Assembly (NCBI GenBank): GCA_045596605.1
Contig: JAZOCR010000159.1
Coordinates: 1 to 51,563 of the forward strand
Source of the DNA: Eubacteriales bacterium
Lineage (GTDB): Bacteria > Bacillota > Clostridia > Oscillospirales > CAG-382
DNA: 51,563 bases
Reading direction: 5' to 3'
Shown here: positions 1 to 51,563 of the stretch, piece after piece
Layout of the letters: each line of letters begins with the position of its first letter
Position numbering within the stretch: position 1 is the stretch's first letter
Notes under the pieces: generated by a model
The model's database searches: none
Seen by the model: the letters and a program-made list of their open reading frames with translations, nothing else
Told to the model about the DNA's origin: nothing
Translations under genes and position numbers: made by a program

Positions 1-882
1 GCTCGAATCTTGCGCGACATCACGTTCCTTTTTACAAGCAAAATGTTTCTCCTCTAAAACCTCGTTTGCTGCCGTTCTGACAATAATAGATTTTACGAGT
101 TTATCTAACTCTGAACCATCAGTATAATCAGTAGGTGTAAAATATTTAATACGGTTATCGGCTAACATCTGAAATGCTTTGCTTTTATCCAATGTACTAT
201 TGTCATAAACAGCTATGGAATGACCACCGTTAGCATTAACCAACTTCATACACGGAATATCCGTCATACTATCGCCTATATAAACAATGTTTCTGAACGG
301 AACACGAATCTTCTCAGGCTCAAAGTAGTCATTTACACCGGAATCGTTTACGTCTAACACGCCTTTTTCAATTCTAAACAGAAATTGTGTTTTGTTTGTG
401 TAATTGATGGCTTGCGCAGGCCAAATAGGTACATCCGCTTTATCAAACAAAAAGGAACTTGCATATATTTGTTCAAACTCTTTTGCTATGGCTGTTCCCT
501 CAATCATCTCTTTAAGCCCCGAAGATATGATATAATGCTCGACAATAACATTGTGTTGTCTGCCAAAATCCCTGATTCGCTCAAACCATCCCTCGACTCC
601 GGGGAACAATTTTACTTTGGCACCGTACTCCCTTAATGTTTTTCTTGTTAGCACAATACGCCCATGCGCGTGTTCCATCATTTTGCGCATATAGGCTAAA
701 TTGGAGTCCATTTCATTATTTTCTGCCAACTCCTTACACTCATCCCAAAATGCTTGTACATCATCGCCGAAAACCTCTTGAATATATCCCTGCGCCTGCA
801 TATCGTCGGGAGATAAGGTTTTATCAAAATCATAGCAAATTGCTAATACGGGCTTATCTTCTTTGGTACGTCTTTCAAGCAT
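1..882 (-). CDS. HAD-superfamily hydrolase (HAD-IB / phosphoserine-phosphatase-like); the C-terminal end runs off the window
   Basis: Absent from the ORF track because it has no stop inside the window. My reverse-strand translation from the ATG at 882..880 stays open to position 1 (294 codons): MLERRTKEDKPVLAICYDFDKTLSPDD... HAD motif I is DFDKT, and there is a motif IV-like GDSMTDIPCM. The SD-like GGTGAGGTGAG lies just upstream and is formed by the hsdS-end remnant. Confidence 0.8.
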   Translation of the reverse strand, partial: MLERRTKEDKPVLAICYDFDKTLSPDDMQAQGYIQEVFGDDVQAFWDECKELAENNEMDSNLAYMRKMMEHAHGRIVLTRKTLREYGAKVKLFPGVEGWFERIRDFGRQHNVIVEHYIISSGLKEMIEGTAIAKEFEQIYASSFLFDKADVPIWPAQAINYTNKTQFLFRIEKGVLDVNDSGVNDYFEPEKIRVPFRNIVYIGDSMTDIPCMKLVNANGGHSIAVYDNSTLDKSKAFQMLADNRIKYFTPTDYTDGSELDKLVKSIIVRTAANEVLEEKHFACKKERDVAQDSS

Positions 883-892
883 TATTCTCACC

Positions 893-950
893 TCACCCAA
901 AATATTTTTGCATCAACGCCATTCAGCGTTTCAAGCTTTTCAGCCCTCTT
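893..950 (-). repeat. Decayed copy (R3) of the hsdS 3' terminus, including its stop codon
   Basis: 893-919 matches the real hsdS end (3792-3818) at 26 of 27 positions. Weaker similarity continues for about 30 nt more, with an indel. Read on the minus strand it gives ..KRAEKLETLN / ALMQKYFG-stop, against hsdS ..KSLEKLEMLKKALMQKYFG-stop. The spurious plus-strand ORFs show the same peptide, HPKYFCINA, at both places. Confidence 0.8.
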
Positions 951-1040
951 AATTATACCATTTCATTTTATATGTAATATTTTCTACTCCGAGATTGCAA
1001 CGTGTGCGAACGAAGCAAAGTCGGAAAAGTTTTTATAAAA

Positions 1041-2354
1041 TCAAAATAGGTTATAAGCTTCCTTTTTCGATGCATTATGTTCGTCAACAAATTCGTCATC
1101 AAAGCAATCTGAATAATATTTTTGCGCCATTCGTTGCTCTACAGAGCGATTAAGAATTGCTGCATTACTTGTAGATAAATTAGCTATTCTAAAAGCTGAC
1201 ATAAAAAAATATATCCCTTTTTCAATAATAATTTTACCAATTAGTTCATCTGCAAAAGAAGAACTAATTAAATTAACACCAGAAAAGTCTAAAATAACAA
1301 TCTTTTTCTTATCAATTACAATATTCATTGCCATATTTCTAAGTTTTATAGCAGATTGTCTTGTTCCAGTTCCCCCGTACATTTCTGAAACTTGAATAAT
1401 ATACGCATTGCCACTTTCATTTTCAATATTTTCTAACCAAAAATCTATAGGCGTATGCCCGCCTAACGCATGTGTGATGTCAATTTTTTTGTCATAATTA
1501 ATAGAAACATCTACACATGCAGTGCCATTTCTTTTATCAATAATAAAGCCACCTTCTTTTTTTGTTACAGTTTCCGATTTATAACATCTATATACTGCAC
1601 CACCAGAAGAAATAGTCATTACTCCCATAGATTCACTAACGATACTTGACAACCCCCACAATCCATTACCTTGCCCTATGCGATCGTCTCGTGTTACCTT
1701 TTCCTGAAGAGCAAGTGTAATGGCATCAATTGGCTGCTCTGGGTGATATCTTGAATCTTTTAATGAATTGTATAGTCCCATACCCGAATCAAAAACGCAG
1801 AAAGTAAATGCTTTTGTTTGATTATAAATCTGTGCCATCACATATCCTTTAGAAGTTCCTGAGTGTTGAAGCACATTATCCATCACTTCATTTAAACACC
1901 ATTCAATACTACTGATTACTCCAGCTTCAACAATATCACTTTTTCTAAGTTCTAAAACAAATGCGGAAACTAATTTACACACCCCTTCGCCGGTTTCAAA
2001 TGTCCAAACCTTATCAAAAGGATAATCTATGTCAGAATTAGAACAAGATTCTACAGACAACGGATTCCAAAACCTTGTGTGTCTCACATAGTCATTTGAC
2101 GTATGCTCTATATGGATACGTATTCCCTTCTCCCTATAACGATCTAAAAGGCACGCCAGCGGAGCGCAAACATTGGCGTTGGTTCCTCTTTTCGTTGGAT
2201 TCACTTCGATAATTAGATACGAATATCCCTTTTTTATATGATTCTCAATCCATTTATAGACCTTTCCCACTTGAGAATAATGATCCAACATCAAATTAAA
2301 AACAGGAATTTTTTTATTATTGTTATTATTCTTTTTCGTTTTTCTATTTGACAT
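1041..2354 (-). CDS. GHKL (SpoIIAB/RsbW-like) ATPase/kinase domain fused to a C-terminal STAS-like domain, with an unassigned N-terminal region of about 150 aa
   Basis: 437 aa ORF with SD GAGGTG. Bergerat-fold boxes appear in order: N-box EWCLNEVMDNVLQHS, G1 FCVFDSGMGLYN, G2 RIGQGNGLWGL. The C-terminus KKIVILDFSGVNLISSSFADELIGK resembles STAS-like domains (DUF4325 type, from memory). Confidence 0.7.
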   Translation of the reverse strand: MSNRKTKKNNNNNKKIPVFNLMLDHYSQVGKVYKWIENHIKKGYSYLIIEVNPTKRGTNANVCAPLACLLDRYREKGIRIHIEHTSNDYVRHTRFWNPLSVESCSNSDIDYPFDKVWTFETGEGVCKLVSAFVLELRKSDIVEAGVISSIEWCLNEVMDNVLQHSGTSKGYVMAQIYNQTKAFTFCVFDSGMGLYNSLKDSRYHPEQPIDAITLALQEKVTRDDRIGQGNGLWGLSSIVSESMGVMTISSGGAVYRCYKSETVTKKEGGFIIDKRNGTACVDVSINYDKKIDITHALGGHTPIDFWLENIENESGNAYIIQVSEMYGGTGTRQSAIKLRNMAMNIVIDKKKIVILDFSGVNLISSSFADELIGKIIIEKGIYFFMSAFRIANLSTSNAAILNRSVEQRMAQKYYSDCFDDEFVDEHNASKKEAYNLF

Positions 2355-2447
2355 TTAACACCTCGCAAAAACATTTTTGCTTCAATAGCTTTTTAGAATT
2401 TCTAACTTTTTAAGATTTTTTCGAACGCATTTTCTCTTTTCTCAATT

Positions 2448-3062
2448 CTATCCTCTGGTAGAAAAATAAGTTATTAATGCAGCTATAGCTGCGGTTAACA
2501 AATACCATATTCCATTTGAAAGGATATTTTGCATTACTGCAATAAAACATTGCTTAAATTTTGAATCTTTCCTTGACGTATTCATATTTACGTTTGAACT
2601 TTGAGAAATCACCGTGTTATTATCCCCATGATTAATCGTTCCATTGTTTAAGTTCTTGATATTTATTTGAGATTCGATATATGTTACCTGTAATTCATCT
2701 TGTTCATCTATAGATGTTTTTTCCAAAATATTTGAGAAACTTTGGAGCTCAACTCTACTATCAGCGCTTATAGAGAGCTCAGTTAAATAATTAAAATAAA
2801 TTTTCTTTTTTTCAACAGAAATATTCCCAGCAAACGAAACCAAACTATAACCAGTCGAGCCATATGTAATCTCACAAAATTCTTGTATGCTATTTACATC
2901 ACACGTTATATCACCTAAATTAAACAAGAAATTCACTGATATGATTGTTTTATCACCGCCCCATTTTCTGGCACTTTTTTCTATCCACTCATAAGTTCTT
3001 TTTGTTTCTTCGAAAGTATCTATTCCATATTTTAATTCAATTTTTTTACTAAAACTTGCCAT
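2448..3062 (-). CDS. Hypothetical tail-anchored membrane protein: soluble N-domain, Asn/Ser-rich linker and a single C-terminal TM helix
   Basis: 204 aa ORF with a strong SD (AAGGAGA) before the ATG. The C-terminal hydrophobic stretch is IWYLLTAAIAALITYF. I recognise no catalytic motif. Confidence 0.7.
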   Translation of the reverse strand: MASFSKKIELKYGIDTFEETKRTYEWIEKSARKWGGDKTIISVNFLFNLGDITCDVNSIQEFCEITYGSTGYSLVSFAGNISVEKKKIYFNYLTELSISADSRVELQSFSNILEKTSIDEQDELQVTYIESQINIKNLNNGTINHGDNNTVISQSSNVNMNTSRKDSKFKQCFIAVMQNILSNGIWYLLTAAIAALITYFSTRG

Positions 3063-3081
3063 ATTTTCTCCTTATATTCAT

Positions 3082-3119
3082 TCACCCAAAATATTTCTGC
3101 ATCAACGCCTTCACACAAC
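3082..3119 (-). repeat. Copy (R2) of the hsdS 3' terminus, including its stop codon
   Basis: 3082-3108 is identical (27/27) to 3792-3818. It reads ..VK-ALMQKYFG-stop on the minus strand. About 8 more nt of similarity (CTTCA.CA) follow after a 3-nt gap. It sits between the stop of ORF 3120..3779 and the SD of ORF 2448..3062. Confidence 0.85.
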
Positions 3120-3779
3120 TTAAAACATATTATTTTTTAATTGCATCAAATCAAACGATTTGTTAATCATAGCACTATAGAACTCAGGCATTAATAATGT
3201 TAATAACTTATAGATGTCCGTCAAGATTTGCGCATAGTTATCATAAGTTTCTCGGCTTCTATCTACAGAATTTTTATCACCAACAATATCACCTAACTCT
3301 ATCAAAAGTTTGCAAAATTCACCATCTCTATCCTTTGTATGACCATTCCTTTTATCATCAACAATGGCAAGATAGAAATGATAACTATAACCAAGCTCAA
3401 TATATATGTGTTGTACTTCAGCATCTGATAATTCTTTGTTTTTTAAAATGTCCCCAATTCTTCCTATTACATTTTCGGTTCTCTTATAAAATTCCTTATA
3501 GTTATCTTTTTGTTCGGTTGTTGAGTATTCGTCATATGTTTTCAATCCCGAGATCAAGAAGAAAACAAATCCGGTTACAATACCAGCACTAACACTACAA
3601 AAAAATGAAGACCACACACCTGATGTTACGAACATTAAAACCGTTGTAACAATGAATGCAAAAAAAGAAATAATACACGCCCTTACATATTTGAACTTTA
3701 TTATCAGATTACAGAAAATCAACCTTGAAATCTTTTTTGGGGATTTCGAATTTGCAGCTAAATCTTCCAACCAGTTCAT
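3120..3779 (-). CDS. Hypothetical membrane protein: two N-terminal TM helices and a helical cytoplasmic C-domain of about 140 aa
   Basis: Track ORF is 3120..3788. I prefer the ATG at 3779 (MNWLEDL..), which lies 8 nt after GGTGAGGAG and 12 nt after the hsdS stop. TM segments are ACIISFFAFIVTTVLMFV and FCSVSAGIVTGFVFFLISGL. No recognisable motif. Confidence 0.7.
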   Translation of the reverse strand: MNWLEDLAANSKSPKKISRLIFCNLIIKFKYVRACIISFFAFIVTTVLMFVTSGVWSSFFCSVSAGIVTGFVFFLISGLKTYDEYSTTEQKDNYKEFYKRTENVIGRIGDILKNKELSDAEVQHIYIELGYSYHFYLAIVDDKRNGHTKDRDGEFCKLLIELGDIVGDKNSVDRSRETYDNYAQILTDIYKLLTLLMPEFYSAMINKSFDLMQLKNNMF

Positions 3780-3791
3780 TTCAAACACTCC

Positions 3792-4907
3792 TCACCCAAA
3801 ATATTTCTGCATCAACGCTTTCTTCAGCATTTCAAGTTTTTCAAGACTCTTTTGAATTTCCAATTTTGATTTGTCGGTCTGTTCGACAAAAACAATATAG
3901 TCCTTTTGTAATTTAATTGGTGGAATAATCTGCATATATGCTTTCATAATTGCAGTATTCAAATTAGGTTGCGTACCAGCTGGTGCTATTGCTCTGAAAT
4001 GCTCTGTCATTTGATTCAACGCTTGCAATAAAAATACTTTATCTAACCTATTATCTATATTTTCCATCGCAAGCCAACCATCGTGAATACATCCATCAAA
4101 AGTAATTATTCTTGCAAATCCAAGAGAAACTCCACAATTTGCAAAGATTAAACTACCTTTTTTTACTAAACGACTCTTTCTTACACCCTCTTGGATAATA
4201 TGTTCTTTCGTAGCGTGCAGATAGACATTATCACCTTTTGTTGCATCCCCAATCTTAATCCAAGGAATCGTTCCACCTAAATACTGCTCAATAGGTCTTG
4301 GAGAACCACCTCTCGAAATATCACACAGATTGCCAAGAGGTTCTATATCCCACCCTTTATCATTTACATTTATATCCCCAAACAGTTCGACAAATCGTGC
4401 TTTGACAAGCTCGTCAATTTTTGAGAGTTGCTGTTTGCGGAGAGAAATCAAATGACTTACCATATCCAATTCATTGGCGATTTTCTTTTGCACCTCAATA
4501 TTTGGCAAATAAAATGAAAGAGCATCAAAAATTGGCTTTGTCAAGTGTTTCATAGTTGCACCATGCACCTCACTGGAAGCATTATTCAAAATACTTTCCA
4601 CTTGATGCACAAAGAAGCTTGTGTCAACTTCCGCTTTATCGAATATCACTTTAAAAATGTGCTGATTCAGGACAGCCTTTTCCCCCGCCCACACATATAC
4701 ACCAAGACTTGCTGACCAAGAGATAAGTACGTCTCCACAGTTCACCTCATACCTTGCGTCATATTTGCCATTATATCGATTTGCTTGATATGAATTTCCA
4801 GTTAAATCTTGAATGCGAATAATTGGAACACCTTCGCTTGACCAATCTGTTGGCTTGAAAGCATAACCATTAATATATGTTGCAATATCACCTAACCTCG
4901 CCATCAT
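3792..4907 (-). CDS. hsdS: Type I restriction-modification specificity subunit HsdS (two target-recognition domains)
   Basis: N-terminus MMARLGDIATYINGYAFKP. The second TRD starts at LGNLCDISRGGSPRP. The central spacer LRKQQLSKIDELVKARFVELFG and the C-terminal spacer LEKLEMLKKALMQKYFG are the duplicated conserved helices typical of HsdS. The likely start ATG(ATG) at 4907/4904 overlaps the upstream stop (ATGA); the track ORF extends to 4985. Confidence 0.9.
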   Translation of the reverse strand: MMARLGDIATYINGYAFKPTDWSSEGVPIIRIQDLTGNSYQANRYNGKYDARYEVNCGDVLISWSASLGVYVWAGEKAVLNQHIFKVIFDKAEVDTSFFVHQVESILNNASSEVHGATMKHLTKPIFDALSFYLPNIEVQKKIANELDMVSHLISLRKQQLSKIDELVKARFVELFGDINVNDKGWDIEPLGNLCDISRGGSPRPIEQYLGGTIPWIKIGDATKGDNVYLHATKEHIIQEGVRKSRLVKKGSLIFANCGVSLGFARIITFDGCIHDGWLAMENIDNRLDKVFLLQALNQMTEHFRAIAPAGTQPNLNTAIMKAYMQIIPPIKLQKDYIVFVEQTDKSKLEIQKSLEKLEMLKKALMQKYFG

Positions 4908-5251
4908 AAAAACCTCTCTTTCATCCATATACAGCCACATATCAAAACAATTATTACAATCACTACAATGAGAATCCACCACCACGCAAAAGAGAAAATT
5001 CCCATTAAAGCCAACACACCAGTAATTGCCGCATTTGCAACTAAGTACAATAGACTACCCAATGCTGGAAAGTCACCTCTATGATATACCAAATGTACCA
5101 AAGCAAACGCCACTACATGGATAATCGGTTCAGAAATCCAGTTTATCAAAACTGCATTATCACCAAAGCATTCAAAAGGGTTTGGCAAATAGAATTGTCG
5201 AACAATTACACTGAGCGTTGCCATTATTCCATATAAAGATAATCTTCTCAC
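4904..5251 (-). CDS. Small hypothetical membrane protein (about 3 TM helices) lying between hsdM and hsdS
   Basis: 115 aa ORF that fills the whole hsdM-hsdS gap. Its GTG start overlaps the hsdM stop (GTGA); an alternative ATG is at 5224. Its stop overlaps the hsdS start (ATGA). Hydrophobic segments are IIHVVAFALVHLVY, LGSLLYLVANAAITGVLALMGIF and WWWILIVVIVIIVLICGCIW. Confidence 0.6.
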   Translation of the reverse strand: MRRLSLYGIMATLSVIVRQFYLPNPFECFGDNAVLINWISEPIIHVVAFALVHLVYHRGDFPALGSLLYLVANAAITGVLALMGIFSFAWWWILIVVIVIIVLICGCIWMKERFL

Positions 5252-6804
5252 AACAATTCCTCCAACTCATCCAGTCCCTTTGTAATTTCCATTTCAAGCT
5301 CGTGAAGGTCTGCCATAATTTCAGCAGTTGATGGATATTCTACGGGCTTATATTCGGTCTTTTTGTACTTGTTGATTGAAAGGTCATAGTCGTTTTCTAC
5401 TATCTCCTCTTTGGGAACAAAGAAGGATTTATCCGTGCGCTCTCTTGCAGATTCAGGGATAAATGGTGTATCCGGAACAAAAGCATCGCTTGGTGCAGAA
5501 GAAGGTAAATTCTCTGCAAAACGCAAATGGAATCTATTTATAATATCGGGTATATCATTTTCTGAAACTGGGCTTCTCTTATCGTCAAGAGAAAATCCGT
5601 CTGCCTGCATATCGTAGAACCAAATGTTATCTGTTCCGCCGTGTCCTGTTTTGGTAAATACAAGTATAGCAGTAGAAACACCGGAATAGGGTTTAAACAC
5701 GCCTGAAGGCATAGAAACAACTGCTTCAAGACGGTTGTTTTCAATAATTTCCTTGCGGATTGCTTTGTGGGCAGTTGAAGAACCGAAAAGCACTCCATCA
5801 GGAACAATACAAGCACATCTTCCGCCAACCTTAAGCATACGCAAAAACAGTGTGAGGAACAGAAGCTCTGTCTTTTTTGTTTTACAGATTTTAAGTAAAT
5901 CGGTAGATACTATGTCATAGTCAAGGCTTCCCTTAAAAGGCGGGTTTGCAAGAATAAGGGAATATTTTTCCCTATCTGAATTCTGGTCGGAAAGGCTGTC
6001 ACGATACTCAATAAAGGGGCTATCAATGCCGTGGGTCATCATATTCATCGCACCGATACGGAGCATAGTTCTATCCATATCGTAGCCGAAGAACATAGAA
6101 TTCATATAGTGGTCTTTTTTTATCTTATTATAAAAAATCTCTTCCTTGTGATTTTCTTTCAAGTACTCACCCGCAGCTACAAGGAAACCGCTCGTTCCAC
6201 ACGCTGGGTCGCATATATTGTCGTCCGGCTTTGGCTGCATCATAGTTACCATCATTTTGATTATGTGTCTGGGCGTTCTGAACTGACCGTTAAGACCTGA
6301 TTGTGCAATTTTGTTCAAAAGATATTCGTATACGTCACCTCTTACGTCATTATCAGATGAAATCTTCATCATTTCATAGATATCGTCAAGGCAGGTTACT
6401 ACCTTATCAAGAAGAAGAGGAGTAGGAATTTTAAAAATTGCATCGTCCATATATTTTGAATAAGCGCTATCCTTGTCTGCGTGCAGATTCTTTATAAAAG
6501 GAAAAACCCATTCCTGCATAACGGAATACATCTTGCCGGCAGGAAAGTCACGAAAAGTTGACCACTTGAGCTGGTTTCCGTCAATGGTACGCTCCCCAAT
6601 TGTAACTTCTGATGCAAAAATGCTGTTATGAGGAAGACCAAGCATTGCACTCTCTTTTGCGCGAAGGTTGTCTGTATCGTCAAGGTCGTGGATAAACATC
6701 AAATAAGTAATTTGCTCAATTACGTCAAGGGGGTTAACAAGTCCACCTGAAGCAAATATATCCCAAAGTCCGTCTATCTTGTTTTTAAGTTCGCCTGTAA
6801 TCAT
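5248..6804 (-). CDS. hsdM: Type I restriction-modification N6-adenine DNA methyltransferase subunit HsdM
   Basis: AdoMet motif I is DPACGTSGFL and catalytic motif IV is LANPPF. The N-terminus is HsdM-like (LWDIFASGG..QITYLMF). The likely start is the ATG at 6804 (MITGELKNK), 1 nt after the fic stop; the track ORF extends to 6852. Confidence 0.95.
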   Translation of the reverse strand: MITGELKNKIDGLWDIFASGGLVNPLDVIEQITYLMFIHDLDDTDNLRAKESAMLGLPHNSIFASEVTIGERTIDGNQLKWSTFRDFPAGKMYSVMQEWVFPFIKNLHADKDSAYSKYMDDAIFKIPTPLLLDKVVTCLDDIYEMMKISSDNDVRGDVYEYLLNKIAQSGLNGQFRTPRHIIKMMVTMMQPKPDDNICDPACGTSGFLVAAGEYLKENHKEEIFYNKIKKDHYMNSMFFGYDMDRTMLRIGAMNMMTHGIDSPFIEYRDSLSDQNSDREKYSLILANPPFKGSLDYDIVSTDLLKICKTKKTELLFLTLFLRMLKVGGRCACIVPDGVLFGSSTAHKAIRKEIIENNRLEAVVSMPSGVFKPYSGVSTAILVFTKTGHGGTDNIWFYDMQADGFSLDDKRSPVSENDIPDIINRFHLRFAENLPSSAPSDAFVPDTPFIPESARERTDKSFFVPKEEIVENDYDLSINKYKKTEYKPVEYPSTAEIMADLHELEMEITKGLDELEELL

Positions 6805-6805
6805 T

Positions 6806-7885
6806 TTAATAGTCCTCTCTATTCCAAATATAGGAAGTATATCTTCCTCCACTGAGCTTAATTATTTTTCCTTTTTTAAGAAGGTCATTCAGCGTCCTTT
6901 GCACTGTTGTTTCACTTATATCGGGGCATTTGTTTATAATATCCTGCTTGGTTACCTTGCCAAGTGTATCTTCAATGGTTTTTGCAACTATTTCAGGCTT
7001 TGAAAGCTTACTTTCAATTATCATCTGAACTCGGTTTGCAAATTCTCTGTGAGCTGAAAGAATAACAGAAAGCATATATTTAACAAAAGGTGCATAATCG
7101 TTTTGATTTTCGTGCCATCCATATGAGCTTTTCTGAAGAGCATCGTAGTAATTGTCCTTTGTGGTTTCAATAAGCTTCTCTATACTGATATATTTACCCA
7201 CAATATAACCACTACGGTAAAGCAGTAAAAGTGTAAGCAGTCTGCTCATTCGTCCGTTGCCGTCGTTAAATGGATGTATGCACAAAAAATCAAGTACGAA
7301 CATAGGGATTGCGAGGAGCGGATTTATAGCTTCTAATGCAATTGCCTCGTTATATGCCGCACAGAGATTTTCTATACTCTCCGGTACTTCCCATGCCTCT
7401 ACCGGTTGGAAACGAACAAATCTGTTACCCTGTGCATCTTCTTCGGCTATAACATTGTCAACATTCTTGTACTGACCACCGTATGTTACTGTATTAAATC
7501 TATATAAATCTCTGTGAAGCTGTAAAATAATGTTGGGTTTTACCGGAATTCCGTCGTGGTTAGTGTGGATTGTATTCAGAACATCACGATAGCCTGCGAT
7601 TTCCTCTTCCGCTCTGTTCATAGGGTTGGTTTTTGATAACGCCAGCTTCTTGATTCTTTCGTCAGAAGTATATATACCTTCTATTTTATTGGATGCTTCC
7701 GTACTCTGTATTTTTGCAATATCAACAAGACTTGTAAGTACATCAACACTTGATTCTATAAATGAATTCTGTTTTCCTTTGTATTCGTGAATCTGCGTAA
7801 GCATCGAAACAATGTCAGGCGTTAAAAACTGCTCCCATTTATTTTTATAATTGTATACTCTCATAAGGCTCTCCTTTCGACGCAA
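6806..7885 (-). CDS. fic: Fic-family protein (AMPylase-type) with an intramolecular inhibitory helix and a C-terminal winged-helix-like domain
   Basis: Fic motif HPFNDGNGRMSR. The N-terminal SNKIEG fits the (S/T)xxxE(G/N) inhibitory motif (class II arrangement). The C-terminus KQDIINKCPDISETTVQRTLNDLLKKGKI looks like a wHTH. SD AAAGGAGAG precedes the ATG. Confidence 0.93.
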   Translation of the reverse strand: MRRKESLMRVYNYKNKWEQFLTPDIVSMLTQIHEYKGKQNSFIESSVDVLTSLVDIAKIQSTEASNKIEGIYTSDERIKKLALSKTNPMNRAEEEIAGYRDVLNTIHTNHDGIPVKPNIILQLHRDLYRFNTVTYGGQYKNVDNVIAEEDAQGNRFVRFQPVEAWEVPESIENLCAAYNEAIALEAINPLLAIPMFVLDFLCIHPFNDGNGRMSRLLTLLLLYRSGYIVGKYISIEKLIETTKDNYYDALQKSSYGWHENQNDYAPFVKYMLSVILSAHREFANRVQMIIESKLSKPEIVAKTIEDTLGKVTKQDIINKCPDISETTVQRTLNDLLKKGKIIKLSGGRYTSYIWNREDY

Positions 7886-7910
7886 TTTACTAATCTTTTA
7901 TTACAAATAC

Positions 7911-7939
7911 ATTATACAATACAATTATGCCTTTGTCAA
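7911..7939 (-). promoter_or_regulatory. Sigma-A type promoter for the fic-hsd operon: TTGACA, 17-nt spacer, TATAAT
   Basis: The minus strand reads TTGACAaaggcataattgtattgTATAAT. The -10 ends about 25 nt upstream of the fic ATG. Confidence 0.6.
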
Positions 7940-7979
7940 GTCAATTTAGTCATTTTCGTTATATTTGACTAAATTGACT
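7939..7979. promoter_or_regulatory. Perfect 14-bp inverted repeat (candidate operator) abutting the -35 of the fic-hsd promoter
   Basis: AGTCAATTTAGTCA, 13-nt spacer, TGACTAAATTGACT. No flanking T-run, so it is unlikely to be a terminator. Confidence 0.55.
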
Positions 7980-8183
7980 GCATTTTTGAAAAGTTAAATC
8001 GCAATTGCGAGAATAAAGTAGTCATATGGCACAAAAACGTAGAATTACAAAATTATAAATCAAACCATCGTTAACCGCAGTTAACGAATCGAGTTTTCTT
8101 TCATTCTTATATTAGACAATAGACCCACCACAGGAGTTAACTCATTTCTATTGTACTTTATAAAATCTTTGGAGGAAATCAAA

Positions 8184-8450
8184 ATGCAAAAACACAAAAC
8201 ATTCGACCTAAGATGTAACATCGACAACCAAGGGACACTGACTATTCGTATCCCACAAAAGCTGTACAAAGAATATGAGCAGAAGGTGCAAAATAATAAT
8301 ATGCACTTGCTCTACGAAATTTTTGAGGACTATTCCAAGCTTCCGCCGAGTCTGCGAAGGTTGTTCCAACACCGCCTTCTTGGAAATATTGACAGGTTAG
8401 GTACTCTTGAAGACGTGCTATTTCTTTTATGGGACACAAAATTAAAGTAG
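8184..8450 (+). CDS. Hypothetical small protein (88 aa)
   Basis: Good SD (GGAGGAAATCAAA-ATG) at the internal Met of track ORF 8151..8450. No motif recognised. Confidence 0.55.
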   Translation: MQKHKTFDLRCNIDNQGTLTIRIPQKLYKEYEQKVQNNNMHLLYEIFEDYSKLPPSLRRLFQHRLLGNIDRLGTLEDVLFLLWDTKLK

Positions 8451-8457
8451 AACCACA

Positions 8458-8487
8458 GAACCCGATGAGATGATTCTCATCGGGTTC
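8458..8487 (+). other. Perfect 12-bp stem-loop between the two small plus-strand ORFs
   Basis: GAACCCGATGAG, loop atgatt, CTCATCGGGTTC. No T-run follows it. Confidence 0.5.
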
Positions 8488-8524
8488 TACACAAGAACAA
8501 AGAACATAATTAACAGGAGGTACT

Positions 8525-8788
8525 ATGACATCAATACTTAAAGATTTTTGGTGCGGGAATATTGTGCCCTGCAGTGATTCTAAAAGTGCCACGCAGGAAA
8601 TGCAGGACCTTTCAGAATACATCTCCAGACATCGAGAAGGCTTACTTAAAACAATGTCAGGCGAACAAAAAGAAATCTTTGAAAAACTTGAAGATTGTCA
8701 AAAAGAATATTCTCAACTTTCAGAAGAAGCAATATTTGAATATGGCTTCAGGCTTGGAATGAGAATTGCTTTTGAAACACTTCACTGA
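8525..8788 (+). CDS. Hypothetical small helical protein (87 aa). It resembles a family I associate with Firmicutes integrative/conjugative elements (possibly DUF6809, from memory).
   Basis: Strong SD (AGGAGGTACT-ATG). Pattern: DFWCGNIVPC...QKEIFEKLEDC...EEAIFEYGFRLGMRIAFETL. Confidence 0.6.
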   Translation: MTSILKDFWCGNIVPCSDSKSATQEMQDLSEYISRHREGLLKTMSGEQKEIFEKLEDCQKEYSQLSEEAIFEYGFRLGMRIAFETLH

Positions 8789-8877
8789 GAAAATGAATCT
8801 ATCCTATTTAGTTAAAGTTAAACCCGGTAAGATTGCTCTCGCCGGGTTGACTTTCCGGGTAAAAATAACCCTCAAGG

Positions 8878-8905
8878 CAAAAACTGTAGTACAAAAACTG
8901 TAGTA
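8878..8905. repeat. Perfect tandem duplication of a 14-mer (CAAAAACTGTAGTA x2)
   Basis: Read directly from the sequence. It lies between the island's last ORF and the tRNA terminator. Confidence 0.9.
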
Positions 8906-8921
8906 TTTGCTGTTTATGAAC

Positions 8922-8968
8922 AAAATAAGAACACCCTTGTACAGCTCAACTTTCAAGCTATACAAGGG
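8922..8968 (-). terminator. Rho-independent terminator of the tRNA-Leu/tRNA-Met unit
   Basis: 8-bp stem CCCTTGTA/TACAAGGG with a 19-nt loop. On the minus strand it is followed by TGTTCTTATTTT. Confidence 0.55.
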
Positions 8969-8976
8969 TTTGTCTT

Positions 8977-9054
<78 letters not shown>

Positions 9055-9082
9055 ATATATTTAATTTCGATTTCCGATTTTG

Positions 9083-9171
9083 TGGTGCCGGAAACCGGGC
9101 TCGAACCGGTACGGGAGGTTAGTCCCACGGGATTTTAAGTCCCGGGCGTCTGCCAATTTCGCCACTCCGGC
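9083..9171 (-). tRNA. tRNA-Leu (UAA)
   Basis: Minus strand: GCCGGAGTGGCGAAATTGGCAGACGCCCGGGACTTAAAATCCCGTGGGACTAACCTCCCGTACCGGTTCGAGCCCGGTTTCCGGCACCA. It has a long variable arm, anticodon loop CT-TAA-AA and an encoded CCA. Confidence 0.93.
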
Positions 9172-9280
9172 ATCTCTAATCGAATGCCTTCTCTTTCGAG
9201 CGCTTAAGTATTATATCACACAAAATCAGGTTTGTCAAGTCTTTTTTATTATTTTTATCAAATAATTAAGCGACAAAATT

Positions 9281-9322
9281 ATTCAAAATTCTGCCCGAAG
9301 ATACAAACATCTCTCCGGGCAG
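9281..9322 (-). terminator. Putative terminator after the rodA-like gene
   Basis: Stem CTGCCCG/CGGGCAG, with AATTTTGAATAATTTT following on the minus strand. Confidence 0.45.
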
Positions 9323-9328
9323 AAAAAA

Positions 9329-10810
9329 CTACATACTTCTGTAGGAATAATTTTTGGAATTGGCATATACCGCCATAACAAGTGCAAGTGCCGCATAAGT
9401 GCTAAGAAGCGACGATGTTCCGTAGCTGACAAGTGGCAACGTTATGCCCACAACCGGTGTAAGCCCAAGTGCCATTCCTACGTTTATTATAAACTGGAAC
9501 ACGAGCATTCCCGCAACGCCCGCACAAATATACGTTCCGGCGTAATCCTTCGACGTTCCGGCAGTTCGGATTATTCTGTATACCATAAACATAAACGAAA
9601 GTATAAGCACGGCACAGCCTACAAAGCCAAGCTCCTGTCCGATTACGGCAAATATCATATCCGTCTGCTTTGCGTACAGCGCACCTTTTTGCTGAATTGT
9701 GCTTCCCTGCATATACCCTTGTCCAAAAAGTCCGCCGGAGGCTATTGCATTTCTGCTTCTTATAACCTGATGTCCCGTTCCGAGTGGGTCAAGGTCCGGA
9801 TTAAAGCCTATAAGGACACGTTTTTTACGAAAGTTGTCAAGGTTATCCCATATAAGTGGGAAAGATATTACTGCAAGAGCAAGGCTTCCCAATATGTAAC
9901 GTATATCTATTTTTGCTGCAAACAGCATTGCGGCAAAAATGGCAAAAAACACAAGTGCATTACCCCAGTCCTGTTCTGCAAGAACAAGACCAATTATAAC
10001 CCCACCATGAAGCAGAACTCCAAGAAGCGTTCTGGGTCTGTTGAGTCTTTCACGCACACGTTCAAGATGTGACGAAAGAGAGAGAATAAATAATACCTTT
10101 GCAAACTCCGCAGGCTGAATTTTGGTAACGCCAAAAATATCAACCCAGTTTCTGTTTGTTTCGCCGGTTACGCTTTCACCGAATATAAGCGTAAACACGA
10201 GAATTACTACATTCATCAAAAACAAAAACTTTGTTCTTTTTGCAATTTCGCCATAATCAAAAAAAGGCACTATAACGATAAGGAAAACACCAATAAAAAA
10301 GCCCCCGATTTGAAGCAAATCAAATCGTCTGTGTGCGGCTTCTGTAAGAGTTGCGCTATGTACTGCAAGAACTCCAAAAACAGCGACTACTATAATAGAA
10401 AAAAGCATCAGATAGTCAAGCCTTTTCAGGTGCTCCAAAATACCTTTTTTGATTTCTCCGAATACTCTTGCCGCACCGGTTTTCGGAGCAGTAAGCGGAG
10501 CAGGTGCCGGACTGAGAGCGATTGTTCTGCGTGCCTTTAGCCTTTTGCTTCTTGCCGCCTGTCTGCGACTTGCAGAGCTCACAAGTCCGAGATTTGTATA
10601 AAGCTCACGGTTTTTGCGCTCCGCATCAAGCGGAGACATAACTCTTGAAAGCTTACCGGTATCTGCACTACTTGAAATACGCTTTCTTCTGACACGTTTT
10701 CCGGAAAGCTTGACTTTGAGTCCCGGTACTTCGGTGCTTTCTGTATTTTTTGTTTTCAGCCGAGCATAATGTTTTTCGCCCTTCACGCTCTCACCCCCTA
10801 CTCTTTTCAT
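9329..10810 (-). CDS. rodA: SEDS-family peptidoglycan glycosyltransferase (RodA/FtsW family) with a long basic N-terminal extension
   Basis: The C-terminal 360 aa are typical SEDS (..GTGHQVIRSRNAIASGGLFGQG.., ..LGLTPVVGITLPLVSYGTSSLL..). The first ~135 aa are Lys/Arg/Ser-rich with no TM helix. Confidence 0.85.
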   Translation of the reverse strand: MKRVGGESVKGEKHYARLKTKNTESTEVPGLKVKLSGKRVRRKRISSSADTGKLSRVMSPLDAERKNRELYTNLGLVSSASRRQAARSKRLKARRTIALSPAPAPLTAPKTGAARVFGEIKKGILEHLKRLDYLMLFSIIVVAVFGVLAVHSATLTEAAHRRFDLLQIGGFFIGVFLIVIVPFFDYGEIAKRTKFLFLMNVVILVFTLIFGESVTGETNRNWVDIFGVTKIQPAEFAKVLFILSLSSHLERVRERLNRPRTLLGVLLHGGVIIGLVLAEQDWGNALVFFAIFAAMLFAAKIDIRYILGSLALAVISFPLIWDNLDNFRKKRVLIGFNPDLDPLGTGHQVIRSRNAIASGGLFGQGYMQGSTIQQKGALYAKQTDMIFAVIGQELGFVGCAVLILSFMFMVYRIIRTAGTSKDYAGTYICAGVAGMLVFQFIINVGMALGLTPVVGITLPLVSYGTSSLLSTYAALALVMAVYANSKNYSYRSM

Positions 10811-10963
10811 AATATATAATTATACTACAACAAAACACAAAAGTAAATAGCTATTTGTAATTTTACAATTTTTATAAATCTGCTTTTCTGAATTTACAAA
10901 TTCATATGGAATTTAAGATGCAAAGAATATATAATATATGATATTAACTCACTATTAAAGGAT

Positions 10964-11590
10964 GTGCCGGAATTGTACGAAGAAAAGAAGAAATCTTGGA
11001 TAGGAAGAATTATTACCTATGCATTTTTTGCCGTTGGAATATTCATTGTAAGCGCAATCATCTTCCGCTCATATAAAATGAGTGACATACCTGTATGTGA
11101 CGACGTAATTTTTGATAGGGCTACCTATCAGGCATACGAGGAAAATCCAAAGGACTTCAAGGTTTATACCTACGGTCTTCGCAAGCGTTTTGAAAGCGTT
11201 GCAGGCAATAAGCTTTTACAGCTGAAGTATATGTACTACATTCCAAGCACAAAACAGATGCAGGTAAGTGTAAAATACAGCACTGATTATGCAGAGCTTG
11301 CAACCGACGAGCATCTGCCACTTGAGCTTGTACTGAAAAACGAAAAGGGCGATATACTTCCCGATTATTTTTATGAATACGGAAGCAAATACGACTACGG
11401 ATATATAAGGATATGCTGGAACGGCGCAGAAATAACAGACGCAAGTGAATATACCTTATATATATATTTACCCGTTGAAAACGAGGAGTCAGAGCTTATC
11501 GGTAAATTCACTCTGCAGGATGCACATTCTGCGTATCGTGAAATCGAGCTTAACAAAGATAATGCACCTGCAATCTTCACAAACAAATAA
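10964..11590 (+). CDS. Hypothetical membrane-anchored protein (N-terminal TM helix)
   Basis: 208 aa ORF. TM helix IITYAFFAVGIFIVSAIIF. The start codon is uncertain (GTG in the track, poor SD spacing). Confidence 0.55.
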   Translation: MPELYEEKKKSWIGRIITYAFFAVGIFIVSAIIFRSYKMSDIPVCDDVIFDRATYQAYEENPKDFKVYTYGLRKRFESVAGNKLLQLKYMYYIPSTKQMQVSVKYSTDYAELATDEHLPLELVLKNEKGDILPDYFYEYGSKYDYGYIRICWNGAEITDASEYTLYIYLPVENEESELIGKFTLQDAHSAYREIELNKDNAPAIFTNK

Positions 11591-11597
11591 AACCTGT

Positions 11598-11635
11598 GCG
11601 CACCCTGCATATATTTTGCAAGGTGCGCTTTTCTT
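11598..11635. terminator. Bidirectional hairpin terminator between convergent genes
   Basis: GCGCACC...GGTGCGC stem followed by TTTTCT. Confidence 0.55.
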
Positions 11636-11648
11636 TATCTTTATTAAA

Positions 11649-12686
11649 TTACAGTCCGTATTTTCGCATAAACTCCGCTCCACTGCCGGTAAAGCGTTTT
11701 CCGTCAAGGTATGAAAGAATACCGGAATCAGAGGTAAACTCAAATCTCAGGCTGTATGCATACAGATGCTGAAAATTATCACCGTATTTCTTTCCGTGGC
11801 TTACGCCGTATTTTCCATCACCCACAAGCGGCGTGCCGATGTACGCCATATGTGCACGTATCTGATGAGTTCTGCCGGTTATAAGCTCAACCGACACAAG
11901 CGCATTATCTCCTATTACCCTCTCGGTTTTATATTTGGTGATAACTGTTTTTATATCGTCATCATATTTGACTTTTAGCGCCCGTTTTGCGTCCTCACGG
12001 GTGGGGAAAATATAAACTCTGTTTTTTGATTTATCCTTGTAATGAAAATCCTTAAGGGTTGCACTTTTCGGGTTTGGCACACCGCAAGTTTCACAAAAGT
12101 AGGTTTTCTTTATTTCACGGTTCTTTATTTTTTCATTCATAATACGCAGTGCCTGGGCGTTTTTGGCGCAGATTACAAGACCGCCTGTGTTTCTGTCAAG
12201 CCTGTGACAGAGAGCAGGCGCAAAGCTTTGCTCATTCTCCGGCTTATACTCACCTTTTTTGTAAAGATAGCCCGTAACTCTGTCAATAAGGTAAATGCTG
12301 TCTGCACCGCCTTCTTCTCCCGGCTCTGATGCGTGAACCGTTTCTCCCTGAGGCTTATCCACAATTATGATGTTTTCGTCCTCATACACTACTTCCTTTT
12401 CCGAAAGACATAGTTTTTCATCGGAATATTTTTTTGATTTATCCAACACTTCACAGCTATCTCTGAAGAACTCATCGCTTATATAAAGAGCAATAATGTC
12501 CCCCTCACAAAGCACAGTGTCAGCTGTAGCTTTTACACCGTTGACTCTGAAGCTTTTCAGGCGGAAATATTTATAAAGCAGTGATTTTGGAATATTTACC
12601 AGCGTTTTGGTCAAAAATTTATCCAGACGCTGTCCGGCATCATTCTTATTTACTGTAAGCGTTCTTATAATATCAAGTCCAATCAT
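11649..12686 (-). CDS. RluA-family (RluD-like) pseudouridine synthase with an N-terminal S4 domain
   Basis: S4-like N-terminus GQRLDKFLTK. Catalytic motif HRLDRNTGGL. HQIRAHM near the C-terminus. Confidence 0.9.
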   Translation of the reverse strand: MIGLDIIRTLTVNKNDAGQRLDKFLTKTLVNIPKSLLYKYFRLKSFRVNGVKATADTVLCEGDIIALYISDEFFRDSCEVLDKSKKYSDEKLCLSEKEVVYEDENIIIVDKPQGETVHASEPGEEGGADSIYLIDRVTGYLYKKGEYKPENEQSFAPALCHRLDRNTGGLVICAKNAQALRIMNEKIKNREIKKTYFCETCGVPNPKSATLKDFHYKDKSKNRVYIFPTREDAKRALKVKYDDDIKTVITKYKTERVIGDNALVSVELITGRTHQIRAHMAYIGTPLVGDGKYGVSHGKKYGDNFQHLYAYSLRFEFTSDSGILSYLDGKRFTGSGAEFMRKYGL

Positions 12687-12804
12687 TATTTTTATAGATG
12701 GAGTATAACATATAATAGCCGTCTTTTCAAGGAGTTTTCGTAAACTTTCTTATAGTCGGTAATTTTTGAGTTAAACGGAGGTTATTGCTATCAAAAAACT
12801 GTTT

Positions 12805-13584
12805 ATGTTCATGCGGCGTACCGTAATGTTTTATATAGACAAGCGAATTGCTCCCCAGTCGGCGCAGCTTTCATACTACATGATTTTCACCTTTTTCCCT
12901 ATTCTGCTTCTTGCAAACTCGCTTGCAGGCAATTTCATTCCAAAAGACTTCAATCTGCCTCTTTCAAACGTTATTCCGGAGCCGATAAGAAATTTCGCAA
13001 ACAGTTATATAAGCGAAATCGGCGAAGCTCCAAATGCAAAGCTTATTTTCCTCGGTGCATTTCTTACCCTTTATTCTCTTACAAGGTATATACGTTTTTA
13101 CAGGGCGGCTTTACGTAGCATATACTCAAAAAGCAGACACCTGAACTTTTTTCTTGACTGGGTTCTGTCCTTTCTGTTTTCGGTAGGTATGCTTATTCTT
13201 TTTTATCTTGCAGTTTTTTCTGTTTTCTTCACAGACAGCTTTCTTTCTGCAATTGGTCTTTCACATTTTGCACAGAGCCTATGGTATGTACTGCGATTTT
13301 TCATAATTGCTCTATACGCCTTTCTCGTCATATGCGCACTGCATTTTACTGAGTGTGGCAGTGATGAGCGTTTTATGGACTTTGCACCCGGTGCACTCTG
13401 CTCCGTCGGACTCTGGACAGTTATATCGGTAATCTTTTCATACTATGCAAAAGAGATTGCAAATTACTCGGTAGTTTACGGCTCGATTGGAAACGTAATA
13501 ATGCTACTTGTGTGGCTTAATATTACGAATACCGTTCTTCTTATGGGAGGTTTCGTAAATATAAGTTTAAATAATAAGCATTGA
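12805..13584 (+). CDS. YihY/BrkB-family membrane protein
   Basis: The SAQLSYYMIFTFFPILLL signature plus multiple TM helices. Confidence 0.8.
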   Translation: MFMRRTVMFYIDKRIAPQSAQLSYYMIFTFFPILLLANSLAGNFIPKDFNLPLSNVIPEPIRNFANSYISEIGEAPNAKLIFLGAFLTLYSLTRYIRFYRAALRSIYSKSRHLNFFLDWVLSFLFSVGMLILFYLAVFSVFFTDSFLSAIGLSHFAQSLWYVLRFFIIALYAFLVICALHFTECGSDERFMDFAPGALCSVGLWTVISVIFSYYAKEIANYSVVYGSIGNVIMLLVWLNITNTVLLMGGFVNISLNNKH

Positions 13585-13641
13585 AATTTGAAAAATAATT
13601 TGGTATAATAAGAAAAATATCATTATGTCGGAGGTACAGAA

Positions 13642-14193
13642 ATGATTGAAAATATAAAAAATGATTTAAAAGCTGCTCTTTGTGAGCTATATGAGGCAGC
13701 ACATCCGGAAGAAAACGGTATACTTGTGGTAGGCTGCAGCACAAGCGAGGTTGTTGGCGGAAAAATCGGAACTTGCGGCAGCAGCGAGGCGGCACAGGCA
13801 ATATGTGAAACAATACTTGAATTCTGCAAAGAAAAGAAGCTGTTTCTTGCCGCACAGTGCTGTGAGCATCTCAACCGCTCACTGGTTGTGGAAGAGGAAT
13901 GTGCAAAAATGTACGGTCTTACAAGAGTTAACGCCGTCCCCCACGCACACGCAGGAGGAGCCTTTGGCACTGCAGTATATGCAAATATGAAGGAGCCATA
14001 CGTTGTTGAAGGTGTGGTTGCGGATATGGGAATTGATATTGGCGACACCTTTATCGGAATGCACATTCGTCCCGTTTGTGTGCCGGTAAGAGTAAGCGTT
14101 AAAAATATAGGAAATGCGCACCTAACTCTTGCAAGAAGCAGATGCAAATACGTCGGCGGAGAAAGAACTCATTATAACGCAGAGCTTGGCTGA
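13642..14193 (+). CDS. TIGR01440/UPF0340-family (YwlG-like) conserved protein
   Basis: ILVVGCSTSEVVGGKIGT.GS and ..NAVPHAHAGGAF.. patterns. SD GGAGGT. Confidence 0.75.
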   Translation: MIENIKNDLKAALCELYEAAHPEENGILVVGCSTSEVVGGKIGTCGSSEAAQAICETILEFCKEKKLFLAAQCCEHLNRSLVVEEECAKMYGLTRVNAVPHAHAGGAFGTAVYANMKEPYVVEGVVADMGIDIGDTFIGMHIRPVCVPVRVSVKNIGNAHLTLARSRCKYVGGERTHYNAELG

Positions 14194-14289
14194 CAGCTTG
14201 TGAAACATCAAAATATAGTATAAGTCAACACATTGACATACTAAATATTGAGCAATTTTAACAAAAATAAAAAATCGTGTATTTTTCTG

Positions 14290-14318
14290 TTGACAAACAG
14301 GATTATATAATATATAAT
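14290..14318 (+). promoter_or_regulatory. Sigma-A promoter of the pfl operon: TTGACA, 17-nt spacer, TATAAT
   Basis: TTGACAaacaggattatataataTATAAT, read directly from the sequence. Confidence 0.65.
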
Positions 14319-14329
14319 GAATACACGAG

Positions 14330-14435
14330 CCGTTTACATAACTGACGGATGAGCGGGATTACCGCAAGGAAATGTAAACGTATAATGCCGACCGTCTGGG
14401 CAAAACAGTAAACGTGCTGTTCTGCCCTTTTTTGT
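14330..14435 (+). ncRNA. ZTP riboswitch (pfl RNA motif) with an intrinsic-terminator expression platform
   Basis: P1 is CGTTTACAT...ATGTAAACG. J1/2 ACTGACGG can form a pseudoknot (GACGG with CCGTC) with the conserved 3' module GCCGACCGTCTGGGCA. An internal hairpin GCGG-gatt-ACCGC is present. Terminator CTGGGCAAAACAG-taaacgtg-CTGTTCTGCCC plus TTTTTT overlaps the CTGGGC module. Its position upstream of pflB is the classical context. Confidence 0.75.
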
Positions 14436-14467
14436 TTAGATGTTTAAATTTGCGAGGAGGAATATAT

Positions 14468-16699
14468 ATGGAACACAAAAGCTGGAACGGATTTAATAAA
14501 GGTGTGTGGCAGGACGAAATCAACGTCCGTGATTTCATACAGAAAAACTATAAAGAATACACCGGAGACGACAGCTTCCTTGCAGGTGCCACTGAAAGAA
14601 CCTGTGGAATCATGAAAAAGGTTCAGGCTCTCTTTAATCTTGAAAGACAGTTTGGCGGTGTCCTTGATATTGATACCGCAACCGTTTCATCACTTACAAG
14701 CTTCTCCCCCGGATATATTGACAAAGATAATGAAATCATAGTAGGTATGCAGACAAACCGACCTCTGAAAAGAAGTGTAAATCCCTTCGGTGGTATGAGA
14801 ATGGTGCGTCAGGCCTGTGAGGCTTACGGTTATAAATTAAGCTCAAAGGTTGAGGAAGAATTCCGCTTCCGCACAACTCACAACGATGGAGTTTTCAGAG
14901 CTTACACCGATGAAATGCGTGCCGCACGAAAGTGCCACGTTATAACCGGTCTTCCGGATGCCTACGGCAGAGGCAGAATAATCGGTGACTATCGCCGTGT
15001 TGCTCTCTATGGTGTTGACAAGCTTATTGAAGAAAAGAAAAAGGATAAAGCAGCCCTTGCAAGCGGTACTTTCAGTGCAGAGCAGATAAAGCTCGGTGAG
15101 GAGGTTTACAAGCAGATAACATTCCTCGGATACCTGAAAGAAATGGCAGATATGTACGGCTTTGACATAAGCCAACCTGCCGAGAACGCCCGTGAAGCTA
15201 TTCAGTGGACATATTTTGCATATCTTGGAGCTATCAAGGAGCAAAACGGCGCTGCAATGTCCCTTGGCAGAGTAAGCACTTTCTTTGATATATACATAAG
15301 CCGTGATATAGAAAACGGCATTCTTACCGAGGAGGAAGCTCAGGAGCTTATTGACGATTTCGTAATAAAGCTCCGTATTGCAAGACACCTGAGAACTCCT
15401 GAATACAACGAGCTTTTCGGTGGCGACCCGATGTGGATTACCGAGGCTGTCGGCGGTATGGGTGAAGACGGAAGAACTCTTGTTACAAAGAGCAGCTACC
15501 GTATACTCAATACTCTTTACACGCTCGGCTCATCTCCCGAACCTAATCTTACTGTTCTCTGGTCAAATAGCTTACCTTCAGGTTTCAAGAAATTCTGTGC
15601 AAAAGTATCTGCAGACACAGACTCAATACAGTACGAAAACGATGACTTGATGCGCCCGATTTACGGCGATGACTATGCCATTGCCTGCTGTGTTTCCGCA
15701 ATGAAGGTGGGTAAGCAGATGCAGTTCTTTGGTGCACGCTGCAATCTTGCAAAGCTTCTTCTTATTGCCCTTAACGGTGGTTACGATACTACAAGCAATA
15801 TGCACATAGGACCTCAAATGCCGGTTGTAGACGGTGATACGCTTGATTTTGGCAGCGTTATGGAGCGTTTTGATACATATATTGCATGGCTTTCACACCT
15901 CTATGTAAACACAATGAACATCATTCATTATATGCACGACAAATACGCATACGAAAAGCTTCAGATGGCACTTCACGACACAGACGTCGAACGCCTTATG
16001 GCATTCGGCATTGCAGGTCTATCCGTTGTTGCAGATTCCCTTAGTGCGATAAAGTATGCAAAAGTAAAGCCCATAAAGAACGATGATGGTTTCATAGTCG
16101 ACTTTGAAACTGTGGGTGATTTCCCGAAGTACGGTAACGATGACGACCGTGTTGACCTTATTGCAAAGGATATGGCACACAAGGTAATATGCGAGCTTCG
16201 CAAAACTCCTACATACAGGGATGCAATTCACACACTGTCTGTACTCACAATAACCTCAAACGTTATGTACGGAAAGCACACCGGTGCAACTCCCGATGGC
16301 AGAAAGAGCGGTGCTCCCTTTGCCCCAGGTGCAAACCCAATGCACAACAGAGAAGAAAACGGTGCGCTTGCGTCCCTCAACTCTGTAGCAAAAATCAGCT
16401 ATGACGACTGTCGTGACGGTATTTCCAACACCTTCTCCATAACACCTGCGGCACTCGGAAAAACAGAAGATGAGCGAATAGATAACCTTGTATCAATACT
16501 TGACGGATACTTTGCTAAAAAAGCACATCACATCAACATAAACGTTCTAAACAGAGAAACACTCATGAAGGCATATGAAGATCCGGAAAGCTATCCGAAT
16601 CTTACAATTCGTGTTTCCGGCTACGCAGTTAACTTCCACAAGCTCTCAAAAGAGCAGCAGAGAGAGGTTATAAGCCGTACCTTCCACGAAAGCGTATGA
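14468..16699 (+). CDS. pflB: Pyruvate formate-lyase (formate C-acetyltransferase)
   Basis: Active-site IACCVSAM. Glycyl-radical motif TIRVSGYAV. The start ATG at 14468 follows GAGGAGG; the track ORF begins at a GTG inside the riboswitch terminator. Confidence 0.97.
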
Positions 16700-17424
16700 A
16701 GCAGGGAAAAATAACGGGGCGTATTCATTCTTTTCAAAGCCTTGGAACTCTTGACGGTCCGGGCGTGCGATTCGTGGCTTTTCTGCAAGGGTGCAATCTA
16801 AGGTGTGGCTGCTGTCATAATCCTGACACATGGGAATGCAGCGGCGGCACTGAATACTGCGCAGACGAGGTTGTAAGCCGTGCCGTAAGATTCAAAGAAT
16901 ATTTTGGAGAAAATGGTGGAATAACCCTTTCCGGCGGTGAGCCACTACTACAGGCAGAATTCGCCTACGAGATTTTCGCTCTTTCACACAAAGCAGGAAT
17001 AAACACCTGTCTTGATACCTCGGGCAGCGCCTTTAATGAAAAGGTAAAGCTTCTGCTTTCCGAAACCGACAGAGTTCTGCTTGATATAAAGTATACAGAT
17101 GACGAGCTTTACAAAAGATATGTTGGTTGTTCCATCTCAAAGGTTTTAGATTTTCTTTCGTATCTTAATGAGCAAAGCATTAAAGTAACACTTCGTCAGG
17201 TAATAATTCCGGGACTTAATGATAAGTCGGACAATGTAAAAAAGCTTGTAGAAATAGCAAAACAGCACGGCTGTGTTGACAAAATCGAGCTTCTACCCTT
17301 TCGCAAAATTTGCACGACAAAGTATGAAAGTCTTGGTATTGTGTTTCCTTTTTCTAACATCCCAGAACCTACAAACGAAGCTATGCAGACCCTAAAATCT
17401 GAACTTGGTATATACGCAAAATAA
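16696..17424 (+). CDS. pflA: Pyruvate formate-lyase activating enzyme (radical SAM)
   Basis: Radical-SAM cluster [11 protein letters not shown], and GGEPLLQ. The 4-nt overlap with pflB indicates coupling. Confidence 0.95.
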
Positions 17425-17429
17425 AATTT

Positions 17430-17466
17430 CTCCCATACGGAAAAATATTCCGTATGGGAGTTTTTC
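17430..17466 (+). terminator. Rho-independent terminator of pflBA
   Basis: CTCCCATACGG-aaaaatatt-CCGTATGGGAG followed by TTTTT. Confidence 0.85.
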
Positions 17467-17483
17467 TGCCTTAGAAAAGACCT

Positions 17484-18287
17484 TTATTCATTATAAAGCT
17501 TACATTTAACAATATCGCCAACGCCGTTATAAATATAATCCGGGCCGTAAGGGAATTTCACAAGGTCCTCAACCGCAGTGACACCGGACAGCACGAGAGC
17601 CGTCTCAATTTCCGACTCAATTCCGGCAACAATATCCGTATCCATTCTATCTCCGACAATTACTGCGTCTTCAGGGTTTACATCAAGTATTTTCAGTGCC
17701 GTTCTCATCATCAAAGGATTAGGCTTTCCAAGAAAATACGCATTTTGTCCCGTTGTCATTTCAATAGGAGAAACAAATGCACGGCATGCAGGAATTATTC
17801 CCCTTTCCGAAGGTGCAGTAAGGTCGGGGTTTGTTCCGATAAGCTTTGCACCGCCAAAGACAAATCTTACTGCCCTTTTTATATTTTCGTAATTATAGTT
17901 TCTTGTTTCACCCACAACAACGTAATCGGGATTTACGTCATTCATAAATATGCCCTCTTCGTAAAGAGCATTCATAAGCCCCGGCTCGCCTATTACGTAT
18001 GCAGAGCAACCGGGCTTCTGCTTTGCAAGAAAATGAGCAGTAGCAAGGGCGCTTGTATAAAAGTGGTCTTCAGATACGTCAAGTCCCATTCGCTGTAGCT
18101 TCTGACGAAGCTCAATAGGTGAACGCTCGCTGGAGTTTGTCAAAAACAAAAATCTCTTATTCTCTCTCTGAAGGTATTCTACAAACTCCGGAACACCGGG
18201 AAGTATCTTGTTTCCGTGATATATAACACCGTCCATATCACATATAAAGCCTTTTTTTGAGGCTATATCAAGTGCTTTATCTTTCAT
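17484..18287 (-). CDS. HAD-IIA family hydrolase (NagD-like sugar phosphatase)
   Basis: Motif I FICDMDGVIYHG; LTNSS; GDRMDTDI. Confidence 0.85.
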   Translation of the reverse strand: MKDKALDIASKKGFICDMDGVIYHGNKILPGVPEFVEYLQRENKRFLFLTNSSERSPIELRQKLQRMGLDVSEDHFYTSALATAHFLAKQKPGCSAYVIGEPGLMNALYEEGIFMNDVNPDYVVVGETRNYNYENIKRAVRFVFGGAKLIGTNPDLTAPSERGIIPACRAFVSPIEMTTGQNAYFLGKPNPLMMRTALKILDVNPEDAVIVGDRMDTDIVAGIESEIETALVLSGVTAVEDLVKFPYGPDYIYNGVGDIVKCKLYNE

Positions 18288-18325
18288 TTGCTTTATCCTT
18301 TCCTTATATATCTTTAAGGCTTGTA

Positions 18326-18895
18326 TTATTCTTTGCCTGTACCCTCACGAAGATAGGTTGCTTCGATATCCGCAATATGAAGCTTAACTGCAAGCGGATA
18401 CATTTCAAAGGCGTTACTTATAGTATAACCACCCGATTTCGCCGTATCATCAAAGCCTCCCATATGCCATCTTATAGCAATTGCCTCCTCTACCTTAAGA
18501 CGCATAAAGCGCTCAATTAAAAACACGGATTTTTCTCCGTGACCGAAGGGAAATTTATCTTCAATAGTATAATACGGCACCTTTTCCCACTGCCCTGTCT
18601 GCTCATTTTTCTGATTTCTCATTGCTACCTTATAAAACTGGGCTTTGCATAGGTCGTGTAAAAGAGCAACTATTGCGATAGTTTCTGCAGGGTGCTCATT
18701 ACCGTATCTTTCAGATAGACATTCATACACGTTTACGCTATGCTCACAGAGCCCACCTTCTTCACAAAGGTGAAATTTTGTGCTTGCAGGGGCTGTAAAA
18801 AAGTCCGTCTTTTCAAGCCACGAGAGAAGCTCCTGCGCTCCGTCACGCTTAATATACTGCTTGTAAATTTCTAAAAATCTTTCTTTACTGTTCAA
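18326..18895 (-). CDS. HD-domain phosphohydrolase
   Basis: H...HD signature (VALLHDLCK) with downstream His and Asp residues. Confidence 0.75.
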   Translation of the reverse strand: MNSKERFLEIYKQYIKRDGAQELLSWLEKTDFFTAPASTKFHLCEEGGLCEHSVNVYECLSERYGNEHPAETIAIVALLHDLCKAQFYKVAMRNQKNEQTGQWEKVPYYTIEDKFPFGHGEKSVFLIERFMRLKVEEAIAIRWHMGGFDDTAKSGGYTISNAFEMYPLAVKLHIADIEATYLREGTGKE

Positions 18896-18987
18896 ATCTC
18901 GTACCTCAATTAATAGTTTTTTTATATTATAACATTAAATTTCAAGATAATCAAGGGATATATTAAAAATAGGCAAAAATTTATACG

Positions 18988-19017
18988 CAAGAAAACCTCT
19001 GCCAAAGCAGAGGTTTT
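18988..19017 (-). terminator. Terminator after lipoprotein paralog 1
   Basis: AAAACCTCTGC-caaa-GCAGAGGTTTT hairpin. Confidence 0.55.
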
Positions 19018-19031
19018 CAATATAACTCATA

Positions 19032-20492
19032 TTATTCAGCAGGAGCTTCTTCCGTTGCATCGGAAACAGAGTAAAGCTCAACAAGATCGGCAATTTTATC
19101 TTCCCAAGTGCCCTTGTTGGTAGCAATAAGGGAAGAAAGTGTGTTGCCCTGGTTTGCTTTAATAATACTGTATCCGTCGAAACCTATAACTGCATCGTTA
19201 AATCTTGAAGAGTTTCTGATAATCGGAATCATGTCCTCAGATTCTGTATCTCTTGTAGACTTGATAGTAAGAAGCGTATCAAAGTATGCGGGCATTATCA
19301 TTTTATTTGAGTAATATGCCATTGTTTCAAGAACAGCACCCGTCTTTTCAAGATCCATATTTGTAATCGGAATCATTGTAAGTTCAGAAATACCACCGCT
19401 TCTTGAATAGTATTCAGTCTGGCTTTCATCATATTTAGGATAAGGAATGAATCCTACATCAATATTCTCATACTCTCTTGTGCCGGGAATATGGAGAATA
19501 AAGGAGTCGTTAAAGAGAAGTCTGCCTTCTGCAAACATATTGTCGTCAAGGCCGAAAGTCTGAGTTTCCCAGAAAGCACCGGGGTTACGGAATACGTCTA
19601 TCATAGCATCAATTACGTTATAGATATGCTCATTTTCAATATTAAGAACAGGCATATTGTTGTCGTCCTTAACAACAGTCTGAGCACCGTAGCCTATGTA
19701 GAATGCAGGAATTCCTTCATATCCCCAACAGCCGTAACCGTATCTGTCGTCAGCTGTCTTCATCTTACCGTCACCGTTAAGGTCCTTGGTAGCTGCCTGA
19801 ACATATTGAACGAATTTGTCGTGTGTCCATGTTCCTTCAAATACCATATCGTAGGGATATTCAAGGCCAAGCTCGTTGCAAAGAGTTTTGTTGAAGATAA
19901 GACATGCGGTTGTTGAGAAGGAGGTGAGGTTATAATCACCTGTCATTGCATAAATCTTGCCGCCGTATGTAATATCACGTGCAACGTTGGAATACCACCA
20001 GGGGCTTTCAACATTGATATAAGGAATATTATTCCAGTCTACAAGAAGCTTTTCCTGAATAAGAGTAGGAGTCTGATGCTGACAGTGTACGTATGCGTCA
20101 TACGTGTTGTCACCGCCCATGATGAGAATTCTTATTCTATCAGTTTCATTTGTCTGGTCAGAGCCGTTTGTCGTACCGGTTGTTATACCAAATTCAAGAT
20201 CAACGCCAAGATGCTCTTCCACCTTCATATTTCTCTGGAATACAACGTCATTCATCTCGTCGCCGGTTTCCTCTTCAATCATATAGGAATCCTTTGCTGT
20301 CGGAAACGCAAGATATATACTGAAGGTCTCGCCTTCAAGAATACCCTCAGGAACAATAAACTCTCCCGCTTCACCACGCTTCATTTCAGAGTCGCCATTT
20401 TTACCTTTGCTGTCCTTGTTACAGGAAACAAAAGAAGAAGCAAGAAGAACGCCTGAAAGAAGAAGCGCAACAATTCTCTTTGTGTTTTTCAT
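19032..20492 (-). CDS. Extracellular solute-binding lipoprotein, paralog 1 (ABC-type family-1-like, no cognate permease adjacent)
   Basis: Lipobox signal peptide MKNTKRIVALLLSGVLLASSFVSC. At 486 aa the size and composition are typical of sugar-binding lipoproteins. The family call comes from general resemblance only. Confidence 0.65.
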   Translation of the reverse strand: MKNTKRIVALLLSGVLLASSFVSCNKDSKGKNGDSEMKRGEAGEFIVPEGILEGETFSIYLAFPTAKDSYMIEEETGDEMNDVVFQRNMKVEEHLGVDLEFGITTGTTNGSDQTNETDRIRILIMGGDNTYDAYVHCQHQTPTLIQEKLLVDWNNIPYINVESPWWYSNVARDITYGGKIYAMTGDYNLTSFSTTACLIFNKTLCNELGLEYPYDMVFEGTWTHDKFVQYVQAATKDLNGDGKMKTADDRYGYGCWGYEGIPAFYIGYGAQTVVKDDNNMPVLNIENEHIYNVIDAMIDVFRNPGAFWETQTFGLDDNMFAEGRLLFNDSFILHIPGTREYENIDVGFIPYPKYDESQTEYYSRSGGISELTMIPITNMDLEKTGAVLETMAYYSNKMIMPAYFDTLLTIKSTRDTESEDMIPIIRNSSRFNDAVIGFDGYSIIKANQGNTLSSLIATNKGTWEDKIADLVELYSVSDATEEAPAE

Positions 20493-20672
20493 AAAATTTT
20501 CTCCTTAAATATTTATTATGGTGCTCTAATTTTACCACATCATCCAAGGATTGTCAATATGTTTTTTACTTTTTTATGTCTTTTTTTGCGTTAAAATCGA
20601 TTTTTTGCATAAAAAGTTATAAAATTTTGTTGTTTTTGTAAAAACGCACAGCATTTATTTTATAAAAGAAAA

Positions 20673-20703
20673 GTACACTGTCATAGCATCTATGACAGTG
20701 TAC
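20673..20703 (-). terminator. 13-bp hairpin terminator after paralog 2 (part of the duplicated unit)
   Basis: GTACACTGTCATA-gcatc-TATGACAGTGTAC, T-rich on the minus strand. The same block recurs at 22346-22376. Confidence 0.6.
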
Positions 20704-20728
20704 CAATTTTTATTTATACTATACTGAA

Positions 20729-22189
20729 TTATTCAGCAGCTTCGCCCTCTGCGGGAGCTTTATCAGGGCTGTAAAGATCAATAAGTCCCTGTATTTTTTC
20801 CTCCCACGCTCCTCTGTTCTGTGCAATAAGGGAAGAAAGAGTATTACCGGAGTTTGCAGTTACTATGCTGTATCCGTCAAAATTAATAACAGCATCCGCA
20901 AATCTTGCAGAGTTTCTTATAATCGGAATCATATCCTCGGACTCAGTATCTCTTGTCGACTTAATCATAACGAGAGTGTCAAAGTATGCAGGCATTACCG
21001 TCTGATTTGAGAAATACGCCATTGTTTCAAGAACTGCAGCCGTCTTTTCAAGGTCTGTATTTGTAATCGGAATAACGGTAAGCTCTGATATACCGCCAGT
21101 TCTGCTGTAGTATTCAGACTGACTTTCGTTGTATTTAGGATAAGGTATAAAGCCTACGTCAAACTCCTCATATTTTCTCGTTGAAGGAATGTGATAAATA
21201 AAGGAATCATTAAACAGAAGTCTGCCTTCCATGAACATATTATCATCTACACCGAATTCTGATCTCTCCCAGAAAGCACCGCTTTGCCTGAATATTTCAA
21301 GCATTTTATCAATGACGTTATACGTATGCTCATTGTCAATGTTAAGAACAGGCATGTTATTGTCATCTTTAATAATTGCTTCTGCACCGTAGCTTACGAA
21401 AAATCCGGGAATTCCTTCATATGCCCAACAGCCGTAGCCATATCTGTCCTCATCTCTCGTCATTCTGCCGTCACCGTTAAGGTCCTTGGTAGCCGCCTGA
21501 ACGTATTCAATGAATTTGTCGTGCGTCCACGTTCCGTCATACACCATTTCGTAAGGGTATTCAAGGCCGAGCTCGTCGCACATTGTCTTATTAAAGATAA
21601 GGCAAGCGGTAGTTGAGAAGGATGTAAGGTTATAGTCACCCGTCATTCCGTATATTTTATCACCAAAGGTAATATCACGGGCAACATTGGAATACCACCA
21701 GGGGCTTTCAACGTTGATATAAGGAAGCTCGTTCCAGTTAACGAAAAGCTTGTCGCCCATAAGTTGACTCTGTAGAGAATTCTGGCAATGAACAAAAACG
21801 TCGTAAGTAGTATCCCCACCCATAATGAGAACTCTGATAAGGTTAGAGGAAGCAAGAATATCATTTCCCCACGTAGAACCGGTGGTTACACCGAACTCCA
21901 GATCCACACCGAGATACTCCTCAACCTTCTGGTTTCTCCTGAATACAACGTCATTCATCTCGTCGCCGGTTTCCTCCTCGGCAACAAATGAAGACTTGCA
22001 GCTTGGATAAGCAAGGTATGCTGTAAATGTCTTTTCCTCACAAGCTCCCTCGGGTACAATAAATTCTCCCGGTTCGCCGTGAAGTCCGTCTCCGCTTTTT
22101 CCGGATTTATTCTCATTACAGGATGCGAAGGATGAAATAAGTAAAAGCCCGGAAATAAGAATTGTTAAAATTCTTGTGAGTTTTTTCAT
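20729..22189 (-). CDS. Extracellular solute-binding lipoprotein, paralog 2
   Basis: Signal peptide/lipobox MKKLTRILTILISGLLLISSFASC. It is collinear with paralog 1 over its full length. Confidence 0.65.
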   Translation of the reverse strand: MKKLTRILTILISGLLLISSFASCNENKSGKSGDGLHGEPGEFIVPEGACEEKTFTAYLAYPSCKSSFVAEEETGDEMNDVVFRRNQKVEEYLGVDLEFGVTTGSTWGNDILASSNLIRVLIMGGDTTYDVFVHCQNSLQSQLMGDKLFVNWNELPYINVESPWWYSNVARDITFGDKIYGMTGDYNLTSFSTTACLIFNKTMCDELGLEYPYEMVYDGTWTHDKFIEYVQAATKDLNGDGRMTRDEDRYGYGCWAYEGIPGFFVSYGAEAIIKDDNNMPVLNIDNEHTYNVIDKMLEIFRQSGAFWERSEFGVDDNMFMEGRLLFNDSFIYHIPSTRKYEEFDVGFIPYPKYNESQSEYYSRTGGISELTVIPITNTDLEKTAAVLETMAYFSNQTVMPAYFDTLVMIKSTRDTESEDMIPIIRNSARFADAVINFDGYSIVTANSGNTLSSLIAQNRGAWEEKIQGLIDLYSPDKAPAEGEAAE

Positions 22190-22345
22190 GTTTTTTCTCC
22201 TCTTGTAGATTTACTACATTCGATTATACGGTTTTGGGCATACAAAAACAATATCCGTTTTTGACTTTTTACTTTATTTTTAATGACCGAATTTGACAAC
22301 CGTGTCTTTGTTCCGGTATTATGACAATCATAACTGTACAAAAAA

Positions 22346-22376
22346 GTACACTGCCATAGTATCTATGACAGTGTAC
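22346..22376 (-). terminator. Hairpin terminator after paralog 3 (duplicate of 20673-20703, one mismatch)
   Basis: GTACACTGCCATA-gtatc-TATGACAGTGTAC. The flanking ~75 nt match 20669-20745. Confidence 0.6.
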
Positions 22377-22401
22377 CAATTTTTATTTATACTATACTGA
22401 A

Positions 22402-23860
22402 TTATTCAGCAGTTTCGCCCTCTGCGGGAGCTTCATCGGGAGCGTAAAGATCAATAAGTCCCTGGATCTTTTCTTCCCAAGCGCCCTTGTTTGTAGCAAT
22501 GAGAGAAGAAAGGGTGTTACCGATGTTCTGCTTGATAATTTCATATCCGTCAAATCCGAGAACAGCGTCACCGTATCTTGCGGAGTTTCTGATAATCGGA
22601 ATCATATCTTCAGACTCGGTGTCTCTTGTAGACTTAATCATAACGAGAGTGTCGAAGTATGCAGGCATTACAGTCTGGCTTGAGAAGTATGCCATTGTTT
22701 CAAGAACTGCAGCTGTCTTTTCAAGGTCAGTATTTGTAATCGGAATACATGTAAGCTCTGCGATACCACCGGTTCTGCTGTAATACTCGGTCTGATTTTC
22801 ATCATATTTAGGATAGGGAATGAAGCCTACTTCTATATCTTCATAGCTTCTTGTGAAGGGAACGTGAAGGATGAAGGAGTCGTTAAAGAGAAGTCTGCCT
22901 TCCTCGAACATACTATCGTCAACACCGAAGGTCTGGTTTTCCCAGAATGCGCCGGGGTTTCTGAATACGTCGATCATAAGGTCAATAACGTTATATGTAT
23001 GCTCATTCTCAAGGTTGAGGACAGGCATGTTGTTTTCGTCCTTAACTATTGCTTCAGCACCGTAGCCTACGAAGAATGCAGGAATACCTTCATATCCCCA
23101 ACAGCCGTAACCGTATCTGTCGTCATCAAGCTTCATTCTACCGTCACCGTTAAGGTCCTTGGTAGCCGCCTGAACGTATTCAATGAATCTGTCGTGTGTC
23201 CATGTTCCGTCATATACCATTTCATAAGGATATTCAAGACCGAGCTCGTCACACATCGTCTTATTAAAGATAAGACATTCCGTTGTTGAGAAGGTTGTGA
23301 TATTGTAGTCACCGGACATGCCGAATACCTTGTCGCCGAAGGTAATATCACGAAGAATGTTGGAATACCACCAGGGGCTTTCCATGTTGATATAGGGAAG
23401 ATCGTTCCAGTTAACGAAAAGCTTGTCGCCGAAAATGGTTGACTGGAGAGAGTGCTGACAGTGTATGAAAGCATCGTAGGTTGTATCGCCGCCCATTACA
23501 AGAATTCTTATCTTGTCTGATTCAGCAGCAATGTCAGAGCCCCAGGTTGAACCGGTAGTTACACCGAATTCAAGATCAACACCGAGATACTCTTCAACTC
23601 TCTGGTTTCTCTGGAATACTACGTCATTCATTTCATCGCCGGTTTCCTCTTCTGCAATATACGAAGGTGCACAAGTCGGGAAAGCAAGATACGCAGTAAA
23701 GGTTTTACCTTCACATGCGCCTTCAGGCACTATAAATTCGCCTGCTTCGCCTTTTTTCCTTCTTTGCTGCCGCCGTTTCCTGATTTGTCACAAGAAACAA
23801 ATGCAGATGTAAGAAGCAATGCGGAAAGAAGAACTGCGACTATTCTTTTTGCATTTTCAT
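22402..23860 (-). pseudogene. Extracellular solute-binding lipoprotein, paralog 3, disrupted by two -1 frameshifts in poly-A runs within the first ~40 codons
   Basis: The body 22402..23730 is intact and closest to paralog 2. Upstream, the lipobox peptide (K)NAKRIVAVLLSALLLTSAFVSC is in a different frame from the ATG at 23860: ATGAAAATGC is found where ATGAAAAATGC would be needed. It is also out of frame with the body: GGAAAAAAGGC has 6 A where 7 are needed. Confidence 0.75.
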
Positions 23861-24026
23861 AAAAACTCCTTGCTTTTATTATTTGTTATATATATTCTAT
23901 CATTCAAGCACAACATTGTCAATTAAGAATAATTTACTTTTATGTATGTATTTTTTACTCATTTTTTTGGATTGAACCTTTTTATTTTATGTTTTATAGA
24001 CAGAAAATCCTATAAAGTATTTTTTG

Positions 24027-25502
24027 TCAATCTGTGTCGTTATAATACTGGTCAACTATTTCTCTTTCGTCAAAATGATATTTGATATTATGCGCTTCTT
24101 CATAGGTTTGTCCGCCTTTGCCGGCAAGTAATACAGTATCCCCATCACGTGCCATTGAAAGTGCTGTAAATATAGCTTTACGTCTGTCAGGAACTACTGT
24201 ATATTTATTTCCGGAGCATTTCATTCCAGATACAACGTCCCTGATAATATCTTCAAGCTTCTCAAACCTTGGGTTATCACTTGTAATTATGGAAAAATCA
24301 GCATATACCGATGCAGCCTCTCCCATTCCGACACGGCGAAGTTTTGAACGGTTTCCTCCCGCACCAAAAACACAGTACAGCTTTCCTTTGCAAGCTTTCT
24401 TCAACGAACCGAGTATATTCTCAAGACTTTCTTTGCTGTGAGCATAGTCAATAATTATATTTACACCCGCAGGGTTTGGCACTATTTCGCATCTTCCGTA
24501 CACTTTTACTTTTTCAAGACCACCTGCCACACTATCATAAGATAAACCGCAAGCCTTTGCAATTGCAACTGTAGAGAGTGCATTCGATACGTTAAACTCA
24601 CCGGGAAGGGGAACAAAAAATTCTTTTCCGTCTACGCTAAACCTTGAACAATCATCGAAAATCTCAACTCCACTGCAAACAACATCTGCATCCTTTCCAA
24701 GCGCTGAATATGAGGTATACTCTATTACCTCTTTTTTGCATATGTCCGAAAAATAGCAGTAATGGGGACAATCGATATTCAAAACTGCTCTTTTGCACTG
24801 TGTGAAAAGCATCCCCTTGCAGTTTTTATATTCATCAAAGCTTTCGTGTTCGTATGCTCCTATATGGTCAGGAAACAGATTTGTAAAAACGCCAACGTCA
24901 AATACTGTGCCGTAGGTTCTAAACTGTTTAAGAGCCTGAGAGGTCACTTCGCAGAAAACGTGTGTGACACCAGAGTCTGCCATCTCTCTTAAAGCCCCAT
25001 AATACTCCAGCGGTGCAGGTGTTGAGTTTTCCGTTTCTGTCACTTTCCCGTCATAAATAATTCCATTACTTCCGATTACTCCGCAATTATATGAATTTTC
25101 TTCAAAAACCGAGCGAAGCATATAGGTAACGGTAGTTTTTCCCTTTGTTCCGGTTATACCGACAGTAAATAGGTCAAGGTCGGGAAACCCGAAAAATGCT
25201 CTTGCAAGCAGTGCAAGCGCACGTCTGGTATCTTCCACCTCAATAAAGCAAGCTTCGCAGCGTGAGTTGCAGTTTTGCTGATTTTTATTCACAACGAAAT
25301 ATTTTATACCTGCAAGAATCAATTTATCTATATCCCTGTGAGTATCGTATCTGTTTCCGCAGATGCATACAAACAGCGGATTTTCGCTTTTTCGTTTTAT
25401 TGCTGATTCAGTATTTGTTTCTATGTATCCTATTTCCGTTTGGCAGTCAATTTCGGTGCCGCAATCCGGCAATGCAAGCCTTATAAGCTCTGACAGCTTC
25501 AT
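24027..25502 (-). CDS. murE: UDP-N-acetylmuramoyl-L-alanyl-D-glutamate--2,6-diaminopimelate ligase
   Basis: P-loop GITGTKGKTT. The DNPR motif (ITSDNPRFE) is characteristic of mDAP-adding MurE. Confidence 0.92.
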   Translation of the reverse strand: MKLSELIRLALPDCGTEIDCQTEIGYIETNTESAIKRKSENPLFVCICGNRYDTHRDIDKLILAGIKYFVVNKNQQNCNSRCEACFIEVEDTRRALALLARAFFGFPDLDLFTVGITGTKGKTTVTYMLRSVFEENSYNCGVIGSNGIIYDGKVTETENSTPAPLEYYGALREMADSGVTHVFCEVTSQALKQFRTYGTVFDVGVFTNLFPDHIGAYEHESFDEYKNCKGMLFTQCKRAVLNIDCPHYCYFSDICKKEVIEYTSYSALGKDADVVCSGVEIFDDCSRFSVDGKEFFVPLPGEFNVSNALSTVAIAKACGLSYDSVAGGLEKVKVYGRCEIVPNPAGVNIIIDYAHSKESLENILGSLKKACKGKLYCVFGAGGNRSKLRRVGMGEAASVYADFSIITSDNPRFEKLEDIIRDVVSGMKCSGNKYTVVPDRRKAIFTALSMARDGDTVLLAGKGGQTYEEAHNIKYHFDEREIVDQYYNDTD

Positions 25503-25532
25503 CTTGGTTCTCCCTCCTTAGTTAATAAAGGC

Positions 25533-26396
25533 TTACTCTTTAAAATATTTTTCATCAATCATAGCTTGCCCTTCAAAAACTGTTTTTGAGGGTGCGGTCA
25601 TAATAAGGTGTCCGGATTCATCCCACTCCACAAGGGTTTTTCCACCATTCTGAAAGACAAAAGCACTTTTTTCGCACATATCGGAGAGAACGCCCGCACA
25701 AAGTGCCGCACAGCACCCGGTTGCACAGGCACTTGTTTCTCCGGTTCCCCTTTCCCAGGTTCTGAGCCTTATGGTATTTCTGGAATTAAATCTGCAAAAT
25801 TCCACATTGGTTCTGTTTGGAAACAAAGACAAATTTTCTGCAGCGGGCCCGTATTTTGATATATCAAGTCTGTCAACGTCATCCGAGAACAGTACAAAAT
25901 GAGGATTACCAAGGGATAACGCCGTGCCCACAAAAGTTCTTCCACATATTTCAATTTCCTCTGAAATCATTCTTTTACCAATGCATTTAACAGGTATTTT
26001 ATCTTTATCAAAAACGGGCTCGCCTATATCCGCTCTTATGTTTACAACCTTTCCGTCACATATTTCAAGATTTACTTTTTTTATTCCTCCCAGTGTTTCA
26101 ATAAAAAACTCATCTTTAGCTGTTAGACCCTTTTCATACACAAGCTTTGCAACACTGCGAAGTCCGTTTCCACACATTTCCGCTTCCGTGCCGTCAGGAT
26201 TATAAACACGCATAAAAAAGTCGGCATTTTCACTGCTTTCCACAACTATCAGCCCGTCTGAGCCAACACTGAAATTCCTTTCAGACAAAATTCTTGATAC
26301 TTCCCCCCTGCTACACAGATTCTTTTTCATATCTATTACATATATGTAATCATTTCCGTAAGCCGTCATTTTAGTGAAAGAAAGAGGTCTTGTCAT
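25533..26396 (-). CDS. dapF: Diaminopimelate epimerase
   Basis: The two catalytic Cys motifs: NPDGTEAEMCGNGLR and GETSACATG. Confidence 0.93.
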   Translation of the reverse strand: MTRPLSFTKMTAYGNDYIYVIDMKKNLCSRGEVSRILSERNFSVGSDGLIVVESSENADFFMRVYNPDGTEAEMCGNGLRSVAKLVYEKGLTAKDEFFIETLGGIKKVNLEICDGKVVNIRADIGEPVFDKDKIPVKCIGKRMISEEIEICGRTFVGTALSLGNPHFVLFSDDVDRLDISKYGPAAENLSLFPNRTNVEFCRFNSRNTIRLRTWERGTGETSACATGCCAALCAGVLSDMCEKSAFVFQNGGKTLVEWDESGHLIMTAPSKTVFEGQAMIDEKYFKE

Positions 26397-27574
26397 ATGT
26401 TTTTACCGAGTACACGCTCAAGGTCCCGAAGAATATCCTCTGCCGGTTCAATTCCACAGGAAAGACGTATCAGCTTTTCGTCAATACCGAGCTTTTTGCG
26501 AAGATCTTCGGGCGTGGTTGCGTGGGTCTGAGTAAGAGGATATGTAATGAGCGTTTCAGTACCGCCAAGGCTTTCGGCAAATATAATGGTTTTCCCACCG
26601 GAAAGCACGCTATCCACAAGTGAGGTGTATTTTAATCTGAAAGAAATTACTGCGCCAAAGCCTTTTGACTGTTTTTTCATTATTTCATACCCACAGGAAG
26701 TGGGAAGTCCCGCATAATATACTTTTTCGACGTTTCTGTTCCGGCATAACCATTCGGAAATAAGTCTTGCATTTTCCTCGTGCCTGCACATTCTGAGTTC
26801 AAGGGTTTTCATTCCCCGAAGAACGAGCCATGCATCAAAGGGCGCAAGTGCCGTTCCCTCAGTCTTTGATATGTAGTCAAGCTTTTCTGCTACATCGTCA
26901 TTACTTGTTACAACAAACCCTGCGCTTGTATCGTTATGACCGCAGAGGTATTTCGTGCCGCTATGGACTACAATATCTGCACCGAGTGGCAGCGGCTTCT
27001 GAAAATAAGGCGTAAGGAAAGTATTGTCAACGCACAGAAGTGCGCCGCACGAATGAGCTATTTCTGCGCATTTTTCCACATCTGCAACACGACACATAGG
27101 ATTTGTTGGAGTTTCGCAAAAAACAAGCTTTGTGTTTTTTCCTATTTTTTTCTCAACATTCTTGACATCTGTAAAATCAGCAAGCGAGCACTCTATACCA
27201 AACTTTTTAAAAATAACATTCATAAGTCTGTAGGTACCACCGTAAATATCCTCGGACAGCACAACGTGGTCACTCGCCGAAAGCGTGGAAAAAACCGCCA
27301 TAATTGCCGCAAGTCCCGATGAAAATGCAAAGCAGTATTTTGCCCTTTCTGCAGCCGCAACCGTTTGTTCGAGTGCAGTGCGTGTAGGATTTGAGCATCT
27401 TGTATATGAGTATTCGCACTCCCGAAGAAGTCCCGGATTTTCAAAGGTTGAGGTCTGATATATCGGGAAGCTTACCGGGCGATAGGGTTCATCTCTTGGT
27501 ATTGCACCATGAACGTACATAGCTTCTTCTGAAAATCCCATATCAAAATTTTGCATTTTTTTAATAATAATCAC
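26393..27574 (-). CDS. Cys/Met-metabolism PLP-dependent enzyme (cystathionine beta-lyase / gamma-synthase family)
   Basis: PLP-lysine region VVHSGTKYLCGHND. Family-typical N-terminus (YQTSTF..) and AESLGGTETLI. 4-nt overlap with dapF. Confidence 0.85.
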   Translation of the reverse strand: MIIIKKMQNFDMGFSEEAMYVHGAIPRDEPYRPVSFPIYQTSTFENPGLLRECEYSYTRCSNPTRTALEQTVAAAERAKYCFAFSSGLAAIMAVFSTLSASDHVVLSEDIYGGTYRLMNVIFKKFGIECSLADFTDVKNVEKKIGKNTKLVFCETPTNPMCRVADVEKCAEIAHSCGALLCVDNTFLTPYFQKPLPLGADIVVHSGTKYLCGHNDTSAGFVVTSNDDVAEKLDYISKTEGTALAPFDAWLVLRGMKTLELRMCRHEENARLISEWLCRNRNVEKVYYAGLPTSCGYEIMKKQSKGFGAVISFRLKYTSLVDSVLSGGKTIIFAESLGGTETLITYPLTQTHATTPEDLRKKLGIDEKLIRLSCGIEPAEDILRDLERVLGKNI

Positions 27575-27670
27575 TCTTTTCTGCTCTTTTGGCGTTAGTT
27601 ACTACAGAATATGCGTGTAAAACCAATGTGTTACAGTTCATTTATTAATGCAGTCAAAGCCAATAGACGC

Positions 27671-27700
27671 AGAAAAGCCGATACCCTTCGGTATCGGCTT
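27671..27700 (-). terminator. Rho-independent terminator after ftsZ
   Basis: AAGCCGATACC-cttc-GGTATCGGCTT, followed by TTTTCT on the minus strand. Confidence 0.8.
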
Positions 27701-27716
27701 AAACCAACTATTATAA

Positions 27717-28805
27717 TTACTTATTTGTTTTGAAAATGTCAGCAAAATCCCAGTCAAGAGGAGCTACTTCTTCCTTAGCAGGAGCTTTCGGTGCTGCCTT
27801 TTCAACAATCGGCTGCTTTACTGAAGAACCAACCGGAGAATCACTGTCAAAGCCTGTTGCGATAACTGTTACCTTCATTTCATCGTCATAGCTTTCATCA
27901 AAGGATACACCCCAGATAATAACTGCATCGGGATTAGCTTCGCCGGAAATGCTTGCAGCTGTTGCATCGATATCATCAAGTCCGATGTCAGGAGATACTG
28001 TAAAGTTAATGATAAGTCCCTTTGCACCTGTAATTGCCGTTTCAAGAAGCGGGCTGGAGATAGCAGCACGGGAGGCAGCTTCAACCTTATCCTTACCCTT
28101 TGCACGTCCGATACCCATATGAGCAAGACCTGCGTTGGACATAATTGTAGTTACGTCAGCAAAGTCAAGGTTAATCATACCGGGAACGTTAATAAGCTCG
28201 GAAATACTCTGAACGCCCTGACGAAGAACATCGTCAGCAGTTGCAAATGCATTCATCATTGTAATCTTATTTTCAGTTACAAATTTAAGCTTTTCATTAG
28301 GAATAACAACGAGGGAGTCAACGTACTCCTTGAGGTTTTCAATGCCACGGAGAGCATTTTCCATTCTTACCTTACCTTCAAATGCAAAAGGCTTTGTAAC
28401 GATACCAACAGTAAGTATACCCATATCACGGGCAAGCTTTGCAATTACGGGAGCAGCACCTGTACCTGTTCCGCCACCCATACCTGCGGTGATAAACAGC
28501 ATATCTGCACCTGTAAGCTCTGCTCTTATGTCTTCAAGGTTTTCGTCGCAGGCATTCTTACCCACCTCGGGATTTGAGCCTGCACCTCTGCCACGAGTAA
28601 TTTTTTCGCCGAGAAGAATCTTTTTGGGGGCTGTAGATTTACGAAGAGCCATTGCGTCTGTGTTTACTGCAATAAAGTCAACACCCTTTGTCTTGGACTC
28701 AATCATTCTGTTTACTGCATTACCACCGGCACCGCCTACACCTATTACCTTAATTGATACAACCGTTTCTTCAGTTTCCGGGAAAAAGCTATTGTCAAAA
28801 TTCAT
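27717..28805 (-). CDS. ftsZ: Cell division GTPase FtsZ
   Basis: Tubulin signature GGGTGTGAAPVIA. SD AAGGAGGA. Confidence 0.98.
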   Translation of the reverse strand: MNFDNSFFPETEETVVSIKVIGVGGAGGNAVNRMIESKTKGVDFIAVNTDAMALRKSTAPKKILLGEKITRGRGAGSNPEVGKNACDENLEDIRAELTGADMLFITAGMGGGTGTGAAPVIAKLARDMGILTVGIVTKPFAFEGKVRMENALRGIENLKEYVDSLVVIPNEKLKFVTENKITMMNAFATADDVLRQGVQSISELINVPGMINLDFADVTTIMSNAGLAHMGIGRAKGKDKVEAASRAAISSPLLETAITGAKGLIINFTVSPDIGLDDIDATAASISGEANPDAVIIWGVSFDESYDDEMKVTVIATGFDSDSPVGSSVKQPIVEKAAPKAPAKEEVAPLDWDFADIFKTNK

Positions 28806-28948
28806 TTATTTTTTCCTCCTTGTTAAAATTCCTAAAATATATTAAATAAGAAAATATTCCTCATTTATATTACAACATAAAAAAGTAATTTGCAATAGTA
28901 TTTATAAAACTTTTATAATTTCTCTAAAGATTATTTGCAAAGAATATT

Positions 28949-29803
28949 TTACTGACCTCTTGAAAATATCGCTTCACGAATATCGCCTTTTGAAAAGTCG
29001 ATAGTTCCTACTTCGTTTTCGTCAAGCTCAGACAAAATCCCCTTTAAAAACTCAAGCTTGATATCACAGTCAATAATATTACCGAGCTTTACCGTGTATT
29101 TAACGCCAAGAGTGAATTTTATATCAAATTTATTCCTGAAATCTATTTCCATTACATCGGTTAAATAGCCGTAGTTTTCAAGCTCTTTATACAGCTTTTT
29201 TATCATATCCGTTACGTCTTTATCCTCGGTAACAAGATAGTCGCCGGCTATACATTCAGTAACCTGAGAAAAATACACTCTTATAAGACCAAGCATTTCT
29301 ATTTCGTCAAAGCTCGAAAATTTCTGAAGAACTACCATATTTTCATCAAGGGTGTAGAAGAATTCCCCAACCGTAATATACATTACCGGTGTGCTTTCTA
29401 CCACTCTCACCTCTACAGTTGACGGGAGCTTCCTTATAACCCTGACTTCGCTGATACCGGGAATCTCGGATTTTATACAGCTCCGTATATATCCGGGTCT
29501 TACTGCAATAAAATTCGTACCCATTTTCAAGTTTGAGCTTTCAAGTATTTCCTCTGACGTATACATTGAATTTCCGCTGACTATTATATTCTCAACGTTA
29601 AAGAATACTATATCAACAACTGTAAGCGCAACAATACAAGTAAAAAGTATAATAAGCACAGCCGTTACTATTCTTTTATTGCTCTTTTTCTTTGCACTGT
29701 TTTTTGACATTGAAATCCTTACGTCCTGGGCTGTTACTCTTTTGCCGTTAAGACTTTTGCTCTCACGTGTGGATATTATTTTGTCATTTTCCTCATTTTT
29801 CAT
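28949..29803 (-). CDS. ftsQ: Cell division protein FtsQ/DivIB-like
   Basis: Basic N-terminus, a single TM helix (IVTAVLIILFTCIVALTVV) and a POTRA-like region. Sits between murG and ftsZ. Confidence 0.75.
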   Translation of the reverse strand: MKNEENDKIISTRESKSLNGKRVTAQDVRISMSKNSAKKKSNKRIVTAVLIILFTCIVALTVVDIVFFNVENIIVSGNSMYTSEEILESSNLKMGTNFIAVRPGYIRSCIKSEIPGISEVRVIRKLPSTVEVRVVESTPVMYITVGEFFYTLDENMVVLQKFSSFDEIEMLGLIRVYFSQVTECIAGDYLVTEDKDVTDMIKKLYKELENYGYLTDVMEIDFRNKFDIKFTLGVKYTVKLGNIIDCDIKLEFLKGILSELDENEVGTIDFSKGDIREAIFSRGQ

Positions 29804-30933
29804 TTTTTCTCCATCTTCAGAAGCTCACGCACAACATTGCAGATTCTGTCAAGGCTGTCAACAACCGCAAACTGTCTTATGTTGGTTTTCATATTTTCAA
29901 GCTTCTGCTTATCATTTATAAGTGTTTTCAGTTCTTTTTCAAGACGCTCGGGAGTAAGATTCTTCTCCTCAATGAGTATTGCACCGCCTGCCTTTTCAAG
30001 CACAGCCGCATTCTTATACTGATGATTGTTTGTTACGTTTGGAGACGGAATAATTACCGCCGCCTTGCCAAGTGCAGAAAGCTCGGAAATTGTCATAGCC
30101 CCCGCTCTGCATATTACGATATCTGCTGCCGAAAGAAGCGTAGGCATATCGTAGATATACTCACGCACCGTAATCTTTCCTTTTGTCACGAAATCACCGA
30201 AATCCGAATATCCACGAAGAAGGAGCTTTTCCTTTATTTCCTGCCATTCTCCCCTGCCGGTTGCATGCACGTGATAAACGTCATTCTTTTCACTGAAGGA
30301 TTCGATAACCGCAAGAACGTTTTCGTTTACCTTCATTGCACCAAGGCTTCCTCCATAGGACAAAATCATAGGGGTGGTTTCATCATAGCCAAGAATTTTT
30401 CTTGAGCGTGCTCCGGTAATTGTAAGCATTTCGCTTTTTATAGGATTACCCGTAAGTACAACCTTTTTATCATCTTCAAAAAGCTCCCTTGAGCTTTCAA
30501 AGCTTATCATTATTTTATCAACGTACTTTGCAAGCATTTTAACCGTCATGCCAACAACTGCATTCTGCTCGTGCACAGCTGTAGGCACACCCATTTTTGC
30601 CGCAGCCTTAAGTACTGGCCAGCACACGTATCCACCGGTACCAATAACGATATCAGGTGCAAAATTTTTAATTATTCTCTTTGCTTCCCACACAGATGTA
30701 ACAGCTTTAATAGCGGCATCAATATTTACAGGACTAAGACTCCGTCTGAAGCCTCTGACCTTTACTGTGTGAAGCTTATACCCTTCACGGGGAACAAGCT
30801 TTGTTTCAAGTCCCCTCTTTGTGCCAACGTATTCTATTTCTGTATCAGGAAATTTTTCTTTAATCATACCTGCTATGGCAAGCGCAGGATAGATATGTCC
30901 GCCTGTGCCGCCACCGCTTATCAAAACTTTCAT
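29800..30933 (-). CDS. murG: UDP-N-acetylglucosamine--N-acetylmuramyl-(pentapeptide) pyrophosphoryl-undecaprenol GlcNAc transferase
   Basis: GGTGGHIYPALA N-terminal motif; collinear with the MurG family. Confidence 0.95.
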   Translation of the reverse strand: MKVLISGGGTGGHIYPALAIAGMIKEKFPDTEIEYVGTKRGLETKLVPREGYKLHTVKVRGFRRSLSPVNIDAAIKAVTSVWEAKRIIKNFAPDIVIGTGGYVCWPVLKAAAKMGVPTAVHEQNAVVGMTVKMLAKYVDKIMISFESSRELFEDDKKVVLTGNPIKSEMLTITGARSRKILGYDETTPMILSYGGSLGAMKVNENVLAVIESFSEKNDVYHVHATGRGEWQEIKEKLLLRGYSDFGDFVTKGKITVREYIYDMPTLLSAADIVICRAGAMTISELSALGKAAVIIPSPNVTNNHQYKNAAVLEKAGGAILIEEKNLTPERLEKELKTLINDKQKLENMKTNIRQFAVVDSLDRICNVVRELLKMEKK

Positions 30934-30968
30934 AAGGTGTTCCTTTCAAAGCTAAAATAACAAAATGG

Positions 30969-32186
30969 TTATTTGTCCTCAAGTGAATATCTTGAAACGC
31001 TTAGCACAATTCCCATTTCCGCCATCAGAATAAGAAGCGACGTTCCGCCGTAGCTGAAGAACGGAAGCGAAATACCGGTACTGGGAAGAGTATTGGTAAC
31101 AACGCAGATATTCAGAATTGTCTGTAGTCCTATCTGGAATATTATACCCGCCACAAGAAGCGAGGAAAATCTGTCGGGTGAACGAAGTGCGATTTTAATT
31201 CCTCTGTATATAAGGAAAGCAAAAAGGCATATTACGCAAAGTGCACCGATAAATCCAAGCTCCTCACATAGAATTGCAAATATATAGTCGTTCTGCGGCT
31301 CGGGAAGATAAAGCTGCTTTTGCTTACTTGCTCCAAAGCCAACTCCCCAAAGACCGCCCGATGACACCGCATAAAGTGACTGAACCGGCTGCCATCCTCC
31401 CTCGTGAAGAACCGCGAATGGGTCAAACCAAGCGTCGATACGAGCCATTGAGTGCTTGAGAAGAATAGGCACCGCTATCACTCCGGCAACTGCACATATA
31501 CCTACAAGTATACCGATAACCTTTATATCGGAGCCGCCAAGGAACATCATACAGGCAACTATCATAAGAGTTATAATACATCCCGACAGGTGCTTCTGAA
31601 GAACAAAGGGCACTGCAACGAGTATACCCGCAATAACGTATGCACCAAAACCGTAAGTCAGCCTTTGAGAAAGCTTATCGGATTTAATTTTTGCATAGCA
31701 GTGGGATATATAATCCGCAAGTATAATTATAATAGCAAGCTTAAAAACCTCAGAGGGCTGAAACTTCAGCGGCCCAAGTGCTATCCAGCGCTCCGCACCC
31801 TTATGTGCTTCACCGGAGCCACTGAATACAACCAGCATCATAAGCCCCATTGCTACCGCAAATATCGGCACCGACATAAGCTTTATAAGCTTATAGTCAA
31901 CAAAAGACATGCCGTACATTATTACAAATCCTGCGGCAGCAAAAACAAGCTGCTTTTTGATATAATGGTAGCTGTCGCCCATATACGTACCAGCATAGGC
32001 ATAGCTGGCACTGAAAATCATTACTGTTCCGAAGGCAAGAAGAATAATAACGGTTATGAAAAAGGTTTTATCAAATCCACCACGTGTCCTTATTCTCGGC
32101 GCCGGCTGTGCTTCAAGCGGTATTCTTCTGCGCTGCGGAACACCTATTTTGCCGCCGGGTTTTCTTTGCATTTCACCGTTGTTCAT
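30969..32186 (-). CDS. ftsW: SEDS protein FtsW/SpoVE
   Basis: Polytopic membrane protein with ..LPSTGISLPFFSYGGTSLL... Sits between mraY and murG. Confidence 0.9.
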   Translation of the reverse strand: MNNGEMQRKPGGKIGVPQRRRIPLEAQPAPRIRTRGGFDKTFFITVIILLAFGTVMIFSASYAYAGTYMGDSYHYIKKQLVFAAAGFVIMYGMSFVDYKLIKLMSVPIFAVAMGLMMLVVFSGSGEAHKGAERWIALGPLKFQPSEVFKLAIIIILADYISHCYAKIKSDKLSQRLTYGFGAYVIAGILVAVPFVLQKHLSGCIITLMIVACMMFLGGSDIKVIGILVGICAVAGVIAVPILLKHSMARIDAWFDPFAVLHEGGWQPVQSLYAVSSGGLWGVGFGASKQKQLYLPEPQNDYIFAILCEELGFIGALCVICLFAFLIYRGIKIALRSPDRFSSLLVAGIIFQIGLQTILNICVVTNTLPSTGISLPFFSYGGTSLLILMAEMGIVLSVSRYSLEDK

Positions 32187-32231
32187 TCTGTTGCCTTCCT
32201 TTCGTATTATTTGTAAAATCCAAAACGGATT

Positions 32232-33224
32232 TTAGATCACCATATAGCCCCATACGCCTATTGCGGAAAATACAAGTGCAACAGCCGAGAACACCATAAC
32301 TATCTTAACCTCGCCCCAACCACTCATTTCAAAATGATGATGTATCGGAGACATTTTAAATACTCTTTTGCCAAATACCTTGAAGGAGAAAACCTGTATA
32401 ACAACTGAGAGTGCTTCCAGTATATACACAAGTCCTGCAAAAAGCACGAGCACCGGATATCCCAGTGTGAAGCACACACTTACCACTACACCACCGAGGA
32501 AAAGCGATCCCGTATCTCCCATAAACACTCTTGCGGGGTGGAAATTGTAAAACAGAAATCCAAGCATTCCTCCAACGGTGGTGGCACAAATCTGCAGTGC
32601 TATCATATTTTCGGTATGTCTTGCAAGAACAGTAATTGTAAGCATTACAACAAGTGTTATGCCTGAGCAAAGTCCGTCTATTCCGTCGGTAAGATTTACT
32701 GCGTTAACTACGTATACTATTCCCAGAATTGCAATAATATAGAAGAATATTTTAAGGTCAAAGCTTACAGCAGTAAAGGGCAAAACCACAACAGTGCTCA
32801 GTGCACCGCACATTTTCAGCCCTGCAAGATATATCGCAGCGGAAAAAAATTGAAAGAACATTTTTTGCTTCGGTGTAAGCCCCTCATTCTGTTTTTTGAA
32901 AAACTTTACGTAGTCATCTATAAAACCTGTTATGGCACAAAGTGCAACAAACACGCAGTTTACGCAGAGAAGCATAAGCTGTGAGCTTTTATACGCACAG
33001 TAAATTCCGAACGTAAGCATTGCTACTGCAAAGGAAGCGATAAAGAACAGCCCGCCCATAGTGGGAGTTCCCTCTTTGGATTTGTGCCATCTCGGACCTA
33101 TATCAAGAATCTTCTGTCCCATTTTTACACTTTTCAAAACGGGAATAAATATTCTGCCGAGAACAACCGAAATTATAAATGAAACCAAAACGTTTGCAGC
33201 ATATAATAGCATATTACTGTCCAT
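32232..33224 (-). CDS. mraY: Phospho-N-acetylmuramoyl-pentapeptide transferase
   Basis: Motifs: NLTDGIDGL, FMGDTGSLFLGG, SPIHHHFE. Confidence 0.97.
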   Translation of the reverse strand: MDSNMLLYAANVLVSFIISVVLGRIFIPVLKSVKMGQKILDIGPRWHKSKEGTPTMGGLFFIASFAVAMLTFGIYCAYKSSQLMLLCVNCVFVALCAITGFIDDYVKFFKKQNEGLTPKQKMFFQFFSAAIYLAGLKMCGALSTVVVLPFTAVSFDLKIFFYIIAILGIVYVVNAVNLTDGIDGLCSGITLVVMLTITVLARHTENMIALQICATTVGGMLGFLFYNFHPARVFMGDTGSLFLGGVVVSVCFTLGYPVLVLFAGLVYILEALSVVIQVFSFKVFGKRVFKMSPIHHHFEMSGWGEVKIVMVFSAVALVFSAIGVWGYMVI

Positions 33225-33254
33225 ACCTTCCTGAGTATTGCTTTAAAGCCTTTA

Positions 33255-35498
33255 TTAGTCAGAGCTGTCTGTGTGAGTAAACTCAACCGTAACAGACGTT
33301 CCGGGACGAACAAGCTCGCCTGCGGCAGGTGTCTGTTTCACCGCCACAGCTCCGCTCACCCCTGCTCTGTAGGTTCCTGAAATAGTTATATTGAGTCCCT
33401 TTGATGCAAGAACGCTTGTTGCCTGCGAAGCACTGTAGCCTGTAACCTTCGGAACCAAAACATCTTCCTTGGGTGTTTCTCCGCCTGTATACAAAATAAC
33501 CGTACCACCGGAACTTATTGTTGAAGTATATCTCGGAAGCTGTTCGTTTACAACGTCGCCGTTTCCTTTGACAATTACGTTAAATCCGTCTTTTTTTGCC
33601 TTTGCTTTTGCTTCCTCAATATTATATCCGTTATAGCTTGGCACCTGAACCTCAAGAGTGCTCTTTTCCTCCTCCGTATACGACTGCTCAATATTAAGAT
33701 ACGGAAGAACATCACTGAGAACCGCACTTGCAACCGGTGCCGCTACCGTTCCGCCGTAGTAAGCTCCTGCCGACGGCTCGTCTACAAGTATAAGTATCGC
33801 TATCTGCGGGTCGTCAGCCGGAGCAAAGGATATACAAGAAGAAACGTATTCTTTAATTCCGTATTTTTCTTCAAGGTCTCGTTTCTGAGACGTACCGGTT
33901 TTTGCCGCTATTTTATAGCCTTTTACATATGCATTTTTAGTAGAGCCTACATTTATACCGTTATAAAGGTAGGTCATTATCTTATCAGAGGTTTCTGCCG
34001 AATTTATCTGTCTTACGACCTGTGGCGAGAAGCTTTCAATAGTGTTTCCGTCATCATCCACAAGTTTTTTAACTATGTACGGCTTCATAAGCTTTCCGTC
34101 GTTCGCAACCGCAGAAAGAGTCGTAATCGCTCTTATAGGCGTCATTTTGAAGGTCTGACCAAAGGAGTATACCGCAAGCTCAACGTCATTAAAGCCTGCA
34201 ATATCATTATGGTATATAGTAGAGCCTTCATAAGGAAGGTCAACACCGGTCTTTTCGGCACAGCCGAAGAGCTTAAAATACTCGTAAAACTCATACTTGC
34301 CAAGCCTGTGCGCAAGCATCATAAACACGGGGTTACAGGAATTCTGAAGCCCCTGTTCAAAGGTTTCGCTTCCGTGTCCTGCGTGCTTGTGACAATGAAT
34401 TGGTCTTCCCGCCACAACAAGTGAGCCGGTACAGGTAAAATGTTCAGTTTCCGTAACAACATTTTCCTCAATTGCCATTGCAGATGTAACAATTTTAAAA
34501 GTTGAACCGGGCTCGTATAGCTCCTGAACCGCCTTGTTTGTCCAAAGAAAGCTGTTATAATCTGCGTCAGTTTTATCTGTGTTTTCTTCTCTCGCAAAGT
34601 AGCTGTCATAAAACTCGAGAGCAAGCTCGGTAAATTCATTGTGTGAGTTAGGGTCAAAGTCCGGCTTTACTGACATTGCAAGTATCTCTGCGGTTTTCAC
34701 GTCCATTACAATTCCGCAGACCTTGTTTTTAGCTTTATTATCACGAAGTGCAATTTCAAGCTGCTTTTCAAGATAGCTCTGTATATTCCAGTCAATCGTC
34801 AGAACTACGTTCACACCGTTTTCCGCTTCAATGTAGCTCTCGTATTTAAAGGGCATTTCTTCCTGACGGCCGTTTTTGGCGGTAAGTATTCTGCCTGCAG
34901 TACCTTTGAGCAAATCATTATACTGTTTTTCTATGCCGGTTACACCAACAACCTCACTGCCGCTTGTTTCCGTATAGCTTGTAAAGCCGAGAACCGTTGA
35001 GGCAAGCGTTCCGCCCGGATAATATCTTTTTGTGTTGTCCACAAAATATACAAATTCCTCAAAATCGTTTTCCGTTATAAATTCTCTTACCTTGTTTGCA
35101 GTTTCAAGGTCTGTTTTTTCTTTTATCCTTCTGTAATTTGTCTGTTTTGAAAGATGCGTATCAAAGCTTTCTGCGGAAATGCCGAGAATTTCGCAAAGTC
35201 CGTTTTTAAGTACTTTCTGCTGTGCGCTATCAAGCTTCTGTCTTATTTTGTTGGGAACTATAATACAGTCCTCTGCTGTAACACTTATAGCCATTTCTTT
35301 CATATTTCTGTCGTAAATAGTTCCACGCTTTGCATTTATCTGCACTTCGGTCGTATACTGGTCATATGCCATCTGGCGATATTCCTCGCCTTTTACAAAC
35401 TGAATATACAGTATCCTTCCGATAAGAACACAAAATGCAATTGCAATAAAGACAAGCACAATGAAAATTCTGCCGCTTACAGCTCTTCTGTCGTTCAT
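33255..35498 (-). CDS. Class B penicillin-binding protein (PBP2B/SpoVD family) with two C-terminal PASTA domains
   Basis: Transpeptidase motifs STFK, SCN and KTGT. Two PASTA-like repeats (VPSYNGYNIEEAKAKAKKDGFNV.. and VPKVTGYSASQATSVLASKGLNI..). Confidence 0.92.
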   Translation of the reverse strand: MNDRRAVSGRIFIVLVFIAIAFCVLIGRILYIQFVKGEEYRQMAYDQYTTEVQINAKRGTIYDRNMKEMAISVTAEDCIIVPNKIRQKLDSAQQKVLKNGLCEILGISAESFDTHLSKQTNYRRIKEKTDLETANKVREFITENDFEEFVYFVDNTKRYYPGGTLASTVLGFTSYTETSGSEVVGVTGIEKQYNDLLKGTAGRILTAKNGRQEEMPFKYESYIEAENGVNVVLTIDWNIQSYLEKQLEIALRDNKAKNKVCGIVMDVKTAEILAMSVKPDFDPNSHNEFTELALEFYDSYFAREENTDKTDADYNSFLWTNKAVQELYEPGSTFKIVTSAMAIEENVVTETEHFTCTGSLVVAGRPIHCHKHAGHGSETFEQGLQNSCNPVFMMLAHRLGKYEFYEYFKLFGCAEKTGVDLPYEGSTIYHNDIAGFNDVELAVYSFGQTFKMTPIRAITTLSAVANDGKLMKPYIVKKLVDDDGNTIESFSPQVVRQINSAETSDKIMTYLYNGINVGSTKNAYVKGYKIAAKTGTSQKRDLEEKYGIKEYVSSCISFAPADDPQIAILILVDEPSAGAYYGGTVAAPVASAVLSDVLPYLNIEQSYTEEEKSTLEVQVPSYNGYNIEEAKAKAKKDGFNVIVKGNGDVVNEQLPRYTSTISSGGTVILYTGGETPKEDVLVPKVTGYSASQATSVLASKGLNITISGTYRAGVSGAVAVKQTPAAGELVRPGTSVTVEFTHTDSSD

Positions 35499-35593
35499 AG
35501 TCCCTCACTTTCCAAAGCTTTAAAAACCGATAATTCAAAATTATGGGAAGCTTTCACCTCCCATAATTATATCTTATGCAAATGTTTTTACTA

Positions 35594-36289
35594 TTATTTC
35601 TGACCTACAAGATTTGCAACAATACTTCTGAAGCCCGAAAGAAGAACTCCTTGTGCAACCGCATTTGTATCTTCATCATCGTAAACCGTTACAACGTCTT
35701 TTTCGGAGATATTAACGTAATGTCTTGTAAGCTTTTCAGACTTTACCATTCCGAGGTTATTAACCGCATATTCCTCAATGCCCACAAGGTCATCACGCTG
35801 TTCTATCGCCATAAGAAGCTTTGCCTGCTCCTCACGGCACTCAACAATTCTTGATTCTATTTCCTTTATTTCATTAAAGGTATCACGGTATTCACAGTAG
35901 CTTCCTGCAATGAAGAACAACAGAACCGAAAACATAAGAACAGTTACGACCTTATCAAAACAGCTCTTACTTTTGCTCTTTACCTTCTTGGTAAAAAACA
36001 CGTCTCTCACTGTTCCAATGGCTCCGCAGTGCTCCACGTAAACGAAACCTGCAGTCTTTTCCTCCTTCGGAAGTATACCGTTTTCTCTTCTCTGACTAAC
36101 AGCAGAGTTCATCTTAGTTACTCTGTACTGCTCTCTTGTGCCGAGAACAACCTTGGAACCCGAAACCTTTGAATTTTTCGAAGGCACAACCTCACTGCCG
36201 TTATGCGCTTTTACTATTTTACTGTTTTTAGTTCCCGAATATGTATTTTTTCTTACACTCAGGTAATTACTTGACGCATAACCGTTCAT
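35594..36289 (-). CDS. FtsL-like septum-formation protein with a long N-terminal extension
   Basis: Single TM helix (VVTVLMFSVLLFFIAGSYC) followed by a coiled-coil. Sits between rsmH and the pbp gene. Confidence 0.6.
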   Translation of the reverse strand: MNGYASSNYLSVRKNTYSGTKNSKIVKAHNGSEVVPSKNSKVSGSKVVLGTREQYRVTKMNSAVSQRRENGILPKEEKTAGFVYVEHCGAIGTVRDVFFTKKVKSKSKSCFDKVVTVLMFSVLLFFIAGSYCEYRDTFNEIKEIESRIVECREEQAKLLMAIEQRDDLVGIEEYAVNNLGMVKSEKLTRHYVNISEKDVVTVYDDEDTNAVAQGVLLSGFRSIVANLVGQK

Positions 36290-36314
36290 TTGCTTTCCTC
36301 CGATATTTTTACTT

Positions 36315-37304
36315 CTATATTTTTTCCAGAACTCTTAGCTTTGCACTTCTTGACCTTGGATTTTCAAGAAGCTCCTTTTCCGACGGAAGCGTCGGTTTTT
36401 TTGTTATTATCCTTGCCTCCGGCTTTTTACCGCAAACGCACACAGGGAAATCCGAAGGACAAGTACATCCTTCTGTATGTGACAAAAAAGTATGCTTTAT
36501 TATTCTGTCCTCAAGGGAATGGAAGCTTATAAAGGACATCCTTCCGCCGCTTTCAAGATAGGGGAACAGTCCGTTTATAACCTTATCTATAACGTCAAGC
36601 TCTCCGTTGACCTCTATTCTTATTGCCTGGAAAGTTCTTTTCGCAGGATGAGGGCCATCCTTCCGGAACTTTGCAGGAATTGCATTCTTGATTATTTCTG
36701 AAAGCTCAAGTGTGCTTTCAATCGGCTTCTTACTTCTTGCCTCTACTATAAACGAAGCAATTCTTGAAGCAAACTTTTCTTCACCGTAGTCGTATATCAC
36801 ACGCTTTAAGTCGTATTCCGAATAGCCGTTTACAACATCATATGCCGACATTCCCTCCCCCTTTGACATTCTCATATCAAGAGGTGCGTCCTGCATATAG
36901 CTGAAGCCCCTGGAGCCCTCGTCAAGCTGTCTTGAGCTTACACCGAGGTCTGCGGTAACGCCGCTTATTTTTTCTATTCCAAGGCTATCAAGGATAGATG
37001 GTGCTTCACAGAAGTTTCCACGGCATATTATGCTTCTATCACCAAATTTTCTGAGTCTTTCCGATGCTGCACTTATCGCCTCGGGGTCTCTGTCTATACT
37101 TACGAGCTTTCCACTGCCGCCGAGCGCTTCAAGACGTCTGAGTATTTCCTCTGAATGTCCTCCGCCGCCAAGAGTACAGTCAACGTATATTCCGTCAGGC
37201 TTTATATCAAGTCCGTCTACCGTTTCACAGAGCATTACCGAATAATGCTTAAATTCTATCATTTCGTTTTCCTTATTCATTCCGGTTCCTTCCACTATGC
37301 TCAT
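36315..37304 (-). CDS. rsmH: 16S rRNA (cytosine1402-N4)-methyltransferase
   Basis: SAM motif [14 protein letters not shown] overlap with the mraZ stop; an internal start (MIEFKH..) is possible. Confidence 0.93.
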
Positions 37305-37723
37305 CAGAATCCGTTCTCTATAAGGTACTGGTCAATTGCATCGGAGCTCTCTCCGTCAACTGATTTTTCAGCATTTGCTTCATTCCATATTTCAACGGTG
37401 TCAAACATACCTACAAAGAGCACTTCTTTTCCAAGACCTGCGTATTCACGAAGCTCAAGGGGAAGCATTATTCTTCCCTGAACGTCAGGCTCGAGATTTG
37501 CTGCACTAAGGCTTATATAACGGAGAAACTTCTTTGCTTCTGTCTGACCGTTTTTCGTAAGTCTTTCAACGTATTCGGCAAACTTCTCTTCGGTATAAAC
37601 CACAAGACAATTTCCTGCGCCCTTTGCAACAATCACCGTATCGCCGAGATAGCTACGGAATTTGGCAGGCAAAAACACTCTGCCCTTGCTGTCTATTGAA
37701 TTTTTATAACTTCCAACAAGCAT
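37304..37723 (-). CDS. mraZ: Transcriptional regulator MraZ
   Basis: Duplicated SpoVT/AbrB-like motifs: [15 protein letters not shown] and [16 protein letters not shown]. The ATG at 37723 follows GAGGAGGA. Confidence 0.93.
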
Positions 37724-37837
37724 TTTCCGTCCTCCTCTCAGCAATTTTTATCGGATTATTCCACCAAACTTATGGTAAAATTCCCCACAATTAGGTTTTT
37801 TTATGTTTTTTTACTAAAATTTTAATCCACCGGCTCT

Positions 37838-37866
37838 ATTATACTATCGCTTTTGTTATTTTTCAA
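37838..37866 (-). promoter_or_regulatory. Sigma-A promoter of the dcw cluster: TTGAAA, 17-nt spacer, TATAAT
   Basis: The minus strand reads TTGAAAaataacaaaagcgatagTATAAT. GTGG-type boxes (GGTGGA, TGTGGGGA, TGGTGGA) follow in the leader. Confidence 0.55.
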
Positions 37867-37925
37867 GGGGTTAATAAAAAAAATAAATAAAAAATCCCAC
37901 TTTTTACATTTTGTTAACATATAAA

Positions 37926-37955
37926 AACAGAGGCATGCCAAAACGCACACCTCTG
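37926..37955 (-). terminator. Terminator after spoIIIAH
   Basis: CAGAGG...CCTCTG stem followed by TTTTTAT on the minus strand. Confidence 0.5.
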
Positions 37956-37975
37956 CTCTCGTCAGATTATTACAA

Positions 37976-38587
37976 TTATTGATTTTTTTCTACAATTTTT
38001 ATCTTATCTGCAGGAAATCCCGACTCATTAACTGCAATCTCTTTAATCTGTGCAACCTCATTTGTAAGAAGCCCGTCGGTTTTAACGATTACGTTAATAT
38101 TATCACCGCTTATTACTGCAAGACAGTTTTCAAATCCCTTTGCCATAACCATAGACTGTATATTAGACTCAATGGTTATATCATTAGCAATACTCATCAT
38201 TTCCACATATGCTTTTTCCTTGACATCAGGCATTGAATCTGCACTGTCAACAACTATCTGAAGCATTTCAATAGCTTCGTCACGGGAGCGTTGTCTGTCC
38301 ACCTGCATTGCAGAAAAATATGTATCGTATGAAGCTGTCTCTGTGGCATCATCAAGAGATTCCCCTACGTTCTGAGTGCTGTCAACAAAGGTTGCCTCGC
38401 CGAGTATCTTCGGTTTATCCGAATCATCGGCAGAAGTATAAAGATAATCTCCTGCCGCCACCTCATTGCTTTTCCCTATGTAGTGGTCGGTATAAGCCGC
38501 AGCACAGATAAGCAGCACGAATGCACCTGCAATTATTGACCTTGTAGAAAACTTGAGCTTAGGTTTTTTTATAGCCATAATAATCAT
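37976..38587 (-). CDS. spoIIIAH: Stage III sporulation protein AH
   Basis: N-terminal TM helix and C-terminal YscJ/FliF-like region (..ENCLAVISGDNINVIVKTDGL..EVAQIKEIAV..). Last gene of the spoIIIA operon. Confidence 0.85.
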   Translation of the reverse strand: MIIMAIKKPKLKFSTRSIIAGAFVLLICAAAYTDHYIGKSNEVAAGDYLYTSADDSDKPKILGEATFVDSTQNVGESLDDATETASYDTYFSAMQVDRQRSRDEAIEMLQIVVDSADSMPDVKEKAYVEMMSIANDITIESNIQSMVMAKGFENCLAVISGDNINVIVKTDGLLTNEVAQIKEIAVNESGFPADKIKIVEKNQ

Positions 38588-38656
38588 TCCTTTCAGTGTA
38601 CGCTATGCAAGCGCACCCATAATAAATATTTACCGTTGCATTTGATACCTTATATA

Positions 38657-39190
38657 TTATTCTCCCTCTCCGACTGTAACGTGTATCTTGGTTTCAGATA
38701 TACCAAAAAGCGCCGTCACTGCCTCCCTTACATTTCTGCACACCCTTTCATTACTGCCACCTTCGCATACAACAAGCACGCCTTTCACCCTTGGGCAAAG
38801 CTCCTTTAAAAGTATCGGGCTTTCGCCATTTGAAGAGTCACCCGCAAGAACTATATGCTTTTCGGTCGTTTTGGCACTTTGTGTTGTATCTTTGCCGGTA
38901 TTTTCCTCAAGCTTTGCATTGTTGGCATACACACTTTCAAAGGAACTTTCAAAGGAAATCATAACCTGTGTTTTGCCTGCGCCCTCAATGCCGCAGATTA
39001 TTCTTTCAAGTCTTTTCTCCATATCCTCGGTATAAAGTCCGAGCTTTGAAAAGTTGTCATAACTCTCTGTCACTTTCCTATCCTGACTGTTTCCGGATAC
39101 GGTTATAAGAAGTACACCAAATAGTAACGCTGTGCAAAGCAAAAGCGGTTTTATATTCTTCATAAGCTTTTCTTTTATTTTATTCTTCAT
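38657..39190 (-). CDS. spoIIIAG: Stage III sporulation protein AG
   Basis: N-terminal TM helix; C-terminal VKGVLVVCEGGSNERV..VREAVTALFGI pattern; operon position. Confidence 0.85.
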   Translation of the reverse strand: MKNKIKEKLMKNIKPLLLCTALLFGVLLITVSGNSQDRKVTESYDNFSKLGLYTEDMEKRLERIICGIEGAGKTQVMISFESSFESVYANNAKLEENTGKDTTQSAKTTEKHIVLAGDSSNGESPILLKELCPRVKGVLVVCEGGSNERVCRNVREAVTALFGISETKIHVTVGEGE

Positions 39191-39677
39191 ATATTATCTC
39201 CACTTCGGCATTTAAAGCCTCTCTTGCCACAGAGCATATATCCTGTGCAAAATCCGAATCTTCCTTTTTTATTTTTACCTTTGATTCCGTTATATAAGGA
39301 TTGAAAGTTCCGTCCTGCAATTCCATTTCTATGCTGACGTCTATTGGTTTTATTCCTATTTTGGCAAAAATATATTCCGAAACCTTTTCCTCACATTCAC
39401 TGCGCAGAATATACAGACTATCCTGCGCATTCACCCCCGAAGCAGCTTCCGTCTCAAGCCTTGTCATATCAAATAATTCACCATAGTCTGCACTTTTAAT
39501 CGCCGGCATAAGAATACAGGCAAGAATACAAAGAGTAACAGCAAGCTTTACGTGCTTTTCAATATTTTTTCCGTTTTTTCCGTAAGATACGACCATAAGG
39601 TCACAGACTATTCCGAGAGCCGATGCAAAAACCACCGACATAAGATATCCTTTTATATTCATATCATTCCCTTCCAC
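39180..39677 (-). CDS. spoIIIAF: Stage III sporulation protein AF
   Basis: Size, two N-terminal TM helices and operon position. Confidence 0.7.
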   Translation of the reverse strand: MEGNDMNIKGYLMSVVFASALGIVCDLMVVSYGKNGKNIEKHVKLAVTLCILACILMPAIKSADYGELFDMTRLETEAASGVNAQDSLYILRSECEEKVSEYIFAKIGIKPIDVSIEMELQDGTFNPYITESKVKIKKEDSDFAQDICSVAREALNAEVEIIYEE

Positions 39678-39701
39678 TTCCCATTTCTTATAACAGTCCT
39701 A

Positions 39702-40784
39702 TTAAACCGGAATTGAAGACTTTGCGAAAATGCCGAGAATAAGTATAAATACTATACACACCCCAATACAAGCACCAAGCAGTAAATTCAAGGCGCCGTT
39801 TATTTCTTCGTAAAAAACGGAAGCCTTTACGCACCCGAGAAGCTTTGAAAGTGCAGAGCAAAGACCTATAAACACCTTGCTGACAATCAGTGCCGCCACA
39901 GGCGATGCAATAACTCCAATAATCGCAAATATTCCGGACACTCCGCTGACAGCCCGTACAAGCTTCATGCTTTCTGCAAGTGTTCTTGCACTTTCGGAAA
40001 CAACACTTCCTATAACGGGAATAAGACTTTGTGCGGCATATCTTACAGTTCTGCTTGCAAGTCCGTCCTTTGAAACGCTGATAACTGACTGAAAAAAGAC
40101 TACCGCAGACATAACGCACATAACAATCCCAAACATCCACACAACAATACTTTTTATACATTTGGCAATGCCGGAAAAATCAAAGCTCCGTGAAATAAGT
40201 GTAACTGCTGCAAATACAACTATAGCTTTCACAGAAGGCATAAGCAAAACAGAAAACACAGTTGAGCATATATTAAGCATCATAACGGTTGTCGAATAGG
40301 ACATGGTTGCCGTTGCAGCTCCGACGGAGGATGTATAGAGAGTTGTCATTACCGGAAGCATTGACAGCATAAAGGTATTCAGCGTGTTCATTACCGACAA
40401 AAGATTTTCGCACAGTACAGACACAAGTGAAAACGCAAAAGAGCAAAGGCATATTTCACCTGCGTACACCGCCGCAGTGTTATCACATATTACATTTATG
40501 ACTCCAAGCATAAACGTGATAAAAATAAGAACGGAAAATTTTTTAGAAAAAGAAAAAAAGGAATCACGAAGCTTATTTACAAAATCATTCCATATATTTG
40601 CCGGAGTGTTTTCAGAAAGTAGTTCTTCTGCCCTCTTAGCTGCATCCACGCTTTCGGTTTCAATTATATTTTGTGTGTTATCTTCCTCGGCATTTGCACG
40701 TACACAGCAAAAGCTCAAAAGAAAAATGCTGAAAAATGTGCAGATTAAATATTTCAGTATTACTTTATTTTTAATTTTCATCAT
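39702..40784 (-). CDS. spoIIIAE: Stage III sporulation protein AE
   Basis: Signal peptide plus a polytopic membrane protein of the expected size. Sits between AD and AF. Confidence 0.85.
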   Translation of the reverse strand: MMKIKNKVILKYLICTFFSIFLLSFCCVRANAEEDNTQNIIETESVDAAKRAEELLSENTPANIWNDFVNKLRDSFFSFSKKFSVLIFITFMLGVINVICDNTAAVYAGEICLCSFAFSLVSVLCENLLSVMNTLNTFMLSMLPVMTTLYTSSVGAATATMSYSTTVMMLNICSTVFSVLLMPSVKAIVVFAAVTLISRSFDFSGIAKCIKSIVVWMFGIVMCVMSAVVFFQSVISVSKDGLASRTVRYAAQSLIPVIGSVVSESARTLAESMKLVRAVSGVSGIFAIIGVIASPVAALIVSKVFIGLCSALSKLLGCVKASVFYEEINGALNLLLGACIGVCIVFILILGIFAKSSIPV

Positions 40785-40791
40785 ATTGGTT

Positions 40792-41175
40792 TTACGTCAA
40801 AAAATTTTCTGCTGATTCTATTATAGTCTTAAGTACAGGAAGCACAGACGCTGCAATTGCACCTTTCCCGAGAAGCTCAATCCTTCCTCCTATTGCATTT
40901 TCTCCTGCGTCTGAGCATATTTCACAGGCGAGCTTTGTCACAGCGCCTATTGCCGTGACACGAAGTATAACCGAAGCATAGCTCTCTACTGCTCCCCTTT
41001 CTGAAAGCTCAAGCGCATATGTTACAAGCGGAGAAAAGAACAAAAAGGCACTGTATGTAAGTATAATTGCGGTAATTATTGATACATACACAGAAAAATG
41101 GGGATTTATCTGCTTTACAAGAAGTGCCGTAATCGCACCGCCAAGTGCTATGCCGATAAGCTGAAAAATGCTCAT
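40792..41175 (-). CDS. spoIIIAD: Stage III sporulation protein AD
   Basis: Small polytopic protein (127 aa) at the expected operon position. Confidence 0.8.
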   Translation of the reverse strand: MSIFQLIGIALGGAITALLVKQINPHFSVYVSIITAIILTYSAFLFFSPLVTYALELSERGAVESYASVILRVTAIGAVTKLACEICSDAGENAIGGRIELLGKGAIAASVLPVLKTIIESAENFLT

Positions 41176-41366
41176 ATTCCAAATACACTTCTGACCGTTC
41201 GGAATAGCACTTCCATCTCTCCTACCAGCATAAGCAGTATAACTATAATTCCCGCAAGTGATACAAACATCGAAAGGTCGTCCTTTCCCGACTTTGCAAG
41301 CACCTGATTAATACACGCAACAAGCACGCCCACTCCTGCAACTTTAAGTATCAGACCTATATTCAT
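41172..41366 (-). CDS. spoIIIAC: Stage III sporulation protein AC
   Basis: About 64 aa, two TM helices, MNIGLILKVAGVGVLVA... The start is the internal ATG of track ORF 41172..41444. Overlaps the AD start. Confidence 0.8.
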   Translation of the reverse strand: MNIGLILKVAGVGVLVACINQVLAKSGKDDLSMFVSLAGIIVILLMLVGEMEVLFRTVRSVFGI

Positions 41367-41425
41367 ATGTAACATTCCTTTCAAAAACCCATGCATTTTC
41401 ACCGGCAGATTATCCGCACACAGTA

Positions 41426-41896
41426 TCACACAAGTACTATGCATAACATAATTCCGCAGATGAGTCCGAGTTTTTTATACAGCTCATTCTTTTTACCGTG
41501 CTCCTGCGCACACCTGCCGCTTATTTCCCGTGCTTCGCAAAGCATTCTTATACATTTTTCCCTTTCAGCCATAGTGTCACTTGAACGCCCAAGCTCCGAA
41601 AGAAACACCGACATGCGCATCAGAAGCTTTTCACATTCTCCGCCGTAATTTGCACTTTTAAACTTTAAAACCAATTCCTTTTTGCTTTTAGCTTTAATTA
41701 AAATAGCTTCATCATTGGCACTGTATCTGCTTATTATATCGTCAATTTTTATTTTGTTATATATACCCTCGGACAAAAATTCAAGAAAGGAGCAAACCTC
41801 CTCACACACCGCCACCTTTTTCCGTTCTTTTTCAGACAAGTATTTGCCAGTCTCCAGTGAAAACACTATTATCAGAATAAACCCCAGAATTTTCAT
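41426..41896 (-). CDS. spoIIIAB: Stage III sporulation protein AB
   Basis: N-terminal TM helix, helical body, C-terminal TM helix; operon position. Confidence 0.75.
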   Translation of the reverse strand: MKILGFILIIVFSLETGKYLSEKERKKVAVCEEVCSFLEFLSEGIYNKIKIDDIISRYSANDEAILIKAKSKKELVLKFKSANYGGECEKLLMRMSVFLSELGRSSDTMAEREKCIRMLCEAREISGRCAQEHGKKNELYKKLGLICGIMLCIVLV

Positions 41897-42849
41897 AAGA
41901 TTTCCTCCAAAGGACAGTCCATCTTTTCTATTTTTCCGGAAATAACGTCGCCGTTTCTTTCAAGAAGATATGCAGTTTTGAATACGCCCGCCCGTATAAG
42001 TGCTTTCATATATTTTTTACGGTAAAGCTCACTCATACCATTTCCGTGAACAGACGCCACAAGATATATTCCGTTCGAGTATGCATTATAAAGCATCTCT
42101 GCCTCCCGCTCATTCCCGATTTCATCACATACAATAACCTGAGGTGACAGCGTACGCATGGCTATCTCCAATGCTTTTACCTTTGGCACTCCTGATATTA
42201 CATCACATATACACTGCTCAAACATTTTCTGAGAATATATTTCCTGCCTTTCATCTGCTATGCAAACACGCATCGGCATTACTGCCTGTTGGTATTTCAT
42301 TTGGGAAATTCCCGACGCAAAAGAACGAAGAAAGGTTGTTTTGCCACAGTTTGGCGGTGAAACGGCAATAATACCGAGTGTATTCTCCGGTCCGTTTTCA
42401 TAAACATATCGAATAACGCTTTCTGCTGCATTCCTTATGTAACCCGGCACTCTTATATTAAGACTCGTAATATCGTTAAAGCTTCTTATTATACCGTTAT
42501 CAACACAGGCAGTCCCGGAAAGCCCCACTCTTGTTCCGCAGAAAGGAATATAACCGTTTTTTATATATTCACCGTAAGAATAAACCGACCCTTCACAAAG
42601 CAGTGATACTATCTCACAAAGCTCGAAAGTACTGCTTTTTATACACTCTCCGCCACTATCGGTCATAGGAACATTGACGCCTGCAACTGTAAAGCTGCAC
42701 GGCATAAAGGCTCTCAAACGTATTTCGGTAAGCTTTTGCTTTTGCTCATAAGAAAGTAGCCCATAGGACTCCTTATATTTTTGCGGAAGAATAGAAAATA
42801 GTCTTTCACAAAATCCCGGCTCTACAGTTTTGATTTTCAACTTCTCCAT
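41893..42849 (-). CDS. spoIIIAA: Stage III sporulation protein AA (secretion-type ATPase)
   Basis: Walker A SPPNCGKTT and Walker B VIVCDEIG. First gene of the operon. Confidence 0.9.
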   Translation of the reverse strand: MEKLKIKTVEPGFCERLFSILPQKYKESYGLLSYEQKQKLTEIRLRAFMPCSFTVAGVNVPMTDSGGECIKSSTFELCEIVSLLCEGSVYSYGEYIKNGYIPFCGTRVGLSGTACVDNGIIRSFNDITSLNIRVPGYIRNAAESVIRYVYENGPENTLGIIAVSPPNCGKTTFLRSFASGISQMKYQQAVMPMRVCIADERQEIYSQKMFEQCICDVISGVPKVKALEIAMRTLSPQVIVCDEIGNEREAEMLYNAYSNGIYLVASVHGNGMSELYRKKYMKALIRAGVFKTAYLLERNGDVISGKIEKMDCPLEEIL

Positions 42850-42854
42850 TTTCT

Positions 42855-44996
42855 TTACTGCGCCGAACTAAATTTGTCCGCTTCGCCGATAAGCCTGTTC
42901 CAGAGCGCTCTGTCTACAACGCCGTTTGGATAAATGCCGTTTCTTCTCTGATAACCCATAACTGCACTTTCCGTTTCTGTGCCATATTCGCCGTTTACGT
43001 TAAGATATTTTTTTACACCGTTTTTCTGATTAATAATATTGAGTGCATTTTGTATGTACTTAACGTGTCTTCCGCTTATTCCCCGACGAAGTGTTACACC
43101 GGGATATTCCTCAGATATGCCACCGCTTGCCATAGCCGTCACTGCTTCACTTTGATTTTCAGAGTTTACAATAAAATTATACAGCTCCACAATGCGTGTC
43201 CAGGTAAGTGCTCCGATAATTCCATCGGATTCAAGCCCAAATCTCTCTTGAAATTCTTCAACGGCAGACTCAAACGCCTGGTCAAATACGTTGTTTTCCG
43301 TAACCTCCGGTAAGTTTCCGTAATATCTTGCTATTCTGTTATAGTATATCTTCATAAGTTCAACTCCCCTTCCGGTATCGCCGACACCTATCGGACTTCC
43401 CGGATATCTTTGTTCTTCGCTTGTAATTTCAACCGTATCGGCAATTTCATTGGAAACGGAATAAAGCTGATTCCAGGTAGCGGGTCCAACCACGCCGTCA
43501 GCTTCAAGTCCAAAGGTTTTCTGAAAACCTATAACTGCGTTTTCTGTATCTTCGCCAAAATATCCATCAACAGTAAGAAGTGGTATTCCCGGATAGAAAA
43601 ATGACAGGTATTCGAGTATATACTGCAAAAGCCTTACTTCACTTCCCGATGATCCCGTACTTAGTACAACGTTCGGAGGCTCGTCAGGTATGCGTGTGCC
43701 CGTCCCCTCGGAGGTTATCTCACCAAGCTTTGTTACAGCGGCATATATTCTTGAAATTTTATACCAGGTTGCAAGACCAACTATGCCGTCAACGCTAAGG
43801 TTAAATATATCCTGAAAGGCTCTTACAGCAGAATCCGTTTCCGAACCAAATCTTCCGTTAATTCTTTCAATTCTCGGAATAAGAGGATAATCCCGGCGTA
43901 TTCTGTCAAGCTGAATTTGTATGCGGAGAACGTCCTCTCCAAAAGAACCGAGAGAAAGCGGTGTGCCGGGATAAGACTGTCCTGCTTCAGAAATGTTATC
44001 TGTTCTTGTAATCTCAATACCGTTACCGTAATAGTGCTGAAGTATATTAAACGCAGTATATCCTTGCTCGGCAAGCCTCTGCGAGCCCCATTGGGACATA
44101 CCATTACAGTTTGTGCGCACTCCGTCGCAGTACTGGGCAAAAAGCGGCTCATAATTTCCGTCACGTCTTATGTAGGTGTTGAAAATTTCATCAACCAACT
44201 TACTTATATTATCAAAAATGTTTCTACCTTTAACAAATGCCTGGTCAAACTGGGTTGTGTTTGTAATCTGAAAGGGATAGCCCTGACTTGTGTACCATTC
44301 GGTATACACACGGTTAAGTGCAAGTGAAATCTGAGCATGAATGTTTGCTCTTATTGCCTCCTCATTCCAGGTGGGAAAAATTTCACTTGAAGCTACGTTC
44401 TTGATATATTCCGTAAAGGGAACAGTCAGATTTTCGGCAGCGCTGTTAGACGGTGCTCCGAGATGCACCACGATATTTGCAGGAATTATCACTTCAGGAA
44501 GAACGTCTGTCGTTATCTCACTTTCTGCGTATTCACGAACTCTCAGCGGTGCTGATACCACGGCGTTATCAGGCACATTAAATCTTTGAACGTAGCCCTT
44601 TGGGAAAAGACTTACGTTTGGCTCAAGTGTAAGTGGAAGTTCACTTTGAATGGCAGGGAAAATCTGTACTCCTCTTACAAAAATCGGTACAAAATTATCT
44701 GCTTCAACATAAACGTCAACAAGAGAATAGGCAAAACTGTCAAGGTTTTCATCGAAGCTGTATTCCTCATCCGGTGCTTCAATTCTTACTACGGTGCTTT
44801 TTCCGTCACCGCCGGTAACGATAAAGTAATCGTAATTCTGCGCAGAAACGTCTGTATCGGCATCGTATACATCGTCATCACTGTTTCCGTTATTTCCTCT
44901 GCCAAGCTCGCTTCTTTTTATATAAACTCTTGCGTTGGAAATAGGCATTGCTTCATTGTATACGGTTGTACGCACCAAAAAATATCCGTCGGTCAT
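42855..44996 (-). CDS. Peptidoglycan-binding protein with four PG_binding_1-type repeats and a SpoIID/LytB-like central region
   Basis: Four repeats of the ..G..V..LQ..L......DG.FG..T..AV..FQ...GL..DG.VG..TW.. pattern. The central region is ..VASSEIFPTWNEEAIRANIHAQISLALNR.. The track ORF extends to 45113, but that part overlaps the spoIIG promoter, so I prefer the ATG at 44996 (MTDGYF..). Confidence 0.7.
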   Translation of the reverse strand: MTDGYFLVRTTVYNEAMPISNARVYIKRSELGRGNNGNSDDDVYDADTDVSAQNYDYFIVTGGDGKSTVVRIEAPDEEYSFDENLDSFAYSLVDVYVEADNFVPIFVRGVQIFPAIQSELPLTLEPNVSLFPKGYVQRFNVPDNAVVSAPLRVREYAESEITTDVLPEVIIPANIVVHLGAPSNSAAENLTVPFTEYIKNVASSEIFPTWNEEAIRANIHAQISLALNRVYTEWYTSQGYPFQITNTTQFDQAFVKGRNIFDNISKLVDEIFNTYIRRDGNYEPLFAQYCDGVRTNCNGMSQWGSQRLAEQGYTAFNILQHYYGNGIEITRTDNISEAGQSYPGTPLSLGSFGEDVLRIQIQLDRIRRDYPLIPRIERINGRFGSETDSAVRAFQDIFNLSVDGIVGLATWYKISRIYAAVTKLGEITSEGTGTRIPDEPPNVVLSTGSSGSEVRLLQYILEYLSFFYPGIPLLTVDGYFGEDTENAVIGFQKTFGLEADGVVGPATWNQLYSVSNEIADTVEITSEEQRYPGSPIGVGDTGRGVELMKIYYNRIARYYGNLPEVTENNVFDQAFESAVEEFQERFGLESDGIIGALTWTRIVELYNFIVNSENQSEAVTAMASGGISEEYPGVTLRRGISGRHVKYIQNALNIINQKNGVKKYLNVNGEYGTETESAVMGYQRRNGIYPNGVVDRALWNRLIGEADKFSSAQ

Positions 44997-45087
44997 TGTA
45001 TCACTGTCCTTTCGGTTTGTTATATGTAAGCATATGAAAAAATATCTCTCCTTATTACTGTTAATTTTAAATTTTCCGCTCCCATAT

Positions 45088-45121
45088 TTCGACAGTTTTT
45101 TCGCTATCTTCATACTATAAT
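45088..45121 (+). promoter_or_regulatory. Candidate spoIIG-type promoter: Spo0A-box-like TTCGACA, 21-nt spacer, TATAAT
   Basis: TTCGACAgttttttcgctatcttcatacTATAAT, about 30 nt upstream of the spoIIGA ATG. Confidence 0.45.
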
Positions 45122-45150
45122 ATTCTTAAATAAAAACACGGAGAAAATGT

Positions 45151-46002
45151 ATGACAACATATATTTATGCCGACTTACTTTTTATAATAAATCTTCTTTC
45201 GGATTATCTTATATTGTTTCTCACTTCAAGATTCACCTGCTCGAGAACAAATCTTTTTCGCCTTTTAATTGCCTCCGGTACGGGGGCTGTTTTCGGCACT
45301 GCCGTAACTTGCACCGGACTTCGTGGAGCGTTGCTCTTTATTCTTATAATTGCGGTTTCACTTATCATGTGCCTAATCGCTTTTGGAAAACGGCGAAAAC
45401 GCCCATTTGCAAGTCTTTTATTCTTTTTTTATCTATCTTCGGTCTTGCTTTATGGAGGTATGTACATGGCACTCTCGTTTTTTACTATAATCTACAAAAA
45501 CGCCGCAGAAAATATCGGCTTCGTCTCTGTGATTATTTTACTGTTGGCAGTTTTCTTCATATATATAGCTACATCCGGTATCTTAAGCCGTGGTGTAAAA
45601 AACCAAAGCAACAACGTAAAGGTGGAAATATGCGATGGCTGCAAGACCTATGTTCTTGATTTTTTGTGCGACAGCGGAAATTTAGCAAAAGACCCATTTT
45701 CAGGAAAGCCAGTTACCATTGTAAGTAAAAACTCAGTTGACAGTGCTCTTGTCACCGCACTTTCCCAATCCTTTGGCGATAAGGAAACAGACGACAATTA
45801 CCGGCATATAAAGCCACGTGTTATTCCGCTTAAAACCGTAAGCGGAACGACTCTTTTATATGCATTCATACCGGAAAGTATGTTTGTTTACGTAGGCAGG
45901 CAAAAGCACAGAATTGACTCTATTGTTGCAATTGACACACATGAAAATGCTTTCTTCGGCAAAGACGGAATTATACCGGGAGAGCTTCTTGAGATGTTGT
46001 AA
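45151..46002 (+). CDS. spoIIGA: Sigma-E processing peptidase SpoIIGA
   Basis: N-terminus YIYADLLFIINLLSDYLILFLT. Aspartic protease motif LCDSGN. Lies directly upstream of sigE. Confidence 0.93.
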   Translation: MTTYIYADLLFIINLLSDYLILFLTSRFTCSRTNLFRLLIASGTGAVFGTAVTCTGLRGALLFILIIAVSLIMCLIAFGKRRKRPFASLLFFFYLSSVLLYGGMYMALSFFTIIYKNAAENIGFVSVIILLLAVFFIYIATSGILSRGVKNQSNNVKVEICDGCKTYVLDFLCDSGNLAKDPFSGKPVTIVSKNSVDSALVTALSQSFGDKETDDNYRHIKPRVIPLKTVSGTTLLYAFIPESMFVYVGRQKHRIDSIVAIDTHENAFFGKDGIIPGELLEML

Positions 46003-46073
46003 GCAAGGTAATAAGAAAATATAACAAAGCATCAGACAGTAATGCCGCATTCTGCGACGGATAGGAGATATAT

Positions 46074-46847
46074 ATGGCAAAAGATAAACTTAATTTTCGG
46101 CAGAGAAAAAATCAAAATTCGGCAAAAGCTCCCGCCCTTGATTTTTGGTCAAAATTATTTGGCTTTTTCACACTGCACACAAACGAGGTACATTATATAA
46201 ACGGTGCCGAAATACTGCCACCTCCCCTTTGTGCAGAAGAAGAACAACAGCTTATTTCGGAGCTTGGTGAAAATCCCGAGCGTGATGCGGAAATTCGCTC
46301 CGTGCTCGTAGAAAGGAATCTCCGTCTTGTTGTATATATAGCAAAGAAATTTGAAAATACGAAAATAGGAATAGAAGACCTTATTTCTATCGGAACTATA
46401 GGTCTTATGAAAGCAATAAACACATTCAAGGCTGACAAAAACATAAAGCTTGCCACCTATGCTTCAAGATGTATAGAAAACGAAATACTGATGTTCATAC
46501 GCAAAACATCAGTACAGAAAAGTGAGGTGTCTCTTGATGAGCCACTCAACGTTGACTGGGACGGCAACGAGCTGCTTTTATCGGATATTCTCGGCACGGA
46601 CAAGGATGAAATACACAGAGGCATTGAGGCGGCAGAGGAGAAGCAGTGTATTTACGATGCGATAAAGAATCTCTGTAGCCGTGACAGGCAAATAATATGT
46701 ATGAGATTCGGATTTTTTATGGGTGGGAAAGAGATGACCCAAAAGGAGGTTGCAGATGCTCTCGGAATTTCACAGTCATACATATCAAGGCTTGAAAAGA
46801 AAATTATCGCATCACTAAAAAAAGAAATATCAAATTTTTATAGCTGA
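46074..46847 (+). CDS. sigE: Sporulation sigma factor pro-sigma-E
   Basis: Pro-sequence plus [12 protein letters not shown]. Regions 2 and 4 are present (..LVVYIAKKF.., ..[22 protein letters not shown]..). Confidence 0.93.
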
Positions 46848-46852
46848 AGCTT

Positions 46853-46892
46853 AAAAGCCGTACCCGGAAAAATCCGGGTACGGCTTTTGTTT
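46853..46892 (+). terminator. Rho-independent terminator after sigE (bidirectional hairpin)
   Basis: AAAAGCCGTACCCGG-aaaaat-CCGGGTACGGCTTTT followed by GTTT. Confidence 0.85.
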
Positions 46893-46901
46893 AATCTCTA
46901 T

Positions 46902-47471
46902 TTAAATATATTTCCCAAACAAAGGGGCTTTGGGGTTTTCCGAATGCTCATCTATTGCCTTTTCAACCCACACCATATCGTACCATTTTCCGAATTTGTT
47001 TGCACATTTGTGAAAATGAGCACAAAGCGAATAGCCTATATGCTCGTGAAAGAAAAGGCTGTTGTTATCAAGGTGCTCGTCCTCCACAGATGCAAAAGCT
47101 ATACAGGCACAGACGTTGCGTATCCCCATATTTCTCAGTCTTTCTTCAAGCTCCTTATACAGAAGCCCTCCGATGCCCTTTCCCTTTTCCTCCATCTTTA
47201 CGTAAACCGAGGTTTCAACCGACCAGTCATACGCCGCTCTCGGCTTAAATGGACCGGCATAGGCATAGCCTACGATTTCGCCACTGCGTACTGCAACTAT
47301 GTAAGGATATTTTTCAAGGGTGCTTTCTATTCTATGTCTGAACTCCGTAACGTCCGGCACTCTGCACTCAAAGGTTATTGCGGTATTTTCAACATATGGC
47401 CTGTAAATTTCAAGTATTTCAGAAGCGTCGTCAGAACTTGCCAATCGCACTTCAATATTTTTCAAAGACAT
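46902..47471 (-). CDS. GNAT-family N-acetyltransferase (phosphinothricin/L-amino-acid N-acyltransferase-like)
   Basis: IRLASSDDASEILEIYRPYVENTAITFE.. N-terminus and KGKGIGGLL acetyl-CoA loop. Confidence 0.8.
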   Translation of the reverse strand: MSLKNIEVRLASSDDASEILEIYRPYVENTAITFECRVPDVTEFRHRIESTLEKYPYIVAVRSGEIVGYAYAGPFKPRAAYDWSVETSVYVKMEEKGKGIGGLLYKELEERLRNMGIRNVCACIAFASVEDEHLDNNSLFFHEHIGYSLCAHFHKCANKFGKWYDMVWVEKAIDEHSENPKAPLFGKYI

Positions 47472-47480
47472 ATACGCTCC

Positions 47481-48371
47481 TTATTTTGCCTCTTCAATCA
47501 TTGATATAAGCTTTCTTCCTGTTGCATGCAGAAATTCAAGAGCCTTAACAAGAAGCTCACAGTCACCCTTATATGGTGCAAGGCAGGAGCCGCACACCTC
47601 ATAGGTAAAGTCACCTGTGTAGTCAATATCTGCAAGGGCTTTTGTTATTTCCTGCCAATTCATTTTTCCAAAATACGGGAAAGTATGTAAATCGTTCTTA
47701 TGGTCGTTATCGTGAACATGCAGTGCGTGAAGTCTGTCGTGGCCAAGCTCACGGATTGCATTCTCCGCAGCTTCCCCCACAAGTCCGCAGTGTCCAAGGT
47801 CAAGGCAAACATTAAAATATTTCGGGTCAAGTGCCTCGTAGTAATCTGCGAGGTCACGTGCATAGCTGCACACGTTAGGAACAATTCTGCTGCCGTCAAC
47901 CTGGCTGTGTCCCCACATATTCTCAAGTGAAATCTTTATATTATATTCCTCACAAAGAGGAACAAGCTTATTATAAAACTCTATATTAAATTCCTTTTGA
48001 ATTTTCTTATCCGGCACGTCTATCGGATGCACGACAATTTGCTCTGCCCCAAGAATACCAGCCGCTTTTATTGAAGCGTGAAGCTTTTTTTCAATTTTTG
48101 CGTTATATTCTTCTCTTTCCTTCTCATCCTTTAAAAATTTATAGGACGGAAAAGGAGCGTGCGCCTGATTAAAACATATACCGCAATTCTTTGCGGTTTG
48201 TGCAAGGGTTTCGCAGGTTTTCTCCAGCACCTTTTCTTCAAATCTTTCTTTGTAAATTTCAGTATACAGGCTCATATCAAGTGCGTCAAAGCCTATTTCT
48301 GCGAGCTTTTCTATTCCTTCTTCGTAACCAAAGGTATGGAAAATAACTGATGTGGTAGTTGAGAGTTTCAT
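47481..48371 (-). CDS. Sugar phosphate isomerase/epimerase (xylose-isomerase-like TIM barrel)
   Basis: ..ISLENMW.. and ..VCLDLGHC.. / HVHDN metal-ligand patterns. Confidence 0.75.
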   Translation of the reverse strand: MKLSTTTSVIFHTFGYEEGIEKLAEIGFDALDMSLYTEIYKERFEEKVLEKTCETLAQTAKNCGICFNQAHAPFPSYKFLKDEKEREEYNAKIEKKLHASIKAAGILGAEQIVVHPIDVPDKKIQKEFNIEFYNKLVPLCEEYNIKISLENMWGHSQVDGSRIVPNVCSYARDLADYYEALDPKYFNVCLDLGHCGLVGEAAENAIRELGHDRLHALHVHDNDHKNDLHTFPYFGKMNWQEITKALADIDYTGDFTYEVCGSCLAPYKGDCELLVKALEFLHATGRKLISMIEEAK

Positions 48372-48431
48372 TTATATCACCTATCTTCAAATTTATAAGT
48401 TTTACTTTAAAATTCCGAAAATCATTTCTGC

Positions 48432-49622
48432 TTACACACCCGGAATAACAATATCAAAATCAATCATTCTTGAAAGAATATAGTTTGATACGTACATTCC
48501 CCTCTCGGTAAAGGCGTAACCGTTTTTAGTTTTTACGATATGACCGCTACGCAGGAACGGAGTCATCTTAGAAAGATATACCGATTCAAAGGTGCGTCCG
48601 AAGCGGCGTCTGAACTCATCGCAGACAATCCCCTCACCAAGACGCATTCTGAGCATTACGTACTCCGCCATCTGCGTTCCGAACTGAACGTCTATGCACT
48701 TATCCACAATTCCCGGTCCGTCGAAGCTGTCTGTAAAGTTTTTAATATACAAAGACGCACTGTTTTTATAGCAAAAGCGTTTTCCGGAGAAGAATGAGTG
48801 TGCAGATGCACCAAAGCCTATATATTCATCGCAGTTCCAATATTTAAGGTTATGTACGCTTTCATATCCGGGACGTGCAAAGTTTGAAATTTCATAATGC
48901 TTAAAGCCAAGCTTTCTGAGCATCTCGCAGGAAACGTAATACATATCACTCTCGGCGTCCTCGTCGGGAAGCGCAAGCTTATTCTGCGCCTGAAGTGTAT
49001 AAAAGGGAGTACCCTCTTCAATTTTAAGCCCATAAAGCGAAATATGAGTGGCACCGAGCTTTACCGCACGCTCTATGCTTGACAGAACATTCTGAAGACT
49101 CTGACCGGGAAGTCCGAACATTATATCTACGTTTATATTCTTAAAGCCCTCCTTATGCGCCCAATCAAGCGTCATTACATTGTCGTGGGCACTGTGAATT
49201 CTGCCGCAGACCTTAAGGTCGCTATCATAAAAGCTCTGACAACCAATGCTAAGGCGGTTTATTCCTGCTTTTCTGAAAGCAGCAAGCTTTTCTTTGTCCA
49301 CTGTTCCGGGATTTGTTTCAAGGGTTATTTCGCATTTACTTGAAACATAGAAATTCTTTTTTATCTTCTTTAAAATTGCTTTTATTTGTTCTGCAGACAA
49401 AAGTGAGGGCGTTCCGCCGCCAAAGTATATCGAATCAACGGTATAGGGCTGAAGCTGAAGAATATGCTCGTCCATATGAAGCATCAGTGCATCAAGATAA
49501 AGACTTTTAAGCAGCTCATTTGCCGCAGGAATAGAATAAAAATCGCAATAAAGACACTTTTTCATACAAAAAGGAATGTGTATATATATTCCGAGTTTCT
49601 TTTCGCAAACTTCGTTATTCAT
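48432..49622 (-). CDS. hemW: Radical SAM family heme chaperone HemW (HemN-like)
   Basis: YIHIPFCMKKCLYCDF cluster motif. Classical position downstream of lepA. The ATG at 49622 follows AGAAAGGG; the track ORF extends to 49670. Confidence 0.9.
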   Translation of the reverse strand: MNNEVCEKKLGIYIHIPFCMKKCLYCDFYSIPAANELLKSLYLDALMLHMDEHILQLQPYTVDSIYFGGGTPSLLSAEQIKAILKKIKKNFYVSSKCEITLETNPGTVDKEKLAAFRKAGINRLSIGCQSFYDSDLKVCGRIHSAHDNVMTLDWAHKEGFKNINVDIMFGLPGQSLQNVLSSIERAVKLGATHISLYGLKIEEGTPFYTLQAQNKLALPDEDAESDMYYVSCEMLRKLGFKHYEISNFARPGYESVHNLKYWNCDEYIGFGASAHSFFSGKRFCYKNSASLYIKNFTDSFDGPGIVDKCIDVQFGTQMAEYVMLRMRLGEGIVCDEFRRRFGRTFESVYLSKMTPFLRSGHIVKTKNGYAFTERGMYVSNYILSRMIDFDIVIPGV

Positions 49623-49702
49623 AAAATGCCCTTTCTGTTTAGTCGAGTTTAAGGTATAATCACACCGCAAAGCATTTCTGCCTCACGGTGCAAAATAAAT
49701 AC

Positions 49703-51523
49703 TTAGTCTTCGTCGAATTTGAGTACAGCCATAAACGCTTCCTGCGGAACCTCAACAGAGCCCAGTGAGCGCATACGCTTTTTACCCTCTTTCTGCTTTT
49801 CAAGCAGCTTCTTTTTTCTGGTAATATCGCCGCCGTAGCACTTTGCAAGAACGTCTTTTCTGAGTGCTCTTACAGTTTCTCTTGCAATAACCTTGCCACC
49901 TATTGCCGCCTGAACGGGAATTTCAAAAAGCTGTCTCGGAATATTGTCCTTTAGCTTTTCGGCAATTTTTCTCGCTCTTCCATATGCCTTATCGGTGTGA
50001 ACAATAAAGGAAAGTGCATCAACGATATCGCCGTTGAGAAGAATATCCAGCTTTACGAGCTTTGACGGCTCATAGCCTGCAATTTCGTAGTCAAGGGAAG
50101 CATAGCCCTTGCTTCTTGATTTCAGTGCGTCAAAAAAGTCGTATACTATTTCGTTAAGCGGAAGCTTATAGTGAAGCTCGGCACGGTTTGAGTCAACGTA
50201 CTTCATATCAATGTACGTTCCTCGTCTGTCCTGACACAGCTCCATAATGCCGCCGACGTATTCGGTGGGAGTTATAATGCTTGCACGGACTATCGGCTCA
50301 CTTACGTGGTCAACTGTGTCGCCCTGCGGGAAATTTACGGGATTATCGATTCGGTAAACACTTCCGTCGTGGCGTGTAACCTCGTATATAACGCTGGGTG
50401 CAGTAGTAATAAGGTCGAGATTGAATTCTCTTTCAAGTCGCTCCTCGATAACCTCCATATGAAGAAGTCCGAGGAAGCCGCATCTGAAGCCAAAGCCAAG
50501 AGCTATAGATGTTTCCGGCTCGTAGGTAAGTGCCGCATCGTTAAGAGCAAGCTTTTCAAGGGCGTCACGAAGGTCGCCGTATCTTGCGCCGTCAGCAGGA
50601 TAAATACCGCTGAACACCACGGGAAGAGCCTCCTTAAATCCGGGGAACGCCTCGTCTGCGGGATTGTCTGCGAGGGTTATTGTGTCACCGACACGGGTAT
50701 CGGAAACCGTCTTTATTGAAGCTGTAATATATCCAACCTCACCGGCAGAAAGCATAGGGTCCTTTTCAAGTCCGAAGGCGCTCATATGACCAACCTCGTT
50801 TACTTCATACGTTATGCCGTTTGACATAAGCTTAATTACGTCGCCCTGCTTTACCTTTCCGTCAAAAACTCTTACGTATACAACGACACCACGATAGGAG
50901 TCATAGTACGAGTCAAAAATAAGAGCCTTAAGCGGTGCGTCTTTATCTCCGATCGGTGCGGGAATATCCCTAACTATACTGTCAAGCACCTGCTCGATAT
51001 TAAGACCTGTTTTTGCTGAGATTGCAGGACAATCTTCTGCCGGAATACCGATAATATCCTCAATTTCATTTCTTACTCTGTCAACGTCTGCAGAGGGCAG
51101 GTCTATTTTGTTTATAACCGGAACTACTTCAAGGTCGTTTTCCACTGCAAGATATGCATTTGCAAGGGTCTGCGCTTCAATACCCTGTGTCGAGTCAACG
51201 ACAAGCAATGCACCGTCGCAGGCCTTCAGTGAACGGGATACCTCATAGTTAAAGTCAACGTGACCGGGAGTGTCAATAAGGTTAAAGTAGTAATCTGTGC
51301 CGTCCTTGTTATAGCGCAGTCTTACGGCTCTCGCCTTAATAGTTATTCCTCTCTCACGCTCAAGCTCCATATCGTCAAGAAGCTGTTCCTCCATTTCACG
51401 GCGTGAAACGGTATCAGTCTTCTCAAGAATTCTGTCCGCAAGGGTTGACTTTCCGTCCTCAATATTTGCTCTTACTGAAAAATTTCTAATATTACTTATT
51501 TTTTCCTTTGCCATCTGTGACAT
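49703..51523 (-). CDS. lepA: Translation elongation factor 4 (LepA)
   Basis: G3 DTPGHVDF and G4 NKID. LepA-specific C-terminal domain (..[21 protein letters not shown]..). The G1 region reads ANIEDGKST rather than the usual AHIDHGKST. Confidence 0.95.
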
Positions 51524-51563
51524 TTCCTTTACCTTTGTCTAAAATCTGTCTTACTACTACATC

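Follow-up and report, generated by a model that had tools for sequence, protein, structure and literature searches.

How did several unrelated genes come to stand one after another behind a single hsdS? Embedding in restriction-modification (R-M), BREX and similar operons is now used for the discovery of immune systems, and the route by which the embedded genes enter has been left open. The locus analysed here raises this question with a stack of four such genes, which we call cassettes. It lies in the window, by which we mean the whole stretch of DNA that was analysed (51,563 nt).

Four cassettes in the accessory slot of a Type I R-M operon

On the minus strand of the window, an operon reads Fic-hsdM-orf115-hsdS, followed by orf219, orf204, orf437 and a HAD-family gene corresponding to PDC-S34 (Table 1). 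It contains two of the three genes by which a Type I R-M operon is recognised, hsdM, whose start was set at MITGELKNK following relatives, and an hsdS with two target-recognition domains (TRDs). The region as a whole is the slot for accessory genes in such an operon, with the layout Fic-hsdM-x-hsdS-cassettes-hsdR. The Fic gene also precedes hsdM in related loci (L007, L010, L027, L029, L035, L118 and L121), and homologues of orf115, of 114 and 118 aa, occupy the same position in L007 and L010. No intact hsdR was found within the window, where the operon runs off position 1 and hsdR is present only as a 5' remnant; in relatives an hsdR of ~1098 aa (ResIII, DEAD, EcoEI_R_C) comes after the cassettes, and that of the window is expected to lie beyond its edge. 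The promoter-like site ahead of the operon is likely its promoter, judging from the consensus match. We found no convincing terminator on the minus strand from this site down to position 1, and the R-M genes and the whole cassette stack probably share one transcript, starting at this promoter upstream of the Fic gene.

Table 1. Features of the operon in the window, in the order of transcription. T, intact hsdS tail; T2 to T4, orphan hsdS tails; SD, Shine-Dalgarno sequence.
Feature	Position	Strand	Evidence
Promoter-like site	7911..7939	-	TTGACA-17-TATAAT, 12/12, upstream of Fic gene; consensus match only
Fic-domain gene, SoFic-like, first gene of the operon	6806..7885	-	Pfam Fic E=6.5e-15; PADLOC SoFic E=2e-41
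hsdM	5248..6804	-	Pfam N6_Mtase E=8e-64 and HsdM_N; PADLOC MTase_I E=4e-178
orf115, small membrane protein, variable hsdM-hsdS slot	4904..5251	-	ORF; no family match (Pfam, PADLOC)
hsdS, two target-recognition domains	3792..4907	-	Pfam Methylase_S, two stretches, E=9e-35; PADLOC Specificity_I E=3e-67, full length
T, intact hsdS 3' tail (last 90 nt) and SD of next gene	3784..3881	-	nhmmer, profile positions 1-98, E=6e-26
Cassette 1, orf219, 2-TM protein	3120..3779	-	ORF; no family match (Pfam, PADLOC)
T2, orphan hsdS tail, 31 nt, 27/27 identical to resident tail	3081..3111	-	nhmmer, profile positions 61-91, E=1.4e-6
Cassette 2, orf204, C-terminally membrane-anchored protein	2448..3062	-	ORF; no family match
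T3, decayed orphan hsdS tail	2358..2427	-	nhmmer, profile positions 24-95, E=5e-4
Cassette 3, orf437, GHKL-type ATPase with STAS-like DUF4325	1041..2354	-	Pfam DUF4325 E=3e-11, HATPase_c_2 (weak)
Orphan head, hsdR 5' end	970..1066	-	nhmmer, hsdR-start profile, positions 8-105, E=9e-11
T4, orphan hsdS tail, about 58-75 nt, last 27 nt 26/27	885..949	-	nhmmer, profile positions 32-98, E=4e-12
Cassette 4, HAD-family gene, PADLOC candidate PDC-S34, runs off window	1..882	-	PDC-S34 E=3.5e-157; Pfam HAD

The four ORFs downstream of hsdS are co-oriented, and their homologues lie between hsdS and hsdR in other loci (L031, L114, L118 and L123). A single homologue of orf219 was found among 5.8 billion proteins (P0138, 59% identity); L123/L124 have it in the slot bounded by hsdS tail and hsdR head, with a small gene, orf66, intervening after hsdS. 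For orf204 there are 15 homologues, which occupy the hsdS-hsdR slot in L118-122; those in L118-120 come directly after an intact hsdS and have the spacer seen in the window. The orf437 homologue P0002 (79% identity) shows the arrangement hsdS-X-hsdR in L114/L115, and HAD homologues have an intact hsdS tail directly before them and hsdR directly after them in L031, L062, L079 and L110. All four cassettes have relatives in the slot of other loci, and for three of the four an intact hsdS comes immediately before the relative. An earlier reading of this DNA from sequence only had proposed that every cassette brought along its junction with an hsdS that it once followed, and had advised a search of related strains for an hsdS directly followed by orf204 or by the HAD gene. 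Both arrangements exist in other loci, and the proposal holds directly for the HAD gene, orf437 and orf204 and, behind orf66, for orf219. As to content, the HAD gene is the candidate PDC-S34, orf437 matches part of the PADLOC DrmA model (E=2e-27) and orf219 and orf204 have no family; the four stacked unrelated accessory genes are probably anti-phage.

Orphan hsdS tails and an hsdR head between the cassettes

We searched for hsdS tails by nhmmer with a profile built from 33 of them. The window holds four hsdS 3' tails, all direct, one intact and three orphans, with one before each cassette. Three copies had been claimed from the sequence, and these stand: the 27-mer GCGTTGATGCAGAAATATTTTGGGTGA occurs on the minus strand at 3792-3818, the true hsdS end, at 3082-3108 (27/27) and at 893-919 (26/27), and shuffles of the window gave zero 27-mer matches at 3 or fewer mismatches. 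The next gene does begin within the claimed 10-19 nt of each TGA, the distances being 12, 19 and 10 nt. The count was one short, and it is because of the fourth, decayed tail (T3) that every one of the four cassettes is preceded by a tail. No further tail or head copies were detected by nhmmer elsewhere in the 51.5-kb window.

T2 begins 11 nt past the orf219 stop, and its spacer to orf204 is the native hsdS-orf204 spacer of L118. Its 27/27 identity with T could reflect a recent duplication, gene conversion or selection. In T3 the stop has changed from TGA to CGA, and the GAGG before the orf437 start is still supplied by this tail. T3 aligns with the intact tail of L114, within a 1350-nt match at 76% identity; nucleotide homology between the window and L114 begins inside the tail. 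T4 carries the SD GGTGAG ahead of the HAD gene. About 20 nt upstream of T4 sits the orphan head, 97 nt comprising the first ~85 nt of hsdR (about 28 codons) and the region upstream of it. Its ATG start codon is mutated to ATA, the orf437 stop codon falls within it, and it reads ..FDFIKT..PDFASFAHVAISE followed by a stop, compared with MTNFDFLLSTPDFASFASVAVSAEK in intact hsdR genes.

The same tail and slot in other genomes

Among genomes, 41 stretches carry the 24-mer tail (39 species-level Clostridia genomes); among metagenomes, 72 stretches do. Most of these copies are the ends of hsdS ORFs of 350-430 aa, each followed by a different gene within about 10 nt. The hsdS-hsdR gap is hypervariable, and most of what it holds is of defence type: across about 113 loci there are 224 ORFs, which form 84 families (49 with a single member). 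Among these families are Abi_alpha/PDC-S47, AbiH, DUF3990/PDC-M13A, DUF4062 and HEPN-like proteins. Of the cassettes found here, more than half have no known family. The slot behaves as a hotspot, with conserved flanks (T and the hsdR head, H) around diverse cargo and breakpoints at these flanks. Orphan tails and/or heads lie between modules in 10 of the 63 distinct complete slots. The orphan head adjoins an orphan tail in L041 and L007 and is found without one in L008, L105 and L118, while most orphan tails have no detectable head. In L121/L122, a tyrosine recombinase and half an hsdS lie inside the slot as one cassette. For the window locus, no close strains, circles, deletion variants, intermediates or polymorphism were found in the collections searched.

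Homology between loci starts or stops at the hsdS tail or at the hsdR head. The near-isogenic pair L077/L078 is 99-100% identical through the hsdS stop codon (TGA) and unrelated immediately beyond, so that the tail is a swap boundary, as had been suggested. Homology between L029 and L113 ends at the last base of an orphan tail, and that between L025 and L048 ends 9 nt past one. Stacked modules are separated by shortened copies of T and/or H, and the same gene families occupy varying positions with varying neighbours. The HAD gene has intact T and intact H on its two sides in four loci but follows an orphan head and tail in the window and in L007; family F20 is preceded by orphan tails with three different left ends, and F22 comes first in L113 and second in L029. 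The linkers of L041 and L007 have a common GCGGAGAATT(C/A)AA fusion with different flanking cassettes on both sides. A swapped TRD1 is an additional difference between L077 and L078.

In L029 and L025, orphan and resident tails are not the same sequence; the orphan tails therefore arrived together with their cassettes. Decay is seen as a frameshift in L041, as loss of the stop in L007, L037 and T3 of the window, and as a change of TGA to TAG in L025. Along the profiles, orphan tails have left ends anywhere between positions 9 and 66, and orphan heads have right ends between 91 and 125. These variable left ends, together with the pseudogene-like decay (frameshifts, lost stops), indicate that the orphan tails are scars and not a maintained site.

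A model for cassette exchange and stacking, and its alternatives

We propose, as the probable explanation, that cassettes are swapped by homologous recombination through the conserved flanks and that stacks arise through illegitimate joins between hsdR heads and hsdS tails. A single cassette would be replaced by homologous recombination with crossovers in or upstream of T and in H or hsdR. A stack would form through an illegitimate join of the hsdR head downstream of one cassette with the hsdS tail upstream of another, in some cases at short microhomology such as GAAA(A)TT. The join could result from unequal exchange between two copies of the locus, from duplication then replacement, or from insertion of a circularised T-cassette-H; each route would leave a head-tail linker behind and keep hsdS and hsdR intact. 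Linkers would then erode through small deletions and point mutations, the head often being lost entirely, and could still be used as crossover points, reshuffling the modules. Orphan tails often provide the ribosome-binding site of the following cassette.

A non-homologous head-to-tail join is needed because the linkers fuse an hsdR 5' remnant to an hsdS 3' remnant. The sequence-only reading had taken hsdS-tail homology as the pad for both swapping and concatenation; the swap boundary stands, and stacking by tail-tail homology alone has to be given up, the linkers being such fusions or eroded versions of them. Since most orphan tails lack a head, the head-to-tail origin of those tails is an extrapolation. 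None of the stacks contains a tandem duplicate of the same cassette, which leaves the duplication-first route without direct support. Tail conservation, search bias considered, is no higher than that of the rest of the operon, and hsdR is only 65-80% identical between species; homologous exchange is therefore bound to occur mainly among close relatives.

The orphan ends could also be leftovers of deleted second R-M operons, or of extra or partial hsdS genes like those of phase-variable loci, between the cassettes. Formally, a deletion with one end within hsdR and the other within the next hsdS would leave a head-tail junction, and the slot of L121/L122 does hold half an hsdS beside its recombinase. 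However, tandem 6-7-kb operons and their deletions would be needed repeatedly and in many lineages, with deletion endpoints always falling no more than about 100 nt from the hsdR start and about 90 nt from the hsdS end. Two full-profile-length tails or heads occur in no retrieved stretch, the orphan tails starting past profile position 8 are all shorter than 90 nt and devoid of recognition-domain sequence, and the copies are all direct, none being inverted. We hold this origin to be unlikely. Chance similarity or an assembly artefact, for which nothing speaks except the AT-rich composition of the region, has a negligible probability given the empty shuffles, profile E-values of 5e-4 to 4e-12, the same architecture in independent assemblies from many studies, and repeats (27-70 nt) shorter than the final assembly k-mer of 141 in several related contig names.

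An integron-like site-specific system, in which the hsdS tail or the head-tail linker is the attachment site of a recombinase encoded elsewhere and cassettes move as circles, would match the array-like layout of promoterless co-oriented cassettes, each behind the same repeat, and the one linker between different cassette pairs in L041 and L007. It also has a precedent in the tvr locus, where excision and reintegration via direct repeats at a Type I locus are recombinase-driven (PMC6265443). Against it, no recombinase domain was found with Pfam or PADLOC in any ORF of the operon (1-7885), most related loci have no recombinase gene, the ends of orphan tails and heads vary as described above, the orphans gather frameshifts and substitutions, and the predicted fold of the tails does not resemble attC (z-scores between -0.1 and 0.5 versus shuffles); such a system is very improbable. 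The last ~30 nt of the tail (…TTTTGGGTGAGGTGA) might instead be a selected expression module, kept for ribosome binding and translational coupling: an SD (GGTGA/GAGG) directly follows the stop in most intact and many orphan tails, with the next start codon 5-12 nt after it. Yet orf204 of the window and genes in L004, L037, L041 and L029 have their own SD 20-100 nt further on, and selection on the SD would leave the 30-60 nt further upstream and the hsdR head remnants unaccounted for. Selection for expression is thus a quite unlikely origin of the scars, and an expression benefit of the tail is compatible with swapping and stacking as a secondary benefit.

With swapping at the flanks and head-to-tail stacking, the loci become a readable record, in which intact gene ends mark swap boundaries and cut hsdS tails or hsdR heads mark stacking events. 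This record gives a concrete, testable mechanism for cassette entry, and suggests that the operon's own coding sequence doubles as a recombination scaffold for accessory immunity genes. Orphan hsdS 3' or hsdR 5' ends offer a practical signature that delimits cassettes, and the scars permit reconstruction of the history of defence arrays. A bolder idea, which we regard as rather doubtful, is that of an 'integron without an integrase', where the head-tail linkers would be the working parts of recombinase-independent cassette capture. Cassettes with their linkers would be excised as circles by recombination between direct tails, and any operon of the family would be able to take up these circles at its tail or its head. 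If this were true, Type I operons would assemble, reorder and exchange defence arrays at appreciable rates.

Comparison with known systems

Defence genes are embedded in several Type I operons, including PrrC in EcoprrI, the rlo/mlo genes in Campylobacter jejuni hsd loci and DarTG2 in EPEC. Payne et al. 2024 (bioRxiv 10.1101/2024.01.29.577857) obtained PDC candidates through 'guilt-by-embedding', invoking a genomic sink and regarding the significance of embedding as something that 'remains to be explored'. For the hsdS-hsdR site, the term 'potential recombination hotspot' has been used (PMC12255303). The slot described here is alike in its co-oriented accessory genes nested between hsdS and hsdR and in their defence-type content, and the HAD gene of the window is itself an embedding-derived candidate, PDC-S34. 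Earlier reports, in contrast, give what is embedded and not the route of entry. Embedding in Type I loci is already known, as the first reading of this DNA had noted; in the literature searched, we found no description of hsdS 3' ends that recur, or of hsdR 5' remnants, in the spaces between stacked cassettes, nor of the scar architecture as such.

Conserved flanks around very diverse cargo are also a property of gene-turnover hotspots flanked by core genes (Oliveira et al. 2017, PMC5635113) and of the core defence hotspots of Pseudomonas aeruginosa (PMC10250203). Many of these lack mobility genes, and their turnover is ascribed to homologous recombination in the flanks (PMC5635113, PMC10250203). 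In our case, however, two genes of a single operon form the flanks, at a distance of a few hundred bases, individual genes expressed from the host operon make up the cargo, and the stacks keep shortened copies of both flanks that record individual insertions.

With integron arrays the slot shares promoterless co-oriented cassettes, an upstream promoter and a recurring linker, and new cassettes could enter beside a conserved end. It has neither integrase nor attC hairpin, and its linkers are pieces of the flanking genes with variable and decaying ends. An integron was rejected on the lack of an intI tyrosine recombinase in the operon and of an attC-like fold, and on the variable boundaries; the slot is not a member of the integron family.

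The phase-variable hsdS loci ivr and tvr of S. pneumoniae, with circular intermediates documented at tvr (PMC6265443), likewise use repeats in hsdS conserved regions as recombination substrates within a Type I locus. Whereas ivr/tvr shuffle the recognition domains of partial hsdS genes via a dedicated recombinase and thereby alter specificity, the window repeats contain no recognition domain, the window operon has no recombinase, and unrelated accessory genes are what moves. A shufflon of this type was rejected for the window: the orphan tails are 31-70 nt of the C-terminal conserved region only, the operon has no recombinase, and the repeat copies are all direct. Finally, hsdS 'domain movement' between alleles in Helicobacter pylori (PMC3077401) also draws its recombination homology from conserved hsdS coding regions; there parts of hsdS are exchanged, whereas here the C-terminal conserved region bounds the exchange of the genes downstream.

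Organization of the hsd operon in the window

In the window the hsd operon occupies the minus strand and its hsdR lies off-window; its features are collected in the table. Its perfect sigma-70 consensus, together with the lack of convincing terminators downstream of that site, suggests that the stack of four cassettes is co-transcribed with the R-M genes. The HAD gene matched the PADLOC candidate PDC-S34 (E=3.5e-157), and it is from family matches alone that we infer the roles of the cassettes. Exact-protein look-ups with the window hsdS and orf204 gave no match. Genes for tRNA-Met and tRNA-Leu and two small ORFs are found upstream of the operon, whereas an operon of the same type in L114 (L-numbers denote related loci from Clostridia genomes or metagenome stretches) adjoins smpB, which indicates that the whole operon resides at differing chromosomal sites across genomes.

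Features of the hsd operon and its surroundings in the window
Feature	Position	Strand	Remark
tRNA-Met and tRNA-Leu genes	8977-9171		upstream of operon
Two small ORFs	8151-8788	plus	upstream of operon
Sigma-70 promoter-like site	7939-7911	minus	perfect consensus match
Fic/SoFic-like gene	6806-7885	minus	first gene of operon order
hsdM	5248-6804	minus	after Fic/SoFic-like gene
115-aa membrane ORF	4904-5251	minus	between hsdM and hsdS
hsdS	3792-4907	minus	upstream of four unrelated ORFs
orf219	3120-3779	minus	1st ORF after hsdS
Orphan tail T*2	3081-3111		
orf204	2448-3062	minus	2nd ORF after hsdS
Orphan tail T*3	2358-2427		directly upstream of orf437
orf437	1041-2354	minus	3rd ORF after hsdS
Orphan hsdR head H*	970-1066		97 nt, between orf437 end and T*4
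Orphan tail T*4	885-949		
HAD-family gene	1-882	minus	4th ORF after hsdS; runs off window

A sequence-only reading had reported three direct copies of a 27-mer, namely the end of hsdS, an exact copy at 3082-3108 (27/27) and one at 893-919 (26/27), with the next gene starting shortly after each TGA. The copies were confirmed, with zero matches in shuffled sequence, and the distances from TGA to the next start were indeed 12, 19 and 10 nt. We then used a profile built from 33 related hsdS genes (last 90 nt, +12) and an hsdR-start profile spanning -20 to +150, hereafter distinguishing intact hsdS tails (T) and hsdR heads (H) from their orphan remnants (T* and H*). Two features overlooked by that reading were detected: the decayed tail T*3 (E=5e-4 within the window), so that a tail precedes each of the four cassettes, and the hsdR 5' remnant (E=9e-11), in which the start codon ATG has become ATA and which contains the orf437 stop codon. 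No further tail or head copy was found by profile search in the rest of the 51.5-kb window. A weak tail-like match at 744-768 in the HAD gene (nhmmer E=4.6) was attributed to chance, and two candidates seen by eye, a putative hsdR-head remnant in the orf219 3' end and a GAGAAAAT motif upstream of T*3, were below significance and are not claimed. The H*T* linker (883-1030, minus strand) folded better than shuffles (z=-2.66), due to a hairpin within the hsdR-head remnant (TCCGAC..GTTGCAATCTCGGA).

Diversity of the hsdS-hsdR slot in related loci

Searching with the window's own 24-mer, and hence within one hsdS family, we located the terminal 24 nt of the tail in 41 stretches, drawn from 39 species-level genomes, and in a further 72 metagenome stretches, the comparative evidence consisting throughout of draft MAGs and metagenome contigs. 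The hosts of the 39 genomes were all gut/rumen Clostridia, mostly Oscillospiraceae-like MAGs. We found no viral contig with the tail and no plasmid match for the region, and there is thus no evidence for a phage or plasmid vehicle. Most of these tails are the true ends of hsdS ORFs of 350-430 aa, each then followed by a different gene, with a conserved GGTGA SD in between. The usual order is (Fic)-hsdM-[0-2 small ORFs]-hsdS-[0-4 modules]-hsdR, the last gene encoding a protein of ~1098 aa with the N-terminus MTNFDFL. The tail-to-head interval ranged from 41 to 3089 nt and held 224 ORFs in 84 families (49 singletons), which include Abi_alpha/PDC-S47, AbiH, DUF3990/PDC-M13A, DUF2806, DUF4062, a HEPN-like protein and many small membrane proteins. 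The 0.91 identity over the last 30 nt of the tail results from searching with that very sequence; an unusual conservation of the tail was rejected, hsdR being 65-80% identical along its whole length.

The hsdM-hsdS gap (4904-5251 in the window; also in L007, L010, L011, L029 and L031) is a second variable slot, containing a 114-118-aa membrane ORF, a 158-aa 'MAKKKDKPQ..' ORF, both, a RhuM-like gene (L121) or nothing. Among 68 loci with an hsdM-tail match we found no orphan hsdM tail, so the scar signature seen between hsdS and hsdR is missing here. In L121 (7706-9254) and L122 (1228-2776), the hsdS-hsdR slot holds a tyrosine recombinase then a 176-aa half hsdS, beside an orf204 homologue; this pair is a phase-variation-type module that takes the place of one 'cassette'.

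The prediction that the window cassettes occur elsewhere directly after an hsdS stop held for three of the four. In L031, L062, L079 and L110, an intact tail and hsdR directly flank a HAD homologue. The nearest orf437 homologue (79% identity) is arranged as hsdS-X-hsdR in L114/L115, its locus matching the window at 76% of nucleotides from a point within the tail, and in L118-120 an orf204 homologue comes after intact hsdS, the spacer being the one found after the window orphan tail. The single distant homologue of orf219 sits in the same slot, in L123/124, one small ORF away from hsdS.

Orphan tails and heads separate stacked cassettes

Additional hsdS-tail remnants, which the sequence-only reading had proposed to look for, were indeed present in related loci: 10 of 63 distinct complete slots carried T* and/or H* between modules, and more cases came from incomplete stretches (the window, L007, L048, L088 and L113). 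T* was in direct orientation and downstream of the real hsdS in every case. On the right it continues across the stop and SD into the following gene, which often takes its SD from T*, several cassettes using their own, while left ends fall between profile positions 9 and 66. In T*-only linkers, T* begins 0-20 nt past the stop of the preceding cassette. H* lies directly against T* in L041 and L007, ~20 nt from it in the window, and without detectable T* in L008, L105 and L118. The hsdR heads were classed by profile end position. Those of the window, L008 and L118 stop at different points, so that there must have been several independent joins.

Judged by their sequence, the orphans behave like pseudogene fragments, with a frameshift in L041, a lost stop in window T*3, L007 and L037, TGA changed to TAG in L025, and internal deletions apparent from a comparison of L037 to L025 and L033. 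Several orphan heads kept their SD and ATG (L008, 1604-1720; L041, 1605-1679; L118, 8328-8426), the ATG being lost in the window copy, and could encode peptides between 25 (L041) and 39 residues (L008) long that match the HsdR N-terminus. Small membrane proteins of the slot family F8 read into the following orphan tail (L025, 1091-1495; L033, 233-619; L037, 863-1291; L048, 429-824), and their C-terminus (..QKISRLISEELNK) is similar to the hsdS tail peptide (EIQKSLEKLETLKKA); here a scar has seemingly been taken over as coding sequence. In three metagenome loci the tail is full-length, but the frame upstream of it is open for only 68-115 codons (L042, 6731-6828; L060, 5334-5429; L086, 240-336); these could be hsdS genes with a frameshift or remnants of hsdS that are longer than the others.

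Pairs of loci located the breakpoints. L077 and L078 are 95-100% identical in hsdM and 99-100% in the second half of hsdS, TGA included, but directly past this TGA they bear no relation to each other, one carrying a cassette of family F10 and the other of F73, and identity between their hsdR genes is only about 80%. Within hsdS of this near-isogenic pair TRD1 alone differs (L077, about 2377-2817), so that cassette swapping and recognition-domain swapping both took place in the same locus. L029 and L113 share a block, 87.5% identical, which begins within T, covers an F22 cassette and ends at the final base of the next T*, beyond which the sequences differ; L025 and L048 have F8 and T* in common and diverge 9 nt past T*. 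The orphan tails of L029 and L025 are unlike the resident tail and so were imported along with their cassettes. The fusion GCGGAGAATT(C/A)AA, which links hsdR codon ~25 to GAAATTCAAAAG of hsdS and has a possible microhomology GAAA(A)TT at the join, is common to the linkers of L041 and L007, whereas the cassettes flanking this common linker differ on both sides.

Proposed model for cassette replacement and stacking

The loci have a modular cargo, homology between them begins or ends at T and H, and the H*/T* linkers decay. We propose that single cassettes would be replaced by homologous recombination via the conserved flanks, and that stacking would need an hsdR head to be joined non-homologously to an hsdS tail. 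Each of three routes would be expected to yield this novel junction: unequal exchange between two locus copies, a tandem duplication whose end points fall in T and H, or insertion of a circularised T-cassette-H segment. The linkers would later erode, while remaining usable as crossover points. None of the stacks examined contained the same cassette twice, leaving duplication-first unsupported.

Chance or assembly artefact is excluded by the absence of matches in shuffled sequence, by the profile E-values and by recurrence across 39 genomes and 72 metagenome stretches. A site-specific, integron-like cassette system is unlikely, given an operon without recombinase, variable boundaries, decaying repeats and the rejection of an attC-like fold of the tails. 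It is formally possible that the remnants derive from collapsed tandem operons or extra hsdS genes, but many precise large deletions would be required and no intermediate was seen among the loci. Selection for a translation-initiation module may help to retain the last ~30 nt of the tail, yet leaves the upstream tail sequence and the hsdR heads unexplained.

Comparison with known systems

Defence genes embedded between hsdS and hsdR, such as PrrC, are well known. The C. jejuni rlo/mlo genes are a further example (cited in PMC5183652), and DarTG2 lies between hsdS and hsdR at a site termed a 'potential recombination hotspot' (PMC12255303). PDC candidates, PDC-S34 included, are defined by embedding, the origin and significance of which were left open (Payne et al. 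2024, bioRxiv 10.1101/2024.01.29.577857). Also known are hotspots between conserved genes that are turned over by recombination in the flanks (PMC5635113, PMC10250203). Our full-text literature search turned up no report in which orphan hsdS tails or hsdR heads separate stacked cassettes; embedding itself is known, but scar-delimited stacking is apparently undescribed in the literature searched. At tvr, a Type I locus, excision and reintegration are guided by direct repeats, but the process there relies on a recombinase and relocates fragments of hsdS (PMC6265443).

Follow-up and report, generated by a model that had tools for sequence, protein, structure and literature searches.

Kinase-STAS pairs were shown only in 2026 to work as DNA-damage-sensing switches of immune operons and of a toxin (Chambers et al., EMBO J; PMC13373217). 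CapK phosphorylates Ser54 of its substrate CapS when ssDNA is present, ssDNA having been shown experimentally to be the activating signal, and the catalytic Asn of CapK is N218 (PMC13373217). The STAS-like domain of VapK and CapK forms a predicted ssDNA-sensing groove, and an aromatic residue of this domain (W68 in CapK, F54 in VapK) contacts ssDNA (PMC13373217). In the related VapK/VapS/VapC toxin-antitoxin defence system, the phosphomimetic S48E variant of VapS no longer binds VapC or counteracts it, and vapKSC gives protection against a phage (PMC13373217). The CapKS pair often adjoins restriction-modification (R-M) systems (88 of 443 loci; PMC13373217), and genes embedded in type I R-M operons, such as PrrC and TgvAB, are a known phenomenon ('guilt by embedding'; Payne et al. 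2024). A full-text literature search returned no paper joining 'STAS-like' with 'phage defense'.

We analysed a window of 51,563 nucleotides (the whole stretch of DNA) from the chromosome of an uncultured gut member of the Clostridia. The region under study is the hsdS-to-hsdR cargo slot of a type I R-M operon with the order Fic–hsdM–hsdS–…–hsdR, in keeping with the type I R-M setting that had been proposed for it: Fic, hsdM and hsdS all lie upstream on the same strand. Its features are the following.

7911-7939, minus strand: consensus sigma-70-type promoter, TTGACA-17-TATAAT with 12/12 matches, upstream of the Fic gene
6806-7885, minus strand: SoFic-like Fic-domain gene, which opens the operon (Pfam, PADLOC)
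5248-6852, minus strand: hsdM, type I methyltransferase (Pfam, PADLOC)
3792-4985, minus strand: hsdS, type I specificity subunit, from whose last ~70 nt the relics below derive
3120-3788, minus strand: gene for a 222-aa protein with N-terminal TM segments, another single-gene cassette
3082-3112, minus strand: hsdS 3'-end relic preceding the 204-aa gene, 31 nt long and sharing 97% identity with the true end of hsdS
2448-3062, minus strand: gene for a 204-aa tail-anchored protein, a separate cargo cassette
about 2358-2425, minus strand: decayed relic of the hsdS 3' end, separating the 204-aa gene from the 437-aa gene
1041-2354, minus strand: 437-aa gene, encoding STAS-like, GHKL and DUF4325/STAS domains on a single chain, here called the K-S fusion (Pfam, PADLOC, AlphaFold2, hhalign)
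891-950, minus strand: hsdS 3'-end relic of about 60 nt, following the 437-aa gene and preceding the HAD-family ORF in the direction of transcription
1-882, minus strand: HAD-family hydrolase ORF, the next cassette, which continues past the window start

The hsdR gene is not in the window and lies beyond its start; in syntenic loci hsdR directly follows the slot. A scan of the window found no terminator-like sites between the operon genes downstream of the Fic promoter, and all slot cassettes are probably co-transcribed from this one promoter. With hsdM and hsdS upstream, on the same strand and behind a single promoter, the 437-aa gene counts as cargo of the kind found embedded in type I R-M. 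Single-gene cassettes are stacked in the slot, encoding in order the 222-aa, 204-aa and 437-aa proteins and the HAD hydrolase, and each of these is preceded either by the real hsdS 3' end (3792-3822) or by a relic of hsdS. The decayed relic at about 2358-2425 reached a local alignment score of 25, compared to 8.8 ± 1.6 for shuffled sequences (0 of 2000 shuffles scored as high), and it terminates in GAGGTG, 5 nt ahead of the ATG of the 437-aa gene. A search of the three cargo proteins against NCBIfam returned nothing of use, and the 222-aa protein had no family matches.

The original prediction had joined the 204-aa and 437-aa genes into a two-gene defence module, a single cassette bounded by hsdS-tail remnants in which the 204-aa protein would be a membrane effector and the 437-aa protein its sensor or regulator. 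The two open reading frames are present as described, adjacent on the minus strand and separated by 93 nt, the hsdS remnants are real, and the 204-aa protein has a shape that would suit a membrane effector. The genes do not, however, form one remnant-bounded cassette, because an hsdS relic lies between them. Nor do they occur together elsewhere: both genes were found in 0 of the 94 fetched loci with a 437-aa homologue and in 0 of the 10 with a 204-aa homologue (0/104 in all), so that the co-occurrence and synteny of homologues, which the prediction itself had put forward as the check on the pairing, speak against it. The nearest homologues of the 437-aa gene are arranged hsdS-[gene]-hsdR, without a partner, the closest of all (79% identity) having hsdS and hsdR as its immediate neighbours and lacking a 204-aa gene beside it. 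Homologues of the 204-aa gene occupy the same slot with different companions, namely 210-aa and 178-aa genes, an integrase plus hsdS', or a DUF2806 gene, and in those loci the hsdS tails flank the 204-aa gene alone. Given the lack of co-occurrence among 104 loci and the relic between them, the two genes are separate cassettes, and a joint two-gene defence cassette is very improbable.

The tail-anchored shape ascribed to the 204-aa protein was confirmed: a confidently folded N-domain (aa 1-118) is followed by an Asn/Ser-rich linker that is disordered (122-166) and, at the C-terminus, by a helix (169-203) with a hydrophobic segment. The protein had no match in Pfam, PADLOC, NCBIfam or PHROG and no significant match in Foldseek, where the best hit was CYTH-like (E 0.02, TM about 0.2); a weak match to Mlp (E 0.023) was dismissed as noise. 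The 204-aa gene, whose family comprises about 94 clusters, is an unrelated, independently assorting cargo gene. The stack of cassettes, each marked by a relic, offers a view of cargo build-up in a type I R-M operon, and it cautions against reading adjoining genes in such a slot as a single system.

The 437-aa protein, for which the AlphaFold2 model has a pLDDT of 85 and a pTM of 0.84, is composed of three domains, given below together with the codon of the predicted phospho-acceptor.

1995-2312, minus strand: N-terminal STAS-like domain, about aa 15-120, with an NVCAP motif opening the second helix
1455-1991, minus strand: GHKL (Bergerat-fold) ATP-binding domain, about aa 122-300
1104-1406, minus strand: C-terminal DUF4325 STAS-like domain, about aa 317-417, with a GTGTR loop and the helix start SSSFADELIGK, both conserved
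1260-1262, minus strand: codon of Ser365, the predicted phospho-acceptor

Here the original prediction fared better. It had read the chain as joining an anti-sigma-type GHKL domain to a STAS-like target domain, in the absence of a nearby sigma factor, and this holds, as does the STAS-like nature of the C-terminus, which Pfam assigns to DUF4325 ('STAS-like domain') over aa 335-396 (43.3 bits vs. a cutoff of 23, E 3e-11). In the AlphaFold2 model, Ser365 stands at the N-terminus of a helix (365-379), as in STAS phospho-sites. The N-terminus, described as showing no recognised motif and as a possible sensor, has a beta-alpha-beta-alpha-beta order in the model and is a second STAS-like domain, homologous to that of VapK and CapK; the sensor idea is reasonable because the VapK/CapK domain forms the predicted ssDNA-sensing groove. 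The SpoIIAB/RsbW-type GHKL boxes are present as claimed: N-box NEVMDNVLQHS at aa 155-165 (E156/N160/H164), G1 DSGMG at 189-193 and G2 GQGNGLWG at 227-234. Among 192 full-length members of the family across phyla, E156, N160, H164, D189, G191, G193 and G227-G231 are 100% conserved, as are Ser366, the GTGTR loop and DE369-370, and Ser365 is invariant in 192/192. We found no HTH in the 437-aa protein with Pfam, and the model shows a single helix after the STAS domain; it is no DNA-binding repressor, since its kinase half has no HTH and its STAS half no wHTH. No effector domain was found in it either.

The GHKL assignment would be weak from Pfam alone, where HATPase_c_2 scored below its cutoff (19.8 bits vs. 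27.4, E 8.6e-4), and is supported by the predicted structure and by Foldseek. Whole-chain Foldseek matches in the PDB were GHKL ATPase domains, with ParE, GyrB and Hsp90 at the top (E about 3e-4), matches that are generic to the fold and do not separate kinase from ATPase. They are what one would expect if the domain were a GyrB/Hsp90/MORC-type ATPase instead of a protein kinase, with DUF4325 as a binding module and Ser365 as a structural residue. The G2 box, in the form IGQGNGLWG, resembles the IGQFG motifs of the Hsp90/MORC type, and Iyer et al. reportedly predicted GHKL ATPases in R-M contexts in 2008, both of which we counted in favour of an ATPase. We nevertheless consider an ATPase unlikely: the N-box has the E-x3-N-x3-H form found in VapK (EIYANSFEHS), with His164 conserved throughout the family, of the Pfam GHKL models the SpoIIAB-type HATPase_c_2 scores best, and the best sequence-level GHKL match in the PDB, a weak one, is a sensor kinase (3EHG, E 0.21). 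The protein is moreover colinear with VapK, including the STAS domain that precedes the kinase, and its invariant Ser falls exactly at the acceptor position of VapS.

Profile-profile comparison carries this last argument. With hhalign, the 437-aa family matched the VapK family at 90% (E 1.7e-6) over 203 colinear columns (40-252 vs. 31-254) that span the STAS and GHKL domains, and homology to VapK, as far as it can be read from sequence profiles, rests on this comparison; in a pairwise BLASTP, the 437-aa protein and VapK gave no significant alignment (E 1.5). The C-terminal domain matched VapS at 79% (E 1.6e-5, aa 347-406), with the acceptor Ser48 falling on Ser365, and the family profile matched the VapS structure (PDB 9Z7O) with E 3.5e-4; VapS itself scores as DUF4325 (62.7 bits, E 2.7e-17). 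The ssDNA-contacting F54 of VapK aligns beside a gap column, and the family position 59 is Tyr or Phe in 156/192 members and Asn in the window protein. We favour a reading in which the 437-aa gene encodes a VapK/CapK kinase putatively fused to its VapS-type substrate, has no linked effector, and travels as separate cargo of the R-M slot; we assign this reading a probability of roughly 60%.

The family is uncharacterised and large, with more than 1000 clusters at 90% identity in many phyla. Its distribution is patchy and its neighbourhoods vary between genomes. Neither Pfam and PADLOC annotation of 142 flanking genes nor all-against-all clustering of 732 neighbours revealed a conserved neighbour, the largest neighbour cluster being present in 8/79 loci. 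A VapC/PIN gene was absent among the window genes at 1-7885 (Pfam) and was not a recurrent neighbour in 79 genomes. The target of the protein is not encoded by a conserved neighbour. Many family members are located among housekeeping genes, a point against the favoured reading. The architecture resembles SpoIIAB/RsbW plus SpoIIAA/RsbV, as would that of a partner-switching regulator with a housekeeping role, acting on a sigma factor whose gene lies at another place in the genome. To this explanation we give the least credence of all, in view of the patchy distribution, the shifting neighbourhoods and the mobile-element or defence contexts; there is no sigma factor or phosphatase near the 437-aa gene, no sigma factor in the operon (Pfam), and no recurrent sigma factor or PP2C phosphatase near other members.

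Some of those contexts would fit a protein that serves mobile elements, either as an anti-restriction factor or as a regulator that tunes or silences R-M or other host pathways. Homologues occur on an ICE-like element next to ParA/ParB and RadC and on phage-labelled contigs, many free DUF4325 proteins are encoded by phages, and PHROG families match the 437-aa protein (phrog_3364, aa 43-264, E 2.5e-24). Split pairs, with a kinase of about 298 aa and a DUF4325 substrate of about 100 aa, are found in the Streptococcus prophage phiGBSVK-D and on the Alicyclobacillus plasmid pAACI02, and in prophages such pairs lie in moron regions beside paratox. Against this stand the stable, sense-oriented position that the 437-aa gene occupies inside the R-M operon of its host in several lineages, where it has a stop/start overlap with hsdR, the phage defence provided by the related VapKSC, and the presence of Cas9, type IIG and type III R-M and GmrSD genes among the neighbours of some members. 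Service to mobile elements thus strikes us as improbable, to much the same degree as an ATPase function.

For the fused kinase and substrate, the likeliest mechanism can be proposed by analogy. An infection or DNA-damage signal would switch on the kinase half, which would then phosphorylate Ser365, in cis or across a dimer, and the phosphorylated Ser365 would alter the binding of the STAS domain to a target protein. Both the trigger and the target are here what we infer only from the analogy. For the clade embedded in R-M operons, a candidate for this target is HsdR, the R-M motor. A further relative is found in the PADLOC DrmA model PDLC02567, in which about positions 51-405 of 1750 align colinearly along the entire K-S protein (E about 1e-28). 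Identity of the 437-aa protein as DrmA was rejected, as its PADLOC match covers only positions 128-412, in the N-terminal module of the model, the helicase domain is missing and no DISARM genes are nearby. A more specific version of the mechanism, in which the K-S protein would directly gate SF2 restriction motors (HsdR when embedded, DrmA when fused) through Ser365 phosphorylation upon an ssDNA or infection cue, is speculative and on present evidence rather doubtful. The repeated placement just before hsdR and the fusion in a DrmA subfamily are nonetheless a lead toward phospho-regulation of restriction motors; if such gating were true, it would be an undescribed post-translational layer of control over R-M and DISARM, by which restriction could be raised or lowered. 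More generally, a large family that carries both halves on one chain with no linked effector raises the question of what the lone switch controls.

Comparison with described systems places the locus as follows. As with PrrC and TgvAB, the cargo lies between hsd genes on the same strand, whereas the cargo families are different ones and several single-gene cassettes are stacked here, each with an hsdS 3' relic. The kinase type and the STAS substrate are those of SpoIIAB-SpoIIAA and RsbW-RsbV, whose phospho-Ser is at the N-terminus of helix alpha-2; unlike these, the 437-aa protein is fused, has an extra N-terminal STAS domain and is under the cutoff of HATPase_c_2. The split K+S pairs (phiGBSVK-D, pAACI02; phrog_3364) resemble the 437-aa protein in the order of the two halves and in lacking both PIN and wHTH, although they consist of two overlapping or adjacent genes instead of one. 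The original prediction had left the system unnamed; the nearest named systems are CapK/CapS and VapK/VapS/VapC, published in 2026 (PMC13373217). With CapK-CapS, in which the kinase phosphorylates a Ser on helix 2 of the STAS substrate, the 437-aa protein shares a GHKL kinase preceded by a STAS domain, but it is located inside an R-M operon, whereas CapKS is upstream of an abortive-infection operon. Relative to VapK and VapS, to which identity is only about 20%, the protein has the STAS + GHKL arrangement of VapK, placed N-terminal to the substrate domain, and a DUF4325 STAS domain like that of VapS with the acceptor position occupied by Ser365. It differs in that the ssDNA-stacking Phe54 has no clear equivalent in the family and no target is evident for the C-terminal inhibitory region of the VapS type. 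In both VapK-VapS and CapK-CapS the substrate is encoded by a separate, immediately downstream gene, whereas here kinase and substrate form one polypeptide; what is new, as we read it, is a switch with no linked effector that is of the CapK/CapS–VapK/VapS kind and is carried on a single chain.

The 437-aa protein (1041-2354, minus strand) was modelled with AlphaFold2 from a 24-sequence alignment, which gave a confident structure (pLDDT 85, pTM 0.84) in three parts:

aa ~15-120, N-terminal alpha/beta domain
aa ~122-300, Bergerat-fold domain
aa 317-417, C-terminal STAS-like domain

Foldseek matched the Bergerat-fold domain to the ATPase domains of GyrB, ParE and Hsp90, matches that do not tell a kinase from an ATPase, and the Pfam GHKL models scored under their cutoffs. 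Residues 335-396 were assigned by Pfam to DUF4325 ("STAS-like domain"; 43.3 bits vs. a cutoff of 23). All the sequence motifs named in the original prediction were found, and their key residues do not vary across 192 aligned full-length family members. The ATP-binding boxes are intact: invariant positions comprise E156, D159, N160 and H164 in the N-box, D189, G191 and G193 in G1, G227-G231, W233 and G234 in G2, and G328, G330 and R332 in the GTGTR loop. Also invariant are Ser366, D369, E370, K374 and the predicted phosphoacceptor Ser365, at which the helix 365-379 begins in the model. Position 59 is Asn in the window protein and Tyr or Phe in most family members; the aromatic residue that stacks on ssDNA in CapK and VapK has no clear equivalent in the family.

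ssDNA activates CapK (HTH-STAS-GHKL), which then phosphorylates CapS (STAS-wHTH) at Ser54, so that the repressor dissociates (Chambers et al., EMBO J 2026, PMC13373217). In the vapKSC system of the same study, which protected E. coli against a phage, the VapC toxin is bound and inhibited by VapS (STAS), the S48E phosphomimetic abolishes this binding, and phosphorylation of Ser48 by VapK (STAS-GHKL) was proposed, being not directly testable in that study; the paper makes no mention of kinase-substrate fusions. A PDB profile search with the 437-aa family returned one meaningful match, 9Z7O "Escherichia VapS" (E = 3.5e-4). Using VapK and VapS sequences from the supplementary model files of PMC13373217, we aligned the family by hhalign to the VapK family (974 clusters; 90% probability, E = 1.7e-6, 203 colinear columns across the N-terminal STAS-like and GHKL domains) and to VapS (79%, E = 1.6e-5), with VapS Ser48 falling on Ser365. 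VapS, too, falls in DUF4325 (E = 2.7e-17). On these results the 437-aa protein is by homology a VapK-like kinase fused to a VapS-like substrate in one chain. The original reading of the domains holds up well.

The gene lies in a single array of co-oriented genes at the start of the window, with no terminator-like sites found between these genes; the list opens with the neighbouring tRNAs and the promoter:

8977-9171, minus, tRNA-Met and tRNA-Leu, directly beside the type I R-M island
7939-7911, minus, promoter TTGACA-17-TATAAT, perfect sigma-70 consensus, upstream of the Fic gene
6806-7885, minus, Fic/SoFic-like gene (PADLOC SoFic match, 2.2e-41), overlapping the hsdM start
5248-6852, minus, hsdM
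4904-5251, minus, 115-aa membrane ORF (~3 TM segments), without family match
3792-4985, minus, hsdS
3120-3788, minus, 222-aa membrane protein with N-terminal TM segments
2448-3062, minus, 204-aa ORF
1041-2354, minus, 437-aa ORF
882 down to 1, minus, HAD-family hydrolase ORF, following an hsdS relic (891-950) and extending past the window start

In several loci operons of this type likewise begin with the Fic gene. Synteny predicts an hsdR gene, which is absent from the window. A second variable slot, between hsdM and hsdS, holds the 115-aa ORF here and 158-aa, 167-aa, 198+58-aa or RhuM genes in syntenic loci. The tRNA genes may mark an insertion hotspot. Outside this region the window carries ordinary chromosomal genes (FtsW, Mur ligases, a PBP, pyruvate formate-lyase, LepA) of an uncultured gut Clostridia host; no species representative exceeds 78% identity to its LepA. 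This chromosomal part includes tandem 486-aa paralogues (19032-20492 and 20729-22189, minus; 71% mutual identity) with lipoprotein-like N-termini and no Pfam matches.

The proposal that the 437-aa and 204-aa genes form a two-gene system is not supported: none of the 94 fetched 437-aa-homologue loci or the 10 fetched 204-aa-homologue loci contained both families, and the 437-aa gene is independent of the 204-aa gene. Such a lack of co-occurrence is what the original prediction had named as refuting it. Its closest homologue (79% identity) lies in the layout hsdM–158 aa–hsdS–[gene]–hsdR, overlapping hsdR by 4 nt, and a second homologue, at 59% identity, is arranged likewise. In the 204-aa protein a confidently modelled N-domain (1-118) leads through a disordered Asn/Ser-rich linker (122-166) into a C-terminal helix (169-203) containing a hydrophobic stretch. 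The protein belongs to a small family (16 clusters by indexed search, 94 representatives by exhaustive HMMER), whose members occupy the same slot of the same operon kind beside 210-aa and 178-aa genes, an integrase and hsdS', or a DUF2806 gene.

Embedding of cargo genes within type I R-M operons is an established phenomenon (Payne et al. 2024). The hsdS-tail remnants said to bound the pair are present: the final 31 nt of hsdS are repeated at 3082-3112, and a copy of ~60 nt occupies 891-950. A third, decayed remnant (about 2358-2425), which separates the 204-aa gene from the 437-aa gene, had been missed. Alignment of the three intergenic regions to the hsdS end gave scores of 29, 25 and 40, vs. 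8-9 +/- 1.6 for shuffled sequences (observed scores reached by 0/2000 shuffles), so each slot gene follows an hsdS 3' end, either real or relic, terminating in a GAGG-type ribosome-binding site. The 222-aa gene, flanked by the hsdS end and the 3082-3112 relic, is a separate cassette, its product having no match in Pfam, PADLOC, NCBIfam or PHROG; in other loci, two hsdS tails flank the 204-aa gene alone. In a syntenic operon (L088, 7706-9254), a tyrosine recombinase gene and half of an hsdS gene, directly oriented, occupy the slot from hsdS to hsdR. This suggests that the relics descended from extra hsdS copies, and recombination between such copies may allow cassettes to be lost or swapped.

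The 437-aa family comprises 1044 clusters at E <= 1e-3, named "STAS-like" or "DUF4325 domain-containing protein" at source, from Bacillota, Bacteroidota, Cyanobacteria, Planctomycetota, Chloroflexota, Actinomycetota and other phyla. No recurrent neighbour family was detected (Pfam and PADLOC on 142 flanking genes; 732 neighbours clustered, the biggest cluster covering 8/79 loci). Clostridia relatives repeatedly lie within type I R-M operons; elsewhere, family members occur on an ICE-like element, beside GmrSD, DndB and a type III R-M system, or beside plain housekeeping genes. Distant homologues adjoin a Cas9-like gene (RuvC_III + HNH_4; L027, 9611-13288) and a type IIG Eco57I/TaqI_C enzyme (L019, 3872-7714). 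Phage family phrog_3364 matches aa 43-264 (E = 2.5e-24), and many free DUF4325 proteins are phage-encoded. A full-length fused homologue (31% identity) stands directly upstream of an hsdM-like ORF in GenBank MT837999, "Bacteriophage sp." (L184, 4280-7112); either this contig is mislabelled as phage, or phages may carry the module together with R-M genes.

The sole PADLOC match of the 437-aa protein was the DrmA model PDLC02567, in which the opening ~410 of 1750 positions run colinear to the whole protein. Judged from this profile, a DrmA subfamily would carry the kinase-substrate module N-terminally. Identity of the 437-aa protein with DrmA was rejected, the match being limited to those first ~410 positions.

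The protein has no effector domain, and no effector is linked to it. By analogy with CapK/CapS and VapK/VapS, a signal (ssDNA in CapK) would activate the kinase half, Ser365 would then be phosphorylated, and the STAS domain would switch partner. We speculate that the STAS domain would bind the SF2 motor next to it, namely HsdR in this operon and DrmA where the module is fused to that helicase, which gives a large, uncharacterised family a concrete hypothesis, control of restriction motors.

Split pairs of a K protein (about 298 aa) and an S protein (DUF4325, about 100 aa) occur in Streptococcus phage phiGBSVK-D, adjoining paratox (L182, 2569-3758), and on Alicyclobacillus plasmid pAACI02 (L183, 540-1748); neither pair comes with a VapC/PIN toxin or a wHTH, so that on these mobile elements K and S form a unit lacking an effector. 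CapK/CapS and VapK/VapS have a separate substrate gene, whereas the 437-aa protein has none, and it lacks both the PIN toxin of vapKSC and the wHTH of CapK/CapS. Its parts are now understood.
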